A stretch of 64,000 nucleotides of DNA, from positions 3,740-67,739 of the IMG/VR virus record IMGVR_UViG_3300032053_007880; one strand, given 5' to 3'. This stretch comes from a virus. Positions 1 through 64,000 of this stretch are shown in pieces. The translations under genes and the position numbers were made by a program. Position 1 is the stretch's first letter. Each line of letters begins with the position of its first letter. The notes under the pieces are model-generated. The model searched no databases. It saw only the letters and a list, made by a program, of their open reading frames with translations, and was not told where the DNA came from.

Positions 1-702
1 CTCATCGTGTTGATCATCAATGAATTCCTTGGTATTGACCCACTCGTCCATGTAATTGTGAGTAGATCTTATGCGTTCTGGAAAATGATAATTTCTCTCA
101 TCTTTTACAACAGCATTCTTGATGGTTTTCTTTTTCCAAGCGTGCTGTGGATCAATCAAAGTTTCAATTCTCAACACATGGTCAATGAATTCTGTAACAA
201 TTTCATAGCCCCATCGAGACATGTATTTTCTGATTCTGGTCCCATGGTTGGCCAACTTGTTCATCATATTTTCATCAGTTGGCTCGAAGAAAATGTTGTT
301 CTTAAAGAAGTCATTGTGACCAATGGCATGTGCAATAACATCCACATTGTCAACAAGAGTATTTGAATCCATGCAATAGATGTAACATGGATTTGTGTTA
401 ATCACCATTTCTGAAATACGATACTGATTGTATTCGTATCCTCTGGCTAATTCCTCATATTCCATACCCCATTTCCAATGCGGGTATCTTACAGGAAATC
501 CGCCATAGCTGGCGAGTTCTGCCATTTCGTCATATCTGACGAATTCAACAATGATTGGGTAGTATTCTAGCCCCATCCCTTTACAAGCCGCCTCAATCTG
601 CGGCATGACTTCCAGAACTTCTTTATGAATCTTTAGTCCGGGAATAGTATTATCACCGCACAAAATTGGTGATCCACTCATCATTTTAGAAACTTTTGCC
701 AT
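1..702 (-). CDS. spoVR: SpoVR/YcgB family protein (runs off window start)
   Basis: Not in ORF track; manual translation from ATG at 702 (AAGGAG RBS) gives GGFPVRYPHWKWGMEYE, SEMVINTNPC and AHAIGHNDFFKNN, the SpoVR signatures; downstream of prkA-yeaH. Confidence 0.92.
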   Translation of the reverse strand, partial: MAKVSKMMSGSPILCGDNTIPGLKIHKEVLEVMPQIEAACKGMGLEYYPIIVEFVRYDEMAELASYGGFPVRYPHWKWGMEYEELARGYEYNQYRISEMVINTNPCYIYCMDSNTLVDNVDVIAHAIGHNDFFKNNIFFEPTDENMMNKLANHGTRIRKYMSRWGYEIVTEFIDHVLRIETLIDPQHAWKKKTIKNAVVKDERNYHFPERIRSTHNYMDEWVNTKEFIDDQHDE

Positions 703-728
703 AACAATCTCCTTCAGAACTCATTCTA

Positions 729-1751
729 CTATATCTGAACCAAAGACTCAAGAGCTTCTTTAACGCTCTTTACAGCTTTCGCCCAATCAGCCTGCTGTCT
801 TGCCAATTTTACAGAAGGATACCAAACGGTCTTTTCTTCTGTTCCCCAACGAGGGTCACAATCATCTGGAATCAATCCAAATGTTGGAACGCCAACAGCC
901 CCAGCTAAATGCAACACTACTGTATCAACAGACACAATATGTTGAAGGCAATTTATGGCAGCAGTTGTGTCATACAAATCACGCAATTCTAACTTCTTCA
1001 TGAATGCTGGACATTCATTTGGATCTAACGAATATAGATCATAACTATCAGACACTAACTGTTCAATGATGTTCGTCGGAACGCTTTTTGTCAGTGACAG
1101 AATATTGTCTGGATTAGATCTCCACGCCACTCCAATTGCTGGTTTTTCAAAAACTCTTTCTATCACATCACGACATGTAGAAAAGGTTGAATGTGCTGTC
1201 AGCTTTGGTTGAGACGGAACGACTTTCTCCATAATCAAAGAAAAGTGAGCCGGATAATAAACAGGTAGATCAACCTTGTACAATATCGCAGGCAAACTAA
1301 AGATGTTCGTATGGTAATCACATTGCTTGTGAAACCTAACAAATTCATCTATGTAATCAACTTCTTCGATCAATCTTTTGAATTGTTCAAAGTAGGCATA
1401 GCAATTCAAAATGATTTTACAGGACCATCTCTCTTTCATGATGTAGAGATACCTCAGCATGTTGACGGTATCTCCCATGCCTTGATCGCAAAAAACCTCG
1501 ATGGTTGCACCATCGAGGTTTTCGCCGCCCCATAAATTTCCGAACTCGGCAAGTTCCGGTTGACTACAGAGCCCATTGTTTGCCGCAATCAACTGGAAAA
1601 ATTTAGGGACTAAGGGGTTCTCGGGCTCTATCCTTTGTACCACACCAAGCATCTCAACAGCTTTATTTGGTCTCCCTGTGTTAATGTAGTTGTAAGCCAT
1701 AGCCAATGATTGGCTAATCAGACTCGACTGCAAGTTCTGGCTGTTTGTCAT
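729..1751 (-). CDS. TPR-containing glycosyltransferase family 9-like protein
   Basis: N-terminal TPR-like helices, DQGMGDTV motif, C-terminal VSVDTVVLHLAGAVG...PRWG...WYPS typical of TPR/GT9 (heptosyltransferase-fold) proteins. Confidence 0.75.
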   Translation of the reverse strand: MTNSQNLQSSLISQSLAMAYNYINTGRPNKAVEMLGVVQRIEPENPLVPKFFQLIAANNGLCSQPELAEFGNLWGGENLDGATIEVFCDQGMGDTVNMLRYLYIMKERWSCKIILNCYAYFEQFKRLIEEVDYIDEFVRFHKQCDYHTNIFSLPAILYKVDLPVYYPAHFSLIMEKVVPSQPKLTAHSTFSTCRDVIERVFEKPAIGVAWRSNPDNILSLTKSVPTNIIEQLVSDSYDLYSLDPNECPAFMKKLELRDLYDTTAAINCLQHIVSVDTVVLHLAGAVGVPTFGLIPDDCDPRWGTEEKTVWYPSVKLARQQADWAKAVKSVKEALESLVQI

Positions 1752-2598
1752 CTCTTATGTTTCTCATTTCAATGTGTCTTGGGTTATCGCTATTGTCCAA
1801 ATCCACAATATAAGGGTCTTGCAAATTCTCTGGTTTACAAGATTTGTGCCAACAAACCAAATCTCCAGACACGAGTGGAAGTTTGGTCTCTGGATGCCTC
1901 ATGATATCGTCTGTCATGCCATTGTGATTGCTTGGATTGAACAAGGGAGTTTCATGTAAAGCCCACTCATAATCCACAGATTTCAAGAAATTCAAAATGT
2001 GCCTCCAATTTTGTGTAAATTCTACATACAGAATTGGCTTAGCCCTCTTGATTGTCTTCCTCATTCCATTCAATACAACAGGCTCCATTCCTTCCACGTC
2101 AATCTTTACAAGTTTTGGATTGGATATTCCAAGTTCATCAATCGCAATTGCAGTAACCGGGTTGCTGCAAACATTTCCTTGTGCATCCTTAGAATTCAAC
2201 AACCCAACCAACTTGAGGCCGCCAAAGTTTCCAACCCTTGAAAAATCAAAATGTGGATAGTACAAAACAGATCCTGTCTTGTCAGAAGCGGCTCTGTTGA
2301 AACATTGAACATGTGTCAAATTATTCAAGGCCACGTTTCCGCACAATGTATAAAACAACATTGATTGTGCCTCTAAAGCCAACACATATCCTTCTTTCCC
2401 GACCTTCTTAGCCAATGGAATAGTAATGATTCCAATGTTAGCCCCGATGTCAATTACAGAGTCTCCCGGAGAAACAAGTTTTTCAAGGAAGTCGATCTCA
2501 AGTTGATGAGCTTCTCCGTAATAATCCAACGCACGACCGATGTAAGCATCATTCTGTGGGAATATCATCGGACCATTTTTTGTCAGTTTGTATTTCAT
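1714..2598 (-). CDS. FkbM family SAM-dependent methyltransferase
   Basis: VIDIGANIG motif I, LEAQ, LVKIDVEGME..VL.G, PILYVE. Confidence 0.9.
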   Translation of the reverse strand: MKYKLTKNGPMIFPQNDAYIGRALDYYGEAHQLEIDFLEKLVSPGDSVIDIGANIGIITIPLAKKVGKEGYVLALEAQSMLFYTLCGNVALNNLTHVQCFNRAASDKTGSVLYYPHFDFSRVGNFGGLKLVGLLNSKDAQGNVCSNPVTAIAIDELGISNPKLVKIDVEGMEPVVLNGMRKTIKRAKPILYVEFTQNWRHILNFLKSVDYEWALHETPLFNPSNHNGMTDDIMRHPETKLPLVSGDLVCWHKSCKPENLQDPYIVDLDNSDNPRHIEMRNIRDDKQPELAVESD

Positions 2599-3827
2599 GC
2601 ACTCTCCATAATAGCAATTTGTTGTTCTTTACCTAACAAAGATTTGATCGCTTCAATGATTTGTCTATTGCGATCTTCCTCTGTCATATCTGGAGCATAA
2701 CCCCAGTTGCCAAAACCAAAATTTTCGCCCTTTGCTTCCTCTGGACCGACATACGCCGTTCTCACATAATCAGAAAGCTTGCCTTCTTTGATTGATTTAT
2801 CAAAGAAATGCTTAACGCTATCCTCATATCTCCAAGAACAAACTTGAGATATACCAATCATGTTTACTTTAGTTGGACCAAGTTCTTCTTGAATGATTTC
2901 AAGCATTCTCTCGTTGTCACCGCCCCAATTGTCTCCATCAGAGAAATAGAACAAGTACACGTTATAAGCTTGCGGAGGATATCTGTTCTCTAATTGTTCT
3001 GCAACTGCCTTGAAAGCTGAAGAACATTGTGTTCCGCCACCAAAACGATAGGTGTAGAATTCTTCTTCATTAACTTCCCAAGCTCTTGTATCGTGTACAA
3101 AATAACAACGATCAACTTTCTTGTAGAATCTTCTGATCCAGCAATCAATCCACCATGCCATGTCAGAAACGATATCGCATCTGTAATCATCCATTGATCC
3201 AGAGCAATCTCTGGCAAAGAAAATCACAGCATTCGATGTCGGAATTTTAATCTCTTGATATTGCCTGTAACGAAGATCTGAATTGATCGGCGTAATCAAT
3301 CTCGGCAATGGTTTTGCACCGGGAATAACTTTAGGGTCTAAAGCCCCAGTAATAGCCATTCTCTTAATGGCTTCCTTCATCGTGCGGCGAGTATGTCGCA
3401 GTGACTCAGGTCCATTCTTTGAAATGTCATTGTACTTAATTTTGACTTCTTCAAAAGTCTCATTCGGCTTTGGACGCATTCTGGGAAGCTGAAGTTCTTC
3501 CTGCATAAACCGCAGAACATCTTCCATATCAACAGAGATGTTGATACCTTCTCCGGGCTGATCTCCGGGCTTGCTGCCTTTTCCGGGCTGAGGATCTTTT
3601 CCAATGACCTCGCCATCTTTACCCGGCCCTCTACCAACACCCTTACCAGTATCACCAAACAAAAAGTGCGGGATATCAATTTGCGGAATGCTAACCGTCA
3701 TCTTGCCGCCCTTGGGGCGTTGACGAATGATCGCACCTGATTTGATCAGACGCTTGAGTTCTTTTCTTGTACGACCAGAAATTACGTCTCTGAATTTCTT
3801 GTGATCTTCTTGAATTCTGTTTGGCAT
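2595..3827 (-). CDS. yeaH: YeaH/YhbH (DUF444) vWA-domain protein
   Basis: MPNRIQED start after AAGGAG RBS; IPQIDIPHF, DLRYR, DCSGSM MIDAS, GGTQCSSA, YLFYFSDGDNW. Confidence 0.92.
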   Translation of the reverse strand: MPNRIQEDHKKFRDVISGRTRKELKRLIKSGAIIRQRPKGGKMTVSIPQIDIPHFLFGDTGKGVGRGPGKDGEVIGKDPQPGKGSKPGDQPGEGINISVDMEDVLRFMQEELQLPRMRPKPNETFEEVKIKYNDISKNGPESLRHTRRTMKEAIKRMAITGALDPKVIPGAKPLPRLITPINSDLRYRQYQEIKIPTSNAVIFFARDCSGSMDDYRCDIVSDMAWWIDCWIRRFYKKVDRCYFVHDTRAWEVNEEEFYTYRFGGGTQCSSAFKAVAEQLENRYPPQAYNVYLFYFSDGDNWGGDNERMLEIIQEELGPTKVNMIGISQVCSWRYEDSVKHFFDKSIKEGKLSDYVRTAYVGPEEAKGENFGFGNWGYAPDMTEEDRNRQIIEAIKSLLGKEQQIAIMESA

Positions 3828-3864
3828 TTTATGTCTCCTTGTGCCGTTTGATTCTGCTAGATAT

Positions 3865-3901
3865 GGGCGGCAACAGACTTTGCTGTCATCTGTCACCGCC
3901 C
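3865..3901 (-). other. Intercistronic RNA hairpin between prkA and yeaH
   Basis: 13-bp stem GGGCGGUGACAGA/UCUGUUGCCGCCC is complete (with G-U pairs) only on the minus strand; no U tract. Confidence 0.6.
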
Positions 3902-3915
3902 ATTTGAACTAGCTG

Positions 3916-6003
3916 TTACTTAGAGACATCGCCACGAGCGAAGATACTCGAAACGTAGTCCAGAACATCTGTGGCTGATTGCAGATTGTAGCCATACTGC
4001 TTAACCAATCTGGTCTTGATGGCGTCGATCTTTTCTTGCAGATCTGGGTCAAGTTCAGCAGCTTCTTTGGTCAACGTGGACAGCTTGATGGTGTCCTTGA
4101 TGTCCTCGAAGACCTTGGCCTCAATAGCCCTCTTGAGTTCTTCGTTGCTGTCCCACTTGAATTCCTTGCCACGTCGGCTCTGAGTTCCCATGAACGCAGC
4201 CAATGATCGACGGAAGTCATCACAACCCTGTTCTGGGATGTCAGCCTTCTCTTCGATGCTTCTCATCAACCTTTCATCTGGTTCCATTGGTTGATTTGTG
4301 ATTGGGTGAATCATTCGTTCTTTGTTCACATAAGCAATCACATTGTCAAGGTACTTGTTACAGAGACGTTCCATCGCCTTTTCATCGGCAACAAGAGCAC
4401 GCTGAACTTCATTCTTGAGAATTTCGTCCAGTTCCTTGATGGCCAACTCGGCACAGAACTCATATCTCTTCTTGTCTTCGACCTTGGTGATCAGAGAAGA
4501 TACACCAAGACTTTCCTTGAGTTCGCTCATCACATGAAACACGTTGACGTATTTCTTGTGTCGAGCCAGACAGTTTGAAATTCCACTCTGAGTGAAACGA
4601 GCAGAGACACCACTCGTCAGACCTTCATCAACATATCTGTCACGAAGTTCCTTCACAGAGTCTTCTGTCCATCCGGGCAGACTTCTGCCATCGTACAACT
4701 TGGCCTTGTCTCGAAGATCAAGCTTTCCATCTGGATCATCTTGAAGTCTGGTCAAGACCGCAAAGAGTGCGGCAATTTCCAGAGTGTGTGGCATGATGTG
4801 TTGTTTGATCTTGCCGGGACCGTAATCTTGTTCCAAAACCTTGATTTCGTCAGTCCAACGTGTCAAGTAAGGAACATCCACCTTCACAGTTCTGTCTCGA
4901 AGAGCTTCCATGAACTGATTGTTCTTGAGCTTCTCGTATTCAGGATTGTTGGTGTGAGCAATGATCAATTCATCCACCACGATCTGTGAGAACTTCTTTG
5001 GTTTGATCTGATGTTCTTGTGCAACACCAAGCAAATCGTAGAGGAACTCATTTGCCAGCTTCAACATTTCAATGAATTCACAAACGCCACGGTTGGCGAT
5101 TTCAAATTCTCCATCGAAGTTGAACGCTCTAGGATCAGAGTCAGAACCGTAGTTACCGATATGACGGAAGTTGATATCTCCTGTCAATTCAGTGCTGTCT
5201 TGGTTCTTCTCGTCCTTCGGCTGAAAGGTGCCAATGCCACATCGGTCAATTTCAGAATGGACACGACGAATTACAACGATGTGTTCCGAAACAACCTTAA
5301 GCCAATCGCCCTTGTATCTATCCAAAAGCAGCTTCATGAACAGTTTGCAGCGAGGATTTAGATCTCCATCACAAATCAACCTGTAAATGTTCTCACGATC
5401 TTCGTCAGTTGACATCTCATGATGAGCAGAATTGATTTCTTTGAGGAACTCATCACGCATGTTCTTAGGCATGAGCTTCAGAGGATTTTCATTCAACGGA
5501 GAAATGTCCATTGCCTCTGTAAAAACAGCAAGACCATTGTCATCAGCTTCGGTTGGCAGATTCACCCACTTAAAGGTGTACCATGCACCGACATCGGAAC
5601 GAGAGTAGTGCTCAAGACCTCTCTTGAGTCGGCGACAAATGGTGGACTTAGATGATCCTACCGGGCCGTGCAGCAACAGAACTCTGCGTTCTGTTCCATA
5701 GTTTCCAGCAGCACCGTGAATGAAGTCCACGAGATCCTGAAGAGTTTCTTCGAGACCGAAGATAGGAATCTCGTTATCGTTGAAGAAGTGATATCGAGTG
5801 TAAGTCTTTCGATATCTTTCGAAGGTGCTGGTCCCCTTCGACATGATCATGTCATATACATACTGAAATGAATTTCTTGCCAACTTTGGGTTCGACCGAA
5901 CCTTTTCGAGATACTGCTCGAAAGACATTTCCTCGTTTAACGTGAGGAACTCTTTACGATCATACAGTTCTGCGAATTTCTTTAAGACTGTGTCATTCTC
6001 CAT
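3916..6003 (-). CDS. prkA: PrkA/YeaG AAA+ ATPase / serine protein kinase
   Basis: LLLHGPVGSSKS Walker A, GTFQPKDEKNQDSTELTG, DPRAFNFDGE..ANRG..EFIEMLK, EALRDR. Confidence 0.96.
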   Translation of the reverse strand: MENDTVLKKFAELYDRKEFLTLNEEMSFEQYLEKVRSNPKLARNSFQYVYDMIMSKGTSTFERYRKTYTRYHFFNDNEIPIFGLEETLQDLVDFIHGAAGNYGTERRVLLLHGPVGSSKSTICRRLKRGLEHYSRSDVGAWYTFKWVNLPTEADDNGLAVFTEAMDISPLNENPLKLMPKNMRDEFLKEINSAHHEMSTDEDRENIYRLICDGDLNPRCKLFMKLLLDRYKGDWLKVVSEHIVVIRRVHSEIDRCGIGTFQPKDEKNQDSTELTGDINFRHIGNYGSDSDPRAFNFDGEFEIANRGVCEFIEMLKLANEFLYDLLGVAQEHQIKPKKFSQIVVDELIIAHTNNPEYEKLKNNQFMEALRDRTVKVDVPYLTRWTDEIKVLEQDYGPGKIKQHIMPHTLEIAALFAVLTRLQDDPDGKLDLRDKAKLYDGRSLPGWTEDSVKELRDRYVDEGLTSGVSARFTQSGISNCLARHKKYVNVFHVMSELKESLGVSSLITKVEDKKRYEFCAELAIKELDEILKNEVQRALVADEKAMERLCNKYLDNVIAYVNKERMIHPITNQPMEPDERLMRSIEEKADIPEQGCDDFRRSLAAFMGTQSRRGKEFKWDSNEELKRAIEAKVFEDIKDTIKLSTLTKEAAELDPDLQEKIDAIKTRLVKQYGYNLQSATDVLDYVSSIFARGDVSK

Positions 6004-6057
6004 AGAAAACCCCTTTTTTTAGAAGAAGAGTGAGTCGAACCCACCCATAACATCAAG

Positions 6058-6086
6058 AGTATATCTGAAGAATAAATTCAATACAA
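6058..6086 (-). promoter_or_regulatory. Sigma70-type promoter for the prkA operon
   Basis: TTGTAT-N17-TATACT on minus strand, about 55 nt upstream of prkA ATG. Confidence 0.6.
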
Positions 6087-6102
6087 TAGGTATTTGAAAG
6101 AA

Positions 6103-6327
6103 TTATGAAAGTAATGACGGAATCGTCATTGGCTTTTTGTAAGAACTAAGTCCAGCAGGTCTAGCTGGCATACTTGGTTTAGTTACAGAACTCATCCTGC
6201 TAACTGTAGAACCTTTGTTTTTTACAGGTTTACAGTCTTTTAGCTGCTTCTGAAAAATACCAAGATCACCATTGACGTTTCCAAACAACCCATCAAGTTC
6301 AAGCTGTAAGAATTCTTTGAATTTCAT
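6103..6327 (-). CDS. Small hypothetical protein with capsid-targeting-like N-terminus
   Basis: Starts MKFKEFLQLE; start overlaps stop of upstream ORF. Confidence 0.65.
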   Translation of the reverse strand: MKFKEFLQLELDGLFGNVNGDLGIFQKQLKDCKPVKNKGSTVSRMSSVTKPSMPARPAGLSSYKKPMTIPSLLS

Positions 6328-6671
6328 TATTTCCTCTTCATGAAACTTGTTTTTGGTTTAGGAATGCCAAGATTCAAACCAAGTGAATTCTGTATGTTGA
6401 ATGCTACTGGAGCAGGAGATGTCAAAGGAGCCACCTGTTGTGGAACAACAGATTTGAAATCTCCAGTGACGGCTTTTACTAACTGGTTTCTATGGCCACT
6501 CGGACTTCCAGCAGTGCCAGTCAACTTGGCTTGCAATGGGGCAAAAGACGGATTAGAGATAATCGACTTAGCAGCCGTGTCAGTAGCATCTTGTGACTGT
6601 GTTGGCTGAGTATCGACGCCTGCCGAATTCATTGTCGTTTCGTTAGATTTAAGCCATGTTTTGAAGTTCAT
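6327..6671 (-). CDS. Hypothetical protein with capsid-targeting-like N-terminus
   Basis: Starts MNFKTWLKSNE; ATAAATA 4 nt upstream of ATG. Confidence 0.65.
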   Translation of the reverse strand: MNFKTWLKSNETTMNSAGVDTQPTQSQDATDTAAKSIISNPSFAPLQAKLTGTAGSPSGHRNQLVKAVTGDFKSVVPQQVAPLTSPAPVAFNIQNSLGLNLGIPKPKTSFMKRK

Positions 6672-6779
6672 GCCTTATTTATTAAAGCTACAACCATTTC
6701 TCTGTTGTATTTATCGGACAGTTGTGTTAATATAAGATAGTTGATTCATGTGAGATAAAAATGCCAACCATACAATGCG

Positions 6780-7580
6780 ATGTCTGTAATAAAAAAATTC
6801 CACAAGAAACCAAGTCATGTCAGGAAGAACAACTTCTGTTCTAAACTTTGTTTGGAGCAATGGAGAGGTTCTAAAATTGAAACAAATTGTGATTATTGTA
6901 ATGCAACAATCACAAAGGTCACAAGTGAGTTGCGTGATCACAATTTCTGCAATCAAACATGTTTTGGCAACTGGCATTCAGAGTCAATGCGTGGAGAAAA
7001 TCATCCTCGGTTTTATCTTAAAGAAATACCATGCGATCACTGCGGTAACTCATTCAAACCATCGTTAGGCACTCAAAGATTCTGCTCAGTCAAATGTGCC
7101 AACACAGCCAGAGAGACCAGAATATCTCTTGTGTGCGATGCTTGCAAAACAGAATATTCTGTTCAAGTGGGCGAGGCAAAATGGGCGGAAGATCGTGGTT
7201 ATGTCCACAAATTCTGCTCTAAGAAGTGCCAGTATGGGTTTCAGAAAAAAGAGGGACATCCGAGATGGAAGAAAGACAGGTCTGATATAAAGAACCAAAA
7301 TAAATCTCTACGTGAAACACCTGAAATGAAATTGTGGCGAGAAGAAGTGTTTTCCAGAGACAATTGGACTTGTCAGCAATGCGGAGACAGATCGCACGCA
7401 GGGCATCCTGTGGTTCTCAATGCTCACCATGTCAAACGGATTGTTGATCATCCAGAACTATCATTGATTCCAAGCAATGGGATCACACTATGCGAACCAT
7501 GCCACAAAAAGACGTTCGGCAAAGAACAATTGTTCGAGGAATCATTTGTCAGAATCATCACTGCCAAAATTCTTCCTTAA
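6780..7580 (+). CDS. HNH endonuclease with repeated CxxC...FCSxxC zinc modules
   Basis: Repeated CxxC/FCSxxC modules; C-terminal WR.EVF.RD.WTCQQCG...LNAHH...NGITLCEPCH. Confidence 0.88.
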   Translation: MSVIKKFHKKPSHVRKNNFCSKLCLEQWRGSKIETNCDYCNATITKVTSELRDHNFCNQTCFGNWHSESMRGENHPRFYLKEIPCDHCGNSFKPSLGTQRFCSVKCANTARETRISLVCDACKTEYSVQVGEAKWAEDRGYVHKFCSKKCQYGFQKKEGHPRWKKDRSDIKNQNKSLRETPEMKLWREEVFSRDNWTCQQCGDRSHAGHPVVLNAHHVKRIVDHPELSLIPSNGITLCEPCHKKTFGKEQLFEESFVRIITAKILP

Positions 7581-7842
7581 TGTCCCCATCGACAAGCCAA
7601 TAGTGCAATATCCACCGCCCAGATGTTGAGAAGTATTTTCTGTCTATGACAATTTGGCTATCATGAATTCTGCAATGACAATTTGCACATACAACAATTG
7701 TGTTCCAATCTGTGTATTCATTTATATCATTCTCAAAATTTATTCGATGAACTTGTAGCAGTGCATAGTCCTCTTCTTCGCAGAAATAACAATGCCCCTC
7801 TGATTTTTTCTTGGCTACTTTGTTTATGAGCTTCTTCCGCAT
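7558..7842 (-). CDS. Small HNH endonuclease-like protein
   Basis: CYFC...LQVHRI...NTIVVCANCHCRIH. Confidence 0.75.
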   Translation of the reverse strand: MRKKLINKVAKKKSEGHCYFCEEEDYALLQVHRINFENDINEYTDWNTIVVCANCHCRIHDSQIVIDRKYFSTSGRWILHYWLVDGDIKEEFWQ

Positions 7843-7873
7843 AGATAAATTGTACTCTTACTGGAGGTCTAAT

Positions 7874-8062
7874 ATGAAACATATTCTATCATTTGTTCTT
7901 GGAATGGGCGTTGCCTTTTGTGTTTGTTTTGCTGGTTGCCACAACAATTGTTGCAAAGATGGTTGCGTTTGCTGTAAAAATGGATGTACCTGCAAAGATG
8001 GCAAATGCACATGCTGCAAAGATGGCAAATGCACCTGTGTAAATTGCAAGTGCGTCAAGTAA
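7874..8062 (+). CDS. Cys-rich metallothionein-like putative lipoprotein
   Basis: GGAGG RBS, hydrophobic signal with FAG-C lipobox-like site, then 15 Cys in 41 residues with CKDGKCTC repeats. Confidence 0.65.
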   Translation: MKHILSFVLGMGVAFCVCFAGCHNNCCKDGCVCCKNGCTCKDGKCTCCKDGKCTCVNCKCVK

Positions 8063-8063
8063 C

Positions 8064-9425
8064 TTAAGAAACGAAATTGGTAGTGCTTAGACCTTGAATG
8101 ATCGGAGCACGAAATACTTCTGGGACAATATCTGCCCCAACAATTTCACTTTCTTTGTAATCTGATCCTTTCACAAGTACATCTGGCTTAATGGTCTGGA
8201 TCAGATTCAATGGAGTGTCTTCATCAAAAGACACAACGAAATCTACCATCTTCAAAGCACTCATCACCGCCATCCTTTGGTCAAGCGGTTTGATGGGTCG
8301 TTTTTCACCTTTAAGTCTTTTGACGCTGGCATCTGAATTGATTGCCACCACCAATTTATCACCTTTGCTTTTGGCAAATTCTAAAGTTCTCAAATGTCCT
8401 TCATGAAGCAAGTCGAAGCAGCCATTTGTGAGCACCAATTTGAAATCACGATTGATCAAATCAATTGAATCAACGATTCCATCCAGAGATAGCTCGGCAG
8501 GAGTTATCGGTCTGTTTCTCTTGTTTTTGACATAATTGGCTCCAGCACTCCAAGCAATCTCAGCAGCTTCAGGTACAGAAAATCCATGTCCAATAGCCAT
8601 GGCAAAAAATGCAGCAAAACAATCTCCAGCACCAACAACACTCTCCACGACAACTGAACGCTCTGGCTTAAAATTGAAGAAGTCTCCATTCCAGATACCA
8701 GATACTCGATCTCCTCCAAATGTAATTACTACAGCTTCACATTCTAGTTCGTTTTGCAAATGCTTAGCTTGTTCCTTCCATTGAGTTCTGCCAGTAAGAT
8801 CTGTCGCTTCTTTGTTGTTAGGCTTGAAAATCGTACAACCTTTCCATTTTGAAAGTGGACCTCTCTTGGGGTCTACAATAGTTGTAACATCTCTATAGAA
8901 ATCGAGCACTCGATATTCTTCGCTTGAGAAAAAGCCTTTGTTGTAGTCTGACAATATTGCCACATCTGGCCTAAATGACTTCTGAATGATTGTTGTGATT
9001 TGGGTTGTCGCAAAATCAACAACATGTTCATCCAAGCCACATAATGGGGTCTCTATGTCGTGACGCACCACTTGCACACCATTATCTAAAAACCTTCGTT
9101 TAATAGGCAGTGTGCAGCATCCAGAAGCCAAAGCATGACCCCATCGAATCCCATGATCTGTAAAAACACTTTTGCCCAAATCATCGCACCAGCAAACCAA
9201 CAATGAGTCAGCATTAAAATGTTTGAATTGATAGGCAACATTTGCCGCTCCACCGGGTTTCCTAATGGGCCAATCGTTAGCAGATAACATGATTGGCATG
9301 GGAAACTCTGGACTAATACGATTTACTTTCACATCATAGTATTCATCAATCATTGCGTCCCCAACACAATGAACCTTAATTCTTCTCTCTCTGTTCTTCT
9401 GCAAAAACTCATTCAATAAATTCAT
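8064..9425 (-). CDS. hldE: Bifunctional heptose-7-phosphate kinase / heptose-1-phosphate adenylyltransferase
   Basis: VGDAMIDEY, RISPE, GGAANVA, SDYNKG, VVGAGD (PfkB kinase) fused to TNGCFDLLHEGH...NSDASVKRLKG (RfaE domain II). Confidence 0.93.
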   Translation of the reverse strand: MNLLNEFLQKNRERRIKVHCVGDAMIDEYYDVKVNRISPEFPMPIMLSANDWPIRKPGGAANVAYQFKHFNADSLLVCWCDDLGKSVFTDHGIRWGHALASGCCTLPIKRRFLDNGVQVVRHDIETPLCGLDEHVVDFATTQITTIIQKSFRPDVAILSDYNKGFFSSEEYRVLDFYRDVTTIVDPKRGPLSKWKGCTIFKPNNKEATDLTGRTQWKEQAKHLQNELECEAVVITFGGDRVSGIWNGDFFNFKPERSVVVESVVGAGDCFAAFFAMAIGHGFSVPEAAEIAWSAGANYVKNKRNRPITPAELSLDGIVDSIDLINRDFKLVLTNGCFDLLHEGHLRTLEFAKSKGDKLVVAINSDASVKRLKGEKRPIKPLDQRMAVMSALKMVDFVVSFDEDTPLNLIQTIKPDVLVKGSDYKESEIVGADIVPEVFRAPIIQGLSTTNFVS

Positions 9426-9461
9426 TTGCCCTCCCATAATGTCTTATGAGAGTACAAAAAC

Positions 9462-9493
9462 AAAAAAAGCCACTGGTGATCACCAGTGGCTTT
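9462..9493 (-). terminator. Rho-independent terminator after folA
   Basis: Perfect palindrome aaagccactggtgatcaccagtggcttt followed by a U tract on minus strand. Confidence 0.8.
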
Positions 9494-9521
9494 AGAACTT
9501 TAGAATTTTAGAACACAAACT

Positions 9522-10058
9522 TTACAAAGCGTATTCGACAACACAAAACTCATCGAACTCCTGAATTACCTTGCGAGATTTCACAAGTTCCATCCCTTGA
9601 AGTGGAAGTTCTGGAAAAAATGTATCTCCTTTATGAGTTCCTTTGATCTCTGATGCCAGCACTCTATCAGCCAGTTTTTTGTCGATAGCTTGCTTGTATA
9701 TCTCTCCACCACCGATGATGAAAATCTCTTTATATGGGCATGACACACTGGCAAAATCAATGGCCTCTTCAAGAGTATGCTCAAAAAATGTCAGGGCTGT
9801 GTTCTTCTTTGCTGTCAGCCTAGCATACCACTCTTTCTCCAGAAGGTCTGCATTTCTACTGACAATGATGTTTGGGCGATCTGGCAAAGGCTTGTAATTC
9901 TCAGGAAGAGAGTCCCAAGTCTTTCTTCCCATGATGACTGGATTGCCAACAGTTGTCTTTTTGAAGTGTTTGAACTCCTCGGAAATTTTCCAAGGAATAC
10001 CACCTTTGTCGCCAATCACCCTATTGTCATCATACGCCACAAGTATTGTAATCATCAT
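9522..10058 (-). CDS. folA: Dihydrofolate reductase
   Basis: NRVIG..GGIPW, VIMGRKTWDSLP, PLPDRPNIIVS, IIGGGEIY, GDTFFP. Confidence 0.96.
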   Translation of the reverse strand: MMITILVAYDDNRVIGDKGGIPWKISEEFKHFKKTTVGNPVIMGRKTWDSLPENYKPLPDRPNIIVSRNADLLEKEWYARLTAKKNTALTFFEHTLEEAIDFASVSCPYKEIFIIGGGEIYKQAIDKKLADRVLASEIKGTHKGDTFFPELPLQGMELVKSRKVIQEFDEFCVVEYAL

Positions 10059-10065
10059 GACCACC

Positions 10066-10989
10066 TTAAACTGCAATTGGAATTTCCAGTTTTGGACCAC
10101 TGACAAAATCTGTAATCTCAAAATCTTCTAGCTTGTAACTGAAAATGTCAGCAGCTTTGTTGATTTTGAGCTTTGGAGAATCAAGCTCAGGCAATTGAAG
10201 ATACTCTTCCATGGCCTGAATCTGGTCTCCATAAACGTGACTGTCTGCTGTCATGTGAACAAACTCATGAGCCGTACAGTCGGTTTGTTGTGCGATCATC
10301 ATCGTGAGAGCACTGTAAAACTGGATGTTCGCTGGAACGCCAACAGGGAAATCACAGCTTCTCTGATACATGATGCCGGTCAAACGACGATCATCATCCA
10401 CCAAGACTTGATAGAGCATGTGGCACGGCGGCAGACGCATCTTTGCCACATCCTGTGGATTCCACAGGGTCCAGAGTGTACGACGACAGGAAGAGTCTTC
10501 CTTGATCCGGTTGACAACCCATGCGAGTTGATCGAAGCCACCTGCTCCGTAAACAGAATCACCCTTCAAATTTGCTTCTTGATTAGGGCAACATGTTTCT
10601 GTTGTTCCTGATTTGCCGCCAATGCCATTCCCATATTCGCCGCCGAAATGACGAAGCTGGAAGCCATAGACCGGGCCAAAAGTATTCTCGGAGAATCCGT
10701 TCTTCTTCTCCCATTCATGATCAACCCAAGGAGTCCAAAAATTGCAACCGACCTTCTTCAGATCTTCGTTGTTGGTGCTGCCTGAGAGAAACCACAGAAG
10801 TTCTGCAAAAACCGACTTCGGCCAGACCTTGCGGCGAGTCAGGATGGGGAAATAATCTGTATCCAATCGGTATCTGTTACACATTCCGAAAATGGATTTT
10901 GTCTTGATGTTGGTCCTCTTGTTTGTTCGGTCTGCTCCTGTTTCAAGGATTTGTTGCAGAGCAATATCGTAAGGCTTCATCAAATTCAT
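10066..10989 (-). CDS. thyA: Thymidylate synthase
   Basis: ELLWFLSG, GPVYGFQLR, LPPCH, YQRSCD..VGVPAN, HVY; ATG after AAGGAAG. Confidence 0.96.
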   Translation of the reverse strand: MNLMKPYDIALQQILETGADRTNKRTNIKTKSIFGMCNRYRLDTDYFPILTRRKVWPKSVFAELLWFLSGSTNNEDLKKVGCNFWTPWVDHEWEKKNGFSENTFGPVYGFQLRHFGGEYGNGIGGKSGTTETCCPNQEANLKGDSVYGAGGFDQLAWVVNRIKEDSSCRRTLWTLWNPQDVAKMRLPPCHMLYQVLVDDDRRLTGIMYQRSCDFPVGVPANIQFYSALTMMIAQQTDCTAHEFVHMTADSHVYGDQIQAMEEYLQLPELDSPKLKINKAADIFSYKLEDFEITDFVSGPKLEIPIAV

Positions 10990-11009
10990 CGTGACTTCCT
11001 TGTGTGATT

Positions 11010-11146
11010 TTTGGACCAAAATAAAAAGAGACTTCCTCGTTACGCATTGGCATCATAAATCTTGCTGTTCCTCTTAGTCGTTTCGCCAAACGCAACAGTC
11101 GGTGTCTCAAACCGCCAGCGGGGTGCCGCTGAGTTCTGCCTATTAG
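11010..11146 (-). ncRNA. Candidate structured 5' leader of thyA-folA
   Basis: Hairpins CAGCGG/CCGCUG and CGGU/ACCG, long stem GUUGCGU-UUGGC/GCCAA-GCGUAAC, GAGAC/GUCUC pairing before a U tract. Confidence 0.45.
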
Positions 11147-11152
11147 CCTGAA

Positions 11153-11181
11153 AGCTTAACTAAACTGGGTTTTCAAGTCAA
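11153..11181 (-). promoter_or_regulatory. Sigma70-type promoter for thyA-folA
   Basis: TTGACT-N17-TAAGCT. Confidence 0.6.
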
Positions 11182-11197
11182 CAGACTATTTTATTGG

Positions 11198-11866
11198 ATG
11201 ATTACAGAAAGCGGAAACAACCTGTCTGTATTGATTACCACAGAAACTGGGCAAGACTGGCAAACCTTCGCTACTTGGTACTCAATCTACAAAAACCTGC
11301 CAAATGCCAAAGTTGCTATCAGTTGTGCTAGAAACTCAGAAACACCGTTTCAATATTTCCAGTGGACAAAGCGAATCAACGTGCCTGTGATAAGACACAG
11401 CCCGTTTGATACAGAAAATCCTATTGCCTCTCGATTGGATTCCATAGGTAAAGCAATTTCACAAAAAATCATTGAAGGGCCAGTCTTGGTCGTCAAAGAA
11501 CTTATTATGACGATTGACGTTTTAGATCAGAAACTGTTAGAACAACTTAATTCCAGTTCACAAATATTCGATAATGATGTATGGTTTCTGAAACAACCTA
11601 ACATACCAGAAATGATGAATTCATTTTTGTTAGACGGAGATACGATCAAAGTACAGGAAAAAAGCCTGTGTTCTGAGGCTAAAGATTCAGAAGAAATAAG
11701 ATCAATTGTATCGTATCGTAAAGGATGCGGCAAATGGATAGATAGACTGAAAGGTTGTCCGTTTTCAAATGCCAATGGGTTAATGACAGCAGATATGACA
11801 TCGAGTGAGAATAGAATCATTGAATTGTGGAAGAAAATGTGTACCCTTTACAGCGTGGTTGTTTGA
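11198..11866 (+). CDS. Hypothetical protein (possibly glycosyltransferase-fold)
   Basis: 222 aa ORF, no decisive motif. Confidence 0.6.
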   Translation: MITESGNNLSVLITTETGQDWQTFATWYSIYKNLPNAKVAISCARNSETPFQYFQWTKRINVPVIRHSPFDTENPIASRLDSIGKAISQKIIEGPVLVVKELIMTIDVLDQKLLEQLNSSSQIFDNDVWFLKQPNIPEMMNSFLLDGDTIKVQEKSLCSEAKDSEEIRSIVSYRKGCGKWIDRLKGCPFSNANGLMTADMTSSENRIIELWKKMCTLYSVVV

Positions 11867-11873
11867 GGTTTTT

Positions 11874-12230
11874 ATGGATAGATTTTTCAACGAAGATCCC
11901 GAGAATGAAAAGCCATTTTTTAGTAATGATGACGATGATGATGATGACGACGATGACGATGAAGATTTTTATGAACTAGAAGACGGTACAATTGCCTTTC
12001 TTCAAAACTCAGACATTCTTCAAGCAATGCACCTCGGAATGGCTCAAAATGAACTTAAATATCACTTGCTAGACAAAGCAATAAAGATAGCTGAAAGTTA
12101 TTGGCTTTGGAGATTCAAAAGCTCTGCTTCTAAACTAAAAGAAATTTCAGTCATTTATCAAAGCTTAAAGACAATTACAGAAGATCATCCAGAGCCTCCA
12201 GAGGTTTCAGAAGAAAACACAAAGGCATAA
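11874..12230 (+). CDS. Hypothetical protein with poly-Asp tract
   Basis: GAGG RBS before MDRFFNED; GAT/GAC run encodes the acidic tract. Confidence 0.65.
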   Translation: MDRFFNEDPENEKPFFSNDDDDDDDDDDDEDFYELEDGTIAFLQNSDILQAMHLGMAQNELKYHLLDKAIKIAESYWLWRFKSSASKLKEISVIYQSLKTITEDHPEPPEVSEENTKA

Positions 12231-12251
12231 CTCATATATCGTGGAGGAAAC

Positions 12252-12620
12252 ATGCCACTATATGAATTCGAATGCAAAAAGTGCAAAATCAATTACGATG
12301 CTTTAGCCATCTTTGATGAAACTGGTAAGTACAAAGACGTTGTTTGTCCAGAATGTGGATCTAAAAGAAAGAACAAATTGATGTCAGCATCACACTTTGC
12401 TTTTGCAAATCCAGAAGGAACTGATCGCTGGAATAGCGGATCAAGCGGACACGACTACCGGTTCAAGCACAATATCCCAAAAGTCAAACAAGAACGCAAA
12501 ATGGCTGAAGCTCTGTCCCACATGGGAACAGACCCATACGGCGGCGGAGACATGCTAGCAGACGACATTGAAATGGACACAGGAGTTCATGATGCCGAAA
12601 CAAGAAAAGGTTTGTCTTAA
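12252..12620 (+). CDS. FmdB family zinc-ribbon protein
   Basis: MPLYEFECKKC...CPECGS...KLMS. Confidence 0.85.
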   Translation: MPLYEFECKKCKINYDALAIFDETGKYKDVVCPECGSKRKNKLMSASHFAFANPEGTDRWNSGSSGHDYRFKHNIPKVKQERKMAEALSHMGTDPYGGGDMLADDIEMDTGVHDAETRKGLS

Positions 12621-13141
12621 TGGAAACACGCCTTGATCTGGCTCCTTTGCTTTCTGGTGTTGGAGTTGAAATTGGCGTTGGTTCCGGGTGCTTTTCCAGA
12701 TATCTATTGGAAAACAGCAAGCTATCGCTTCTCTTCTCTGTAGACCCATGGTCTATGGAATATCCGGGGTTTTTAAGCGAAGAACACGCTCAAGCATGTT
12801 ACAACGCAACATGCAGTGCTCTTGCAAAATTTAGCCGCCATTCTGTTATTGTGCGACAAGCAGCAGAACTATTTGTTGAAATCATTAACAATAACAGCAT
12901 AGATTTTGTCTATATTGATTCTTCTCACACATACGAAGAAACATTTTTACAGATGAAACTTTGGTGGCCAAAGATAAAAAGCGGAGGAATATTGTCTGGA
13001 CACGACTACAGCAATGGACCACAAATTCAACAAGCAGTAGCTGAATTTTGTGAATTGCACCAGTTGATTTTTGAAACGACAATCAATGACAGAACAACAA
13101 ATGAATATGTTGTAAACAGTTGGATTATCTACAAGCCATAA
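12620..13141 (+). CDS. Class I SAM-dependent methyltransferase (Methyltransf_24-like)
   Basis: GVEIGVGSG, SVDPW, IDFVYIDSSHTYE, GGILSGHDY. Confidence 0.88.
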   Translation: METRLDLAPLLSGVGVEIGVGSGCFSRYLLENSKLSLLFSVDPWSMEYPGFLSEEHAQACYNATCSALAKFSRHSVIVRQAAELFVEIINNNSIDFVYIDSSHTYEETFLQMKLWWPKIKSGGILSGHDYSNGPQIQQAVAEFCELHQLIFETTINDRTTNEYVVNSWIIYKP

Positions 13142-13317
13142 TCTTCTTTGACTTGAGGCTGTTCCAGAGGCTTCTTTTTCTTACGATCCTCTTTCCAACT
13201 GCCCCATTCCATCGGCCACATACGACGAACCATTGGCAATGTCATTCTGCTGAATCCAGCAATGCAACTGGTAGATGTGCCAACCTCTTGAATCTGCATC
13301 CACTCCTTAAACTTCAT
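13129..13317 (-). CDS. Small protein with capsid-targeting-like N-terminus
   Basis: Starts MKFKEWMQIQE; coupled to upstream ORF. Confidence 0.6.
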   Translation of the reverse strand: MKFKEWMQIQEVGTSTSCIAGFSRMTLPMVRRMWPMEWGSWKEDRKKKKPLEQPQVKEDYGL

Positions 13318-13874
13318 TACATTCCTCCAATTGGAGGCATTCCGCCAGCCAAAGGACCGCCCGGAGGTGCTCCTCCGCCCATTGGTGGGCCTCCACCCAT
13401 GCCGCCAGCACCAGCAGCGGCAGCTTCATACGGTGGAACCATTAGATCTGCTAGCTCTTCTTTATTCATCATGACTGTCTTGTTTTCAACTGGACCTTCA
13501 TAATAAGTTGGCCGCTCACCATCTTTGTAGGGCAGCATCATTTTTCTCTTACTGGACTGCTGTAACATGAATGTTACTTTGTACTGACCGTTTCCATCTT
13601 CCTTGACCAAAGCTTGAACTGGCGGTTGGACTCTAAATCCCCAGCCATAATCCGGCACTTTGTAAAGGGTTTGCGGTCCTGCAAAGGCAGTTTTCATGGC
13701 TTGATCATCAATATCAAGCTCATCCTGTAGTTTGTCAAAATGGTACTTGTTTGTCTTGGTTCCACCACCTTGAGGATCAGTTGGAACCGGAGCAGACGGA
13801 GTAGGAGCCGCATCTTCTTCACGAAGACGAAAGTTAAACGGCTTGGCTTTTACAAATTCTCTAAATCGTAGCAT
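13317..13874 (-). CDS. Hypothetical protein with Gly/Pro-rich C-terminus (putative virion protein)
   Basis: Likely start MLRFREFV with ATACATA 7 nt upstream. Confidence 0.65.
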   Translation of the reverse strand: MLRFREFVKAKPFNFRLREEDAAPTPSAPVPTDPQGGGTKTNKYHFDKLQDELDIDDQAMKTAFAGPQTLYKVPDYGWGFRVQPPVQALVKEDGNGQYKVTFMLQQSSKRKMMLPYKDGERPTYYEGPVENKTVMMNKEELADLMVPPYEAAAAGAGGMGGGPPMGGGAPPGGPLAGGMPPIGGM

Positions 13875-13947
13875 TGTATGGTATGTATCATGACGATCAT
13901 GAAATCTCATATTGAAAAATTTACACAATTGATGTCTACATACGGAT

Positions 13948-14826
13948 GTGATGCTAAACAAAAAACAACGTGAAATAATCATCGGATCATTGCTCGGAGA
14001 CGGAAGTCTTACGAAGGTTTATGGAAATGGCAACAGTGCATTTAGAGACGCACACTGTCCAGCACAACTGAATTACTTAAAATGGAAGCATCTGACACTT
14101 GAACCATTTTCATTGCCATTAAAAGTCGAAAAAAGAGCGACGATTAAAGGGTTCAACAAATCAACAAATAGCCCAATTATGGACAAAAACACAAAATCTG
14201 ATGTATGGGTAATGAGAACTCTTTCATCACCAGAGATTAAAGAGTTAGAGAAACAGTGGTACTTAAGAGATGAAGCCGGAAATTACAAATTCTACAAAAA
14301 CAGAAGAATTAAGATAGTACCAGAAGATATTGTGCTTACTCCATTGTCGCTAACAGTTTGGTTTTTGGACGATGGGTCAAATCTTTACAATGGTAACAGT
14401 AAATACAAAAGCAGAAATGCTGTATTCCACACACTTGGATTCACGTTTGATGAATGTGAGATATTGTCATATAAAATAAAGCAACTCGGACTACCTGCAT
14501 GTGGAGTGAGACAAAATAAAGGAAAACCAGAAATTGTCATATACTCAAATTCTTATAAAGACTTCATGGACATGGTGAATAAACATAATGAAATAGAGGA
14601 TATGAGGTACAAGACAAAATCTGAAAATTACACAGAGCCTAATAAAAAACACAGTGCAAAACTAAGTAAAAAAAATGTTCTTGAGGTGATATCTCTACAT
14701 AATGCTGGCAGGAAACAAAAAGATATCAGCATTATGTTTGATGTCAGTACAGCGACAATTTGCAATATCATAAACGGAACAAACTGGTCTGATATTACTG
14801 GAATTATAAAATCAAATGAAATTTAA
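13948..14826 (+). CDS. LAGLIDADG homing endonuclease with C-terminal HTH
   Basis: IIIGSLLGDGSL and LTPLSLTVWFLDDGS motifs; C-terminal QKDISIMFDVSTATICNI helix-turn-helix. Confidence 0.9.
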   Translation: MMLNKKQREIIIGSLLGDGSLTKVYGNGNSAFRDAHCPAQLNYLKWKHLTLEPFSLPLKVEKRATIKGFNKSTNSPIMDKNTKSDVWVMRTLSSPEIKELEKQWYLRDEAGNYKFYKNRRIKIVPEDIVLTPLSLTVWFLDDGSNLYNGNSKYKSRNAVFHTLGFTFDECEILSYKIKQLGLPACGVRQNKGKPEIVIYSNSYKDFMDMVNKHNEIEDMRYKTKSENYTEPNKKHSAKLSKKNVLEVISLHNAGRKQKDISIMFDVSTATICNIINGTNWSDITGIIKSNEI

Positions 14827-15259
14827 GAAATGGATGATTACAGAAAATGAGGTTGACAGCAGAGTCAACGAACTCATCGCCCCCTTCGTGTTCTTTTTTA
14901 AGAAGGGAAAAGACATTTTTGGGGCCGGAGAAGACAGTCGAGTTGTCTTCGCAAAAATGAAACATCCAGATGATGATCTGCCTTCTGGGTGGAAAGAAGA
15001 AGCAAATTTTTCCGCTCATAATTTGCAAAGATCAGTAATTGGAGATCCTTCCCAAAACATATTCAGCCACAAAGATTTGAAAAAGATCAAAATCTTAGAT
15101 AAAGAAGCGGTCTCAGAACTGCTTCACAAAGAAGTCGAAAAACTTGGAGAAAAAGCTTTCCCCAAACAAAAGAAAACATTCAATCTTATTGATTTTTCTC
15201 GATTCTTAAAAAGAGACCCAGATGATGCTCCAAATTTCACAAGAGCAGACGAGGAATAA
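14816..15259 (+). CDS. Hypothetical protein with capsid-targeting-like N-terminus
   Basis: Starts MKFKKWMITENE. Confidence 0.65.
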   Translation: MKFKKWMITENEVDSRVNELIAPFVFFFKKGKDIFGAGEDSRVVFAKMKHPDDDLPSGWKEEANFSAHNLQRSVIGDPSQNIFSHKDLKKIKILDKEAVSELLHKEVEKLGEKAFPKQKKTFNLIDFSRFLKRDPDDAPNFTRADEE

Positions 15260-15646
15260 ATGCCATCACTACTTGAACTACAAGATCTATACAATGAAGC
15301 CTTGGTGCGTGAGCTTATTGAAAAAACAAAGTCGTGCGGTATGACATGGACTCATGTGGGTGGATTCCAATTCCATTCCACAGAAACAGATTCAATCACT
15401 TTGTTGGACTGGGATTTCTACATCACCAAGACCCCAATTGGCAACACATCGGCAAAATGGACTCTTGACATCAAAAAAGATTCCGTGGCTTACATCTCAA
15501 TCGAGGAAGGTCCACTTCCAAGAACTGGCCGCAGCAGTTTGACTCAAGAGCTTTATGAAATCGTAGAATTGATCGTATTGCAGCTAGATGCCAAGCTCAA
15601 AGAAACAATTCAATTTGTACAAAATCTGCCTATTTGCCGAGATTAA
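15260..15646 (+). CDS. Hypothetical protein, ELIxKTKxC..W paralog family
   Basis: Shares ELIEKTKSCGMTW domain with ORFs at 18410 and 19639. Confidence 0.65.
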   Translation: MPSLLELQDLYNEALVRELIEKTKSCGMTWTHVGGFQFHSTETDSITLLDWDFYITKTPIGNTSAKWTLDIKKDSVAYISIEEGPLPRTGRSSLTQELYEIVELIVLQLDAKLKETIQFVQNLPICRD

Positions 15647-15654
15647 GGAAAGTA

Positions 15655-16338
15655 ATGTCAAAATTGTTTGAAGATGCTGGCAAATCAAGTTCCAGAAAAT
15701 GGCAGTGCTTTGTGTGCGGCAGAAATTATGACGATTTCGCCACATACAAAGAACACATCATTGGAACCCATGAAGAAGGCAGAGAATTCATAAAGTGCCC
15801 TGATTGCGATGCTCCAGTCCGTGATCTTACAACGCACTACAAAGCCAAGCATCCCAAAAGAATTATGCCTAAAGGCGTCCAAACTCGTGTAGCAATATGG
15901 CGAGACTTCAGTTCTAATGGTGGAAAGAAGAAGACCACGAAAAAAGTTTCATTCCGCACAGGAACATTCACATCAAGAAAAAGCGGTTGTGATATTCCTT
16001 ACAGATCAGGAATGGAATGCGAATTCTATGAACTTTTAGAATCTGATCGTGATGTGGCTAACTTCGTTGCCGAACCATTCAAAGTCCCATATTATTACCA
16101 AGGAGCTTGGCACGACTATATTCCAGACATCCGGGTAAACTTTATTGACGGAAGTACGGAAATATGGGAGATTAAACCTGCCAACCAGACAGCTTATGAA
16201 CAAAACAGAGCAAAATGGGGATCTATGAATGATCATGCTATGACTCATGGATGGCAATTTGCCGTTCAAACTGAAGTCGGGCTTGGCAAGCTTAAATCCA
16301 AAGTAAAAAAGCAGCAAGAACAAATTATAAAAGATTGA
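15655..16338 (+). CDS. TnsA-like (PD-(D/E)XK) endonuclease with two C2H2 zinc fingers
   Basis: CFVC..H..H and CPDC..H..H, then YRSGME, EPFKVPY, YIPDIRV, EIKP (TnsA N-terminal / T4 gp4-like fold). Confidence 0.82.
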   Translation: MSKLFEDAGKSSSRKWQCFVCGRNYDDFATYKEHIIGTHEEGREFIKCPDCDAPVRDLTTHYKAKHPKRIMPKGVQTRVAIWRDFSSNGGKKKTTKKVSFRTGTFTSRKSGCDIPYRSGMECEFYELLESDRDVANFVAEPFKVPYYYQGAWHDYIPDIRVNFIDGSTEIWEIKPANQTAYEQNRAKWGSMNDHAMTHGWQFAVQTEVGLGKLKSKVKKQQEQIIKD

Positions 16339-16380
16339 CTATATTAACCGGGTGAGTTTATCACAGAAAGGGTTTGAAGG

Positions 16381-16896
16381 ATGGTCAAACACATTGCGTT
16401 CCTGAGATGGATGTTGATTGCGGCAGTCACATCGGTAGGAGCATACTTTTGTAACAGTTTTGGACTGTTTGCCGAAATCATGGACAAAGACTGGTCTTAC
16501 ATTAGCGTAAGTATTGCAGTCGTATTTGTCCTTACCTCAATCTGGTGTGGTATCAAGACATTTGTCTTAAGCCATCACGTCAATCGCACAGAGATTCTAG
16601 GAATCCCCGTCAACGTCTCCAAGACAAGAAACCTTGAAGAAGTCGGATGGTTCATCGCAGAACAATTCACAGTCTGGGGATTTATTGGAACTGTTGTTGG
16701 TATCGTGTATGCCCTCAAAGGATTTGTTGGAATTGACGTAGCTGATAGCGTAGCTGTTCAGAAATTGATTTCTGGTCTAGTTTACGGTATGTCCACAGCA
16801 CTCTATACAACATTGGCCGGATTGGTGTGCAGCTTCTTATTGAAGCTTCAATACATCAACTTGGGACACACCAGAAGGATGGCAGAAAATGAATAA
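16381..16896 (+). CDS. MotA/TolQ/ExbB proton channel family protein
   Basis: Multiple TM helices; GFIGTVVGI and GMSTALYTTLAGL signatures. Confidence 0.85.
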   Translation: MVKHIAFLRWMLIAAVTSVGAYFCNSFGLFAEIMDKDWSYISVSIAVVFVLTSIWCGIKTFVLSHHVNRTEILGIPVNVSKTRNLEEVGWFIAEQFTVWGFIGTVVGIVYALKGFVGIDVADSVAVQKLISGLVYGMSTALYTTLAGLVCSFLLKLQYINLGHTRRMAENE

Positions 16897-17563
16897 AGAT
16901 CAATATGGCCCCGGTATTGCCATGACAGACTTGTCTACAAATCTGTTGGGCATATTCATCTGCTTGTTCATGCTATCCTTCTTGATGATGAGCAAGAAGA
17001 TCGAAGAAAAGAATAACAAGGTTGAATCCAAAGCAGAATTCTTGATCACAGTCACATGGGATAAAGATTCTGACAATGACGTAGACACCTATGTTGAAGA
17101 TCCTCTTGGAAATCTTGTGTTTTTCAGAGCCAGAGAACAAGGACTCATGCACCTTGATCGAGATGATATCGGCAAGAACAATGACCGAATCACTATGGCT
17201 GACGGCAAGGCTTTTGAAGTTAAAGAAAACAGAGAAACATTAACCATTCGAGGCATCGTTCCCGGAGAGTATGTGGTTAACGTACACATGTATACCAAAA
17301 GAGACAAAGAAGATTTGTGTCCAGTCACTGTCAAGCTTGAAAAGATCAATCCTTCTCTTAAAACTTCAAACATCAAAGAGGTTGTGTTAGGCAAACTTGG
17401 AGACGAAAAAACAGCCTTTAGATTTACGCTTGATAAAACCGGCGATGTCACCAGCATCAACGAATTGATCAAGGATTTGGCTCGTTCACAAGTTCAAACA
17501 AATGTGGAGTACCCACAGTATGTACCGCCAGAAAACCCAGAGAACCCGGAGGCAACACGATGA
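16889..17563 (+). CDS. ExbD/TolR/MotB-like partner with soluble YfaP-like domain
   Basis: Single N-terminal TM with Asp (MTDLSTNLL); DVDTYVEDP..LDRDD..ETLTIRG..PGEYVVNVHMY; overlaps the ExbB-like gene. Confidence 0.65.
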   Translation: MNKDQYGPGIAMTDLSTNLLGIFICLFMLSFLMMSKKIEEKNNKVESKAEFLITVTWDKDSDNDVDTYVEDPLGNLVFFRAREQGLMHLDRDDIGKNNDRITMADGKAFEVKENRETLTIRGIVPGEYVVNVHMYTKRDKEDLCPVTVKLEKINPSLKTSNIKEVVLGKLGDEKTAFRFTLDKTGDVTSINELIKDLARSQVQTNVEYPQYVPPENPENPEATR

Positions 17564-18168
17564 TAGAAACATTCGCAATTCCTTTAACATTCATCATTCT
17601 GGCTTCTTTGGCCTTGTGGATCATCATTGGTTCCAAAGGCTGGTGGATTCTTAAAGCATTCGCTGTCGTGTTTGCTTGTGGATTCTCAATTTTGTTGTGG
17701 AAATCGTTAGATGAACTTCAAGGTTGGCCGACAACTGATTCCATCCCAAACAAATTTGAAATCAAATGGGTTGTTGTAGATGAGCCAAACAAAAAGACTG
17801 GATCTGATGGTTCAATCTATGTCTGGCTCAAAGACATCGAACCAGCTAAAGCCAACCATTCTTGGTATCTGACAAGCAAGCACAAAAACATCAATGATGA
17901 ACCAAGATTACACAAAACTCCTTACACAAAAAACGGCCATGAACAAGCCATGAAAATCCAAGAAAAAATTGGAAAAGGCGAAAAGGCTTATGGCCAGAAA
18001 AAAGGTAAAGGCATGGGTGAAGGTGGCGAAGGCGGTGATGGCAAAGGTCCAAAAGGACAAGGCCAAGGCAAGGGCAAAGGTGGCGGCGGCATGACAGAAA
18101 ACGCCGACGAGTTTAATCTTTATGAGTTGCCGCCTCCGAGTTATCCTCAGAAGCTTCTGGAGGAGTAG
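17560..18168 (+). CDS. Membrane protein with Gly-rich and Pro-rich C-terminus
   Basis: Two N-terminal TM helices; ATGA overlap with previous gene. Confidence 0.65.
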   Translation: MIETFAIPLTFIILASLALWIIIGSKGWWILKAFAVVFACGFSILLWKSLDELQGWPTTDSIPNKFEIKWVVVDEPNKKTGSDGSIYVWLKDIEPAKANHSWYLTSKHKNINDEPRLHKTPYTKNGHEQAMKIQEKIGKGEKAYGQKKGKGMGEGGEGGDGKGPKGQGQGKGKGGGGMTENADEFNLYELPPPSYPQKLLEE

Positions 18169-18397
18169 CCTGATTCTCCATGATTTTTTGAAAGAAGAGA
18201 AGCATCTGCTTCTCTTCTTTCATTGATAGAATCGCTCCAGCTTGCTCTTGATAGCCTTTGTATTCCTCTGGAGTAATCAATCCCTTTTGATGAAGAAGAG
18301 TCTTGAGAGCCAAATTCTCTACCAACAAAAACTTGATCATGTTGGCGTTGACGTAGTAAGCGTTCGAAGCCGCTTTTAGAATGTCTGATTTTTCCAT
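18113..18397 (-). CDS. Hypothetical protein
   Basis: 94 aa ORF. Confidence 0.5.
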   Translation of the reverse strand: MEKSDILKAASNAYYVNANMIKFLLVENLALKTLLHQKGLITPEEYKGYQEQAGAILSMKEEKQMLLFFQKIMENQATPPEASEDNSEAATHKD

Positions 18398-18409
18398 TCT
18401 CTAATATAG

Positions 18410-19642
18410 TTAAGCCGATCCAAGACCTGTTCTTCTCAACAAATCACTAGACAGATATTGTAAATTTGCACCTTCTGAATCTGTGCTGACAACATAATTG
18501 ATTCCAATATCTGACATGTAAATTGTGCTTCCATAGACAGTAATCGAATCAAGAATTGACAGTCCTGCTGTTGGAAAAAACTCTTGCCCTCCACCTCCAA
18601 GATTTGTTCTTGCAAAAAGACCTACACCAGCAAGGTACAGATAATCTCCCCACACAAATAGAGCCCTGACATATCCAGTAGTTGACATCAATGTCATAAC
18701 TCCAGAACCATCAAAATTGGCTCGATGAACATACCCTTCTGTCAAACCAAAGTTGTCACACCAATACACATATTCATGCGTTGTGTCGATGCAGATTGAC
18801 GTTGGAGAACAAATGTAAGTGTTCCCATCTGATACAGAGACAATATTGCTTCCATCGTAATCACATCTTCTTACGTCGTACACCGTATTACTGTTCGACC
18901 CAGACAGTATTTGTTGTATGTAATAAATGTGATGATTAAAGACATCTAATGCTATTGCATTCACTTTATCATAGGTTGGCAACGAAAGAACAGTGGCAAC
19001 TCCAGTTCCATTCAAATTACAAGAATAAAGAACACAACCGCTAGGTCTTCCGCCGTTCTGCTCATTTTGTGTCCAAAAAATCTTACCATAAGCTGTATCT
19101 GCCGCCACATCATCTATATTGTATCGACCAGTCAATATAGTGTTGATTTGGAATGAGTCTAACATGGCTTGTAAACTTCCTCCAGCGGTATCTGGAGCAG
19201 CCATGTACAATATCGGTTGAGCAGCATGGACAACTGAAACAACGCCAGATCCACCTACTAAAACTCCGCCATCTTCATCATTAGCTGATTGTTTTGGCAC
19301 GATAGTACAAGGAGCCAAAGTATTGAGATCCTGAATGATCTCTTTAATTGTCTGATACTTCATCGTATCTGTGATCACGTAATACAAACTTTGTACTTGA
19401 TCGTTTGTGTAAGAATTCAGATTGAATACTTTTCTCTTGTTTCTTACAACATCCAACACGTAACCATATTGAGTCTGAGTCGTGTAAACATCATACCAAT
19501 CATTCTTCCACAAAAACGCCGAAGAATAAGTTGTGTAAGATATCTGATCCCAAGTGATCGCACATCGTTTTGTTTTGTCGATCAATTCAGCGACAATGAT
19601 GTCTGGCTGCAACGATAGTAATTCAAGCAAATTATCTGTCAT
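18410..19642 (-). CDS. Putative structural protein: paralog domain plus YWTD-type beta-propeller
   Basis: N-terminal ELIDKTKRCAITW domain; repeats IFWTQ, IYYIQ, VYWCD, IYMSD with xDGS/xNGT turns (LDLR class B-like). Confidence 0.7.
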   Translation of the reverse strand: MTDNLLELLSLQPDIIVAELIDKTKRCAITWDQISYTTYSSAFLWKNDWYDVYTTQTQYGYVLDVVRNKRKVFNLNSYTNDQVQSLYYVITDTMKYQTIKEIIQDLNTLAPCTIVPKQSANDEDGGVLVGGSGVVSVVHAAQPILYMAAPDTAGGSLQAMLDSFQINTILTGRYNIDDVAADTAYGKIFWTQNEQNGGRPSGCVLYSCNLNGTGVATVLSLPTYDKVNAIALDVFNHHIYYIQQILSGSNSNTVYDVRRCDYDGSNIVSVSDGNTYICSPTSICIDTTHEYVYWCDNFGLTEGYVHRANFDGSGVMTLMSTTGYVRALFVWGDYLYLAGVGLFARTNLGGGGQEFFPTAGLSILDSITVYGSTIYMSDIGINYVVSTDSEGANLQYLSSDLLRRTGLGSA

Positions 19643-20181
19643 AGAATTCCAGTTCCTCCAACAACAACTCCACCACGTGCAGGAATGAAACTACGAGAAA
19701 CCGACAACCCTCCGACTTTCACACCGCCAGTAGCGATAGCCGGATTCTTCAATTTTGAAAATATACTTGTGCCGCCACCGACTACTCCGCCATAAGACCT
19801 CAACCTAGAAATACGGGTACAATCAAGTTGATTTTGAATGGCCATCAGAGATTCATCAACTTGTGCCAGATAAATCTCAACAATCTGATACAGTTCAGAA
19901 AGTTCCGCAACAGCAAAAGAATCTACATTGTAAATAGACCTTCCGTTTCTTATGAAGTCTATTCTGTGAGTCGTTTTCAGGTAAGTCAGAGTTACATTAT
20001 AATACCTGTTATCAACTTGCCAATGTGTTTTGTAGACGCTGGGACGCAATCTATCCCAGACCACGGCACAACCCTTGGTTTTTTCGATCAATTCAAGGAT
20101 CAAGATCCTCGGATAGAGATAGTCTAAGCTATAAAGATTGTCTGCCGTTATCATACCAGTATTTAGGCAGACACCGATCAA
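19639..20181 (-). CDS. Hypothetical protein, paralog domain plus GGVxVGG repeats
   Basis: ELIEKTKGCAVVW; GGVVGGG, GGVKVGG, GGVVVGG. Confidence 0.65.
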   Translation of the reverse strand: MIGVCLNTGMITADNLYSLDYLYPRILILELIEKTKGCAVVWDRLRPSVYKTHWQVDNRYYNVTLTYLKTTHRIDFIRNGRSIYNVDSFAVAELSELYQIVEIYLAQVDESLMAIQNQLDCTRISRLRSYGGVVGGGTSIFSKLKNPAIATGGVKVGGLSVSRSFIPARGGVVVGGTGIL

Positions 20182-21161
20182 TTGCCGTGTTCTGTAATCA
20201 TTCTACGGATTGTTCCGCTCTCAGATCTCATCGCAATTGAATTTGTCACAGGGCCATTTGTCGTAAATCTTACGCCTTTTAGAAGCTGGCCATCTGTAAT
20301 TCCGGTAGCAGCAAACATGCACGGGCCGTTAACAAGATCCTCTATTTTCAAAATTCTCTCTTCCAGAGCGTAACAAGAATCTCCGCTGATTGTCATTTCA
20401 CGACATTGAAGCATACCGCCCATACACTTCATGGCAGCGGCTGAAATTACTGCTTCGGGGGCACCACCAATGCTCCAATACATGTCGATGCCGCTATCTG
20501 GCACACAGGTCGCAATACAAGCAGTCACATCGCAGTCTGAGATGAATTTGATCCTACAGCCGATCTTTCTGAGTTCTTCCACCAGCGGCTTTGTACGAGG
20601 TCTATCCAGAACGCAAACAGTGACGTGTTGTGGAGATTTCCCAAGAGCAGCAGCAACTATTGCAATATTTGTAGCGGGATCTTGATCAAGGCTAATTGGC
20701 TGTATGTATTGAGCGACTTGCGGCCCAACAGCAAGCTTGTTCATGTAGAAAGTTTCAGTCTGATACATCGCTCCGACATTAGCCAATGCGATCACAGACA
20801 TCGCTTCATACCCGCCTTTGGCAGTTGGCGTTGTACCCTCGATGGGATCAATAGCAATGGAATAATCTGGAACTCCAGAACAATCTTCTCTGTAAGTCGA
20901 AGGATCATTGTAATCTGTTGCTTGAAAATCAACAGATCTGTTCAAGCCCACAATCTCACCTTGATACAATCCATGTGATTCATCTTTTTTTCCTTCTCCG
21001 ATGGCTATTTGAGCACAAAAATCAATCTTGTTCAGACGATCTCTGATCGCTTCTGTTGCTGCCAGATCAGCCGCTTCTTTGTCGCCTCGACCAACCCATT
21101 CTGCCGCATGAATCGCTCCAGCTTCTGTAGCTCTAACCAAATCCATGTGATAATTTTTCAT
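20178..21161 (-). CDS. glpX: Fructose-1,6-bisphosphatase class II
   Basis: VRATEAGA, GRGDKEAAD, IGEGKKDE, IDPIEGT, LDRPR, GGAPEAVISAAA, ATGITDG. Confidence 0.95.
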   Translation of the reverse strand: MKNYHMDLVRATEAGAIHAAEWVGRGDKEAADLAATEAIRDRLNKIDFCAQIAIGEGKKDESHGLYQGEIVGLNRSVDFQATDYNDPSTYREDCSGVPDYSIAIDPIEGTTPTAKGGYEAMSVIALANVGAMYQTETFYMNKLAVGPQVAQYIQPISLDQDPATNIAIVAAALGKSPQHVTVCVLDRPRTKPLVEELRKIGCRIKFISDCDVTACIATCVPDSGIDMYWSIGGAPEAVISAAAMKCMGGMLQCREMTISGDSCYALEERILKIEDLVNGPCMFAATGITDGQLLKGVRFTTNGPVTNSIAMRSESGTIRRMITEHGN

Positions 21162-21982
21162 AAAATTTCCTTAACTGCTTTGAAGTATATCGCATCCATC
21201 TCAGACTGAAAGTCTTTATGATAACAGATGATATCACTAGACATCATTGGAACATCTGGGTTATGTGCTTCTCTGAGTTCATCAACCGGATTGTTGAAAA
21301 AATTATCTGGATTGTAAAACTTAACTCTGATTGATCTATGAACATAGTTCATCTTCAAAATGGCCTCTCCTAATTTTGGCAGAGTCCATGGCATTGATTC
21401 TATGAACATAACTGGTTTGAACTCCTCGATAATCTTTTTCGCTCCAACCAATGCCTTAAGTTCATCGCCTTCAATATCTAACTTGATGAAATCACACGTA
21501 TTAAGATTCAAATCATCCAAAGCTATTGTTTCAACTTCGAAATCAGAATCGAAACGAGGCTCTTCTGTTAGAAAAACTCCGCCATAGTGCTGCATCTCTT
21601 CATCGTAAAATGGAACTCCAATGTCATTTTTCAGCAATGGCGATGGACAGAAAAGTTTCTTGCCAGACACATCTCCTACGGCTTTACAATGTGCTCTAAC
21701 ATTGTACAGATTGTTTGCGGCAATGTTACCGCACATTGTATAATACAAAAACTCTTGTGGCTCAAAAGCAATTACAGTGTCTGCTTTTTGAGCCAACGGG
21801 ATTGTCATGTCACCAATATTCGCACCAGCATCAATAACCACATCCCCTGATTTGATAAATCGTAACATCAAAGCAATTTGCTTCTCGTAACATTCTCCAT
21901 ACAAATCAAAAGATCTGCCAGTCCACTTATCGTTAGCCGGATAGAGCATTGGTCCATATCGGCAGTTCTTTATTTTTATCAT
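21158..21982 (-). CDS. FkbM family methyltransferase (paralog of 1714..2598)
   Basis: VIDAGANIG, AFEPQ, FIKLDIEGDE. Confidence 0.9.
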   Translation of the reverse strand: MIKIKNCRYGPMLYPANDKWTGRSFDLYGECYEKQIALMLRFIKSGDVVIDAGANIGDMTIPLAQKADTVIAFEPQEFLYYTMCGNIAANNLYNVRAHCKAVGDVSGKKLFCPSPLLKNDIGVPFYDEEMQHYGGVFLTEEPRFDSDFEVETIALDDLNLNTCDFIKLDIEGDELKALVGAKKIIEEFKPVMFIESMPWTLPKLGEAILKMNYVHRSIRVKFYNPDNFFNNPVDELREAHNPDVPMMSSDIICYHKDFQSEMDAIYFKAVKEIL

Positions 21983-22179
21983 AGATGTTCACAGTCTGGC
22001 GGTACAAAAGGTTTTGCTTCATCAATTTGTTGTTGCAATAGATTTATGATTTGATCAAGTTGAATGCTAATTTTCTGCAATAGCTTAATTTGTTCTTCCA
22101 TAGATGCCTTTATTTCAAATAGCCCCTGATTCATGATTAGCAACCAAATCCATTGTTGTTCGATAACTGTCAGAATCAA
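21979..22179 (-). CDS. Small hypothetical protein (true start probably downstream)
   Basis: Fills gap in a tightly packed minus-strand run; ATGA overlap with next gene. Confidence 0.4.
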   Translation of the reverse strand: MILTVIEQQWIWLLIMNQGLFEIKASMEEQIKLLQKISIQLDQIINLLQQQIDEAKPFVPPDCEHL

Positions 22180-22504
22180 AATGTTGAGTTGAGAATTCCA
22201 AAATTACAGTGTCTTCGATAGCCTGTATTTGATGTTTCAAGCCGGGCTCTACATGAAAAGCATAACCCGGATTCATCTGCAAATAAGAAAAGTCCTTTTC
22301 ATCAGAGCCATAGGTCATCCAAATGAGACCAGACTCAACAAAAAGGACTTCATCTTTTAGATCGTGGTGATGGTAACTCAACCACCAGCCTTGTTTAATG
22401 AACAGCTTCTTCCCACAATATTTTTCACTGTTGCAAATCCAAAGTTCCCAGCCCCACCGCTTGGGAACATAATTCATTTCACGTGGTTTTATCAAGCCGC
22501 TCAT
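22115..22504 (-). CDS. Cupin domain protein (sugar isomerase-like)
   Basis: VPKRWGWE, YCGK, LSYHHH..KDE, PGLKH, LEFST. Confidence 0.85.
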   Translation of the reverse strand: MSGLIKPREMNYVPKRWGWELWICNSEKYCGKKLFIKQGWWLSYHHHDLKDEVLFVESGLIWMTYGSDEKDFSYLQMNPGYAFHVEPGLKHQIQAIEDTVILEFSTQHFDSDSYRTTMDLVANHESGAI

Positions 22505-22512
22505 GTTTCTCC

Positions 22513-23112
22513 TTATCCGGTGAAATATACCCCTTTTTTGCCACGGATACCGACATAGGGGCTATTTGCTGCATTGTAAGCAGCCCACACATCTTCATCA
22601 TAGAATTCTGAGATCGCTTTTAAGAAGAAAGGGATCGCTTCGTCCAAATTATGTGGAACAAAATGATTTGCATCCACCCCAACATTCACAGAATTCAACT
22701 GATACTTCCAAGCTCCGTGAATGTGTCCCACCAAATTGAACATATCATGCACGGCTCGACTGGGATAATGCGTGACATTGCATTTAATTCCAGCCACATC
22801 CAATTCCAGCCCTTGCCCTTCTGGAACCACTTCTTGAAAATGCTTTAGCAACTGATCGTCTGTAAAAACACGATCATGGTTCCCTCTAAAGACAATTTTC
22901 TTGCCATTGAATCGGTCTACTTCTCCCAGAAACTCTGGGTACTTCTGATAACACACATCGCCAACCATATACACCAGATCATCTGGTGCAACAATTGCAT
23001 TGTGTCGTTCGACCAAAACTTCAATCATTTCTCTTTGATCTTTGAATGGCCTCTGCATGATAGCCATTCGATCTTCACCCAAATGCCAATCGGCTGTAAT
23101 CCATCGTTTCAT
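22513..23112 (-). CDS. Calcineurin-like metallophosphoesterase
   Basis: ADWHLG, VGD, GNHD, THYP, GHIH, NVGVD. Confidence 0.9.
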   Translation of the reverse strand: MKRWITADWHLGEDRMAIMQRPFKDQREMIEVLVERHNAIVAPDDLVYMVGDVCYQKYPEFLGEVDRFNGKKIVFRGNHDRVFTDDQLLKHFQEVVPEGQGLELDVAGIKCNVTHYPSRAVHDMFNLVGHIHGAWKYQLNSVNVGVDANHFVPHNLDEAIPFFLKAISEFYDEDVWAAYNAANSPYVGIRGKKGVYFTG

Positions 23113-23599
23113 CAGTTCTTTCATCCTTGAAATCAGGGGCACGGCATACAGCCGCTAGAAGAAGAAAATTTAGATCGTCGTACACAACGGCGTCTTTATT
23201 CTCTTGCGAAATCAACCAGTCTAAATATCTTGTGCTAGCAGCACCAACTGGTCTTCCATAAAGAACACGTTCGGGGGATTTAGCAACCCAATACCCGAAC
23301 TCTACATTTGTCGTAAGAGCAGGCATTGTTTCCATGTTCCGAGGAACCCAGAATACAATCACCGAAGCAAGCTCTAATCCTGCTCGCTCCCACGAAACTT
23401 GATCTGTATAATCAAATTGAACAGACCAATCTTTTCTCTCTGGAACTAAAACTGTTCCCTCAAATCCAGCTTCTTCAAGAATTTTGATAGCAACTGGACG
23501 CCAAGATGGAATCACGGCACCCACGCCAGTCGGACCTGCCAAAAAAATTCCAACATCTCTTCCATCAAATTCCTCATCGTCAGAATACAAGACTCTCAA
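23075..23599 (-). CDS. Nucleoside 2-deoxyribosyltransferase-like protein
   Basis: IFLAGPT...SWR, QVSWE, IVFWVPR, TTNVEFG. Confidence 0.85.
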   Translation of the reverse strand: MRVLYSDDEEFDGRDVGIFLAGPTGVGAVIPSWRPVAIKILEEAGFEGTVLVPERKDWSVQFDYTDQVSWERAGLELASVIVFWVPRNMETMPALTTNVEFGYWVAKSPERVLYGRPVGAASTRYLDWLISQENKDAVVYDDLNFLLLAAVCRAPDFKDERTDETMDYSRLAFG

Positions 23600-23775
23600 G
23601 GCTTATCATCTCCTTCTTCAAGAACTTCCAATTGCTTGACATCGAATGTGTCAATGCCTTCTGGCCAGCAACAAATATCTCGTTGCAACTCCGCAACGAT
23701 GTTCTGGCCTTGTTCATTCATACAAATGATCTTGCTGCCACGCTTGACCATTATGTGTTGTCTTTCAATTTCCAT
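23596..23775 (-). CDS. Small hypothetical protein (59 aa)
   Basis: Manual translation MEIERQHIMVKRG...EEGDDKP fills the gap and overlaps both neighbours. Confidence 0.5.
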   Translation of the reverse strand: MEIERQHIMVKRGSKIICMNEQGQNIVAELQRDICCWPEGIDTFDVKQLEVLEEGDDKP

Positions 23776-24358
23776 CGTTCAAAGCTCCTGCTTTCCAGAT
23801 GTCTCCATTTTTCATTCGCTTTTCATCTTCGTAACACATGGTGTTACGTCTGTAAGCTTCGTTCTTAACGTGATCAAGCACTCCACGAATCACCAATTGA
23901 CGACGAAAAGCCATAGTGGCGTCTTTGTTGTTGCCGCCGACATTGACTGTTTCAATTTGACTCATGATCTTGTCAAGAACGCCATTCATATAAGCTCTGG
24001 CACCATACCCTGCTTGTGCAAATGCCGTAGAGTCTCCAAGGAAGCCCCAATACACAGCACTGATGGCATAGTTCATTTCTCCTGCCGCAGACATCGGGTC
24101 TGTGCGATTGAGAGCTACAGCGATGCTGTCCGCAGCATTCTCCAACGACTTCCTCTTGCTTTCGTTGAAGAAAGTCGAATTGAATGCCGGACTTGTGTAA
24201 TCTGGAACTCCCAGAAACTTACGCACCAAACGATTTACAAAATACCCAAAGAATTCTCCCTTAAGATAAGGGTTGTCATTGGGATCATTGAGTATGCCCA
24301 ATGTGTTTTCAATGAACGTATGAAACTTAACTCTGTCTTCTTGCTTAATGTACGGCAT
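23765..24358 (-). CDS. Conserved phage protein (MPYI...YEDxKxxxNGD type)
   Basis: MPYIKQEDR start with AAGGAG RBS; GEMNY; EAYRR..YEDEKRMKNGD. Confidence 0.65.
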   Translation of the reverse strand: MPYIKQEDRVKFHTFIENTLGILNDPNDNPYLKGEFFGYFVNRLVRKFLGVPDYTSPAFNSTFFNESKRKSLENAADSIAVALNRTDPMSAAGEMNYAISAVYWGFLGDSTAFAQAGYGARAYMNGVLDKIMSQIETVNVGGNNKDATMAFRRQLVIRGVLDHVKNEAYRRNTMCYEDEKRMKNGDIWKAGALNDGN

Positions 24359-25037
24359 CTTTTTCTCCTTTGAATTCAAACACAAAGTGTTCCGCAAACG
24401 GAACCAACTTGGTGTCAACTATGTCATAAAGTTCATCAATCGTTCCGTCGTTTCTGACGAATACATCAAACAGGTTCATCCCTGCTGGCGGTTGAGAAGC
24501 GTCTGGCAAAACGCCAGTTAAGGTTTCATAATCAACATCTCTCAAGTCCACGAACTTTGCAGTGGGAGAGAACGCTTTGAAGCACCAGTCGATATACGGT
24601 CGAATCTGGGCTTCTGATCCATTTGGATCATCATTAAGTCTATCTGGCCTGCCAATCAAAACATTCAATCCACCCTCATCTTTGACACGAGTGAACTCAT
24701 TGATGTAGCGAACATCTGAAATGATCTTTGGATTTGAATCTCTAAAAGCAAGATCCAACCAGATAGTTCCTCGAATCTTACGGAACCCATCTCCGATAAA
24801 TTGAAGAGCTTGTCGAACAGGCATGTCGAATCCGGGAGGAGCTTCCGCTTTCACCTTCCACTCTTCAACAAAAGCCATATCAACTCCGAATGTTTCGCAA
24901 TACACTCGTTTGACGTTGGACGCAAATGCTGATCGCATCCATTTTGGTTGAGACACGTTCAATTTTTCACAAAGACGATCAGCCAGTGTGTCTTTGCCGT
25001 GTTGTGCCTGTGAAGCAACTCCAATTACAAATGCCAT
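24345..25037 (-). CDS. Deoxynucleoside monophosphate kinase (T4 gp1-like)
   Basis: HGKDTLA P-loop, AFAS.VK, RQALQFIG, ISDVRYINE, NDGT. Confidence 0.82.
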   Translation of the reverse strand: MAFVIGVASQAQHGKDTLADRLCEKLNVSQPKWMRSAFASNVKRVYCETFGVDMAFVEEWKVKAEAPPGFDMPVRQALQFIGDGFRKIRGTIWLDLAFRDSNPKIISDVRYINEFTRVKDEGGLNVLIGRPDRLNDDPNGSEAQIRPYIDWCFKAFSPTAKFVDLRDVDYETLTGVLPDASQPPAGMNLFDVFVRNDGTIDELYDIVDTKLVPFAEHFVFEFKGEKDAVH

Positions 25038-25054
25038 TCTCAGTCCTCCTTGAT

Positions 25055-25354
25055 TTATTGTGCTTTCAAAGCGTCTACTTTGCTTTGAATGGTTTGTTTT
25101 CTGACCAATCCAGCCAGTTGATCTACAACTTTGCCGTCTTTCATAAACAACAGTCTTGGGATTGATGAAATACTGTACTCTGCCGCCAAGTTTGGGTTTT
25201 CATCAGTATTGACTTTTACAATCTTAACACCTGTTACTTGCTCTAAAACTGGGGCTAACATCCTGCAAGGCCCACACCAATCTGCGTAAAAATCCACCAA
25301 CACAAGACCTTCTTTAGTCTCTGACTCAAAATTGCTTTCATTAACGATTTTCAT
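25055..25354 (-). CDS. trxA: Thioredoxin
   Basis: VDFYADWCGPC, SIP. Confidence 0.95.
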   Translation of the reverse strand: MKIVNESNFESETKEGLVLVDFYADWCGPCRMLAPVLEQVTGVKIVKVNTDENPNLAAEYSISSIPRLLFMKDGKVVDQLAGLVRKQTIQSKVDALKAQ

Positions 25355-25802
25355 TATTTAACTCCCAATGTATTTCTGTGTGACAGTTCTTGCAAACAAG
25401 AATGCACTTTTTCAATTCTTCAACTATCTTGTCCCAACTCTGGAAACGCAGAGTGTTCCACTGATGTTCTTTTTGCTCTGGATCTATGTGATGAAAATCC
25501 AATGCAGCAAAACATTTTTTGTATCCACACTTGCAGCACTTGCCGCCCATGTATTCTACCGCTTTTTCTTTTTTAACTCTACATCTCTTATGTCTACATG
25601 AACGACAAATATTGTGTCTGTCTGGATCGAAATGATTTTCATCATCCGTTCCACATTTCTTGCATAATTTTTTTGGAGCAGTTTGTAGTTTATGTTTCAG
25701 CATCCAGTAGTAAATCGTATTTACATGGACTCCCAACTCAACTGCCATTTGTTTTCTGTAATAACCTTTTGCAATAAGGTCTTGTAAAATTGATTTTTCC
25801 AT
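25341..25802 (-). CDS. HNH homing endonuclease with N-terminal HTH
   Basis: MAVELGVH.NTI HTH; GGKCCKCGY...ALDFHH...KCILVCKNCH. Confidence 0.88.
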   Translation of the reverse strand: MEKSILQDLIAKGYYRKQMAVELGVHVNTIYYWMLKHKLQTAPKKLCKKCGTDDENHFDPDRHNICRSCRHKRCRVKKEKAVEYMGGKCCKCGYKKCFAALDFHHIDPEQKEHQWNTLRFQSWDKIVEELKKCILVCKNCHTEIHWELNNENR

Positions 25803-25807
25803 GACCT

Positions 25808-25851
25808 ATGTATGTTTTTGATGTAAAAGTTTTTACATCAAAAACATACAT
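25808..25851. repeat. Perfect 21-bp inverted repeat with 2-nt spacer
   Basis: atgtatgtttttgatgtaaaa-gt-ttttacatcaaaaacatacat. Confidence 0.95.
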
Positions 25852-25933
25852 TTTGTCTTTTGGTTAAATTACGGTATATTAGAGTGTCAGCAGACACGCA
25901 TTTCACCATTTTTTAAGATGGGAGTCAATATCA

Positions 25934-26287
25934 ATGTCCAACAAACAAATCGAACGTATCTGTAATAACTGTCAACTTTATGACGCAAAATCTGGAGAAT
26001 GTTCTGTTGTTGTTCTTCATGGAGGCAGAAGATTCAAAGTTCCAATGGAACCACAAGACAAATGTCTTTATGAAACCGAGTATTTCAACCCTACCACAAA
26101 GTCAATGGAAGACATGGCTGGAGATATTCAAGAAGTGAAATTCTGGCTAGAAAACGACAAAGGCCAAAAGGTGGGGAAAAAGAAGTGGTGGCAATTCTGG
26201 AAGATGAACGAAAAAACAGTGGTTAAGATGGAGTACCCACAAGGCTTTTTCGGCAAAGAAAAAGAACTTGAAGAGATGGGCGATTAA
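25934..26287 (+). CDS. Hypothetical protein
   Basis: GGAG RBS; CNNC..C..C motif. Confidence 0.6.
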   Translation: MSNKQIERICNNCQLYDAKSGECSVVVLHGGRRFKVPMEPQDKCLYETEYFNPTTKSMEDMAGDIQEVKFWLENDKGQKVGKKKWWQFWKMNEKTVVKMEYPQGFFGKEKELEEMGD

Positions 26288-26520
26288 AACCCCTCTAAAG
26301 CCCAATCTACTATGTGCTCATTCTTTCTAACAGGCGGCCCCCACAATTCATCTGTTGACAAAAACTCTGAAGTTTCTGAATTTCTGACAGTTATGTCAAA
26401 AGTCCCATCGGGATCATACATTATGATCACCTGTCTGCATTTTTCCTTGGTGTCAAAGTTTTTTAACCAAGGAGAGCCACTTACCCATATCTCATACATA
26501 TCAAACCTTAAGCTCCTCAA
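26284..26520 (-). CDS. Small hypothetical protein ending WxxEGF
   Basis: C-terminus DWALEGF shared in pattern with ORF 50856..51191. Confidence 0.5.
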   Translation of the reverse strand: MRSLRFDMYEIWVSGSPWLKNFDTKEKCRQVIIMYDPDGTFDITVRNSETSEFLSTDELWGPPVRKNEHIVDWALEGF

Positions 26521-26558
26521 TTAGTTCATCAGCCCTCAAGCATCCAGTGAATTCCACC

Positions 26559-28613
26559 TTAAACATCAATTGAATCTTGTATCTCTATCATCCTCGCACC
26601 TTCCAAGGCTTCTTCTGCTAACTTAGTGCTGCACTTCATGATTTTAGAAAGGCTGCTGGCATCATAGTTCAAGAAGTCGCCCAACGTCTTGATCTTTTTG
26701 TCTTTGAGTCTGTTTGCTCTGACATGACCGACGTTTGGAATCTGAACCAATTCAATCAGATCTGCCTCTACACCATACTGAAGACGCATCTTGAAAGTCT
26801 TAAACCATTTTTGCTTGTCCCATTTACAACTCATGTTGTCGATGGCGTTGACGACCTGCATTGTACGTTCCAGATCAACTAACAGTGATCCTTGCAAAGC
26901 AGCAAAGGCTTCAACCCTTTTTCCCTTCAGCATGTTGAAGTAAGCAAATCCATACTTGATGGCACCCAACAAGAACGTGTCTTTGCCAAACAGCCGTTCC
27001 ACTTTGCCTTGAAACGTCCCCATCTCCTCTTTCTCGTGACGATTAGCAATGGCCCATTTATTCGTATCCACATTCCCCATTGCCATAGCAAGAGCATAGT
27101 CATTGTCTTCAAGCTTCTGATCAAACACATGCTTGAAGTTTCTTCGCAGATCGGCTACGTCAAATGGACTGTAGTAAAACATCGAAGCGACTTTTCCGAT
27201 GGCGGTGCATTTGTATTCGCCATCTTCAACAATGATTGCTCGCTTTTCTTCCAACATTTGTATCGTGCGATCCACAACAGCATCATTGAAATCTTGATTT
27301 TGATGATGAGCAAGACTTTTGCGAAACCACAGATGAAATCCTTCCTTGGTCTTGATGCTGCCGTGATGAATTTCACTGACAACATGAAAAGCCAAAGTCT
27401 TATAGTGAGGATTTTCTGGCTTACCGATGTAAGTCAACATCGTCGAACGAATGAGAGACTTTTCTTTAAGTCTGGCAATCTCTTCTTTCTTTGTGCTCTC
27501 TGGCACCAAAATGTAAGCATCACCACGAGGGTCATACTTGGGGCGACCTGCACGTCCTACCTCTTGCCAGATGTCATAATTTTCAACAACGGTCAAGCCT
27601 CTGTGAATCCCAGTGACAATCACACGACGAGCCGGAAGATTAAGTCCCCATGCCAATGTTGAAGTAGCAACCACACAGCGAAAGCTTGGGTCGTTCTTGA
27701 AGCGATCTTCAAGATCACGTCTTTTCTTCAGCCCCAGATCAGCATTATGGAATTCCGCAGTAACTCCATGTTGATCCAACGCCTCAATCATCAACTTGCC
27801 GGTTCGCTTAGTGTGAACAAAGATCAAAAACTTGTCATTTGGGTAATAGTCTACGATGGAACAAGCAGAATTTACCTTTTGTTCTTCTTTGGCATCGTAG
27901 GACTTATCGCCGTCATAGTAAGCCTCATAATGAATACTCAAAGGACAAGGACGATAATCAGACTCCAAGAAGTATGTGTCTCTGCCGGTCAGTTTTGTAG
28001 TCCAGCCACAAATCTCATCGACATTAGGCATTGTGGCCGACAACAACACAATTCTAACCTCTGGATTGATCTCCATCATCTTCATCAAAGCGACTTCAAT
28101 ATGGTCGCCTCGACCGGGTACAGTCAACAAGTGGCTCTCATCAAAAACGATGGTCCCAACATCAGACAAAAACTTGCTTTTGTCTGACTTGTTGTTGCGA
28201 CATCTACTCGCCAGCATTTCTGGCGTCATCACAATCAGATCCGATTTGTCTAACTCTGAAATACGACTGCCGGTAAACCGAAAGTCACCAGTCACAATCG
28301 CTGTGTTGATGTCGTTAAAATGATGCTTATCATCGGTCCAGTCTTGTTCTTTTTCACTGGCCAATGCTTTCAGAGGGCCAACATAGATGCCCCTGCCGCC
28401 TCGTTTCCTGATCTCGTAGGAAAGATACATCTCAGCACAAACAGTTTTGCCTGCTGATGTCGCCGCCGCAATCGCCACATTTCCATCACCAGCATAAGTG
28501 TCCATAAGACGACTTTGAACTGGATTGAACTCCTCAAAATCCCAAGAAGCGTACTTGAAATTTTTGGTTGGAACCAATGTTGGGCTATCGCTGATTCTAA
28601 TCACTTCAGGCAT
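26559..28613 (-). CDS. Ski2-like / Hel308-type SF2 helicase
   Basis: FNPVQ, AATSAGKT, PLKALA, TGD, TPE, DESH, LSAT, FHNADL, ATSTLAWGLNLPA, GRAGRP, C-terminal HhH. Confidence 0.92.
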   Translation of the reverse strand: MPEVIRISDSPTLVPTKNFKYASWDFEEFNPVQSRLMDTYAGDGNVAIAAATSAGKTVCAEMYLSYEIRKRGGRGIYVGPLKALASEKEQDWTDDKHHFNDINTAIVTGDFRFTGSRISELDKSDLIVMTPEMLASRCRNNKSDKSKFLSDVGTIVFDESHLLTVPGRGDHIEVALMKMMEINPEVRIVLLSATMPNVDEICGWTTKLTGRDTYFLESDYRPCPLSIHYEAYYDGDKSYDAKEEQKVNSACSIVDYYPNDKFLIFVHTKRTGKLMIEALDQHGVTAEFHNADLGLKKRRDLEDRFKNDPSFRCVVATSTLAWGLNLPARRVIVTGIHRGLTVVENYDIWQEVGRAGRPKYDPRGDAYILVPESTKKEEIARLKEKSLIRSTMLTYIGKPENPHYKTLAFHVVSEIHHGSIKTKEGFHLWFRKSLAHHQNQDFNDAVVDRTIQMLEEKRAIIVEDGEYKCTAIGKVASMFYYSPFDVADLRRNFKHVFDQKLEDNDYALAMAMGNVDTNKWAIANRHEKEEMGTFQGKVERLFGKDTFLLGAIKYGFAYFNMLKGKRVEAFAALQGSLLVDLERTMQVVNAIDNMSCKWDKQKWFKTFKMRLQYGVEADLIELVQIPNVGHVRANRLKDKKIKTLGDFLNYDASSLSKIMKCSTKLAEEALEGARMIEIQDSIDV

Positions 28614-28645
28614 TTGATCTCTCCTATGACTATCTTAATCGCCAA

Positions 28646-29230
28646 CTAACGGAGGTTATACCTGAGACACATCAAGACATCAAGTGCGTCTTCTATGGCA
28701 CCATGTGCAATGTCTTTATTGATCCCAGCACGCTTCAGACATTCTTTAAGATTTGGTGGGGCTTCATCTGTAAATGGATTATAGAACATACTGCCGGGAT
28801 CGAGAATTCTGCGATGAAACTTTGTGTGATTTCCAAAGCCAATCTTCTGTAAAAATTTCAGATCAAAACCCGAGAAATTCTTGCCTGCAATCACAGCTTC
28901 ATCCACACCATGCGACTTCAACCAAGCAGCGAATGATTCATCAAGACAATCGGCTGGCATGTAATTGAAGTGTGGAGTTCTTAGAGCTATACGCTCTATG
29001 ATTTTGGCATTCATCATCATGGCATAAATTTCGCCACGATATCTGTTATCTTCTTTTGTCAAGTATGTTTGAAATCTCGGCAATTGATCCAGAGGTGTTT
29101 CCAGATCATCCAGAACTGCTCCAAACTCAATGATGTCACAGTATTCTTCATCAAGACCTAATGTCTCGATGTCGATGCTGACATATTTCCATTTGGTTTT
29201 TTCAACAACCGGTGCTGGTCCCATCATCAC
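28646..29230 (-). CDS. DEDDh 3'-5' exonuclease
   Basis: SIDIETLGL, GKNFSGFD, HGAIEDA. Confidence 0.88.
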   Translation of the reverse strand: MMMGPAPVVEKTKWKYVSIDIETLGLDEEYCDIIEFGAVLDDLETPLDQLPRFQTYLTKEDNRYRGEIYAMMMNAKIIERIALRTPHFNYMPADCLDESFAAWLKSHGVDEAVIAGKNFSGFDLKFLQKIGFGNHTKFHRRILDPGSMFYNPFTDEAPPNLKECLKRAGINKDIAHGAIEDALDVLMCLRYNLR

Positions 29231-29255
29231 TTATTCTCCTTAGAAATGAATTGAA

Positions 29256-29290
29256 AAAGAAAAAGCGGACTGTAAGTCCGCTTTTTCTTT
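29256..29290. terminator. Rho-independent terminator (potentially bidirectional)
   Basis: aaagaaaaagcggac-tgtaa-gtccgctttttcttt. Confidence 0.82.
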
Positions 29291-29297
29291 ATGAAAC

Positions 29298-29552
29298 TTA
29301 CCTTCGTTCTGTTTGAGAGTTCTTCTTTTTGTATTCTTTTTGTAAGACCTCTGTTATTGTATCACAGATCTCGTAGACCTCTGTCGCAGAGGTGGCAGCA
29401 GACAAAATGGAATCCATGGCCTTGAAATGGCTCAAGAAATCCAATGCCTCCCCCATATCTCCTTGAAGTCTTTCGGTCAGACGAGAATTCAGAAATCTGA
29501 GATCTTCATCGGAAATCGAACTAACAAACTCTATTACCGTATTCTTGTTCAT
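29298..29552 (-). CDS. Hypothetical protein
   Basis: 84 aa ORF with GAGG RBS. Confidence 0.55.
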   Translation of the reverse strand: MNKNTVIEFVSSISDEDLRFLNSRLTERLQGDMGEALDFLSHFKAMDSILSAATSATEVYEICDTITEVLQKEYKKKNSQTERR

Positions 29553-29564
29553 GGTGTGCCTCGC

Positions 29565-29903
29565 ATGAAAATTCTAATTGCAGAAAAACTGGAACGACTG
29601 CTCCAGTCGAAATGGACCGAATTCTTAGACAGCCAACAGATAATGCGGCTATGCTTGGAATACGCCCGTAATACAGCGTACAAAACGCTGCAACAAAAGG
29701 AAATCCCCAAAGTGCAATTTCGTGCGTCTGTAACAAAATTTGTAGTCACAGAACCCCCATCGGAGTTTGAAATTTGGATTGAGTTCAGCATTCCAAAAGA
29801 CAATGGTGTCATAATTGGAACACACGTGCTGTCTTTAAGCTTGGCCGGAGAGGCAAAGCTTAAAGAATCACATGGTACTCACTTTGTGGTCGAAACTTCT
29901 TAA
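29565..29903 (+). CDS. Hypothetical protein
   Basis: Probable start MKILIAEK. Confidence 0.55.
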   Translation: MKILIAEKLERLLQSKWTEFLDSQQIMRLCLEYARNTAYKTLQQKEIPKVQFRASVTKFVVTEPPSEFEIWIEFSIPKDNGVIIGTHVLSLSLAGEAKLKESHGTHFVVETS

Positions 29904-30217
29904 ACAACATCCAGTGTGCGGACAAGAGTTCCGTTATCATCCAACACACGGTCTTCACAGATGATTGTATCGTCGCCATCTTGAAACTGCAAGCCTAGAT
30001 TGTAAGAATCCAACATTGTTGACCGGCCATCTTTTGAAGTGGCGACAACATAACAGTAATCTTCAACTTTCTTTAAGTCACCGTATTGGTCTTCTTGAGT
30101 AATTCCAATTTCGAGTGTGACTCCATCTGGCAGCATTAGTGAGACATAACCTCTTTCAATAAGCTGATGAATGATGAGATACTGAAGTTTGCTTGCTTTG
30201 GCATTAGCGTTTTTCAT
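29900..30217 (-). CDS. Hypothetical protein
   Basis: GAGGT RBS; ATAAATA upstream. Confidence 0.6.
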   Translation of the reverse strand: MKNANAKASKLQYLIIHQLIERGYVSLMLPDGVTLEIGITQEDQYGDLKKVEDYCYVVATSKDGRSTMLDSYNLGLQFQDGDDTIICEDRVLDDNGTLVRTLDVV

Positions 30218-30274
30218 TGTGCTTACCTCTCGATAAAACGACGTTGACAGTATTTATCCAGAAGCTACTTCAAA

Positions 30275-30775
30275 TCACAACAAATCTACAGAACCGGGGT
30301 GTAACAAATGAAAATCAAATCCTTCATAACTGGCCGGACGAGATTTCTTTCCCGGAGGCAAACGTCTTTCATTCGATGTTTTGGCAGCCCAACAATAGAC
30401 TTTTCTGTTGTTTCTAAAGAAATCTACATAAGACAAATACTTTTGTCCCATGAATAATCGTCCGACCTTGCAGACAATATTAAATGGAATGAATGGAATT
30501 TGAGGCGATTGAATTTGAATTGTTTCTAAAATATGACGTTCATAATCTGCCCTACTGAAACAAACTGATATTTCATAACCATCAACTTGAATAACTCTAT
30601 TTTTAAGACACAAAACTTTTTGTTCTTCTTCAAAAGAAACAACTGGGAAAGAATAAGGGATCAATTGATCAGCCATCGCCTTCATTGAATCAATAGAATT
30701 TTGTATCTCTGTGTTCATTTTGGGTATATACCCATCAGACACTCCACTTGTCTCCATACAAACTATCTTTGTCAT
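30275..30775 (-). CDS. Hypothetical protein
   Basis: 166 aa ORF overlapping the amidoligase end. Confidence 0.55.
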   Translation of the reverse strand: MTKIVCMETSGVSDGYIPKMNTEIQNSIDSMKAMADQLIPYSFPVVSFEEEQKVLCLKNRVIQVDGYEISVCFSRADYERHILETIQIQSPQIPFIPFNIVCKVGRLFMGQKYLSYVDFFRNNRKVYCWAAKTSNERRLPPGKKSRPASYEGFDFHLLHPGSVDLL

Positions 30776-31781
30776 ATTCCGCCCTCGTCAATGTTTTGTT
30801 TATCTCCAAAAATTGAGCACGATTTACTGCCCTGCCAGCATTAGACCAAATACCAGACAAATTTGTGTCATAACCATTTTTATTGATGCGATCCATAAAC
30901 CATTCTCGAACCTGTTGCATTCCCAAAGATAAAGATTGATCAAATTTCAACAATTTGTATACCTCTGGAAAATCAAGCCATGCTAATCCAGTTTTTTGAT
31001 CGCCCAAAATATACGGACGTGGAATTGGCTTGTCTTTAGTTACCTCAATGAAATGCAACAATAAACGAATCCAATTCTTGGTGAAATATGGATCGAGACA
31101 GGCAGTGTTCTCTGCAATTCTAAACTCCATTGTTAGTCTGCGGTCATTATCAAACGTAAATCCACCGCCACGAATAAAATGAAATGTGTTGATTGATCCA
31201 TACTTGGATGTGGCAACACGAGTTATGATATCCATAGGATTCATGTCAAACTCTGTGTCAAACCAATCTGTCATCCCTATCAACTGACAATAACGATTGT
31301 TCTTACGTTGAGAAGGCACAGAATCAAAAAACACATGCTCACACTTGATGTAATAAGCAATTACAGCCGCCAGTTGCTCTGGCTCCAAATCGCTTATAGA
31401 CGTGTGTACGTGCAAAGAACACAAATGATTAGCTTTGATCTTATCGTCTTTGGACATCGCTTCTATGACATGCAGAAGCCTTTGTAGGCCATGCCAGCCT
31501 TTGAATACAGGAGTGTTTATCTCCAACCCACAACTCATGTCGTGTTTCATGATCCAATCACTATTGTTGTGAACGTAATCCCATGAAGCAATTTTAACAT
31601 TGCCCCCAGAAGCCTTCCTAACAACGCAAGCTACATAATCTGCCCCATTCGGAATTTCTCCGGCATCTGGATCGGGTCTCTTAATAACCCCATTCAGTGT
31701 GTTGAGTTCGATTTCTACTCCGAACCTTCTTAAAGATCGGCATTCAAAAGGTCTGTCCATATATCTGTATTTTAAGTACAA
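30735..31781 (-). CDS. Putative amidoligase (COOH-NH2 ligase type 2)
   Basis: FGVEIEL, W..KHD.SC..EINTP, CSLHVH, R.NNRYC, KY.SIN, TMEFR. Confidence 0.82.
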   Translation of the reverse strand: MYLKYRYMDRPFECRSLRRFGVEIELNTLNGVIKRPDPDAGEIPNGADYVACVVRKASGGNVKIASWDYVHNNSDWIMKHDMSCGLEINTPVFKGWHGLQRLLHVIEAMSKDDKIKANHLCSLHVHTSISDLEPEQLAAVIAYYIKCEHVFFDSVPSQRKNNRYCQLIGMTDWFDTEFDMNPMDIITRVATSKYGSINTFHFIRGGGFTFDNDRRLTMEFRIAENTACLDPYFTKNWIRLLLHFIEVTKDKPIPRPYILGDQKTGLAWLDFPEVYKLLKFDQSLSLGMQQVREWFMDRINKNGYDTNLSGIWSNAGRAVNRAQFLEINKTLTRAEYDKDSLYGDKWSV

Positions 31782-31822
31782 TTGAATTATCAGTCAATCC
31801 GTTTCCGAGGAAGGAGCTAATT

Positions 31823-32287
31823 ATGGCTAATTGTTTGCTTGTAAAGACGCAAGACAAGAGAAGGTTTCTTGTCAATGAAAAGAACATGCCGTCTATAATC
31901 GAATATGTAAAAACTTTTCATGCAGAAGTTTATCTGGTGGAAGTCTTAAATGGAAAAGTTATCAATCTGTTGAAAAATTTGGCAGGGGCCATTTGCAACC
32001 CGGATTATGACACAGAAATGGAAATCAACATCATTGAAAGGATTTATCCAAGAAGTCGCCCTAGAAGCTCTATCTTAAAGAACGCAAAGAAGATAAGAGA
32101 GTTCATTCATTCCAGACTATCTAATGGAAAGCCGGTATCTTTGAAAGACTTGAAAAAGCGTTACAAAAATTGTGACATCACAAATGCTTGCTTGTGCAAC
32201 CATTTGTCAGCCGTAAGAAAGCAATTGGCTAGAAGCGGCAAAATCATCGAAAAAATCGGGCAGGGGAATTATTGTTTGGTAGAGTAA
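31823..32287 (+). CDS. Hypothetical protein, possible C-terminal winged helix
   Basis: AAGGAG RBS; basic C-terminal helices ending IEKIGQGNY. Confidence 0.6.
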   Translation: MANCLLVKTQDKRRFLVNEKNMPSIIEYVKTFHAEVYLVEVLNGKVINLLKNLAGAICNPDYDTEMEINIIERIYPRSRPRSSILKNAKKIREFIHSRLSNGKPVSLKDLKKRYKNCDITNACLCNHLSAVRKQLARSGKIIEKIGQGNYCLVE

Positions 32288-32580
32288 TAGATTCGATTTG
32301 TAATTGGTTTCGTGATCCACAGGAACACGACGCATCGGAGAACTCCTGCAATGAAACAAAAGATTTTATGTTCTCTGAACATGCAGACGAAATTATGGTC
32401 GATGGTCAAGGCATCGCTTTAAGAAGAGGAGACCAGACCAGATATTTCTCCCATCAAGAACTTGATGTCGTCCTATCAGAAATTACAGATGAAGATGTTC
32501 TTGGCTGGTTGCTTGAAAACGAAATAGGGCAGGTAGACAATCCTGACTACCTGCCCTATGATCGACGATCAGGATTTTAA
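32272..32580 (+). CDS. Hypothetical acidic protein
   Basis: 102 aa ORF. Confidence 0.5.
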   Translation: MFGRVIDSICNWFRDPQEHDASENSCNETKDFMFSEHADEIMVDGQGIALRRGDQTRYFSHQELDVVLSEITDEDVLGWLLENEIGQVDNPDYLPYDRRSGF

Positions 32581-32583
32581 TCC

Positions 32584-33825
32584 TTATTCATCATCTGCAT
32601 ACTCGTCGTAATTCTCTGACTCGTATGCGTTGCCGTCTGCATCAAACTTCACAGACTTCTCTCCGTACTCGCCACTTTCTGTGGCCATAATGCCACCGCC
32701 CCACCTGTCGAGGTATTCCTGAACCTCGGCTTCAGACTCAGCGTCAATCAGTTTTGGACAATCCAAAAGAACCTGCGTCGGAACTCTGTTCTCTGACTTC
32801 TTGGCTTTGAACTTGTACTCTGCTCGACCTTCAGGCAAATATGCCTCTGCCACAGAGTAAGTGCCCTTACCTGAGACTCTCGAACCTTCAATCAAACATG
32901 TCAATAAACCAGAAGTTGGATCAATCCCATCTTCCCAATACAATTTGACATCATTTGCTTCAACAAATGGCCGGAACGACCGATTCTTCGTGTTCTTAAC
33001 CTGCATGTTGATGCCAGAAAACGTCTCCCGCTCCTTTTGCTCGATCTTCTTTCTGGTTGAGCATCGGAATCTCAATGAAGAATAGAATCCCATTGCTTTT
33101 CCACCCGGTGTGATTTCTGGAGACCCATATAGCACGCCAATCTGATCACGAACCTGATTGATGATGTAAACAGTAACACCTCGTTCGGCAATCATGGCCT
33201 GCAACTTACGCATTTCTGTGCCGATCACCTTTGCACGTTCACCCGGCTGTTCATGACGACCAACAATCGTCTTCCAATCTGTGACACTGAAGTCCATTGG
33301 CAAATCATTCTCCCGCAATTCTCTTTCGCACGGAGGCACTGTCAATGAGTCAAAGACTACAAAAATTGGTTTTTGTTCTCGTCCTTTTTCCTTCTCGTAT
33401 TTGCGAATGCTAGTTGTGCTGACGTGGATCTGACGGAAAGCTCGCTCAAGCGACGGCGGCGTATACCGCACAACTTTCTTGGTATCCAAATGACTGGTCT
33501 TCTTCATGAAGTCAGCATTTGTTGCGTTTTCGCAGTCGAGAATAATTACCCACGCACCCATATTCTGGGCACCACGCATACAATTTGATGCGATCAAAGA
33601 CTTGCCAGAAGCAGGTGGGCCATACGCTTCTGTAATCTTGTCGCCCGGAATTCCGCCATGAATATACCTGCCGGAGCAGCCATAGTTAATGGAAAGATTG
33701 CCGGTGTCAATAAAAAATCCGACATCTTCGATATCCTCCAAGATGTCTCCGCCTGTGTTTGCCGCAATTGCGGCGTAATCTTCATCAGTGTCGATTACAT
33801 CGCTCACTACTTTTTTCTTAGCCAT
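32584..33825 (-). CDS. uvsX: RecA/UvsX recombinase
   Basis: FIDTG...GGIP..KITEAYGPPASGKS, LDCE, VFDSL, INQVR, PGGKAMGFYSS, KNR. Confidence 0.93.
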   Translation of the reverse strand: MAKKKVVSDVIDTDEDYAAIAANTGGDILEDIEDVGFFIDTGNLSINYGCSGRYIHGGIPGDKITEAYGPPASGKSLIASNCMRGAQNMGAWVIILDCENATNADFMKKTSHLDTKKVVRYTPPSLERAFRQIHVSTTSIRKYEKEKGREQKPIFVVFDSLTVPPCERELRENDLPMDFSVTDWKTIVGRHEQPGERAKVIGTEMRKLQAMIAERGVTVYIINQVRDQIGVLYGSPEITPGGKAMGFYSSLRFRCSTRKKIEQKERETFSGINMQVKNTKNRSFRPFVEANDVKLYWEDGIDPTSGLLTCLIEGSRVSGKGTYSVAEAYLPEGRAEYKFKAKKSENRVPTQVLLDCPKLIDAESEAEVQEYLDRWGGGIMATESGEYGEKSVKFDADGNAYESENYDEYADDE

Positions 33826-33886
33826 GGAATGTCCTCCTTAGTGCCGTGCCGTGCCAATGGAAGGCACAATAATAAACAAGCTGTAA

Positions 33887-33921
33887 CAAAAATGAGGGGC
33901 GGACAACGCTGTCCGCCCCTC
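33887..33921 (-). terminator. Terminator/attenuator between the SSB gene and uvsX
   Basis: 12-bp stem gaggggcggaca/tgtccgcccctc followed by AUUUUUGUU on minus strand. Confidence 0.75.
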
Positions 33922-33933
33922 TGAGAAAGGCGA

Positions 33934-34944
33934 TTACTTGCCTTCCATTTCCTTCAAAGCGTTGAAGAAGTCCTCATCTCCGATGGGGATGTCTTCAGTT
34001 GGCTTCGAGCTTGTTTCCGAGGCAACCGTTGTGGCTGCTGCTGACGGCACTCCTGCTGGGACAGACACGCCGCCCGGCTTGTGTTCCATCAACTCCCTCA
34101 CTTCTTCCGCAGCCTTCTTGCCCCACTTGGCATCAAAGCTGTTCGTGTCGAACTTCTCGACATCATCAGGAATCAAACCACGGTGAATGGCCAGTTCCTT
34201 CTCAAGAACTTCAAGTTCTTTCGGATTGCGAAGCTTCGTCAAGTCGTGCAGAGCTTCTGCCCACTTCTTGACTTCTTCTGGTGCTCCCGCTGGGGAAGTA
34301 GTGCGAGCAAATCCAGATCGCTCGTACTTAGGGAATCCGTCGCCGCTTGTGATTTCCTTACGAATAATGAAATCGTAGCCAGCCTTGAGATCTGTGAAGT
34401 TGCCGAGCTTCGAATCAGGATCACCATCTTCTCCAACGATGGCACGAATCAGTTGCTTGTGCAACGTCTTGCCAACGCTAAGAATGCGTGGTCCAACATT
34501 TGTAAGAACGGCACCACCTTCGCCCGGCATAGACCGAACAATGGCGTTGTAATAGTACCTTTCGACCGGCTTGATTTCACGAGCCTCGTTTTTCAACTTG
34601 TTGGCTTCGTTAACGTGACCGGCCTTTTCCAGCTTGTCGGCCTGTGCCCACAGTCCACTGTAATAATCACAGATTGGACAGGCAATGGTGCGTTCCCATT
34701 TGCCGTTGACGAGCGGACGTGGGCAGTGAATGCTCCGACCGTTCATCTTGTGGGTGCGATTGTACTGATAGAGCTTTCCGCCACGCACTGGTGGCAGAAT
34801 GCGTACTGAAACAGTACCGGTTTGACCGGGCTTAACGTCCGGCATTGGCACGAATTGGTCAAGAAAATTTGCCTGACCAGCTTCGTTGAGACGAGCGTCT
34901 TCGCCCATCATTTCTTCGAGATCGAGTGTTCCAAAATCTGACAT
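33934..34944 (-). CDS. T4 gp32-like single-stranded DNA-binding protein
   Basis: VRILPP, H..C...CPIC zinc site, RYYYN, GYDFII.K, FPKYE.S.F, acidic tail; adjacent to uvsX. Confidence 0.88.
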   Translation of the reverse strand: MSDFGTLDLEEMMGEDARLNEAGQANFLDQFVPMPDVKPGQTGTVSVRILPPVRGGKLYQYNRTHKMNGRSIHCPRPLVNGKWERTIACPICDYYSGLWAQADKLEKAGHVNEANKLKNEAREIKPVERYYYNAIVRSMPGEGGAVLTNVGPRILSVGKTLHKQLIRAIVGEDGDPDSKLGNFTDLKAGYDFIIRKEITSGDGFPKYERSGFARTTSPAGAPEEVKKWAEALHDLTKLRNPKELEVLEKELAIHRGLIPDDVEKFDTNSFDAKWGKKAAEEVRELMEHKPGGVSVPAGVPSAAATTVASETSSKPTEDIPIGDEDFFNALKEMEGK

Positions 34945-35043
34945 GGTAGTCTCCGTAAGTGAAAAGTAATCTGTAACACAGTTGTTTCAGATGGTTGTCT
35001 TATACTACTTTTCGAAAAACGGGTCAATGGACTTTAGCGGTCT

Positions 35044-35544
35044 TTAAGAATTTTCTGTAGATTCGCTTTGCGGAGCCTTTATTACAGAAACTTCCGCCAC
35101 ATCTTTCATTGGTCTGTTTACAGAAACTTTGCAATCCGCAGAGCCTCCTACGCCCATGTCAGACTGATTATCAAACATTCTACGAGCCGCTTCCATTTTT
35201 TCTTCCAGAGTAAAATACCCTTCGTTTTCAAGCTGCTCATTGATTTTTGCTTTCTGTTCCACTTCTCGATTGTACTCTGCCTCAAGTGCTTTAAGAATCA
35301 GAATATTCTTCTCTAATTGAGACAACGTGTCATCACTGGCTTCCAGCAATTCACGATCTCCCATGACTTGATCAAAATGTTCCAAGTCTCGTTGCAGTTT
35401 CTTGAGCCTCTTCTCACGACGCATTTCTTCTCTGGCCTCACGAACCGGAGCACGCAATACCTCACGTCTGACGAGAACTTGTTGTCGATTGCTCTTTTCA
35501 CGAGCTTTTCTCTTCTGCAATTTCCTCTGTTCTTTAGATGTCAT
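35044..35544 (-). CDS. Hypothetical coiled-coil protein
   Basis: Basic N-terminus, charged helices. Confidence 0.6.
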   Translation of the reverse strand: MTSKEQRKLQKRKAREKSNRQQVLVRREVLRAPVREAREEMRREKRLKKLQRDLEHFDQVMGDRELLEASDDTLSQLEKNILILKALEAEYNREVEQKAKINEQLENEGYFTLEEKMEAARRMFDNQSDMGVGGSADCKVSVNRPMKDVAEVSVIKAPQSESTENS

Positions 35545-35556
35545 GATCTTCCTTTC

Positions 35557-36483
35557 TTATTTCCTGTTAGGACGCAAATCTGGAACTTCAAACAATTCTT
35601 CTGGAATAGTCCCGTCATCTAACGGGATTCCAGCAGGAATATCCGCCTGAGTAGGCCGGTTAATTTGTTTATAAGGCTGCGGCTGTCTTTCTTCTGGGTG
35701 AGTTCCGATGGTAAGTTCGTTTTCGTGCATAAGCCTTGGTCTGGATTCTCTGCCTCTGCCATTTGATCCTGAAAACCCCAACTGTTCATCAGCGAACAAG
35801 CCCCTCCCTGCTACAGTAAAGTATTTTTCATCAAGAATCATCACTTTACCTTCATCATCCGTCAACGCAATCTCCTGAGCATCCAATCTAACGTCGCCAG
35901 AAGCTGTTTTCTTCGGAATGACAGCATGTACAGCATACTTACGATCTTCTGTAAATTTGAGCTTGTTCCTTCTGGCTTCATTGGCCCATTGTAGCGGCTC
36001 AAAATATACATGATAGACGGTTTTGTTTTGATTGATCTGTGGTCTTGGAGTCTTGGTAATTGGAACACGAGTGTTGCCATCATACAGATTCGATAAATCT
36101 GCTGGAGCTTGCTTCATTGCAATCATTTCATGCGGTTGCATTCCGGGAGGCACCATCAAACCCTGCTGTACTTCTTCAACTAAATCTTCAGCCAAAGCCT
36201 CAGCGGTACTCCCCAAGTGATACTTTTTGTTCTTTAAGATAATTCCACGTCCATCCGCAGACTCCTTAAAGTTGATTTCACTTTTTACAAGTTCGTAGAC
36301 TTTAACGTCTACGACCCAAACATCTCGACGAGCCATCTGGGCCATAATCGCCGCAGCACATTTCTCCAAAGGAGTGTCATCAAAAGGCTTACCGACTTTT
36401 ACAGTCTTCTCTTCTTTTGAGTCCGTGTTGTAACCACCATCTTCCTTACGTGGGTGGAACGTATACTTAATTTCGAATCCCAT
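35557..36483 (-). CDS. Hypothetical protein
   Basis: 308 aa ORF with AGGAG RBS. Confidence 0.65.
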   Translation of the reverse strand: MGFEIKYTFHPRKEDGGYNTDSKEEKTVKVGKPFDDTPLEKCAAAIMAQMARRDVWVVDVKVYELVKSEINFKESADGRGIILKNKKYHLGSTAEALAEDLVEEVQQGLMVPPGMQPHEMIAMKQAPADLSNLYDGNTRVPITKTPRPQINQNKTVYHVYFEPLQWANEARRNKLKFTEDRKYAVHAVIPKKTASGDVRLDAQEIALTDDEGKVMILDEKYFTVAGRGLFADEQLGFSGSNGRGRESRPRLMHENELTIGTHPEERQPQPYKQINRPTQADIPAGIPLDDGTIPEELFEVPDLRPNRK

Positions 36484-36494
36484 TTTTTCTCCTG

Positions 36495-37109
36495 TTACCT
36501 TTGTACGATGCCTACACCATAACGAGTATTGAAAATCACCGGTTTACGGTTTTTTACCCTACAAAACTCGTGAAAGACATCATGTGCTGTTATATAGTCT
36601 GCGACTAATAATCCTTCAGGCTTCAAAAATTTCCATAAGAAACTCAGATGTTTCAAATATCTCTCTTCCCCAAAATTTTCTGTAAGAAACCCAAGATCGA
36701 ATCCAACAAAGTCTTTTGTGTGTGGAGTTTCCAATATGCCGTCGCTAAGTCCCATATATCCAATTGGACCTCCCGGAGTAGCGTTGTCACAATGCTTTGT
36801 GTGAAGTTTAAGATTTGATTCAATGATGCGAGCAGATAGATCTCTGTCTTGATCCATGGCTAACCATTGTTCTACTGTTTTACATGATGTAAGAAAACAA
36901 GCTCCAACTAGGCCCAGTTTGGCCCCAATCTGATAAACAACCTTGGGTGTTAGTTGTTTGCCCAAATGATAGTAGAATGGCATATAATTGAAGTCTTGGT
37001 AGTCTCCTGCATTCCTAGAAGATTCATCCAACAGTTTTGTCCCAGCCAACAAATTCTGTGGCGACATCAATCCAAGCTCAAGTTGTCTACGAATAAGTTC
37101 TGCGTCCAT
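36495..37109 (-). CDS. Degenerate class I methyltransferase-like protein
   Basis: VYQIGAKLG motif-I-like; FLKPEGLLVADY. Confidence 0.55.
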   Translation of the reverse strand: MDAELIRRQLELGLMSPQNLLAGTKLLDESSRNAGDYQDFNYMPFYYHLGKQLTPKVVYQIGAKLGLVGACFLTSCKTVEQWLAMDQDRDLSARIIESNLKLHTKHCDNATPGGPIGYMGLSDGILETPHTKDFVGFDLGFLTENFGEERYLKHLSFLWKFLKPEGLLVADYITAHDVFHEFCRVKNRKPVIFNTRYGVGIVQR

Positions 37110-37111
37110 AT

Positions 37112-37156
37112 AAACAAAAAGAGTGTGACAGATGAATAAACTTCTGCCACACTCTT
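37112..37156 (-). terminator. Rho-independent terminator immediately upstream of ORF 37109
   Basis: 14-bp stem AAGAGUGUGGCAGA/UCUGUCACACUCUU followed by UUUGUUU. Confidence 0.75.
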
Positions 37157-37157
37157 A

Positions 37158-37254
37158 GATGGAGGTGTTTCGTGAGCCTCATACCCACAAGTCGCTTTTT
37201 AGCAACTTAGCCGCAGTGATGCTTAATTCTTGTCAATCAGGCACCCACTCCATC
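37158..37254 (-). ncRNA. Candidate ~100-nt four-way-junction RNA
   Basis: Closing GAUGGAG/CUCCAUC, internal UGAU/AUCA, AAGUUGCU/AGCGACUU, GUGGGU/GCUCAC; G-U pairs favour minus strand. Confidence 0.5.
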
Positions 37255-37329
37255 CACAATACAATAGTAGGAACCACATGATTTTAATTCATATTGTGTT
37301 TTTTGTGCAAATTTCTTATAGATAGTTTT

Positions 37330-38112
37330 ATGGCAACTTTCAAAGAATTCATTGAAGCGACGGGCGTAATCCGTCAAGATTTCAGCCATTTGTCTAAAGA
37401 TGAAAGATTGAAACAGGGCAAAGATATAGGAGAGAAATTCATTAAGAATGAACTCCTTAAACATGGTATCAGAATTGTTACTGTTGAAAACAAACAATCA
37501 CTAGACACCAAATTGAAGATTGATGGATACCTCAATGGAAATCCCAGTGAACCAGTTCAGCTAAAACTAAGAAAAACAGGCGTAGGTGGTGATGACATCG
37601 CTTATGAACTTGTATTAGGCTTTGATCCAAGAATGCCTGTATTTGATCAACTCAAAAATCCGCATACTCAAGGACGTGATTACAAAGGCCAAACTGTAAA
37701 ACACTACTTTGTACTGAATCAGGATGAAACTCAAATCTACCATGTGCCTGCCGAAATGTTAAAATCAGCCGCCATGGAGGCCGTCACTGAATCTGGAGGA
37801 ATAATCAACAGAGCCTTCAAATCCAAGAACGGAGTTGAGCTAAGACCAACAACGGACAACAGTTCCGGGATTGGAAAATTGATGGCCTTCATCCCAGCAG
37901 GAAGAGTTGCCAAAGAAACCTATCAAGTTGGACAAGGACAAATCCAGCCGACATTCGGAGCGAACTCTGGTCCGCACACATCAATGTCTAAGAAAGATTT
38001 CAATATAGCTGCTGCCGATGAAAGACTTAAAGCATTGCAAGCCAAACAGAAAGCAGACAATGAATTACGCAAACGCAACCAACCGCCTCAAGCTGGAGTC
38101 GCTACTTCATAA
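37330..38112 (+). CDS. Putative PD-(D/E)XK nuclease-like protein with capsid-targeting-like N-terminus
   Basis: Starts MATFKEFIEA with ATAGATA 5 nt upstream; GEKFI...D..LKIDG...VQLKLR. Confidence 0.55.
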   Translation: MATFKEFIEATGVIRQDFSHLSKDERLKQGKDIGEKFIKNELLKHGIRIVTVENKQSLDTKLKIDGYLNGNPSEPVQLKLRKTGVGGDDIAYELVLGFDPRMPVFDQLKNPHTQGRDYKGQTVKHYFVLNQDETQIYHVPAEMLKSAAMEAVTESGGIINRAFKSKNGVELRPTTDNSSGIGKLMAFIPAGRVAKETYQVGQGQIQPTFGANSGPHTSMSKKDFNIAAADERLKALQAKQKADNELRKRNQPPQAGVATS

Positions 38113-38537
38113 TGCGTATTCAAGATAGTTCTGTAGACAGCCATATTTGGCGTCTTCCTCTCGAACCAATAATTGTCTGATCCGTTCCCATGATAGATGT
38201 GCTCAATCGCAGCCGCTACGGCTGGAGATCGTGACATGCCAGCGTGGCAATGGATCATAAAGCATTCAACCTGTGGCCACATCTCAGCCACGAAATCCAA
38301 AATTTGCTGTGCCTTTGCTTTATCAAAGATCAACTCTGGAGGCGTTGTTGGTCTGGGGAAATCAATGTCCTCAAATGCCATTTGAAGTAAACCCACCCTG
38401 TTTTCTTTCGACAACACAGGGTGAGTTCCTATATCTGTAGTTATACTGATGGCTGCCCACGGAACATCACATCTATGATCACGAGCTTGTGAAAGCGTCT
38501 TGACCTCGATGCACTTCCTGTTATCTTTTGTAACCAT
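38088..38537 (-). CDS. Protein tyrosine / dual-specificity phosphatase-like protein
   Basis: IHCHAGMSRS (CX5R), FEDID acid loop, PN. Confidence 0.88.
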   Translation of the reverse strand: MVTKDNRKCIEVKTLSQARDHRCDVPWAAISITTDIGTHPVLSKENRVGLLQMAFEDIDFPRPTTPPELIFDKAKAQQILDFVAEMWPQVECFMIHCHAGMSRSPAVAAAIEHIYHGNGSDNYWFERKTPNMAVYRTILNTHYEVATPA

Positions 38538-39012
38538 TAAATTTTCTTTCTACCAGTTCCTGAAATCCTCTGGCTGACTTACTCAGTCCAGTTCTGACTG
38601 CCACTGGTTTGACATTCTTAACTTTTGCAAAAAGCTCTATTGTAATTGCAGTTCCATTGCCATCTGGTTCAATCGTCACTTTAGTTGTTTGATCTTCGAT
38701 CAAACCTTCGTGAACTTCAACCAATGCAGAATTGTAGTTGACCTTCTGACCATTTTCTTCCACTGTTTCACGAACTGTGAATTCCATAAGACCACGTGGA
38801 GTGTCTTGTCTTAGTCTGACCTTTTCACCGTCCTGAGAAACGATTTCACTACCAGTTGATCTGGCAACTTCCTTGGGGTTATCTTTGAGCCATTTTGCTA
38901 CAACATCTGGTTTGGCTCTGACTGTAAATTCTTTTGTGTGATGAGACTCTCCAGCAAACAAAGAAGCTGACAATCCAAAAACTGCAACAACTGCGGCTAT
39001 TACTATTTTCAT
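38521..39012 (-). CDS. Secreted SRPBCC/START-fold-like protein
   Basis: Signal peptide (SLFA-G); V.A.PD.V..W and IEPDGNGTAITI patterns. Confidence 0.5.
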   Translation of the reverse strand: MKIVIAAVVAVFGLSASLFAGESHHTKEFTVRAKPDVVAKWLKDNPKEVARSTGSEIVSQDGEKVRLRQDTPRGLMEFTVRETVEENGQKVNYNSALVEVHEGLIEDQTTKVTIEPDGNGTAITIELFAKVKNVKPVAVRTGLSKSARGFQELVERKFNGYKR

Positions 39013-39028
39013 GTGTCTGTTACCTGTG

Positions 39029-39058
39029 ATTATAAACGAGAAGAGACCAACCTGTCAA
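39029..39058 (-). promoter_or_regulatory. Consensus sigma70 promoter
   Basis: TTGACA-N18-TATAAT upstream of ORF 39012. Confidence 0.75.
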
Positions 39059-39250
39059 CGCAACAAGTGTGGTCTCTATCTCTGGGTTTGTTTGAGTTCT
39101 GCATAAATTTTCACTCACTTAAGAATGAACAAACTTCCTCATAAGCTTTCCTCTCCGCAAATTCAGTTTGAGACATCATTGAGGTTAGTCGCATAACTAT
39201 TCAAATTTGCGATTGACGGACTTAACATATCTACGCTTATCATCAGATAT

Positions 39251-39631
39251 TTAAGATACGTGATAGTGTCTCATGTGATTAAACATGAAGGTAAATTGAA
39301 TATCATCGACACGACTTAGCATCCCGCCATAGCTTAAACCTGTAAATTCGTAATTTTCTAATTCCGCAGAAATTCCTTGATAAACTCTCAGACGTGAGGT
39401 GTGACCAGACAAACCTTTACGATGTGCTTCCGCCAAAAAATTCATCAATTCTTTGTCGCCAGTTGAATACATGGCATCCTTAAAGATGATCGAAACAGAA
39501 CCTGACAACATAGAAGAATCTATGACATCTACTCTACGAGCTTTGAGAGAAAACAAACCATTTTTACTGAACTCTGATGTCCAAATTTTCTTCTTTTTCT
39601 TTTCGTAAAGTTGTATCCAATGATTTTTCAT
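39251..39631 (-). CDS. Hypothetical protein
   Basis: ORF preceded by CTAAATA. Confidence 0.55.
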   Translation of the reverse strand: MKNHWIQLYEKKKKKIWTSEFSKNGLFSLKARRVDVIDSSMLSGSVSIIFKDAMYSTGDKELMNFLAEAHRKGLSGHTSRLRVYQGISAELENYEFTGLSYGGMLSRVDDIQFTFMFNHMRHYHVS

Positions 39632-39672
39632 GCGACCCACCTTGATTATGACTGTATCTATTTAGTGAAGAC

Positions 39673-39705
39673 AAAAAAAAAGAGTCGCCATCAAGGCGAC
39701 TCTTT
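39673..39705 (-). terminator. Rho-independent terminator after uvsY
   Basis: aaagagtcgcc-atcaa-ggcgactcttt with long U tract on minus strand. Confidence 0.85.
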
Positions 39706-39721
39706 ATGACACTTGTTCATT

Positions 39722-40267
39722 TTAGAACAAGTTTTCTTTTCCAAGTCCTGTCTCAAACCCAGACTCTGCTTCGTCATAAGATTTGACAGTCTCTTCAATA
39801 AGATCGTCATTGACGTTACTGGGAGCCATATAACCTCGACCTCCCATGATGTCACCATGCAGCTTGTCGATCATCTTACGTTGCATGTGACCCATGCTCT
39901 GAGCATTGTCATGGTTCTTGTCCCATGCACGTAAATGTTGCTTTAGACGATTGACTGCATACTTGGCGTCATTCGACTTTTCTTTCAGACTCACAACATC
40001 TGGATCTGCCTTGGCTTTCGCCTCAGCCAATTTATCGCTGCCACCATCTTCTTTGGCTTCTACAAAACGCTCAGCAAACAGTTTTTCATGTCGCAACTCT
40101 AAGTTCTGTAAATTCTTTTCCGCCAAACAAAGATAGGCACCAAAATTGTCGTAATAACCAGCTTCTGTCTGAATGTATTGAGACAGACTGGCTTCATTAA
40201 ATCTCAAATTTTCCGGGTCGATTTCAACGACCATCCCAGCAAATTCAAGCTTCTCTTTTCTCCCCAT
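39722..40267 (-). CDS. uvsY: UvsY-like recombination mediator
   Basis: Helical ID..NL...YY...SDK.AE..A.ADPDV pattern; next to helicase as in T4-like phages. Confidence 0.6.
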   Translation of the reverse strand: MGRKEKLEFAGMVVEIDPENLRFNEASLSQYIQTEAGYYDNFGAYLCLAEKNLQNLELRHEKLFAERFVEAKEDGGSDKLAEAKAKADPDVVSLKEKSNDAKYAVNRLKQHLRAWDKNHDNAQSMGHMQRKMIDKLHGDIMGGRGYMAPSNVNDDLIEETVKSYDEAESGFETGLGKENLF

Positions 40268-40335
40268 GATCTCCCCCTTTCCCTAGTAACTGTAGTGTTG
40301 TATCAAATCATTTTCGAAAAAACAAGAACGATTCT

Positions 40336-41844
40336 TTAATGATCATCCTTGTCATCGTCAACTGCGGGAAGCACTTCATCGTCTTCTGGAGCAAATGGCT
40401 TGATAATATGGTCCATCTTCACGTCATCAACTACACTCTCTTTGTGAGAATTCATCTTGTCCATGTATGTTGCTTGTGAAATTTCTGTAATTTTCAGATT
40501 CTGTTTATTGAACGACAAGTAAATCTGAAAACGACTTTCACCGTCACGTTGTTTAATAACATAAAACCGTCCTATCCCCAGTGTCTTCTCGGCGTCATTC
40601 TGCATGATCGAGAAACATCCATCCAAAGGACGAATCTGACCAAACGAATCGGCCAAATGTTCGTCGTCCAGACGCCCACCAGCGTTCTTCTGGACTTCCT
40701 TTGAACCACGGTTGGGCTGCATGGCCGTCGCTACGAACACATTCTCTTCTGTAGCCAAAGCACGTAAATCTCGCACTGTCTTTTCCCGACTTTCGTAAGT
40801 CTTCATTCCGGGAATGTCAGCCATTTCTCCGATGTAATCGACAATCACAAAGTCTGGATCAAATCCATGGAAGCGAAGTTGTGCAATGTAAGCTCTGATG
40901 ATGTTTACTGTGGCTGTTCCAGCAGGAAACTGCTTAATGACAAATGGTATCTTGGAGTCATAATCAACTCCCTTGAGATTGCCCAAATCTTCAAAAATCG
41001 ACTCACGATGTCCATACAAATTTTGGACCGGATAGCCAGTGAGAATCGCATCCATACGATCAGCGACTTTATGTTCCGCCAATTCCAAAGAGATGTACGC
41101 ACCTCTCTTGCCACGCATCAAATTGGTTGCGGCAATACATCCCAACATGACCGACTTACCAACACCAGAGCCAGCTACAACAGAAATGATTTCCCCACGA
41201 CCATAGCCGCCGCCATTGATTGTTTTGTCAATAGACTCCAACCCAGTGATGAATTGTTCTTTGTCTTCATCATCTGTGACCATTTGAGCATATCGCTCTT
41301 TGATTGTCTTGAAGTAATCAAGACCAATCTCAAAGTTCTGATGTGTGGTCATGGCCACTCGCATCAATTCATACACTTTGGTCCATGTGTCTTCAGCCTC
41401 TGGACTCCTTTCAATTTCCTTCAATGAATTGTGAAAGGCTTGTTTCACGGCTTGGATTTTTGCAAAACATGTAATCTTGTCCTGCAAGTAATCACGAGCA
41501 TCTAGTCCGGGCTGAAAATAATCATACAGCGTATTGATCTCGCCTATGTAATAAGGCAACGCTTTGTTGTCTTTGAGATCACTTTTGATCTCTTGAACAA
41601 TAAATGACTTCCCCGGCAAAATCTTGTATTTCTTAAAGAAATCAAAAGCCAGTGATGCGGCCTTTTGATGTGCTTTGTTTGTAAAATACGCTGGCTTGAT
41701 CAAATCAAGCGATTGCAATAGGAATTGTCTGTCACACAGTACCAAAGCAATAATGTGTCTTTGGAACTCTTCATCCCACACGTACTTAACATCGCCTTCT
41801 GCGTCTGGATCTGCCAACGTAGGATCGTCAAAAATTTCACTCAT
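40336..41844 (-). CDS. Replicative DnaB-family helicase (T4 gp41-like)
   Basis: TGL..ID..INGG..GE..VVAGSGVGKS, YISLE, IKQFP, IVDYI, TAMQPNR, LADSF, KQR. Confidence 0.93.
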   Translation of the reverse strand: MSEIFDDPTLADPDAEGDVKYVWDEEFQRHIIALVLCDRQFLLQSLDLIKPAYFTNKAHQKAASLAFDFFKKYKILPGKSFIVQEIKSDLKDNKALPYYIGEINTLYDYFQPGLDARDYLQDKITCFAKIQAVKQAFHNSLKEIERSPEAEDTWTKVYELMRVAMTTHQNFEIGLDYFKTIKERYAQMVTDDEDKEQFITGLESIDKTINGGGYGRGEIISVVAGSGVGKSVMLGCIAATNLMRGKRGAYISLELAEHKVADRMDAILTGYPVQNLYGHRESIFEDLGNLKGVDYDSKIPFVIKQFPAGTATVNIIRAYIAQLRFHGFDPDFVIVDYIGEMADIPGMKTYESREKTVRDLRALATEENVFVATAMQPNRGSKEVQKNAGGRLDDEHLADSFGQIRPLDGCFSIMQNDAEKTLGIGRFYVIKQRDGESRFQIYLSFNKQNLKITEISQATYMDKMNSHKESVVDDVKMDHIIKPFAPEDDEVLPAVDDDKDDH

Positions 41845-41891
41845 GATTCCCTCTTTTCTCTCTTTTGTTATTGATCTCTTAGCTAATCTTG

Positions 41892-42401
41892 TTATTCCGA
41901 TTCTGATTCGTAATAAGTCGGAATACTGATTTTGATGACATGTCTAGCTCTTTTTCCAGTACGTCTTTCTGAATTCCGGTCGCCAATAACCCAGCCATCT
42001 GATCCTGTTTGAATTAGCGGAATAATAACCCGCAAATTAGGAAGAAGTCGAGGGTCTTTAAGAACCTCATCCCAAGAGTACCAGCCAACTGGCTCCGTCT
42101 CACCATCTCTTGGAATTGGATCACCAGCATCGGTGGCGATTACTGCTTTGAAACAATGGATGACGTGCTGGCCATCTTGCATCGTGCCAAGTAATCTTAC
42201 AGGAACGACTGGTTCATAACCAGTCTCTTCTTTGAGTTCTCGAACGGCAGCTTGGGCAGGGGTCTCGCCTTCTTCAACCTTCCCACCCGGAAGGTTAAGG
42301 CGACCCTTCTGCCAATCAGGTCTGTCTTTAAGAATCAACAAGACATGATTGGTCGGATTTGCTTTCCGAACCCACGAAATGACGTAGTGATTTAACATCA
42401 C
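41892..42401 (-). CDS. NUDIX hydrolase
   Basis: GGKVEEGETPAQAAVRELKEETG Nudix box. Confidence 0.93.
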   Translation of the reverse strand: MMLNHYVISWVRKANPTNHVLLILKDRPDWQKGRLNLPGGKVEEGETPAQAAVRELKEETGYEPVVPVRLLGTMQDGQHVIHCFKAVIATDAGDPIPRDGETEPVGWYSWDEVLKDPRLLPNLRVIIPLIQTGSDGWVIGDRNSERRTGKRARHVIKISIPTYYESESE

Positions 42402-42429
42402 TCAATTTTACAGAAGAAGAATTGCTTAG

Positions 42430-43269
42430 TCAATCCTTGATTCGTCTGAGTTTGTATCCCAATCTTTCGACTGAACCTTTCTTTAGCAAGGTATTGATTT
42501 TACATCTACATACGCTTGCACACCCACTCTCCGCCATTTCTTCATCTGTAAATTCTCTGAAGCCAACTTCCTTGCCAGACTTTTTTGATCTACACTTTAT
42601 CTGAGACTCACGCTTAGACTTATACAAATCAATCAACATCTGTTTGTCCGCTGATTCCAGATACAGCTTCTGTATTTCATCATCAGAAATCCATCTGTCT
42701 TTCGGAATCAAATCCAGCAATGTCTGAATGTCAGACTTAACTGGCTGCGTAAATGCTCTTTCTGGAATCCAGTCACGAGCAAGCCTCATCTTGATTGTGT
42801 CAATAGGAACTTCTGGGTATTCAACAGCCCATTCCGTTAGTGTTTTTTTCTGACCATTGTATTCAATCAAATCATTGCAAAGCACTGACTTGACTTTGAT
42901 TTTTTTTTTCGGCTTTGGTGGAGGAGGAACATAAACAAACCCTACGGGATGTCTGACAACCATTCCTTCATCATTGAAACGAAAATAAGGCAAGAAGTTA
43001 ACGGGACTTCGAATCCCATCACGGAACACCTTCTTTGCTCCCTTCATCATATTCTTTTGAATATCGTCACTAGGCTTGTCGTAACGGCACGGTTTGTAAT
43101 TTGCAATCACATTAAACAATCGAACAGATGACATCTTCTGTTCAATCGCTAAAAATAGGAACTTCTTTGACAACTTAGGCTCACGGCCTTCTGATATAAG
43201 TTTGTCTAAAGATTCTTCGATAATAGATCTAAGAACTTCTGAAAATGACATATTATCTGACGAAGGCAT
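42430..43269 (-). CDS. Hypothetical DNA-binding protein
   Basis: IEYNGQKKTLTEWA..TIKMRL..W..ERA module seen at HNH endonuclease C-termini; possible C-terminal wHTH. Confidence 0.55.
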   Translation of the reverse strand: MPSSDNMSFSEVLRSIIEESLDKLISEGREPKLSKKFLFLAIEQKMSSVRLFNVIANYKPCRYDKPSDDIQKNMMKGAKKVFRDGIRSPVNFLPYFRFNDEGMVVRHPVGFVYVPPPPKPKKKIKVKSVLCNDLIEYNGQKKTLTEWAVEYPEVPIDTIKMRLARDWIPERAFTQPVKSDIQTLLDLIPKDRWISDDEIQKLYLESADKQMLIDLYKSKRESQIKCRSKKSGKEVGFREFTDEEMAESGCASVCRCKINTLLKKGSVERLGYKLRRIKD

Positions 43270-43287
43270 TGTAGTTATCCTAAAAAT

Positions 43288-43319
43288 TGTTTGGCGTGAA
43301 ACATGTTTCACGCCAACCG
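43288..43319. promoter_or_regulatory. Tandem parS-like sites forming a 26-bp perfect palindrome
   Basis: TGTTTGGCGTGAAACA (14/16 to TGTTTCACGTGAAACA) followed by TGTTTCACGCCAACCG (12/16). Confidence 0.55.
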
Positions 43320-44399
43320 TCCACAAGAACAAGACCGCAAAAAAGCTACAAGAACCTTGATCTGTTTCAAGAGAGTTGGATGCTCATCAATCATGTTTTT
43401 GAAAATATCTCGATTGGCAGATGGTATCTTCTCTCCAATTATAATCAGGCTATCCTTAAGCATCTCCTCGATTGTGCGATCCGGGAGACGAGGAGATTTT
43501 TTCTCAGCCTTTCGTGGCTTCGTCTTCATCTGAATCTCCAGCTTGGATTCGTCAAACTGTTTTTGACGTGCCTTTAACGTCTTGACAGTAGTCTTGTCCA
43601 GAAAAATTTCACACAGATTCACTGACTCTGATGCTTGCAAATCGGAAGCGATAGAAAGTTCTGCAATCGCCAAAGCAGATTCTGGATTCGTTTCTGACAG
43701 AGAAGCGATTTTATCCATCGCCGCAGTAAAGCACAGAGGCTTCAGATCAGGATCTATGTCATGCACCTGACAAAAGTGCCTGCCACGCAAGCAGCGACAA
43801 GCAGTGTTAAATGCAGTTTGGCTGAGTGAATAACGGTTGGCCCACTTCTTTTTTATAGGAAGTTTCTTCCCTTCTGCTCTGCAATCATCTTCATGCGAAT
43901 TGAAGGATTTTGCCGCTTGAGCCAGAGTTGGCTCGGCCATCTTGGTATCCCCTCCCTGAGATCTGATATTGAAGAGAGGAACCACCAAATCTGGGTCTGG
44001 ATGTGAAAAAATGTAATACCCAATGATATGGGTGATTCCAAGGCTTAGGGCCGCAAAAAATGTATGCAACCCATCTCCGATGATATGCAACTTTCCTTTG
44101 CTGTCCATAAAAAGAACAATAGCCGGAAAAGTATTCCCGTTTGACATCCCAATTGCATACTTGATGATATTTTCTGGAATCACCTTAGTCTGAATCCTGC
44201 ACTGAAGCTCTTTGCTCTTGTCTTCATTGATCAAAGAAAGATCAAGACGCCCTTCGCAGTAGGTGTATGTATGCAGAGTGTTTTTCCAATCTGCGAATTC
44301 AACCTCGACACACCCCATATCCTCCATGCACTCTTCTCTATCTCTAACACGTCGCAAGGTAAGTTCCTTGCCGTTTAGCGAACCTTTATTTTCGTCCAT
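43308..44399 (-). CDS. ParB/Srx-like N-terminal domain protein
   Basis: YA..M..G..FPAIVL...IIGDGLHTFFAA resembles the ParB DGxHR motif (Arg replaced). Confidence 0.55.
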   Translation of the reverse strand: MDENKGSLNGKELTLRRVRDREECMEDMGCVEVEFADWKNTLHTYTYCEGRLDLSLINEDKSKELQCRIQTKVIPENIIKYAIGMSNGNTFPAIVLFMDSKGKLHIIGDGLHTFFAALSLGITHIIGYYIFSHPDPDLVVPLFNIRSQGGDTKMAEPTLAQAAKSFNSHEDDCRAEGKKLPIKKKWANRYSLSQTAFNTACRCLRGRHFCQVHDIDPDLKPLCFTAAMDKIASLSETNPESALAIAELSIASDLQASESVNLCEIFLDKTTVKTLKARQKQFDESKLEIQMKTKPRKAEKKSPRLPDRTIEEMLKDSLIIIGEKIPSANRDIFKNMIDEHPTLLKQIKVLVAFLRSCSCGRLA

Positions 44400-44518
44400 G
44401 ATGTACTCCCTGTCTGTAAATTGTGAATCGGTTTACTAATGTAACCCTAACGAAATCAATTTGAATTCGATGAGCGGAATATAACCAACAATTCAAAATG
44501 TTGCAAGAGGAGTTTTTA

Positions 44519-44881
44519 ATGAAAAATCAAATTACGCCAAGATACTGGCGAGAAGTCTACAAATCAGCAGAAAAACGCAAAATTGAACTGAATCTTACAG
44601 AAGATGAAGCATGGGAAGTGTTCTTACAGCAAGAAGAACATTGCTTCTTTAGCGGATTGCACCTTGATTTTGACAGCCGAGGCTACAGAGGATCTGCTTC
44701 ATTGGACAGAGTAAACAGTCTAAAAGACTACTCAAAGGACAACATCCAATGGGTTTTCTGTCCATATAATGGAATGAAAGGCGGGCATAACAACAAGTAT
44801 TTCATACACTTATGCGATTTAGTTACGAAAAATCAAGGATTGAAACCCGACCAACTTTGGATTCCAGATGAATCAAACTAA
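44519..44881 (+). CDS. HNH-like endonuclease (SLDRxxS..Y..NxQWV type)
   Basis: A.KR.I...LT, C..SGL, ASLDRVNS..Y..DNIQWV...N.MK. Confidence 0.78.
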   Translation: MKNQITPRYWREVYKSAEKRKIELNLTEDEAWEVFLQQEEHCFFSGLHLDFDSRGYRGSASLDRVNSLKDYSKDNIQWVFCPYNGMKGGHNNKYFIHLCDLVTKNQGLKPDQLWIPDESN

Positions 44882-44933
44882 TTGGCATAACTTTGAAAAC
44901 GAACCAGTTCGTATGTATCAGGATGGCAACAAT

Positions 44934-46214
44934 TTATTGAACAAGGCTCATTGCATCTACTCGAATCGCATCTGAATCCGCTGATTGAACCAGATTGCCA
45001 AGAATCTCGGCATATTGCCTGCCGACATTTTCCCAAGAGTTTTCTGTAATAAAATTCTTGGCCTTCTTCAACAATTCAGATCTGTATTCTTGAGACGTGA
45101 ATACTTTAGCAATTTCATCAGCTAAAGCCTCTGGACTATCTGGGCGAGGCACCACTCCGTCAAGGTCATCAAACAAATGACAGTCACTGGCAATCACTGG
45201 GATGCCATTTGACATCGCTTTACGAACAGCCCCAGAAGCCCCGTAGACTGTATTGTTCGGATCGTTCTTGTACGGGAACACAGCCAATTTGGCAGTTCTT
45301 AAAAAGTTCTGCATGTGTTCTTCAGAAAGATATCCACGCAACACAACAACATTATCTTGAAGACCTTTTTGCTCAACTAAGTCTCTAATTGTGTTGTAGT
45401 AGCGAGTCTGAATTGAACGTGTATGATTGCTCTCGCTGCACAAGAAGCAATAAAATATGTCTTTGAATTCCTCTGATCGTTTCTTCAGTATGCTTACAGC
45501 TTCTATAGCTTGATCGAGCCCTTTGTATTCAAATCCAAATCCAAACTGGATAATGGTACGTTCATTTTGAAAGATGTTCCATAACTGGTTAACATTGTCA
45601 TAAATGTTGCATCCATGAGGAAGAACAAAAACTTGATTTCTGTGCCCCATGCGTAACAAGCAATCTTTTCCATTCTGACTGTGAGTAATGATGTTTCTGA
45701 TGTATGAGGTGCAGATTGTTTTATCAAGATGCTCGTAAACAGAATGCAAGGTGATCACATAAGGAATGCCATCGAACATCTCCAGCAGTTTAAGGAAATG
45801 TGTAGCTTTGGGGAAAATTCCAAACTCGTGTTGAATGAAGATTACATCAGGTTTGTAATCAATGATCTGCTTTGCCATTTCAATACAACTTTGACCACGC
45901 TTCCAACAACGAGTAGACTCATCTTCAGGGCCGGTCGTTTCTGCAAATATCTTCACTTCTTTAACGTGCTTACGAAGTTCTGGAATCAATTGTTCACTGT
46001 ATGTTGCAATTCCACATTGATCACCCCAATTGCATATTCCGGCGACCTTTAACTCACTCAACAGCTTGTTGTCCGTAGACACGAGCTTTTTACCAATCAA
46101 CGATGTTTCACCAACCAAACTTGGAATATTGAAAGTCTGATTGCCAGTGATACGAATTGCCTTATCCTTGGATACTGCCTGTATCACTCCCTGTTGATTG
46201 ATTGAAACATACAT
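44934..46214 (-). CDS. Glycosyltransferase family 4
   Basis: CGIATYS, IQHEFGIF, TLH, PHG, FGF..YKG, FPY..GASGA..A..G.PVIAS. Confidence 0.9.
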   Translation of the reverse strand: MYVSINQQGVIQAVSKDKAIRITGNQTFNIPSLVGETSLIGKKLVSTDNKLLSELKVAGICNWGDQCGIATYSEQLIPELRKHVKEVKIFAETTGPEDESTRCWKRGQSCIEMAKQIIDYKPDVIFIQHEFGIFPKATHFLKLLEMFDGIPYVITLHSVYEHLDKTICTSYIRNIITHSQNGKDCLLRMGHRNQVFVLPHGCNIYDNVNQLWNIFQNERTIIQFGFGFEYKGLDQAIEAVSILKKRSEEFKDIFYCFLCSESNHTRSIQTRYYNTIRDLVEQKGLQDNVVVLRGYLSEEHMQNFLRTAKLAVFPYKNDPNNTVYGASGAVRKAMSNGIPVIASDCHLFDDLDGVVPRPDSPEALADEIAKVFTSQEYRSELLKKAKNFITENSWENVGRQYAEILGNLVQSADSDAIRVDAMSLVQ

Positions 46215-47178
46215 ATTTAACACTTTCTCGTAGCAAAGCATCTTGTGATTGTCTAACTTCATTCAATTCTGTGCGACCGGATAACATCCTATTTAGAAGA
46301 GTCCTCAACTGATAAGAACTGAAACTCCAATAAGAAAGACCAAAATCTTTCAAACCACAAGTCTCTAAAAAAGACTCATTCTTGTCATGATGCAACAAAT
46401 CTACAAATGGAGTATTTGCCAGAATACTGAATATTGTAGAGTGTAAACGGGTGCTGATCACAGCGTCACAGGCTGAAACAATATCTAATGTTTGTTGCAC
46501 AGAAAGCCTTTCATAAATCGAAAGATTCTTCTTCCAAAATTTGCAACGACTGGAAACAAGCCCATTTGTCACACGATCATCGTGGGGGGCACCAGTAGAC
46601 ATTGGAAAGAATACAAAGCTCGCTGAAATCGAATCAGCTACAGACGCAATGTCCTGAGCAGCTTTATTTAATGTGATGAAGTCTCTGGCAAGCTGAGCGT
46701 CCTTGGCTTGACCCAAATGCCCATTTAAGACAACTCCCACAACCTTGGAATACAAATCAAGCTTGTTGTCAGAAAACATGGTCTGCAACAATTGTTTCCC
46801 GGCTGCTGGGTCTGGATTGAGACAAAAAGCTGCATCGGCTCCTAAATGACAAGGAACGTCATGATCCAGCAAAAGTTGTTGGGATGCTTTGTCTCGCACT
46901 ACAATGCCATCAAATTCCTTTAGAAGAGAAAAAGGAGAATGCTTGTTGGCTGATGCGGAGAACACGTACCTCTTACTAACCTTTGAATCAAGGGCAAGAC
47001 GCACATAACTCTCTGATAAAATGTTTCCGCCGCCAAGGATGCAGATGTCCGCTTGGCCTGTGTCCTTGAATACAAAATCGTATTCAGGGAATAGCTTTGG
47101 AAATGAAAGCTTGTAGCTTTCATCGCCGATGTTAAATCGGTTGTACCAACCGATGATTAAGCAAAGTCTGCGATCCAT
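46162..47178 (-). CDS. Polysaccharide pyruvyl transferase (WcaK-like)
   Basis: GWYNRFNIGDE, LGGGNIL, VRDKAS, ADAAF, STRLHSTI. Confidence 0.88.
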   Translation of the reverse strand: MDRRLCLIIGWYNRFNIGDESYKLSFPKLFPEYDFVFKDTGQADICILGGGNILSESYVRLALDSKVSKRYVFSASANKHSPFSLLKEFDGIVVRDKASQQLLLDHDVPCHLGADAAFCLNPDPAAGKQLLQTMFSDNKLDLYSKVVGVVLNGHLGQAKDAQLARDFITLNKAAQDIASVADSISASFVFFPMSTGAPHDDRVTNGLVSSRCKFWKKNLSIYERLSVQQTLDIVSACDAVISTRLHSTIFSILANTPFVDLLHHDKNESFLETCGLKDFGLSYWSFSSYQLRTLLNRMLSGRTELNEVRQSQDALLRESVKYVCFNQSTGSDTGSIQG

Positions 47179-47522
47179 TTCACATACGCATTTTCTGAGT
47201 TAATGTTGGCCAACACTACAAAACCATCTGGTGTGGCGTATGAACTAAGCATATTAACTTGTCCAAGGCAGCATTGAACCCCCTGAAAATCATCTAAGCA
47301 AAGCCAAACATGAACTGGCTGTTGTGTTGTTGGAACAAAAACTTCGTTCCATCCATGCCCTAGCTCTAATTCTCCTTCTTCATGAGGAAAATCTCTGTAA
47401 GGAACTTGAACAAGAACGATATCACGTGGTCTTCTTACTCCACCCATTACTACCTCCAATATAAACAGGCTTAGGCTAATAAAAACTAAAATTATTGAGC
47501 CGCTTAATAATATTTCTAACAT
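47157..47522 (-). CDS. Hypothetical protein (start uncertain: 47522 or 47447)
   Basis: ORF with possible N-terminal TM. Confidence 0.5.
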   Translation of the reverse strand: MLEILLSGSIILVFISLSLFILEVVMGGVRRPRDIVLVQVPYRDFPHEEGELELGHGWNEVFVPTTQQPVHVWLCLDDFQGVQCCLGQVNMLSSYATPDGFVVLANINSENAYVKWIADFA

Positions 47523-47557
47523 AGCTCTCCTGTTTTTGTATCTAGGCAATAAACACT

Positions 47558-47592
47558 AAAAAACCCCAACAGGATTATCTGTTGGGGTTTTT
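47558..47592. terminator. Rho-independent terminator after the sigma-like gene
   Basis: aaaaaccccaacag-gattat-ctgttggggttttt. Confidence 0.85.
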
Positions 47593-47628
47593 CATTATGT
47601 TTTCTGAGACCAACTGTGCTCAAACGAT

Positions 47629-48195
47629 TTATACTGCTACCCCTAAGTAATCAAAATCACTCAAACTCACAAGTCCTGTTCTCCAAGACTTTTCCCGAGT
47701 AATCTTTTTACCTAGAGATTTCTGTGCGTTCCAGATGATCTGTTTACAATACGTCGTAAACTTCAGATCGAGATTGAGCAATTGCTCTCTTTCCGGTCGT
47801 TCTTCTTCAGGAACATACTTTTTCACAAGCTGGTCAAGAATGATCTGCTGGTGAACGCCAAACTTCTGTCGATTCGCCCCGTGCCGCCGCCGATCTTCCC
47901 ATAATTGTTTCAACTCATTGAAAACTTTCATAATGAATTTATCTTTGACGTGATTCTCTAATGCGGCAAAACAACTTTCGATATAGGTTTGTCTCTTATA
48001 ATAACTACCAGCCCTAACCAAAGCAATTCGAAGTTCTTGAACATCGTCATCTGGATCATTGACGTTATTCTTGGCATTCTTCCTTTTGAGTTCCCATGCA
48101 GCGTAATGACAAAGCTTTCCAAATTTCTTATCCAGAACTTCATATTCTAGCTCAGTAATCGGGAAGCTATTCACGATTGTTTCTAATGTTTTCAT
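47629..48195 (-). CDS. Sigma70 region-2-only factor (T4 gp55-like late sigma candidate)
   Basis: DDDVQELRIALVRA resembles region 2.2 (DLIQEGxxGLxxA); KFTTYCKQIIWN resembles region 2.3 (KFSTYAxxWI); no region 4; 188 aa. Confidence 0.6.
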   Translation of the reverse strand: MKTLETIVNSFPITELEYEVLDKKFGKLCHYAAWELKRKNAKNNVNDPDDDVQELRIALVRAGSYYKRQTYIESCFAALENHVKDKFIMKVFNELKQLWEDRRRHGANRQKFGVHQQIILDQLVKKYVPEEERPEREQLLNLDLKFTTYCKQIIWNAQKSLGKKITREKSWRTGLVSLSDFDYLGVAV

Positions 48196-48213
48196 ATTCC
48201 TCCAAGGTTAATT

Positions 48214-49530
48214 CTAGTCTTTCCATAAAACCCTCATGTCGTCGAGTCTCGCCCCAAACTTGATCTCGACGCTCATCTTCAATCCGGGACAAAGTTTCGA
48301 CTCTGCCTCCAAAGTATCCTTCATGATTCGATAAGTAGCTTTTGCGTCTTGTGTTGAACATATTACGCCGTAACAGTCATGTACACTGAATGCGAGTTTT
48401 GATTCCGTGTCTCTAAGAGCCTTCCAAAGCTCGATCATCTTCTCCTGACAAACTGTCGCTGCTACTGATTGGATCACCAAATTACGAGCCGAATAAGCTT
48501 CGCTTGGGTCGTATTTTCTTGGCCTTCCAAAGTAGTCTTTGACGATCCCGCCCTCTTGTGCAATTTTTTGCTTTTCCAAAACCCAATTCATGGCTGTGGA
48601 AAAAATTGTGTTGATGTTGGTTCTGACTTTAATTGCTGCTGACTCTGGAATCTTGAGATTGTCCGCTAGACCTTTTGGGCCAAGCCCATATACGACCGGC
48701 AAAAACATCTTCTTGGACATCTTGCGTTTGATGTCTGTATCACAAGTATCTCCAGTAACGATTTCGTAGATCCGACTGTGCAAGTCGGCTCCAGAATCTA
48801 ATATCTCTTTAAGCTTTTGATCACCTGACAACCATTGCAACACAACAATTTCACAGAAACGATAATCAGCAGTTGCGAAACGTAGGCCATAGCCTCTTGG
48901 TTTCATAGCTTTTCTGATATCTGGTCCCATGTTGTGAGGCAAATAGCATTTCGAAAATTTCTTGGAGCAGCTAAGCCTGCCGTGCGTCTGTCCCTCAATT
49001 TCGTAGTAGGGATGTTCTGTACGTCGGGCGTCACTGTTCAATAATCCCGTTGATTCGATGGATGGTAAAACTCGATAGGACAACGGAATGTGAATGGATT
49101 TGTATATAGCTGGCCAATCTCGATTTTGGGCCACAACATTCAAACGGTTTACCGCCTCAATGAAATTATCTGGCGTATTTTTATGAATGCCAAGGAAAGC
49201 CTCGATGACCTTCAAGTCCAAGACGTTGTTGGCTGGTGTTACAAATTTTGTAGTGTGGTACTTGCAGAAACTGGCAAGAGATTTGAAATTCCAGAAATAG
49301 ACTCGATTGACCAGTTCATTGTTGAAGATGGTGGCGTCAAGAAGACCCATGATAGATGCTACATTGCTTGACGAGATATCGACCTCCACCCTTGAATTTG
49401 TACCACAAACAATGATTTTCGATAGCACGCTGTCTGTAAAATCCAAGACTTCAGGTTCTGTTTTCACAAAAACTGATTTGTTGGATTCAAGCAGTTCTGC
49501 CAGTAGCAGTGCAATCTCTTCGAGGCTCAT
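48214..49530 (-). CDS. Atypical DNA polymerase family A (thumb deleted, exonuclease degenerate)
   Basis: THGRLS, motif A ADYRFCE, DLH, motif B RKMSKKMFLPVVYG, FGRPR, N..IQSVAA, motif C VHD. Confidence 0.88.
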   Translation of the reverse strand: MSLEEIALLLAELLESNKSVFVKTEPEVLDFTDSVLSKIIVCGTNSRVEVDISSSNVASIMGLLDATIFNNELVNRVYFWNFKSLASFCKYHTTKFVTPANNVLDLKVIEAFLGIHKNTPDNFIEAVNRLNVVAQNRDWPAIYKSIHIPLSYRVLPSIESTGLLNSDARRTEHPYYEIEGQTHGRLSCSKKFSKCYLPHNMGPDIRKAMKPRGYGLRFATADYRFCEIVVLQWLSGDQKLKEILDSGADLHSRIYEIVTGDTCDTDIKRKMSKKMFLPVVYGLGPKGLADNLKIPESAAIKVRTNINTIFSTAMNWVLEKQKIAQEGGIVKDYFGRPRKYDPSEAYSARNLVIQSVAATVCQEKMIELWKALRDTESKLAFSVHDCYGVICSTQDAKATYRIMKDTLEAESKLCPGLKMSVEIKFGARLDDMRVLWKD

Positions 49531-49623
49531 ACTCGAATTCTAGCAGATCATTCAATCCACAACTACCCAAGTTTACAAAAAAGCCCTGTTCTGCAAGAAC
49601 TTTTCTCAAGACAAAAGGGGGGC

Positions 49624-50047
49624 CATGGTATGATCATAATGAAAGTAAAAAATAAAAGCACCTTTGAATTTCCTTTATTAAAAAGGCGAATTCGCAAAGT
49701 GCGTAGATTCTCTACATCTCCAAGACTAGGTTGCCCAAAGTACGTGGAGTCACTATGATCACAACCTAAGTTGCGTCAGGAATGGTTGTTTGAACCTCTT
49801 AACCAAATGACTTGCTCGTAGCCCCGGCTACCGCTGTTAAGCAGAACGAGCACATGGCATTGTGCCGGGTTAGTGATCTGGATTACTTAAGTTCTGACAT
49901 AAGGCGTTGAGTTCCCTAATTCTCGCCCGGTTGCGGTAAGACCTACCCGCTGTCAAGTTTTTCGCTGGTCTCGGACGACCATCAAATTCCGAGATTGTCC
50001 CGCAGGTTTTGAAAGTAATTTTGTTCGTCAACCGGAATTCTACCATG
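49624..50047. ncRNA. Candidate large structured RNA (or structured origin) next to the PolA gene
   Basis: Closed by CATGGTA/TACCATG with about ten nested helices and a possible pseudoknot; no credible long ORF; strand unresolved. Confidence 0.5.
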
Positions 50048-50090
50048 TTTTCTTTAAGAATGCAAGCAGTTTCTTTAAGAAAAACAGCCA

Positions 50091-50119
50091 TTGCCAAAAA
50101 AATCTGAATTCAGTAAAGT
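50091..50119 (+). promoter_or_regulatory. Sigma70-type promoter for ORF 50147
   Basis: TTGCCA-N17-TAAAGT; also CTAAATA at 50135-50141. Confidence 0.55.
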
Positions 50120-50146
50120 GCAAGCCTGATAATCCTAAATACTCCT

Positions 50147-50893
50147 ATGGAGAACGAACAAGTGAGATATGACGCTATTTTTGAATGGAACATGTCCACC
50201 ATGGAGATCGAAGCGTACAAACTCGCAGTTCTGTATGAACAAGAATTCGTAAAGTTGTTTGGAGGAACAGAAGACATTGACGGGCAAGTGTTTAGGAGAA
50301 ATTCCATTCCAAAACGAGGTGATCCACGCAAATCTGACATATTCCGTCAGTGTTGGAAACTTCGTCGAGAAACTCGTGGATTGCTCACTCCAGAACAATA
50401 CGTCAACTATGTCAAGGCCAATTTGGCGATCTTGAAAATCAACAAAGCGGCACCGTCACCAAATTCAATTTGTGGCGACAAAGCTTGGATTCGCTGGAAA
50501 GTATGGGAGAGGTGGTACACTCAGAAACTCAGCGACAAATCTTGTGTTGCTCCAATCCCATCTGTGTCAACTACAGACCCAAAAATCATTCGAGAAATTG
50601 ATCGAACAAAAAAGTTTCTGTTCGAAAAATGTGAGGGCGAAACACCATCTTCTGAAAAGATCAGAACATTCATAGAAAACGAATTTTTTAAGCTATGGAT
50701 CTTCTCTGGAAAGGCTTCAATCTATTATGTTATGATGTCGCCTTACACACAACCTTACATTTCAGATTTGGCCGAAGCATGTTCGTTTGATCCAGTTCTT
50801 TACCGTGAAAAGATCACCTCAGAAGTAAGGGATTATTTCCATTATGAGTTCAGCCATGAATTTGCTCGAACTGGGTCAGTGTCCAGTAAATGA
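50147..50893 (+). CDS. Hypothetical protein, weakly gp59 (helicase loader)-like
   Basis: AYKL...RKSD.F..C.KL...ANL...I.GD.A...W spacing recalls T4 gp59; function call is weak. Confidence 0.5.
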   Translation: MENEQVRYDAIFEWNMSTMEIEAYKLAVLYEQEFVKLFGGTEDIDGQVFRRNSIPKRGDPRKSDIFRQCWKLRRETRGLLTPEQYVNYVKANLAILKINKAAPSPNSICGDKAWIRWKVWERWYTQKLSDKSCVAPIPSVSTTDPKIIREIDRTKKFLFEKCEGETPSSEKIRTFIENEFFKLWIFSGKASIYYVMMSPYTQPYISDLAEACSFDPVLYREKITSEVRDYFHYEFSHEFARTGSVSSK

Positions 50894-51191
50894 TTTTTTG
50901 ATTCCAATTAAACTTGGATCAATTCGAAATTTTTCGAATTACTCAGTCGATGAGTATCGACCTGTAATTAGTGCTGAATTGTTTGGCATACTTTGGAGCG
51001 GTCGTCACAGCTTTACAAATATTGTTGTTTACGATTACCCTGATTGGGTGTATGTTCACCTGAACTTTCACAATCCTTTGTGTCAAGAAGAGCTTTACAG
51101 GATGACTGATTGTGAATTTGAACACTTCTCAAACTTTTTCTGCGGCATCGACAGCGAGAAGAAGTCAAACTGGAAGAAAGAAGGATTCTAA
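50856..51191 (+). CDS. Hypothetical protein ending WxxEGF
   Basis: C-terminus NWKKEGF. Confidence 0.5.
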   Translation: MNLLELGQCPVNDFLIPIKLGSIRNFSNYSVDEYRPVISAELFGILWSGRHSFTNIVVYDYPDWVYVHLNFHNPLCQEELYRMTDCEFEHFSNFFCGIDSEKKSNWKKEGF

Positions 51192-51328
51192 TGTACTTGT
51201 TTGCAATTATCGGAGCAGCATTGATGATCATTGCTGTTGTTTGGTACACGATGACTCAGCCATCAGAAGATGAAGATGACGATTACGAGTCTGATAGAGA
51301 TTGGTATGATGACAGAAAGGAAGACTAA
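51191..51328 (+). CDS. Small membrane protein with acidic tail (45 aa)
   Basis: Manual translation MYLFAIIGAALMIIAVVWY...DEDDDYE; TAATG-coupled at both ends. Confidence 0.6.
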   Translation: MYLFAIIGAALMIIAVVWYTMTQPSEDEDDDYESDRDWYDDRKED

Positions 51329-51915
51329 TGAGTTGTATCATAGTTTTGGGTTGCTTCCGTAGCGGCACCAGTGCTGTTGCTGGAACTCTACACAATCTTG
51401 GGGTTTTCATGGGTGATCATTTTGATCCGCCAAATCAAAATAACCCCAAAGGGTTCTTCGAAGATTTAGAGTTCAAGAGGATTCACAATTGGATGGAAGA
51501 CAGCGGCGATATTGATCACCTCTATAAAAATGTTGACGATCTCTATGAGAAACTCATCGTCCAACGAGAACAAGATCATTCTGTTTGGGGTGTTAAAGAT
51601 CCTTTGTTGTGCAAGTACCTTGGCAAGCTTACAACTTTCCTTAAGGCCGATCACAAATTGATTGTATGTCGCCGTCCGGTTGATGAAATTGCGGCCAGCA
51701 TGACCAAATCAATTGGCTTGGGAATGAATTCAGATCCCATGATGTTTAAGCCGCTGGCCCAGTATTACATTGATCACATGGAAAAGTCTCTAGCTGGATA
51801 CGGAGGCCCTGTTTTGGAAATTCAGAAAACAGATTCTATGTTGCAAATTTTGGAACCAATTTCAAACTTCGTTGGACTGCCAATTACTGATGCAGCCAGA
51901 GAATTTCTGTCATGA
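51328..51915 (+). CDS. Sulfotransferase family protein
   Basis: VLGCFRSGTSAVAG PAPS loop, NPKGFFED, WGVKDP, R.V.E.A.S. Confidence 0.85.
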   Translation: MSCIIVLGCFRSGTSAVAGTLHNLGVFMGDHFDPPNQNNPKGFFEDLEFKRIHNWMEDSGDIDHLYKNVDDLYEKLIVQREQDHSVWGVKDPLLCKYLGKLTTFLKADHKLIVCRRPVDEIAASMTKSIGLGMNSDPMMFKPLAQYYIDHMEKSLAGYGGPVLEIQKTDSMLQILEPISNFVGLPITDAAREFLS

Positions 51916-52283
51916 TAAACATAATCATTCTGCTTTTCGTGTTGCACTGGATTGGCGATTTTGTGTGTCAAACCAGATGGATGGCCGACAACAAAAGCAA
52001 GAACCTACTTGCATTGACTCTTCACGTTTCTGTTTACAGCTTTGTCATTTTTGTAGGTCTGTTGACAGTATCAAATTATTTCTCTATCGAAGGCTTTCTG
52101 CAATTCATGGGGGCAAACTTTATGTTGCATTGGATTACAGATATCACCACCAGTCAATTCACCAAACTTTTTTGGTTGAACAAAGACATGCACAAGTTTT
52201 TCATAGTAGTAGGATTCGATCAAATGATCCATGCTATATGTCTTGTGGTGACTGCCAATTGTTTTCTTTACTTGATTCCATAA
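51912..52283 (+). CDS. DUF3307 membrane protein
   Basis: HWIGDF..QT.WMA..K, H..D, GFDQMIH. Confidence 0.85.
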   Translation: MINIIILLFVLHWIGDFVCQTRWMADNKSKNLLALTLHVSVYSFVIFVGLLTVSNYFSIEGFLQFMGANFMLHWITDITTSQFTKLFWLNKDMHKFFIVVGFDQMIHAICLVVTANCFLYLIP

Positions 52284-52831
52284 TTATCAGGAATCTCTGT
52301 AGCGTTCATCGGAAACATTTTGTCTGGCTTTGATGAGAGTGAAGCATAATCGCTCAGTAATGTTTTATGTTTGAGCATTCTTCGAAGAACTTCTTGATAC
52401 ATCTTCAAAAAGAAAGGTGTTTCTTCAAGAAGTCTTGTCATTCTCTTGCACATATTCAAACATGTGTCTTCGTGCTCTGGGTTGAATGAATAAAGCCCTT
52501 CGTAGAGATGAAACTTTGTTGTGTCAAGGTTTTGTTCAGAAAAATAAATGCCAGTTCTATGTCTGTATGAATCTGACAATCTCACCATGATCACAAGTAA
52601 GGAAACCAAGTAAGCGTTTCTTCGTTCGATAGGTGTGCCATAATCTGCGTATGTGTCGCAGATAGACACCAGCCATCGCAACGAGAAATGTGACAAAATG
52701 TGATCTTCAAATTTAAGAATCAACTTTTTTAGATCATCCCAATTCTCATTGACGTTTCTTTTGTTTCGAAGTTCTTTTATGAGAGGCTTGATGTATTCTA
52801 AAGGAGACGCTTTGATCACGACGATTTCCAA
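52268..52831 (-). CDS. Hypothetical protein
   Basis: 187 aa with RWLVSICDTYADYG segment. Confidence 0.6.
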   Translation of the reverse strand: MEIVVIKASPLEYIKPLIKELRNKRNVNENWDDLKKLILKFEDHILSHFSLRWLVSICDTYADYGTPIERRNAYLVSLLVIMVRLSDSYRHRTGIYFSEQNLDTTKFHLYEGLYSFNPEHEDTCLNMCKRMTRLLEETPFFLKMYQEVLRRMLKHKTLLSDYASLSSKPDKMFPMNATEIPDNYGIK

Positions 52832-53007
52832 CTCATTGAGAACAAATTGAAGTGTGTTCTTCCGAGTTCTTGGCCTTTAGGATCTTTGACAATGAACATT
52901 GGACCTTTGTTTGAGTATTGTGTCATGTCAACAGAATAACCCATTCCTTGGAATGTTTGCCATTGCCCTTCTCTTAAGTTATTCTCTAGCCAGTTCTTGA
53001 AACTCAT
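52816..53007 (-). CDS. Small protein with capsid-targeting-like N-terminus
   Basis: Starts MSFKNWLE. Confidence 0.55.
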   Translation of the reverse strand: MSFKNWLENNLREGQWQTFQGMGYSVDMTQYSNKGPMFIVKDPKGQELGRTHFNLFSMSWKSS

Positions 53008-53015
53008 ACGGCACC

Positions 53016-53801
53016 TTAGTAATACTTGTAATGCACAGCGACCAATTCGCTGATTTCATCTCGTCCTTGTGACGGGAAACAATACAGATCCATATCCATT
53101 GGATTTATCTTCCATGAGTGAGCTTTTCCTACAGGCGATTCAATGTTGTAATTGTTGATTCGAATGGTGCCACATTCTGGATCATACGTTACCATCGTTT
53201 GGTTTTGTTCTACACGCCTTTGACTGATGCCTTCCAGTCCATGCCCACGTACACCCATCTTAATGATGTACGCATTGTCGCTGAGCTTCCTGATGCCTTC
53301 TGGAATGAAAATACTCTTCATCACCTTTCTGGCTTTGCTGTAGATCTGCTGTGTAAGGTGTTCAAGATCTGTGTAGTCAGTGATTGGCGAATCAAGCGGA
53401 CCTTCAAAAACCTTAGACAATTCGTTGTGTATCTCTTGTGCAACAATGTCTTCTAGTCCACCATGACCTTGGCGATTTAGCTGGAACATTTTCTTAGATG
53501 CCCAACGATCATTTCCTAGCTTATCTTTGTTAAGTTTTTTGACATAGAAAGTGTACCCCGGATCAACATCCAGTTTAACCGCTCCCGGCTGGTCTCCCCA
53601 ACGAATTTCATTCATAAATGGCGTGGATGCCTTGAGGTTTCCAATACTTTTTTTGGACAAAATATCCATCATCATTTCAACATCAAATTGATGGATTGGA
53701 CGATCAAGCATAGAGTCATCTGGGATCTCTCCGCCTTTGCTGCGTTCGAATCCAAAGATATCTGTAGCTTCCACGAATTTTTTGAAAGTCAATCTGTTCA
53801 T
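53016..53801 (-). CDS. Hypothetical protein with capsid-targeting-like N-terminus
   Basis: Starts MNRLTFKKFVEA; GTAAATA 7 nt upstream. Confidence 0.65.
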   Translation of the reverse strand: MNRLTFKKFVEATDIFGFERSKGGEIPDDSMLDRPIHQFDVEMMMDILSKKSIGNLKASTPFMNEIRWGDQPGAVKLDVDPGYTFYVKKLNKDKLGNDRWASKKMFQLNRQGHGGLEDIVAQEIHNELSKVFEGPLDSPITDYTDLEHLTQQIYSKARKVMKSIFIPEGIRKLSDNAYIIKMGVRGHGLEGISQRRVEQNQTMVTYDPECGTIRINNYNIESPVGKAHSWKINPMDMDLYCFPSQGRDEISELVAVHYKYY

Positions 53802-53886
53802 TACATGTTATTTACAGTCATTAGATGAAATTTCCAAAAGAACAGACAGAAACGCAGTGTTTGCTTTTAGATGCCTATATAATGGC

Positions 53887-54504
53887 ATGGGAAAGTTTAG
53901 CATTTGGTTAGAAAACTACGAAAGTCAAAAGAATCAACAGATAAAAGATATCTGGTCTGATACTCTTAAAATATTTACGGGCTCTCTGCCCGTTGAAGAT
54001 GCTGCCTATCAATCTCTAGGTAAAATCACTTATGGTGATCGTTCAAACCCATCTGGAAGTGCCAGCACTTTTAAGGGCAAAAAAGCTGCTTACAAGCATT
54101 TGGAAAACAAACAGATATTCAACAGATTGTTGGGCACTAAAGACCCACAGATTATCAAACAAGTACAAGACACAAAGAACTGGCTTGGGCACAATAACGA
54201 TGATCCAAAGAATCAAAGCAATGGAGATACTACTATTTCAACATTGTTGCAGAAACTTTTTGGTCAAGAAACCAGCCAACATCTAATTGACTCAGGTGCT
54301 CCTGTAGATGACGCCAAGCTTACCAAAGCTCCTCAAATGGCTCCCAAAAATGACATGGGGGCTGGTGGTCCTGCTCCAGATTCTCAGCAGATGCAGCCTC
54401 CTGTTCCTCCAAATCCAATGGGAACACCTCCTGCTCCGGTTGATCCTCAACAGCAACCACAACCTCCTCAACAAAAACCAATTGGAAATCCATTGTCAAT
54501 ATAA
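53887..54504 (+). CDS. Hypothetical protein with Pro/Gln-rich tail
   Basis: Likely start MGKFSIWLENYE; CTATATA 5 nt upstream. Confidence 0.65.
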   Translation: MGKFSIWLENYESQKNQQIKDIWSDTLKIFTGSLPVEDAAYQSLGKITYGDRSNPSGSASTFKGKKAAYKHLENKQIFNRLLGTKDPQIIKQVQDTKNWLGHNNDDPKNQSNGDTTISTLLQKLFGQETSQHLIDSGAPVDDAKLTKAPQMAPKNDMGAGGPAPDSQQMQPPVPPNPMGTPPAPVDPQQQPQPPQQKPIGNPLSI

Positions 54505-54519
54505 TTCAAAGAGGTTATC

Positions 54520-55395
54520 ATGTGCTGCGGCGGAAGATCTGGAAAGAAATCAAGATCCCGAGGTAAAGCAAGGTTCAAAAGAGGTGTGACAGCACGTCAA
54601 ATGATGGCTCTTTCTTATTCAAACAAACTTGTTGATTTTCTTTTGTGCAGGCCAGAGCACTATGGCATCAATTATTCAATCAATCCATGGATGAACATCC
54701 ATAATTCTGCTGACACAGGCAAAGCTGTCGAGCAATGGAATTCTCTTAAGTCTAAGATTGAAGAACTCAATGGATCGGTTCAATTAGTCAAATCCATATC
54801 TGGATTACCAGACATGGTTTTTACAGCAAATGCTGCATTGATCTTAAAGAACGGAACAGTTCTTCTTTCCAAGTTTACTCACCCAGAAAGATCTGGGGAA
54901 GAAGATTTATTTGAAGCTTGGTTTGTCGAGAACGGATACACTGTAATTCGTACAGATAAATCTTTTGAAGGTGCTGGAGATGCACTATATCTGGGGGACA
55001 CACTTGTTGGCGGCTATGGATTTCGTAGTGACCCAGAAGTGTATTTGGATTTGACAAGTACGGTAGTCAGGCTAGTTGATCCATATTTTTATCATCTCGA
55101 CACATGTTTTTGTCCGCTCCAAGACATGGATTACATGATCTGGGCTGGAGCGTTTGACAATTCTTCTTTGTCAATGATCCGCAATCTCGGCGGAAACGAA
55201 ATTTCTATTCCTGAGAACGAAGCCAGACTGTTTGCTTGCAATGCTGTCAGAATCGGGAAGAATATCATTTTGCCAGCAGGATGTCCAGAAACAGAAAGTC
55301 TTTTGGCCCAGAAAGGGTATCTTACGCACCCTCTGGAGATGTCTGAATTTATCAAATCTGGTGGTGCTTGCAAATGTTTGACTTTAGTAATTTGA
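54520..55395 (+). CDS. Amidinotransferase / arginine dihydrolase-like (pentein) enzyme
   Basis: YSINPWM, LPDMVFTANA, FEGAGD, FYHLDTCFCPL, FACNAV, EFIKSGGACKCLTL. Confidence 0.9.
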   Translation: MCCGGRSGKKSRSRGKARFKRGVTARQMMALSYSNKLVDFLLCRPEHYGINYSINPWMNIHNSADTGKAVEQWNSLKSKIEELNGSVQLVKSISGLPDMVFTANAALILKNGTVLLSKFTHPERSGEEDLFEAWFVENGYTVIRTDKSFEGAGDALYLGDTLVGGYGFRSDPEVYLDLTSTVVRLVDPYFYHLDTCFCPLQDMDYMIWAGAFDNSSLSMIRNLGGNEISIPENEARLFACNAVRIGKNIILPAGCPETESLLAQKGYLTHPLEMSEFIKSGGACKCLTLVI

Positions 55396-55459
55396 TTTGA
55401 ATATCAAAACTACTAACTCTTATACACAAGTAAGAGCGTTTTTTGCAAAGGGCACAGAT

Positions 55460-56611
55460 ATGAGAAACATTCCATTGTTTAAGGTTTTCATGGCAGACAC
55501 TGCTGCGGAGGCCACTGGCGAAGTATTAAAGTCTGGGTACATCGGACAAGGACCAAAGGTTGATGAATTTGAAAGGCTATTGTCCGATCACATACAGACT
55601 CCGTATGTAAATACAGTTAACTCTGGAACGTCTGGCCTGCATTTGATTTTGCACATGATTAAAGACGAATCAGTCAAACATCCATTCGATAAAAATGGCG
55701 ATTGGGTTCGTGATGAGGTATTAACCACACCTTTGACATGTACGGCCACCAATTTTCCAATTCTTGCTCATGGATTGAAAATCAAATGGGTGGATCTTGA
55801 TCCGAAAACATGCAATGTTGACATGCAAGATCTTCGACGTAAGGTTGGCCCAAAGACATTGGCAATCATGGTGGTGCATTGGGGTGGCTATCCCTGCGAT
55901 CTTACAGAGTTGAAAAGCATTCAAGCACAATGCAACAACATGTACGGATTTACTCCTCCTGTAATTGAAGATTGTGCTCATGCTTTCGGTTCCACATACA
56001 AAGATAAGTTCTTAGGGAACCATGGAAACTACTGTATGTTCAGTTTCCAAGCCATCAAGCATCTTACAACTGGAGATGGCGGCATGATTACATGTCCCAC
56101 TGATCAAGCACACAAAAGAGCTAAGTTATTAAGATGGTATGGGCTGGATAGAACTAGCAGTGCCGATTTTCGTTGTGAGCAGAATATTCAGGAGTGGGGC
56201 TACAAGTTCCAGATGAATGATATTGCTGCCGCTATTGGTATTGAGAACTACAAGCACATTGATTTCATTCTTGACAAGCATCGTGAAAATGCGACTTACT
56301 TAAGAAACAGTTTGCAATTTTGGGCTGGCATTTATTGTTTGGAAGATTTGCCAGATCGTTCATCAGCCAATTGGGTGTTTACAATTCGTGTTGAACGTCG
56401 TGATGACTTCATGCAGATGATGAAGGACAAGGGCATTGGTGTTAGTCGAGTTCATGATCGAAACGACAAACACGAATGTCTGAAAGAATTTCGCTGTCCA
56501 TTGCCAACTACAGATTTAGTCTGTGGAGACATGTGTTGCATTCCGTGTGGTTGGTGGGTCAACGAAGAAGATCGTGATTACATCGTCGATTCCATCAAAG
56601 GCGGTTGGTAA
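55460..56611 (+). CDS. DegT/DnrJ/EryC1/StrS sugar aminotransferase
   Basis: GPKVDEFE, VNSGTSGL, VHWGG, IEDCAHAFG, FSFQAIKHLTTGDGG. Confidence 0.93.
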   Translation: MRNIPLFKVFMADTAAEATGEVLKSGYIGQGPKVDEFERLLSDHIQTPYVNTVNSGTSGLHLILHMIKDESVKHPFDKNGDWVRDEVLTTPLTCTATNFPILAHGLKIKWVDLDPKTCNVDMQDLRRKVGPKTLAIMVVHWGGYPCDLTELKSIQAQCNNMYGFTPPVIEDCAHAFGSTYKDKFLGNHGNYCMFSFQAIKHLTTGDGGMITCPTDQAHKRAKLLRWYGLDRTSSADFRCEQNIQEWGYKFQMNDIAAAIGIENYKHIDFILDKHRENATYLRNSLQFWAGIYCLEDLPDRSSANWVFTIRVERRDDFMQMMKDKGIGVSRVHDRNDKHECLKEFRCPLPTTDLVCGDMCCIPCGWWVNEEDRDYIVDSIKGGW

Positions 56612-57162
56612 TGTTTCAGCACGGCAATGTGATTTTAAGAAAATTGCGAAGAGAAGATCTGCCAACTCTATTGGATCTAAAGTACGAGAGTTGGGGCACG
56701 ACTCATCAAGTCACAATTGCCAACATGGAAGATCAAGAACGATGGTTTGAGTCTCTGGACAAAAATGTCCACACGCCACGTAATTTGATGCTCATGGCCC
56801 ACTCTCCAAAAGTTGTAAACCCATTTGGAATTTTCAAAATCACCAACATTGACTGGGCAAGTCGAAGTTGTTTTGCAGCATGGGACGTATTCAAAGAGTT
56901 TCGTGGAAAGAAGTTAGGCAAGCCGTTGGTGGTTGCTGGAACATCTTTTTGTTTCAACGTGTTTAACTTGCATCGTGTTGAGTGTGAAATTTTGGAAACA
57001 AACATCGCATCCCAGAAGTGTGCTGAATCGGCTGGATTCAAACTTGAAGGCACCAAACGGGAATCCATCGTAAAAATGGGAAAATATATCAATAGCGGCG
57101 TGTATGGCGTTCTGGACAGAGAGTTCACAGCTTTACATCCTGCGGCAAATAGTGTAGAGTAA
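56611..57162 (+). CDS. GNAT (RimJ/RimL/PseH-like) N-acetyltransferase
   Basis: FRGKKLG acetyl-CoA loop, NLHRV, N.AS, GFKLEG; TAATG-coupled to DegT. Confidence 0.88.
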   Translation: MFQHGNVILRKLRREDLPTLLDLKYESWGTTHQVTIANMEDQERWFESLDKNVHTPRNLMLMAHSPKVVNPFGIFKITNIDWASRSCFAAWDVFKEFRGKKLGKPLVVAGTSFCFNVFNLHRVECEILETNIASQKCAESAGFKLEGTKRESIVKMGKYINSGVYGVLDREFTALHPAANSVE

Positions 57163-57184
57163 CCCCTTTGACGAAAGGGACTTC

Positions 57185-57448
57185 GTGTTACGCAAAGTTA
57201 TTTCAGGTGCTCAAAGCGGAGCCGACATTGCCGGGCTAGAAATAGCGAAGCGTTTTGGATACGAAACGGGCGGCACAATGCCGTTTGGGTACAAAACGCT
57301 GGACGGCTGCAAACCTGAGTACAAGTCATTGTACGGCGTTTCCGCTCATCCATCTTCGAGTTATGTTCCTCGGACCCGTAAAAACGTATTGGAGTCTGAC
57401 GGGACAATTCGACTTGCCTACAACTTTTCTTCCAAAGGCGAGATATAA
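57185..57448 (+). pseudogene. Apparently truncated SLOG / putative molybdenum carrier protein
   Basis: KVISGAQSGADIAGL, TGG..P.G, Y..RT..NV..SDGT then stop after 87 aa directly before uvsE. Confidence 0.6.
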
Positions 57449-57450
57449 AT

Positions 57451-58347
57451 ATGATTCGTATCGGTCTCTGCTGTATATTCCGGGATCAGCCCATCAAGTT
57501 CGTTACCACGACGGCCACGGCAATCGGCAAGATGAAACGGACTGATGCTTTGGCAAAGCTGAGCCGCCTCTGTATGGAGAACGCTGACGCTTTACTAGCA
57601 TCGCTTCGATTCTGTGCAGCAAATGATATCGGCTGTTTTCGAATCAGCAGCCGCATTCTGCCGATCAAAACGCATCCTCAATACGGATATGAAGTCACAG
57701 ATCTGCCAGACGGCGATGAAATCATTCGACGTTTCAGGGAGTGCGGGAAGTTCGTCACGAAACACAAACTGCGAACTTGCTTCCACCCGGATCAATTTGT
57801 CGTCCTGAACTCGCCTCGTGCTGATGTTGTCGAGAAATCTGTCCTCGAACTCGAATATCAAGCTGAGGTCGCTGAATGGGTGGAGGCCGATGTAATCAAT
57901 ATTCATGGCGGCGGAGCTTACGGAGACAAGCAAAAAGCCCTTGCTGATTTCGTAAGCACTATTGAGCATCTGTCTTGCAGAGTCAGGAGTCGCTTGACCG
58001 TTGAAAATGATGACAAGACCTACACACCATCCGATTTGTTGCCGGTCTGTCGATCAACCGGCATTCCTCTTGTTTACGACGTACATCATCATCGCTGCAA
58101 TCCGGATGAACTGAGCATTGAAGAAGCGACCAAACAGGCTTTGACCACATGGAACAGGGAACCGATGTTCCATATTTCCAGTCCGATTGATGGCTGGGAT
58201 GGCCCAAAGCCTGAGCGACATCATGACTTTATTGATGTGAATGACTTCCCAAAGTACTGGCTACAAGAACCCATAACCGTGGAAGTGGAAGCGAAAGCTA
58301 AAGAAGTGGCTGTCGCAAAGCTGCTTACAGAACTGATATCCGATTGA
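57451..58347 (+). CDS. uvsE: UV damage endonuclease
   Basis: RIGLCC, FRISS, FHPDQF.VLNS, NIHGGG, LTVENDD, VYDVHHH, FHISS, HHDFI, EVEAKAKE. Confidence 0.95.
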   Translation: MIRIGLCCIFRDQPIKFVTTTATAIGKMKRTDALAKLSRLCMENADALLASLRFCAANDIGCFRISSRILPIKTHPQYGYEVTDLPDGDEIIRRFRECGKFVTKHKLRTCFHPDQFVVLNSPRADVVEKSVLELEYQAEVAEWVEADVINIHGGGAYGDKQKALADFVSTIEHLSCRVRSRLTVENDDKTYTPSDLLPVCRSTGIPLVYDVHHHRCNPDELSIEEATKQALTTWNREPMFHISSPIDGWDGPKPERHHDFIDVNDFPKYWLQEPITVEVEAKAKEVAVAKLLTELISD

Positions 58348-58488
58348 CAGATGGAGGAGGGAATGCCGAACAGACTTCTCCGGGAACATATTTGGCTGCA
58401 ACAACAGATGGGTTGGCTCTAGCGAACCCGAACATAGGTTCCTGCGTCATGATGACGTAGGAAGTAAAACAAAGACAAGGATGTTATC

Positions 58489-59064
58489 ATGGACGAGACA
58501 CAGGATGTGTCTCCGTGGGATGCAGAGGACAAAGTCCTTATCATCATGCGGGGATTGCCATGGACTGGCAAATCGTATCGGGCAAAAGAATTGGCTGGAT
58601 CGACGGGGTTGATTTTCTCCACCGACGATTATTGGTATCAAGTCAACTACCCTGACAAACCAAACGAATATTCATTCAATCCGAGATTTTTGGGAGCGGC
58701 TCACAAGTGGAATCAGCTTCGGGCACAGCGTGCTGTCGATATGGGCGAGAAGCTCATCATTATCGACAACACCAATACGATGGCGTCAGAATTTTGCTGT
58801 GGTTATGCAAAATATGCTCACTGGCAGAATTACAAAATTTGTATCGAGGAACCCACTTCTGAACGGTGGCTGGAAATCAAAGATCTTCTTAAAAGAAAGC
58901 GTGATAACAAAAAATCCTTGAAACAATGGGCTGTTGATCTAGCTGAAGGCAGCAAGGCCACGCACAATGTTCCGTTTTTTGCGATTGAAAGGATGATGTG
59001 GAGATGGGAAAATGACCTGACTCCAGAATCTGTGATCGAGAAATGCTGCCAACAGCATACATAA
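58489..59064 (+). CDS. P-loop kinase (AAA_33 / N4BP2-like)
   Basis: IMRGLPWTGKS, STDDY, AHKWNQ, IIDNTN, HNVP. Confidence 0.85.
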   Translation: MDETQDVSPWDAEDKVLIIMRGLPWTGKSYRAKELAGSTGLIFSTDDYWYQVNYPDKPNEYSFNPRFLGAAHKWNQLRAQRAVDMGEKLIIIDNTNTMASEFCCGYAKYAHWQNYKICIEEPTSERWLEIKDLLKRKRDNKKSLKQWAVDLAEGSKATHNVPFFAIERMMWRWENDLTPESVIEKCCQQHT

Positions 59065-59096
59065 GTGTAATATCCTAGAAATGGAGAAATACGCTT

Positions 59097-59876
59097 ATGT
59101 CAGGAAAAACAAGAATCTCGATCACCAAAGAGTATTTGAAACAAGAATATTCTGAAAAACAAAAAACCACGACGGAGATTGCTGCCGAAATAGGGTGTTC
59201 AATTAACACTGTGAACGCCAGATTGAAACATTTCGGAATTGAACTTCGGAAGTCTTGGGATAGGGATCGTGAAAGCCTTGTTGGAAGAGACTTCAACAAG
59301 TGGCATGTGTTGAAACAAATGCCATCAAAAAGGAAAGTAACACAATGGCTGTGTGAATGCGAATGCGGAACACAGAAGGTTATTCATTATGGTGCTTTAA
59401 CCTCTGGGCAAAGACTACAATGTAGAAAATGTTCTGCTTTTTCTCAAAGATCAAAAGAGCCAATCACACGTACTTTTTGGAAACAAATAGAAAGAGGGGC
59501 CACATTAAGAAATTTGCCGATTGAGATCACACGTGAAGATGCTTATAATCTGTTCTTGATTCAAAACAAAAAATGTGCTTTGACAGGCATGGATTTGAAG
59601 TTTTCAGATACAACCACAAGTTATAACGGGACAGCATCTTTGGATAGAAAAGATTCATCTCTTGGTTATGTCAAAGAAAATGTACAATGGGTTCACAAAG
59701 ACATAAACTTGATGAAGCTAGATCATAGCGAAGACCGTTTTGTGCATTTGTGCGAAATGGTTGTAAAATACAAATCCTCAACACTGGAGAAAAGTCATGA
59801 AATTGCGTTTGATTCTGAGTGCGTTACTGGTGATGGTCGCTACGACCGTCCATGCACAGCAAAAGCGAACATTTGA
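59097..59876 (+). CDS. HNH-like homing endonuclease with N-terminal HTH
   Basis: EIAAEIGCS HTH, WLCECECG, CALTG, ASLDRKDS..GY..NVQWV..IN.MK. Confidence 0.85.
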   Translation: MSGKTRISITKEYLKQEYSEKQKTTTEIAAEIGCSINTVNARLKHFGIELRKSWDRDRESLVGRDFNKWHVLKQMPSKRKVTQWLCECECGTQKVIHYGALTSGQRLQCRKCSAFSQRSKEPITRTFWKQIERGATLRNLPIEITREDAYNLFLIQNKKCALTGMDLKFSDTTTSYNGTASLDRKDSSLGYVKENVQWVHKDINLMKLDHSEDRFVHLCEMVVKYKSSTLEKSHEIAFDSECVTGDGRYDRPCTAKANI

Positions 59877-61641
59877 ATCGCTCGTAGGCGGCGTCGAAGT
59901 GGCTCCTGTCGAAAACTCGCCAATCACACAAGTTCCTTTCATCACATGGGGCGGTGATGTTTCAACTTTTGTCGCCAACGGCGGATTGGTGACAACGCCG
60001 CAGTCCATTTACGGCAAGTCAGGTTTGAATCTAAAACTTGTCCCCGGCGACGACTTCGAACAACAAGTTCGTGACTATCTGACCGGCAAAAGCCCATATC
60101 TTCGTGGCACCTACCACATGGTGGCTTTGGCGTCAGAGATGATGAACAAAGATCCTCGCACCAAGCCAGTTATGGTTATGCAATTGACTTGGAGTCTTGG
60201 AGATCATTTGGTTGGTCGTGAAGCAATTCGCACAATCAATGATTTCAAGGGCAAGAAGATCTGTTTGCAGCAAGGTGGACCGCACATAGGTCTCATTGAC
60301 GATTCGCTCAAAGCGGCTGGTCTGCAATGGACGGACATCACTGTGGTCTGGGCCAAGAATTTAACCGGTGACGACAGTCCAGCGGCGATGTTCCGCAAAG
60401 ATCCAACTATTGATGGTTGTTGCGTAATCTCCCCTGATATGATCGGACTAACATCTGGTCTGGAATCTGTGGGGTCTGGCGGAGAAGGAACTGTAAAAGG
60501 TGCTCACGTTGTCAATTCCACGGCATCCATGAGTCGCTCCATCGCCGACGTGTACATTGTCCGCAGCGATTATTTCGAAGCCAACAAGGATAAGGTGGAG
60601 AAATTCGTGGTTGGCTATCTGAAGGCCACAGAAAGTCTGTTGAAAGACAAAGAAACTTACAACAATGGTCGTGGTTCATCTCCATCGTATGTGGCCGCTC
60701 TCAAGTTGGCTCAGACCATTTATGGTGCAGCAGTTCTGCCAACGATTGAAGAAGATGCACACGGGCTGGTGTCTGATGCAAATTTTGTACGCATCCCCGG
60801 CAATGAAATCTTTTTCAACGATCCAAACAACTTGACTGGATTCGCCGCTCGTCAAACAGCGACTTTGGATCTTGCATCTCAGCTTGGATACATCAGTCAG
60901 AAACTTGGCTTTTCCAAAGCTGATTGGGATTACAAAAAGCTTTCTGAGCAAGTCGGCGTGCCTTATGTTCCGCCTGTTTACGCCAAAGGTCGCATCAAGG
61001 CCGAAGTCGCTGACTTTGGGGAAGATCTTGACAGCAGCACCATTTTCTCCTTCGAGATCAAGTTCCAGCCAGAACAAATCACATTTCCTGTTGAGACCTA
61101 TGCTGCTGACTTCAAGAGATATTTGTCATCGGCATCTACCTTTGCAAATGCGGCTGTGATTGTGGAAGGACATTCTGACCCCACTCTGGCACTGCAACAC
61201 TTCTTTTGGGCGGCAAAAGCCAAAGGATTGATTACTGGAGAAGCTGGCAATTACAAATTTCGTGGACAGCCGTTGGATTTGGCAGACACAGGATCAGTGA
61301 TTGCTGTGATTCAAACAGAGAATCTTGCTGGTCAGAAACGCAAAGACAGCAATGGGCAAATGATCGAAATTCCAGATCCAAAAACGACAGTGGCGGCTGC
61401 TTTGACCCTCAGTAAATCACGGGCTGATGCTGTCAAAAGAGCAATTGAATCTTTCGCAAAAGAGACCAGTGTGCAGGTTGACATGTCTCAGGCTTTACCA
61501 AACGGAGTTGGAATCTCCACTCCAGTTAATCCTCGGCCACGCAACATGCAGCAAGCTCAAGAAAACATGCGTGTTGTGTTTCGTGTTGTTCGTGTAAAGG
61601 CCGAAGCAATTTCGGCTGACGATTTCAACTTCGACAAGTAA
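59797..61641 (+). CDS. Exported substrate-binding (NMT1/SsuA-like) protein fused to OmpA-like domain
   Basis: Signal peptide VHA-Q; FITWGGD, WSLGDH; C-terminal IKF..VEGHSD..LS..RADAV..NMRVVFR OmpA-like motif. Confidence 0.8.
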   Translation: MKLRLILSALLVMVATTVHAQQKRTFESLVGGVEVAPVENSPITQVPFITWGGDVSTFVANGGLVTTPQSIYGKSGLNLKLVPGDDFEQQVRDYLTGKSPYLRGTYHMVALASEMMNKDPRTKPVMVMQLTWSLGDHLVGREAIRTINDFKGKKICLQQGGPHIGLIDDSLKAAGLQWTDITVVWAKNLTGDDSPAAMFRKDPTIDGCCVISPDMIGLTSGLESVGSGGEGTVKGAHVVNSTASMSRSIADVYIVRSDYFEANKDKVEKFVVGYLKATESLLKDKETYNNGRGSSPSYVAALKLAQTIYGAAVLPTIEEDAHGLVSDANFVRIPGNEIFFNDPNNLTGFAARQTATLDLASQLGYISQKLGFSKADWDYKKLSEQVGVPYVPPVYAKGRIKAEVADFGEDLDSSTIFSFEIKFQPEQITFPVETYAADFKRYLSSASTFANAAVIVEGHSDPTLALQHFFWAAKAKGLITGEAGNYKFRGQPLDLADTGSVIAVIQTENLAGQKRKDSNGQMIEIPDPKTTVAAALTLSKSRADAVKRAIESFAKETSVQVDMSQALPNGVGISTPVNPRPRNMQQAQENMRVVFRVVRVKAEAISADDFNFDK

Positions 61642-61652
61642 CAGATACCTTC

Positions 61653-61711
61653 CCGCCTCTGTGCCGTAACTCTTCCCGTCAAAATGAGTGCGGCACAGAA
61701 GGCGGATTTTT
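61653..61711 (+). terminator. Long intercistronic hairpin / leaky terminator
   Basis: ccgcct-ctgtgccg...cggcacag-a-aggcgg followed by attttt. Confidence 0.65.
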
Positions 61712-61725
61712 CTTAGGAGACACAG

Positions 61726-62106
61726 ATGAAAAACAAGAAATTCATTCTCTATGGGATTAGCGTCGTTCTGCTTTTGTTTGTGTTCGTTGCAGGATACACA
61801 GCAATTGGTGGTTTGACTTACTCCGATGGGGAGCGGACTGGGACTATCACTAAGTTCAGTCACAAAGGTCTCTTCCTTAAAACTTGGGAAGGGGAACTGA
61901 ACATGGGCGGATTGGAAACTGGAGGGAGAGGCACAATTTGGTCCTTTTCTGTAACAGATCCAACGGTCATCGAGAAGATTCACCAAGCTCAACGCAGTGG
62001 CGGCGGTCATTGGACGTTGAAGTATCGTCAGCAATTCTTCCGGCAAAGCTGGAAGGGGTCCACAGAGTATTTCATCGTCGATGTCATCAAATCGGGAAAG
62101 GAATAA
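61726..62106 (+). CDS. Membrane-anchored protein (YSxGxRxG...KGxxxKTWEGEL family)
   Basis: N-terminal TM; YSDGERTGTITKFSHKG..KTWEGEL; FSV. Confidence 0.75.
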   Translation: MKNKKFILYGISVVLLLFVFVAGYTAIGGLTYSDGERTGTITKFSHKGLFLKTWEGELNMGGLETGGRGTIWSFSVTDPTVIEKIHQAQRSGGGHWTLKYRQQFFRQSWKGSTEYFIVDVIKSGKE

Positions 62107-62109
62107 CCC

Positions 62110-63042
62110 ATGAAGAATATCATTGCAGTTTTTCTGACGGCGATTGCTATCACAACCAGTGTTGTTGCCGATGATCATGTTGTGATCGTCCTAGACACAT
62201 CTGGCAGCATGGCTGATCAGATGAGCGTTGGAAAGAGTCGCATGGAAGTTGCACAAGACGCTCTTGTGAATGTCTTGTCGAAGGTTCCAGACACAACCAA
62301 AGTCGGAATTCTGACTTTCAATGGTTGGGTTTACGACCTCCAGCCAGTGGATCGAACAAAACTGGAGACAGCGATTCTTGCAACTCGGCCTAGTGGCGGG
62401 ACTCCTCTCTATCAATATATCAGTTCCGGGGCCACACGTTTGCTCAAAGAACGACAAGATCAGAACAACGTCGGAAGCTATAAGTTGTTGGTTGTGACCG
62501 ATGGTGCTGCCAGCGACAATTGGCTGAATGAAGACGGCGAATTCAATGATAACACTCTCAAGCCCGGTGTTCTCAGAGATATTTTGAATCGAGGTGTCAT
62601 TGTGGATGCCATCGGATTGGATTTGGCTGACAAACATGCTTTGTCTACTCAGATCAACGGTGTCTACATGCGTGGAGACGATCCAACATCATTGACCAAG
62701 GCTCTTGCCAAATCAGTTGCTGAAGTTGGATTTGGCGGAACACAAGACGCCTCAGATGCGGCCTTCAAAGAGATATCTGATTTGCCAGAATCTTTTGTGA
62801 TGGCTTCTTTGAAGGGACTGACAACATTTTCTAATCATCCAATTGGAGAGATGGCTCCGGTTGAAGAAGTTCAAGCCGATGGAACAGTGATTATGAAGCC
62901 GAATCCAGTTCAAGTTGCCAACAATGGTTCTGGATTTGGAATAATCATCGGAATAGTTGGTGTTGTGGTAGGAGTTGGGATCTTTACTGCCGCCGCAGTG
63001 ATGTTGATTTTTGTGTTGGCGGTCGCTGTAGACCGCATTTGA
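62110..63042 (+). CDS. Exported vWA domain protein with C-terminal TM anchor
   Basis: Signal peptide; VLDTSGSM MIDAS, GGTPL, VVTDG, DAIG. Confidence 0.9.
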   Translation: MKNIIAVFLTAIAITTSVVADDHVVIVLDTSGSMADQMSVGKSRMEVAQDALVNVLSKVPDTTKVGILTFNGWVYDLQPVDRTKLETAILATRPSGGTPLYQYISSGATRLLKERQDQNNVGSYKLLVVTDGAASDNWLNEDGEFNDNTLKPGVLRDILNRGVIVDAIGLDLADKHALSTQINGVYMRGDDPTSLTKALAKSVAEVGFGGTQDASDAAFKEISDLPESFVMASLKGLTTFSNHPIGEMAPVEEVQADGTVIMKPNPVQVANNGSGFGIIIGIVGVVVGVGIFTAAAVMLIFVLAVAVDRI

Positions 63043-63133
63043 GACAAAAAGGTCATTTCGATAATGAAAAACATCGTTTTGTTACTCATCCTTGCAAGCG
63101 GTCGGAGAAGATAAAGTGGACGAGAAAACATCT

Positions 63134-64000
63134 ATGACCAAATTCCGCATTGCGGCAATGGTCTTCATTTGGTTCTGCATATTGGGAATCGGGGCCTTGG
63201 CGTACAGGTATTGGTTTCATCCTCGCCAACAACAGGCGGCTGAACTACAGGCCAAACAAGAGCATAAGGCGACCATTGAAAAAACCAGTGCTCCTTCTCG
63301 TTTCAAATACTCGGTCAATTTTGCCGCCGATGCGTTTTCTGGATACGCAGCGATCCGCAGCAATTCGTTTCGTGATGAAAGTGCAAAATTTGGAATCAAA
63401 ATCGAGTTGACTGATGATGGTGCGAACTATCAGCAGCGTTTACAGAGGCTTGCGAGTGGTGAGTTGGACATGGCGATGTTCACCGTCGATGCTTTGATGA
63501 AGGCTTCTTCGGAACTCAAAGACATTCCTGCGACCATCGTTGCTTTGGTGGATGAAACCAAAGGAGCAGATGCTATGGTTGCATCTAAGTCTCGATTCCC
63601 AAACATTGACGCCCTCAATTCCAGCGGACTGAAAATTGTTTGTGTCAAAGATTCTCCATCAGAAACTTTGGCACGAGTTGTGATGGCCCATTTCAATCTC
63701 GACAAGTTGCCAGAAAGTCCATTCCAATATATGGACAACGTGGATCAGGTCTACCAAGAATATCAGAAAGCCAAGCCTGCCGACAACAAGGTGTTTGTGC
63801 TGTGGGAACCATACGTCAGCAAGATCGTAGACAATCCTGATTATCATGTCTTGGTGGACAGCAGCAAATTCAGCGGCTACATCTTGGATGTGATTGTTGT
63901 TCGACGTGGTTTCTTGGTTCAAAACGAAGAGATTGTTTTGAATGTCGTTAAGGCATATCTGAAGTCCATGTTTGACAATCGCAATCGTATGGTTCAGCTT
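63134..64000 (+). CDS. Membrane-anchored substrate-binding protein (runs off window end)
   Basis: Not in ORF track; manual translation MTKFRIAAMVFIWFCILGIGALAY...DAFSGY...DDGANY..RL..GELD...TVDAL...DETKGADAMV...LWEPYVS. Confidence 0.8.
   Translation, partial: MTKFRIAAMVFIWFCILGIGALAYRYWFHPRQQQAAELQAKQEHKATIEKTSAPSRFKYSVNFAADAFSGYAAIRSNSFRDESAKFGIKIELTDDGANYQQRLQRLASGELDMAMFTVDALMKASSELKDIPATIVALVDETKGADAMVASKSRFPNIDALNSSGLKIVCVKDSPSETLARVVMAHFNLDKLPESPFQYMDNVDQVYQEYQKAKPADNKVFVLWEPYVSKIVDNPDYHVLVDSSKFSGYILDVIVVRRGFLVQNEEIVLNVVKAYLKSMFDNRNRMVQL

Follow-up and report, generated by a model that had tools for sequence, protein, structure and literature searches.

Organisation of the locus

The stretch analysed here (64,000 nt of the IMG/VR virus record IMGVR_UViG_3300032053_007880, hereafter the window) was present in 24 DNA sequencing runs, all of them sediment or wastewater metagenomes, and in none of the RNA sequencing runs searched. 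It carries a block conserved among huge phages, which consists of a divergent gene for a 248-aa protein, a slot of variable content, the gene of a thumb-less family A DNA polymerase (PolA) and a gene for a protein predicted to resemble sigma domain 2. The features of the block in the window are as follows.

50147..50893, plus strand: divergent gene for the 248-aa protein, left border of the conserved block
50060..50065, minus strand: -35-like hexamer TTGCAT of the RNA gene promoter (15 of 17 related loci have TTGnnn-17 nt-TAnnnT at the corresponding position)
50037..50042, minus strand: -10 hexamer TAGAAT of the RNA gene promoter, preceded by TGG (alignment of related loci)
49577..50030, minus strand: structured non-coding RNA gene of ~450 nt (covariation), its probable ends taken from the promoter and T-run
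49790..49962, minus strand: RNA core domain, model R1 (cmsearch and covariation)
49632..49760, minus strand: RNA 3' domain with closing helix 49753–49760/49632–49639 (RNAalifold)
49611–49629, minus strand: conserved single-stranded C-rich stretch after the RNA 3' domain (sequence)
49577..49622, minus strand: terminator-like hairpin and T-run (TTTTTT at 49577–49582), probable 3' end of the RNA
49537..49545, minus strand: TGCTAGAAT, extended -10 element for PolA transcription, 6 nt upstream of the start codon (ATG, 49530)
48214..49530, minus strand: 438-aa family A DNA polymerase without a thumb (Pfam DNA_pol_A), its N-terminal domain exonuclease-like but degenerate
47629..48195, minus strand: 188-aa helical protein with a predicted sigma-domain-2-like fold, downstream neighbour of PolA

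The slot corresponds here to the interval 49531–50146. At 616 nt it exceeds all other gaps between the ORFs of at least 100 aa listed for the window; the original prediction had described it as the longest and as rich in structure, and it proved to be structured well above chance.

The thumb-less DNA polymerase

The 438-aa ORF matched Pfam DNA_pol_A (PF00476) with 106.4 bits (cut-off 34.3, E = 2e-30) over profile positions 81–378 of 381, in agreement with the genome search; this was its only Pfam family, and the enzyme is not a reverse transcriptase. In an alignment with E. coli Pol I, which served as the reference for motif numbering, the palm and finger motifs are kept, as had been read from the sequence: the columns invariant in the family correspond to R668, D705, E710, R754, K758, G767, Q849, H881 and D882, and the position of F762 is occupied by Leu (L277). 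The MAFFT alignment with Klenow was wrong in its N-terminal half and was used from the GRLS segment onward only.

Loss of the thumb, for which structure prediction had been proposed as a check, was confirmed by the AF2 model (pLDDT 94.1), in which the thumb helices are absent. Compared with KlenTaq, Bst LF and Klenow, approximately 100 residues are missing between the exonuclease-like domain and the TGRLS-type segment, and the modelled protein therefore does not have the complete right-hand fold of family A (palm, fingers and thumb). The model also contains a short helix at residues 203–208. The N-terminal domain superposes on the vestigial exonuclease-like domain of KlenTaq and Bst and gave no match to a Pfam exonuclease family. 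In the motif alignment, the place of the Asp in the Exo I DxE motif is taken by K23 (Lys or Arg in the alignment), and the Exo II place reads W80-N-F-K83-S-L, with no acid at the Asp position. On this motif reading the exonuclease carboxylates, which had been called lost outright, are probably absent, and the enzyme is probably devoid of proofreading activity.

The family comprises 280 proteins at E ≤ 1e-5 (433–459 aa long among the 120 of the 280 matches listed), on contigs of up to 693 kb, and 217 clusters at E ≤ 1e-30. Five Cys residues of the near clade (C188, C226, C263, C361 and C414) were considered as a metal site and rejected, only C361 being kept in distant members. No published description of a PolA without a thumb, or of the RNA described below, was found in those parts of the literature that the search made available.

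A structured RNA upstream of the polymerase gene

The gap holds a previously undescribed structured RNA of ~450 nt, encoded on the PolA strand. Model R1 (176 positions, 40 pairs, seven helices) matched this stretch with 135.2 bits (cmsearch, E = 4.6e-39). Among 27 distinct sequences, 36 of the 40 pairs had changes on both sides and 89.4% of the cells were able to pair, compared with 35–48% in slid controls, these pair counts resting on an alignment fitted to the model; none of 500 shuffles matched the R1 pairing level. In MAFFT alignments independent of the model, RNAalifold recovered compensatory change in 42 of 55 and in 32 of 39 pairs. For the 3' domain, two MAFFT alignments gave 8 and 7 pairs, respectively, with compensatory change in six of the seven. 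Over 184 nt the RNA is 85% identical, as against 78% aa identity in PolA, and is thus conserved above its coding flanks. Single-sequence folding of the gap was weak evidence (z of -2.2 on the minus and -1.2 on the plus strand); the strand is fixed by G-U pairs, which place the RNA on that of PolA. A covarying element upstream of homologous PolAs, as had been anticipated, was accordingly found and is conserved, mainly in close loci.

Searches of the whole window against Rfam release 15 at the gathering score returned no match, and over 49450–50250 at E ≤ 10 only four chance-level snoRNA/miRNA rows (E 1.9–5.3) were obtained; ARAGORN detected no tRNA or tmRNA. A 75-aa ORF inside the gap (49870–50097, minus strand) was rejected as a gene, because its TTG start codon (50097) precedes the -35 of the RNA promoter (50060–50065) and because the alignments carry indels other than multiples of three.

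The RNA and PolA each have a promoter-like element of their own. That of the RNA gene is of the sigma70 type, and in its -10, T61 and A62 are invariant or nearly so in alignment A8; the same aligned place is kept in the 15 of 17 related loci listed above. The consensus scan of the stretch omitted this promoter, the -35 of which has three of six matches to TTGACA, and likewise made no call for a terminator-like hairpin at the RNA 3' end, where a weak hairpin and T-run are visible by eye in several loci. Promoter and T-run would together delimit the ~450-nt transcript. Upstream of the PolA ATG, a TAnn[A/C/T]T hexamer is found at a distance of 6–7 nt in 14 of 17 related loci, and no Shine-Dalgarno match was found for PolA (the window has 103 ORFs, 36 of them with such a match). 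The extended -10 element reported six nt before the ATG is therefore present, in an arrangement shared with these loci; the leaderless mRNA deduced from it is probable, judging from sequence.

Co-occurrence of the RNA and the polymerase

All close viral loci (12 of 12) have the RNA upstream of PolA. Among metagenome loci the figure is 23 of 49, and in many of the remaining ones the upstream sequence is missing. The R1 search detected it in 4 of 35 distant viral loci and in none of five distant genomes, three of which are complete. It is present in one copy per genome and on the PolA strand in every case. Same-strand RNA upstream of PolA was traced down to approximately 31–35% PolA identity (L022, L025, L026, L048 and L105); in L025, L026 and L065 other genes intervene, with distances of 1.2–2 kb. 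With filters off, R1 gave a credible position in one of 10 distant loci (L048) and in three of 12 metagenome loci (L083, L076 and L105). Profiles built from the RNA alignment (nhmmer) added no distant loci, and an RNA motif pattern had no match across the five distant genomes. In motif scans of IMG/VR, 10 of 10 R1-positive contigs also bear PolA, a figure that is biased because such scans reach close relatives only. Since the RNA is undetectable beside most distant thumb-less PolAs, loss of the thumb is not tied to it; a working partnership of RNA and PolA is plausible.

Neighbouring genes and the alternative occupant of the slot

A small gene is tightly linked downstream of PolA in 33 of 35 loci. 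In the window it encodes the 188-aa protein, for which an all-helical, sigma-domain-2-like fold is predicted, with no further sigma domains and a C-terminal tail that is disordered, yet conserved. Neither a PHROG nor, at E ≤ 0.01, a Pfam sigma family was matched by it, hhalign against T4 gp55 gave a Prob of 0.2%, and Foldseek of its model against the PDB returned nothing at E ≤ 0.001; tblastn against phages found LR756511.1 only. Complex prediction of PolA with this protein scored 0.00 against a mark of 0.32, a result of no weight either way. Upstream of PolA and on the opposite strand, a homologue of the 248-aa protein occurs in 33 of 35 loci, the protein itself having no Pfam, PHROG or PDB match. 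Its identification as T4 gp59 (Atlas 0.92, 133 shared features) was rejected: none of 29 members matched PF08993 at E ≤ 1, and the family profile was likewise without a PDB chain match.

In three distant genomes (G003, G004 and W01) the slot is filled by a ~394-aa protein that has PolA-like motifs and lacks Glu at the steric-gate place; this protein is absent from the RNA-bearing genomes. hhalign relates its family to PolA only weakly (Prob 20%), and its other assignments are automatic Atlas names only. In two complete genomes (G001 and G002) neither the RNA nor this second polymerase-like gene was detected.

Replication genes and origin signals

Each of five related genomes has exactly one PF00476 match. 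Pol III alpha (PF07733) was found in four of them, including three of the four that are at least 91% complete; in the complete genome G002 it was not matched. In four of the five, ORFs of 339–382 aa match DnaG_N at a sub-threshold score. Because Pol III alpha-type genes are present in these phages, we read PolA as an accessory, Pol I-like enzyme and probably not the replicase, in line with the original prediction; that another enzyme replicates the genome is less sure, since PolB was found in none of the five and three of the genomes have Pol III alpha genes in a split or minimal form.

It had also been suggested that the enzyme might act at an origin. The cumulative GC skew of the window has its minimum at 48–50 kb, and the local skew changes sign at the point of divergent transcription. 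In the 91%-complete relative G005, which gives the suggestion no support, the minimum falls at 55–60 kb and the RNA and PolA at 74.8–76.5 kb, approximately 17–20 kb away, and the skew tracks gene orientation.

Interpretation

With moderate confidence, we explain the locus as an accessory thumb-less PolA and an independently transcribed, discrete and trans-acting RNA, both carried in a conserved huge-phage block. From its motifs, the polymerase should be catalytically competent and dNTP-using. A weak hold on the primer-template would be expected by analogy with the thumb-truncated Klenow fragment: Pol I with a truncated thumb stays active with lower processivity and fidelity (Minnick 1996, as cited in the available text of PMC10061031). 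The enzyme, whose mRNA is probably leaderless and driven by an extended -10 promoter of its own, would synthesise short patches; it may extend primers or fill short gaps and then hand over, genome replication being done otherwise. In this window and in the nearer relatives, the slot would hold an independently transcribed multi-domain RNA with a terminator-like 3' end, which host RNA polymerase could make early, given its sigma70-type promoter. Such an RNA would be stable and most probably part of a ribonucleoprotein with a protein of the block. The strict same-strand position of the RNA exceeds the need of a purely independent gene and counts against this explanation; as a counterweight, the whole block is syntenic.

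A possible, if unlikely, alternative is a dedicated initiation module, in which the thumb-less PolA acts on a nucleic acid that comes from the slot: in some lineages the ~450-nt structured RNA, transcribed by host RNA polymerase, and in others a partner made by the second minimal PolA-like enzyme without the steric-gate Glu. The RNA would then be a primer, a tether or a substitute thumb, and RNA and protein would be interchangeable solutions to one task.

We also judge it unlikely that the RNA hybridises near its own gene and primes from its 3' end, with PolA extending it over a short distance and a Pol III-type enzyme taking over, the second minimal PolA-like enzyme of the slot making the primer where the RNA is missing. 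ColE1 RNA II with Pol I and the RNA-primed family A polymerases of T7 and mitochondria are the models for such a primer or origin. A sigma70-promoter RNA gene directly upstream of PolA in all close viral and 23 metagenome loci, a PolA accessory to Pol III alpha as in the logic of ColE1, the skew signals of the window, and a ~394-aa protein confined to genomes other than those with the RNA all speak for it. So does the short helix 203–208 of the model, which resembles a shortened helix that the authors connect, in the available text of PMC7581432 and PMC10061031, with the ability of CcPol and T7 RNAP to initiate de novo. However, the hairpin and T-run suggest a released RNA and not a lasting hybrid, and a covarying multi-domain fold with invariant loops exceeds the needs of a primer. 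The skew minimum of G005, the complete genomes with neither slot occupant and the weak kinship of the ~394-aa family also count against it.

Less probable again is that the RNA binds PolA as a scaffold, substitute thumb, processivity factor or template. In retrons and other RT-ncRNA systems a structured RNA immediately precedes the polymerase gene in the same orientation, and the same order is seen here; the adjacency is kept over wide divergence, and the R1-positive IMG/VR contigs, from scans that reach close relatives only, all bear PolA. The thumb-less family nevertheless extends far beyond the loci in which the RNA can be detected (4 of 35 distant viral loci, none of five distant genomes), the two genes have separate promoters, and in three loci other genes come between them. 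PolA retains every dNTP-type motif together with the steric-gate Glu, and because it is such a family A enzyme, the likeness to retron- or telomerase-type enzymes drawn originally fails on the enzyme side.

Very improbable, in our estimate, is a cis-regulatory leader with read-through from the strong upstream promoter into PolA and the sigma-like gene, the fold controlling termination or translation in the manner of a very large riboswitch or attenuator or of a polymerase autoregulation site (T4 gp43 exemplifies autoregulation by a polymerase). The RNA is indeed on the same strand and always upstream, with a terminator-like element between it and PolA, but read-through would give a message of poor translation, PolA having no Shine-Dalgarno and, in 14 of 17 loci, its own -10 close to the ATG; moreover, ORFs and 1.2–2 kb separate the two in L025, L026 and L065, and the size of ~450 nt, with the 5' and 3' domains both closed, far exceeds that of the leaders known so far.

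No less improbable is a CcPol-MP-type primase-polymerase that starts DNA chains de novo with a small protein partner and no RNA: N-terminally reduced PolAs of mobile elements with shortened thumbs prime with such a partner (available text of PMC7581432 and PMC10061031), and helix 203–208 and the tightly linked downstream gene (33 of 35 loci) would fit, but the downstream protein is predicted to be helical and sigma-domain-2-like, not of the SSB/OB fold, and DnaG-like ORFs are probable, at sub-threshold score, in four of five genomes.

Significance and comparison with known systems

To our knowledge, the thumb is regarded as integral to every right-hand DNA polymerase; a large natural family in which all catalytic residues are kept and the thumb is gone offers a ready test of its purpose, and at ~435 aa the enzyme is a compact scaffold for engineering. 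The RNA beside it is large, structured and strongly covarying, and forms a class of its own; as far as we know, few classes of this kind exist, and several of them (RNase P, group I and II introns and tmRNA) proved to be catalysts or core machinery. That one slot houses the RNA in certain phages and, elsewhere, a second minimal polymerase-like protein is a concrete clue to the way in which huge phages begin or finish DNA synthesis.

KlenTaq, Bst LF and Klenow have 540–605 aa, as against 438 aa for the PolA described here, which differs in having no thumb, Leu at the F762 position and no 5' nuclease domain. In the available text of Czernecki et al. 2023 (PMC10201439), 'broken-thumb' PolA subfamilies (SPO1-like, KPP25-like, APEX and CHEAP) are recognised from AlphaFold models; they too are natural family A enzymes with altered thumbs, but they keep a thumb with disrupted helices, and none of the 19 described there is wholly thumb-less. 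The CcPol-MP or PolA-SSB pairs, as far as their available descriptions go, are likewise of family A, carried by mobile elements, reduced at the N-terminus and adjacent to a small partner gene. The thumb of the S. aureus CcPol is shortened, whereas that of our PolA is absent, and the partner is SSB-like, whereas the neighbour here is predicted to be sigma-domain-2-like. By its predicted fold the 188-aa protein is not an OB-fold SSB-like protein, and the 248-aa protein had no match. In size, predicted sigma-domain-2-like fold and conserved C-terminal tail, the 188-aa protein is similar to the late sigma factor T4 gp55 (185 aa), to which it has no sequence similarity (hhalign, as above).

ColE1 RNA II is also a promoter-driven structured RNA of several hundred nt, found together with a family A polymerase accessory to Pol III. 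The RNA described here differs in its terminator-like 3' end, and in G005 the GC skew gave no origin signal; hybrid formation, RNase H processing and an antisense regulator, all part of the ColE1 system, are conjectural at this locus. Retrons and RT-ncRNA systems share the arrangement of a structured ncRNA gene just ahead of the polymerase gene and in the same orientation; here the enzyme is of family A with a steric-gate Glu, and the RNA is without an Rfam match. Large multi-domain covarying phage RNAs are known in GOLLD and ROOL, to the Rfam models of which our RNA had no match at E ≤ 10; GOLLD and ROOL are found beside tRNAs, whereas the RNA described here is always found beside a thumb-less PolA.

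A thumb-less family A DNA polymerase

The product of the ORF at 48214-49530(-) (438 aa; here called PolA) matched the Pfam family DNA_pol_A with an E-value of 2e-30, at profile positions 81-378 of 381 only, and also matched PHROG DNA-polymerase families. In an alignment of family members with E. coli polA, which served as the reference for residue numbering, the invariant columns corresponded to R668, D705, E710, R754, K758, G767, Q849, H881 and D882, and the position of F762 was occupied by Leu. The invariance of the catalytic columns indicates that PolA is equipped with all requirements for templated dNTP addition, steric-gate Glu included.

The AlphaFold2 model, computed from an input alignment of 47 sequences, was very confident (pLDDT 94.1, pTM 0.92) and comprises, in this order, an alpha/beta N-terminal domain, helices 123-133 and 139-159, two strands of only three residues each and the segment Y176-R185, which aligns with the TGRLS region of Pol I. 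Foldseek matched the model to Pol theta, KlenTaq, Bst and Klenow (E ~1e-18, TMq 0.71-0.79), phmmer placed query residue 174 at KlenTaq chain index 270, and the hhalign alignment began only at query residue 165, pairing 165-428 with E. coli 649-923. Combined, the model and the three comparisons put the C-terminal 260 residues in one-to-one correspondence with Pol I. The deficit of approximately 98 residues is placed by model and alignments between the exonuclease-like domain and the TGRLS segment, i.e. where the thumb would be, and the structure prediction that had been proposed as a check on the loss of this subdomain bears it out. The enzyme had also been called exonuclease-dead; no Pfam exonuclease match was found in the N-terminal domain, and the Exo I and Exo II aspartates are absent by motif reading, and on this ground we consider the loss of activity probable.

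A word-indexed search with PolA retrieved 280 proteins at E<=1e-5, the 120 listed among them all being 433-459 aa in length. An exhaustive search of 50%-identity representatives retained 217 at a cut-off of E<=1e-30, 438 at 1e-10 and 5007 at 0.001; most of the 150 listed measured 400-460 aa, besides which there were some fragments and a few longer proteins (507-545 aa). The thumb-less PolA thus represents a large natural family and not a single-gene accident. The 2023 reclassification of PolA (PMC10201439) recognises 19 subfamilies and describes 'broken' thumbs and truncated CcPols; in the portion of its text available to us, no thumb-less subfamily was found among the 19.

The parent IMG/VR record (67.7 kb), of which the window covers bases 3740-67739, was judged to be 14% complete, so that the full phage genome would measure several hundred kilobases. 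Relatives were found on contigs as long as 693 kb, and among 50,697 GenBank phage records the sole similar one was LR756511.1, an uncultured phage of 595 kb, with 33% identity across 94% of the polymerase.

The conserved gene block

Among the ORFs of 35 related loci, PolA itself was called in 34, and the downstream 188-aa gene (47629-48195(-)) and the divergent upstream 248-aa gene (50147-50893(+)) were each kept in 33. The last ~12 residues of the 188-aa protein (47629-47670; V-S-L-S-D/E-F/Y-D-Y-L type) are nearly invariant family-wide and disordered in the model (pLDDT <50). This tail looks like a candidate short docking motif, and resembles the clamp-binding tails of T4 proteins. The block is flanked by sugar-modifying genes (44934-47178(-) and 51328-51915(+)) encoding a GT4/GT1 glycosyltransferase, a polysaccharide pyruvyl transferase and a weakly matched sulfotransferase-like protein, the gene for the last being followed by that of a DUF3307 membrane-type protein (51912-52283(+), E 7.1e-10). 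Homologues of a 261-aa protein without family (53016-53801(-)) were found near the block in 19 of the 35 loci, in varying orientation.

A structured RNA upstream of the polymerase gene

The gap between PolA and the divergent gene (49531-50146) shares 85% identity over 184 nt with loci of only 78% PolA protein identity, and at a locus of 56% PolA identity it is still 87% identical over 64 nt. RNAalifold predicted 55 pairs on a ten-locus MAFFT alignment, with compensatory change in 42, and 39 pairs on a 17-locus alignment, with compensatory change in 32. From the core of the element (176 positions) we built a covariance model, R1; across its 27 distinct matches 89.4% of cells pair, versus 35-48% with the partners slid, changes on both sides were seen in 36 of 40 pairs, and none of 500 shuffles reached any observed pairing measure. 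The 27-match alignment is fitted to the model, for which reason the MAFFT-based counts (42/55 and 32/39) stand alongside. The 3' domain is closed by a covarying helix of 7-8 bp (49753-49760 with 49632-49639). G-U pairs are frequent in the core, with 13 and 17 sequences at two pairs, for example, from which it follows that the functional RNA strand is the coding strand of PolA. Neither Rfam (no match) nor ARAGORN (nothing found) assigned the element to a known class. The gap, originally described as a helix-rich non-coding element, therefore holds a new structured RNA of approximately 450 nt; both this RNA and the thumb-less PolA family are real and, as far as the searches reach, undescribed.

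Transcription signals of the RNA:
50065-50060 and 50042-50037, minus strand, promoter hexamers of the pattern TTGnnn-17-TAnnnT
~49577, minus strand, hairpin followed by a T-run after the RNA, from sequence

Of 17 loci, 15 have this promoter pattern ahead of the RNA. PolA has signals of its own: in 14 of the 17 loci its ATG follows a -10 hexamer at 6-7 nt, in many cases with TGn, and PolA of the window lacks a Shine-Dalgarno match, so that the prediction of a leaderless mRNA made at the outset is well founded and the arrangement conserved. For comparison, among the 103 window ORFs of at least 100 aa a Shine-Dalgarno match is present in 36, and a -10 element placed in this manner before the start in only five.

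Distribution of the RNA

R1 matched 16 of 47 viral sources. The expected covarying element upstream of homologous polymerases was thus found in all 12 sources with PolA identity of at least 45%, but in only 4 of the remaining 35 (L022, L025, L026 and L048). It also matched 23 of 49 metagenome loci, several others being too short upstream to judge, and with filters off L076 and L105 were added. All matches lie upstream of PolA and on its strand, usually at 190-330 nt; in L025, L026 and L065 the distance grows to 1.2-2 kb and ORFs intervene. Whole-record searches with R1 revealed a single copy in each of five RNA-bearing records, and the RNA was not found in five distant records, three of them complete. 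IMG/VR motif scans, which reach close relatives only, gave ten R1-positive contigs of 47 distinct stretches and recovered only PolA-bearing contigs.

In the distant loci L018, L028, L039, L047, L050 and L051 the space between the 248-aa gene and PolA is filled by ORF-free spans of 575-817 nt, in which R1 and nhmmer profiles detected no RNA. Several end in a C-rich motif that is, by eye only, similar to the RNA 3' motif, and the spans may hold a diverged or different RNA. L024 and L029 have other short motifs common to these two loci.

Proteins in place of the RNA

In three RNA-less records (W01, G004 and G003) the same space is occupied by a gene of ~394 aa reaching up to, or into, the start of PolA.

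Genes of the ~394-aa family, upstream of PolA:
L021 (record G004), 2820-4004
L002 (record W01), 4784-5947
L041 (record G003), 2726-3937

At E<=0.001 the family comprises 120 members, all unnamed and without Pfam domains. Four elements follow one another in its consensus: a segment GRVHT, an invariant Asp with SQ after it, the pair R...K, which is likewise invariant, and HD, invariant as well. ESM Atlas neighbours (score 0.97, TM 0.79-0.85) fall into clusters whose automatic names are 'DNA polymerase family A palm domain-containing' and 'DNA-directed RNA polymerase family'. By hhalign the R...K and HD segments fall on PolA motifs B and C (Prob 20%, E 1.2e-3), and the profile had no match among PDB sequences. 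The protein is probably a second enzyme of family A type, highly diverged and lacking the steric-gate Glu; we regard this as a lead and not as a finding. The family was detected only in these three records and was absent from six RNA-bearing ones searched, including the 91%-complete G005; in G001 and G002 neither it nor the RNA was detected. In another distant locus, L036 (2666-3949), a 427-aa protein takes this position; its match to an archaeo-eukaryotic primase domain (AEP-TOTE) is weak and below threshold (E 9.2e-5, 22.6 bits versus a cut-off of 27), and BLASTP among the ORFs in this position gave no link to the ~394-aa family at E<=1e-3. The gene before PolA in the distant locus L032 (1589-3850) encodes a 753-aa protein in which an HNH endonuclease is fused to an SF2 helicase (ResIII/Helicase_C).

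Relationship between the RNA and the polymerase

Action at an origin, one of the roles originally suggested, gains no support from GC skew, nor is there strong evidence against it: the cumulative minimum of the window lies at 48-50 kb, where transcription diverges, and that of G005, where the skew tracks gene orientation, at 55-60 kb, versus 74.8-76.5 kb for the locus. Both components of the RNA-assisted polymerase originally proposed are real; a functional link between them is plausible but not proven. Against it, loss of the thumb predates the RNA and is more widespread, as far as the RNA can be detected, and each gene has a promoter of its own; in its favour, the RNA strictly keeps its place next to PolA and its orientation, and its place is taken in other lineages by a protein resembling a polymerase. 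The pattern in its favour would suit a model in which a supplier of a primer or partner sits beside an extender, a model that we consider rather unlikely.

Replication genes of related phages

Replication genes were compared in five related genomes: G001, G002 and G003 (complete), G005 (91% complete) and LR756511.1. Each had exactly one PolA match, the thumb-less enzyme, and none had a PolB match. Four of the five contained ORFs of 339-382 aa that matched DnaG_N below threshold, and one contained a Prim-Pol match. Since Pol III alpha was matched in four of the five genomes alongside the single PolA, we agree with the original prediction that the thumb-less enzyme is probably not the replicase, the exception being the complete genome G002, where no Pol III alpha match was found. 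In G001, G003 and G005 the Pol III alpha (PF07733) matches fall in two ORFs several kb apart, one covering the N-terminal and the other the C-terminal half of the profile, an arrangement like the 'minimal split Pol III alpha' reported for jumbo phages by Iyer et al. (PMC7824862).
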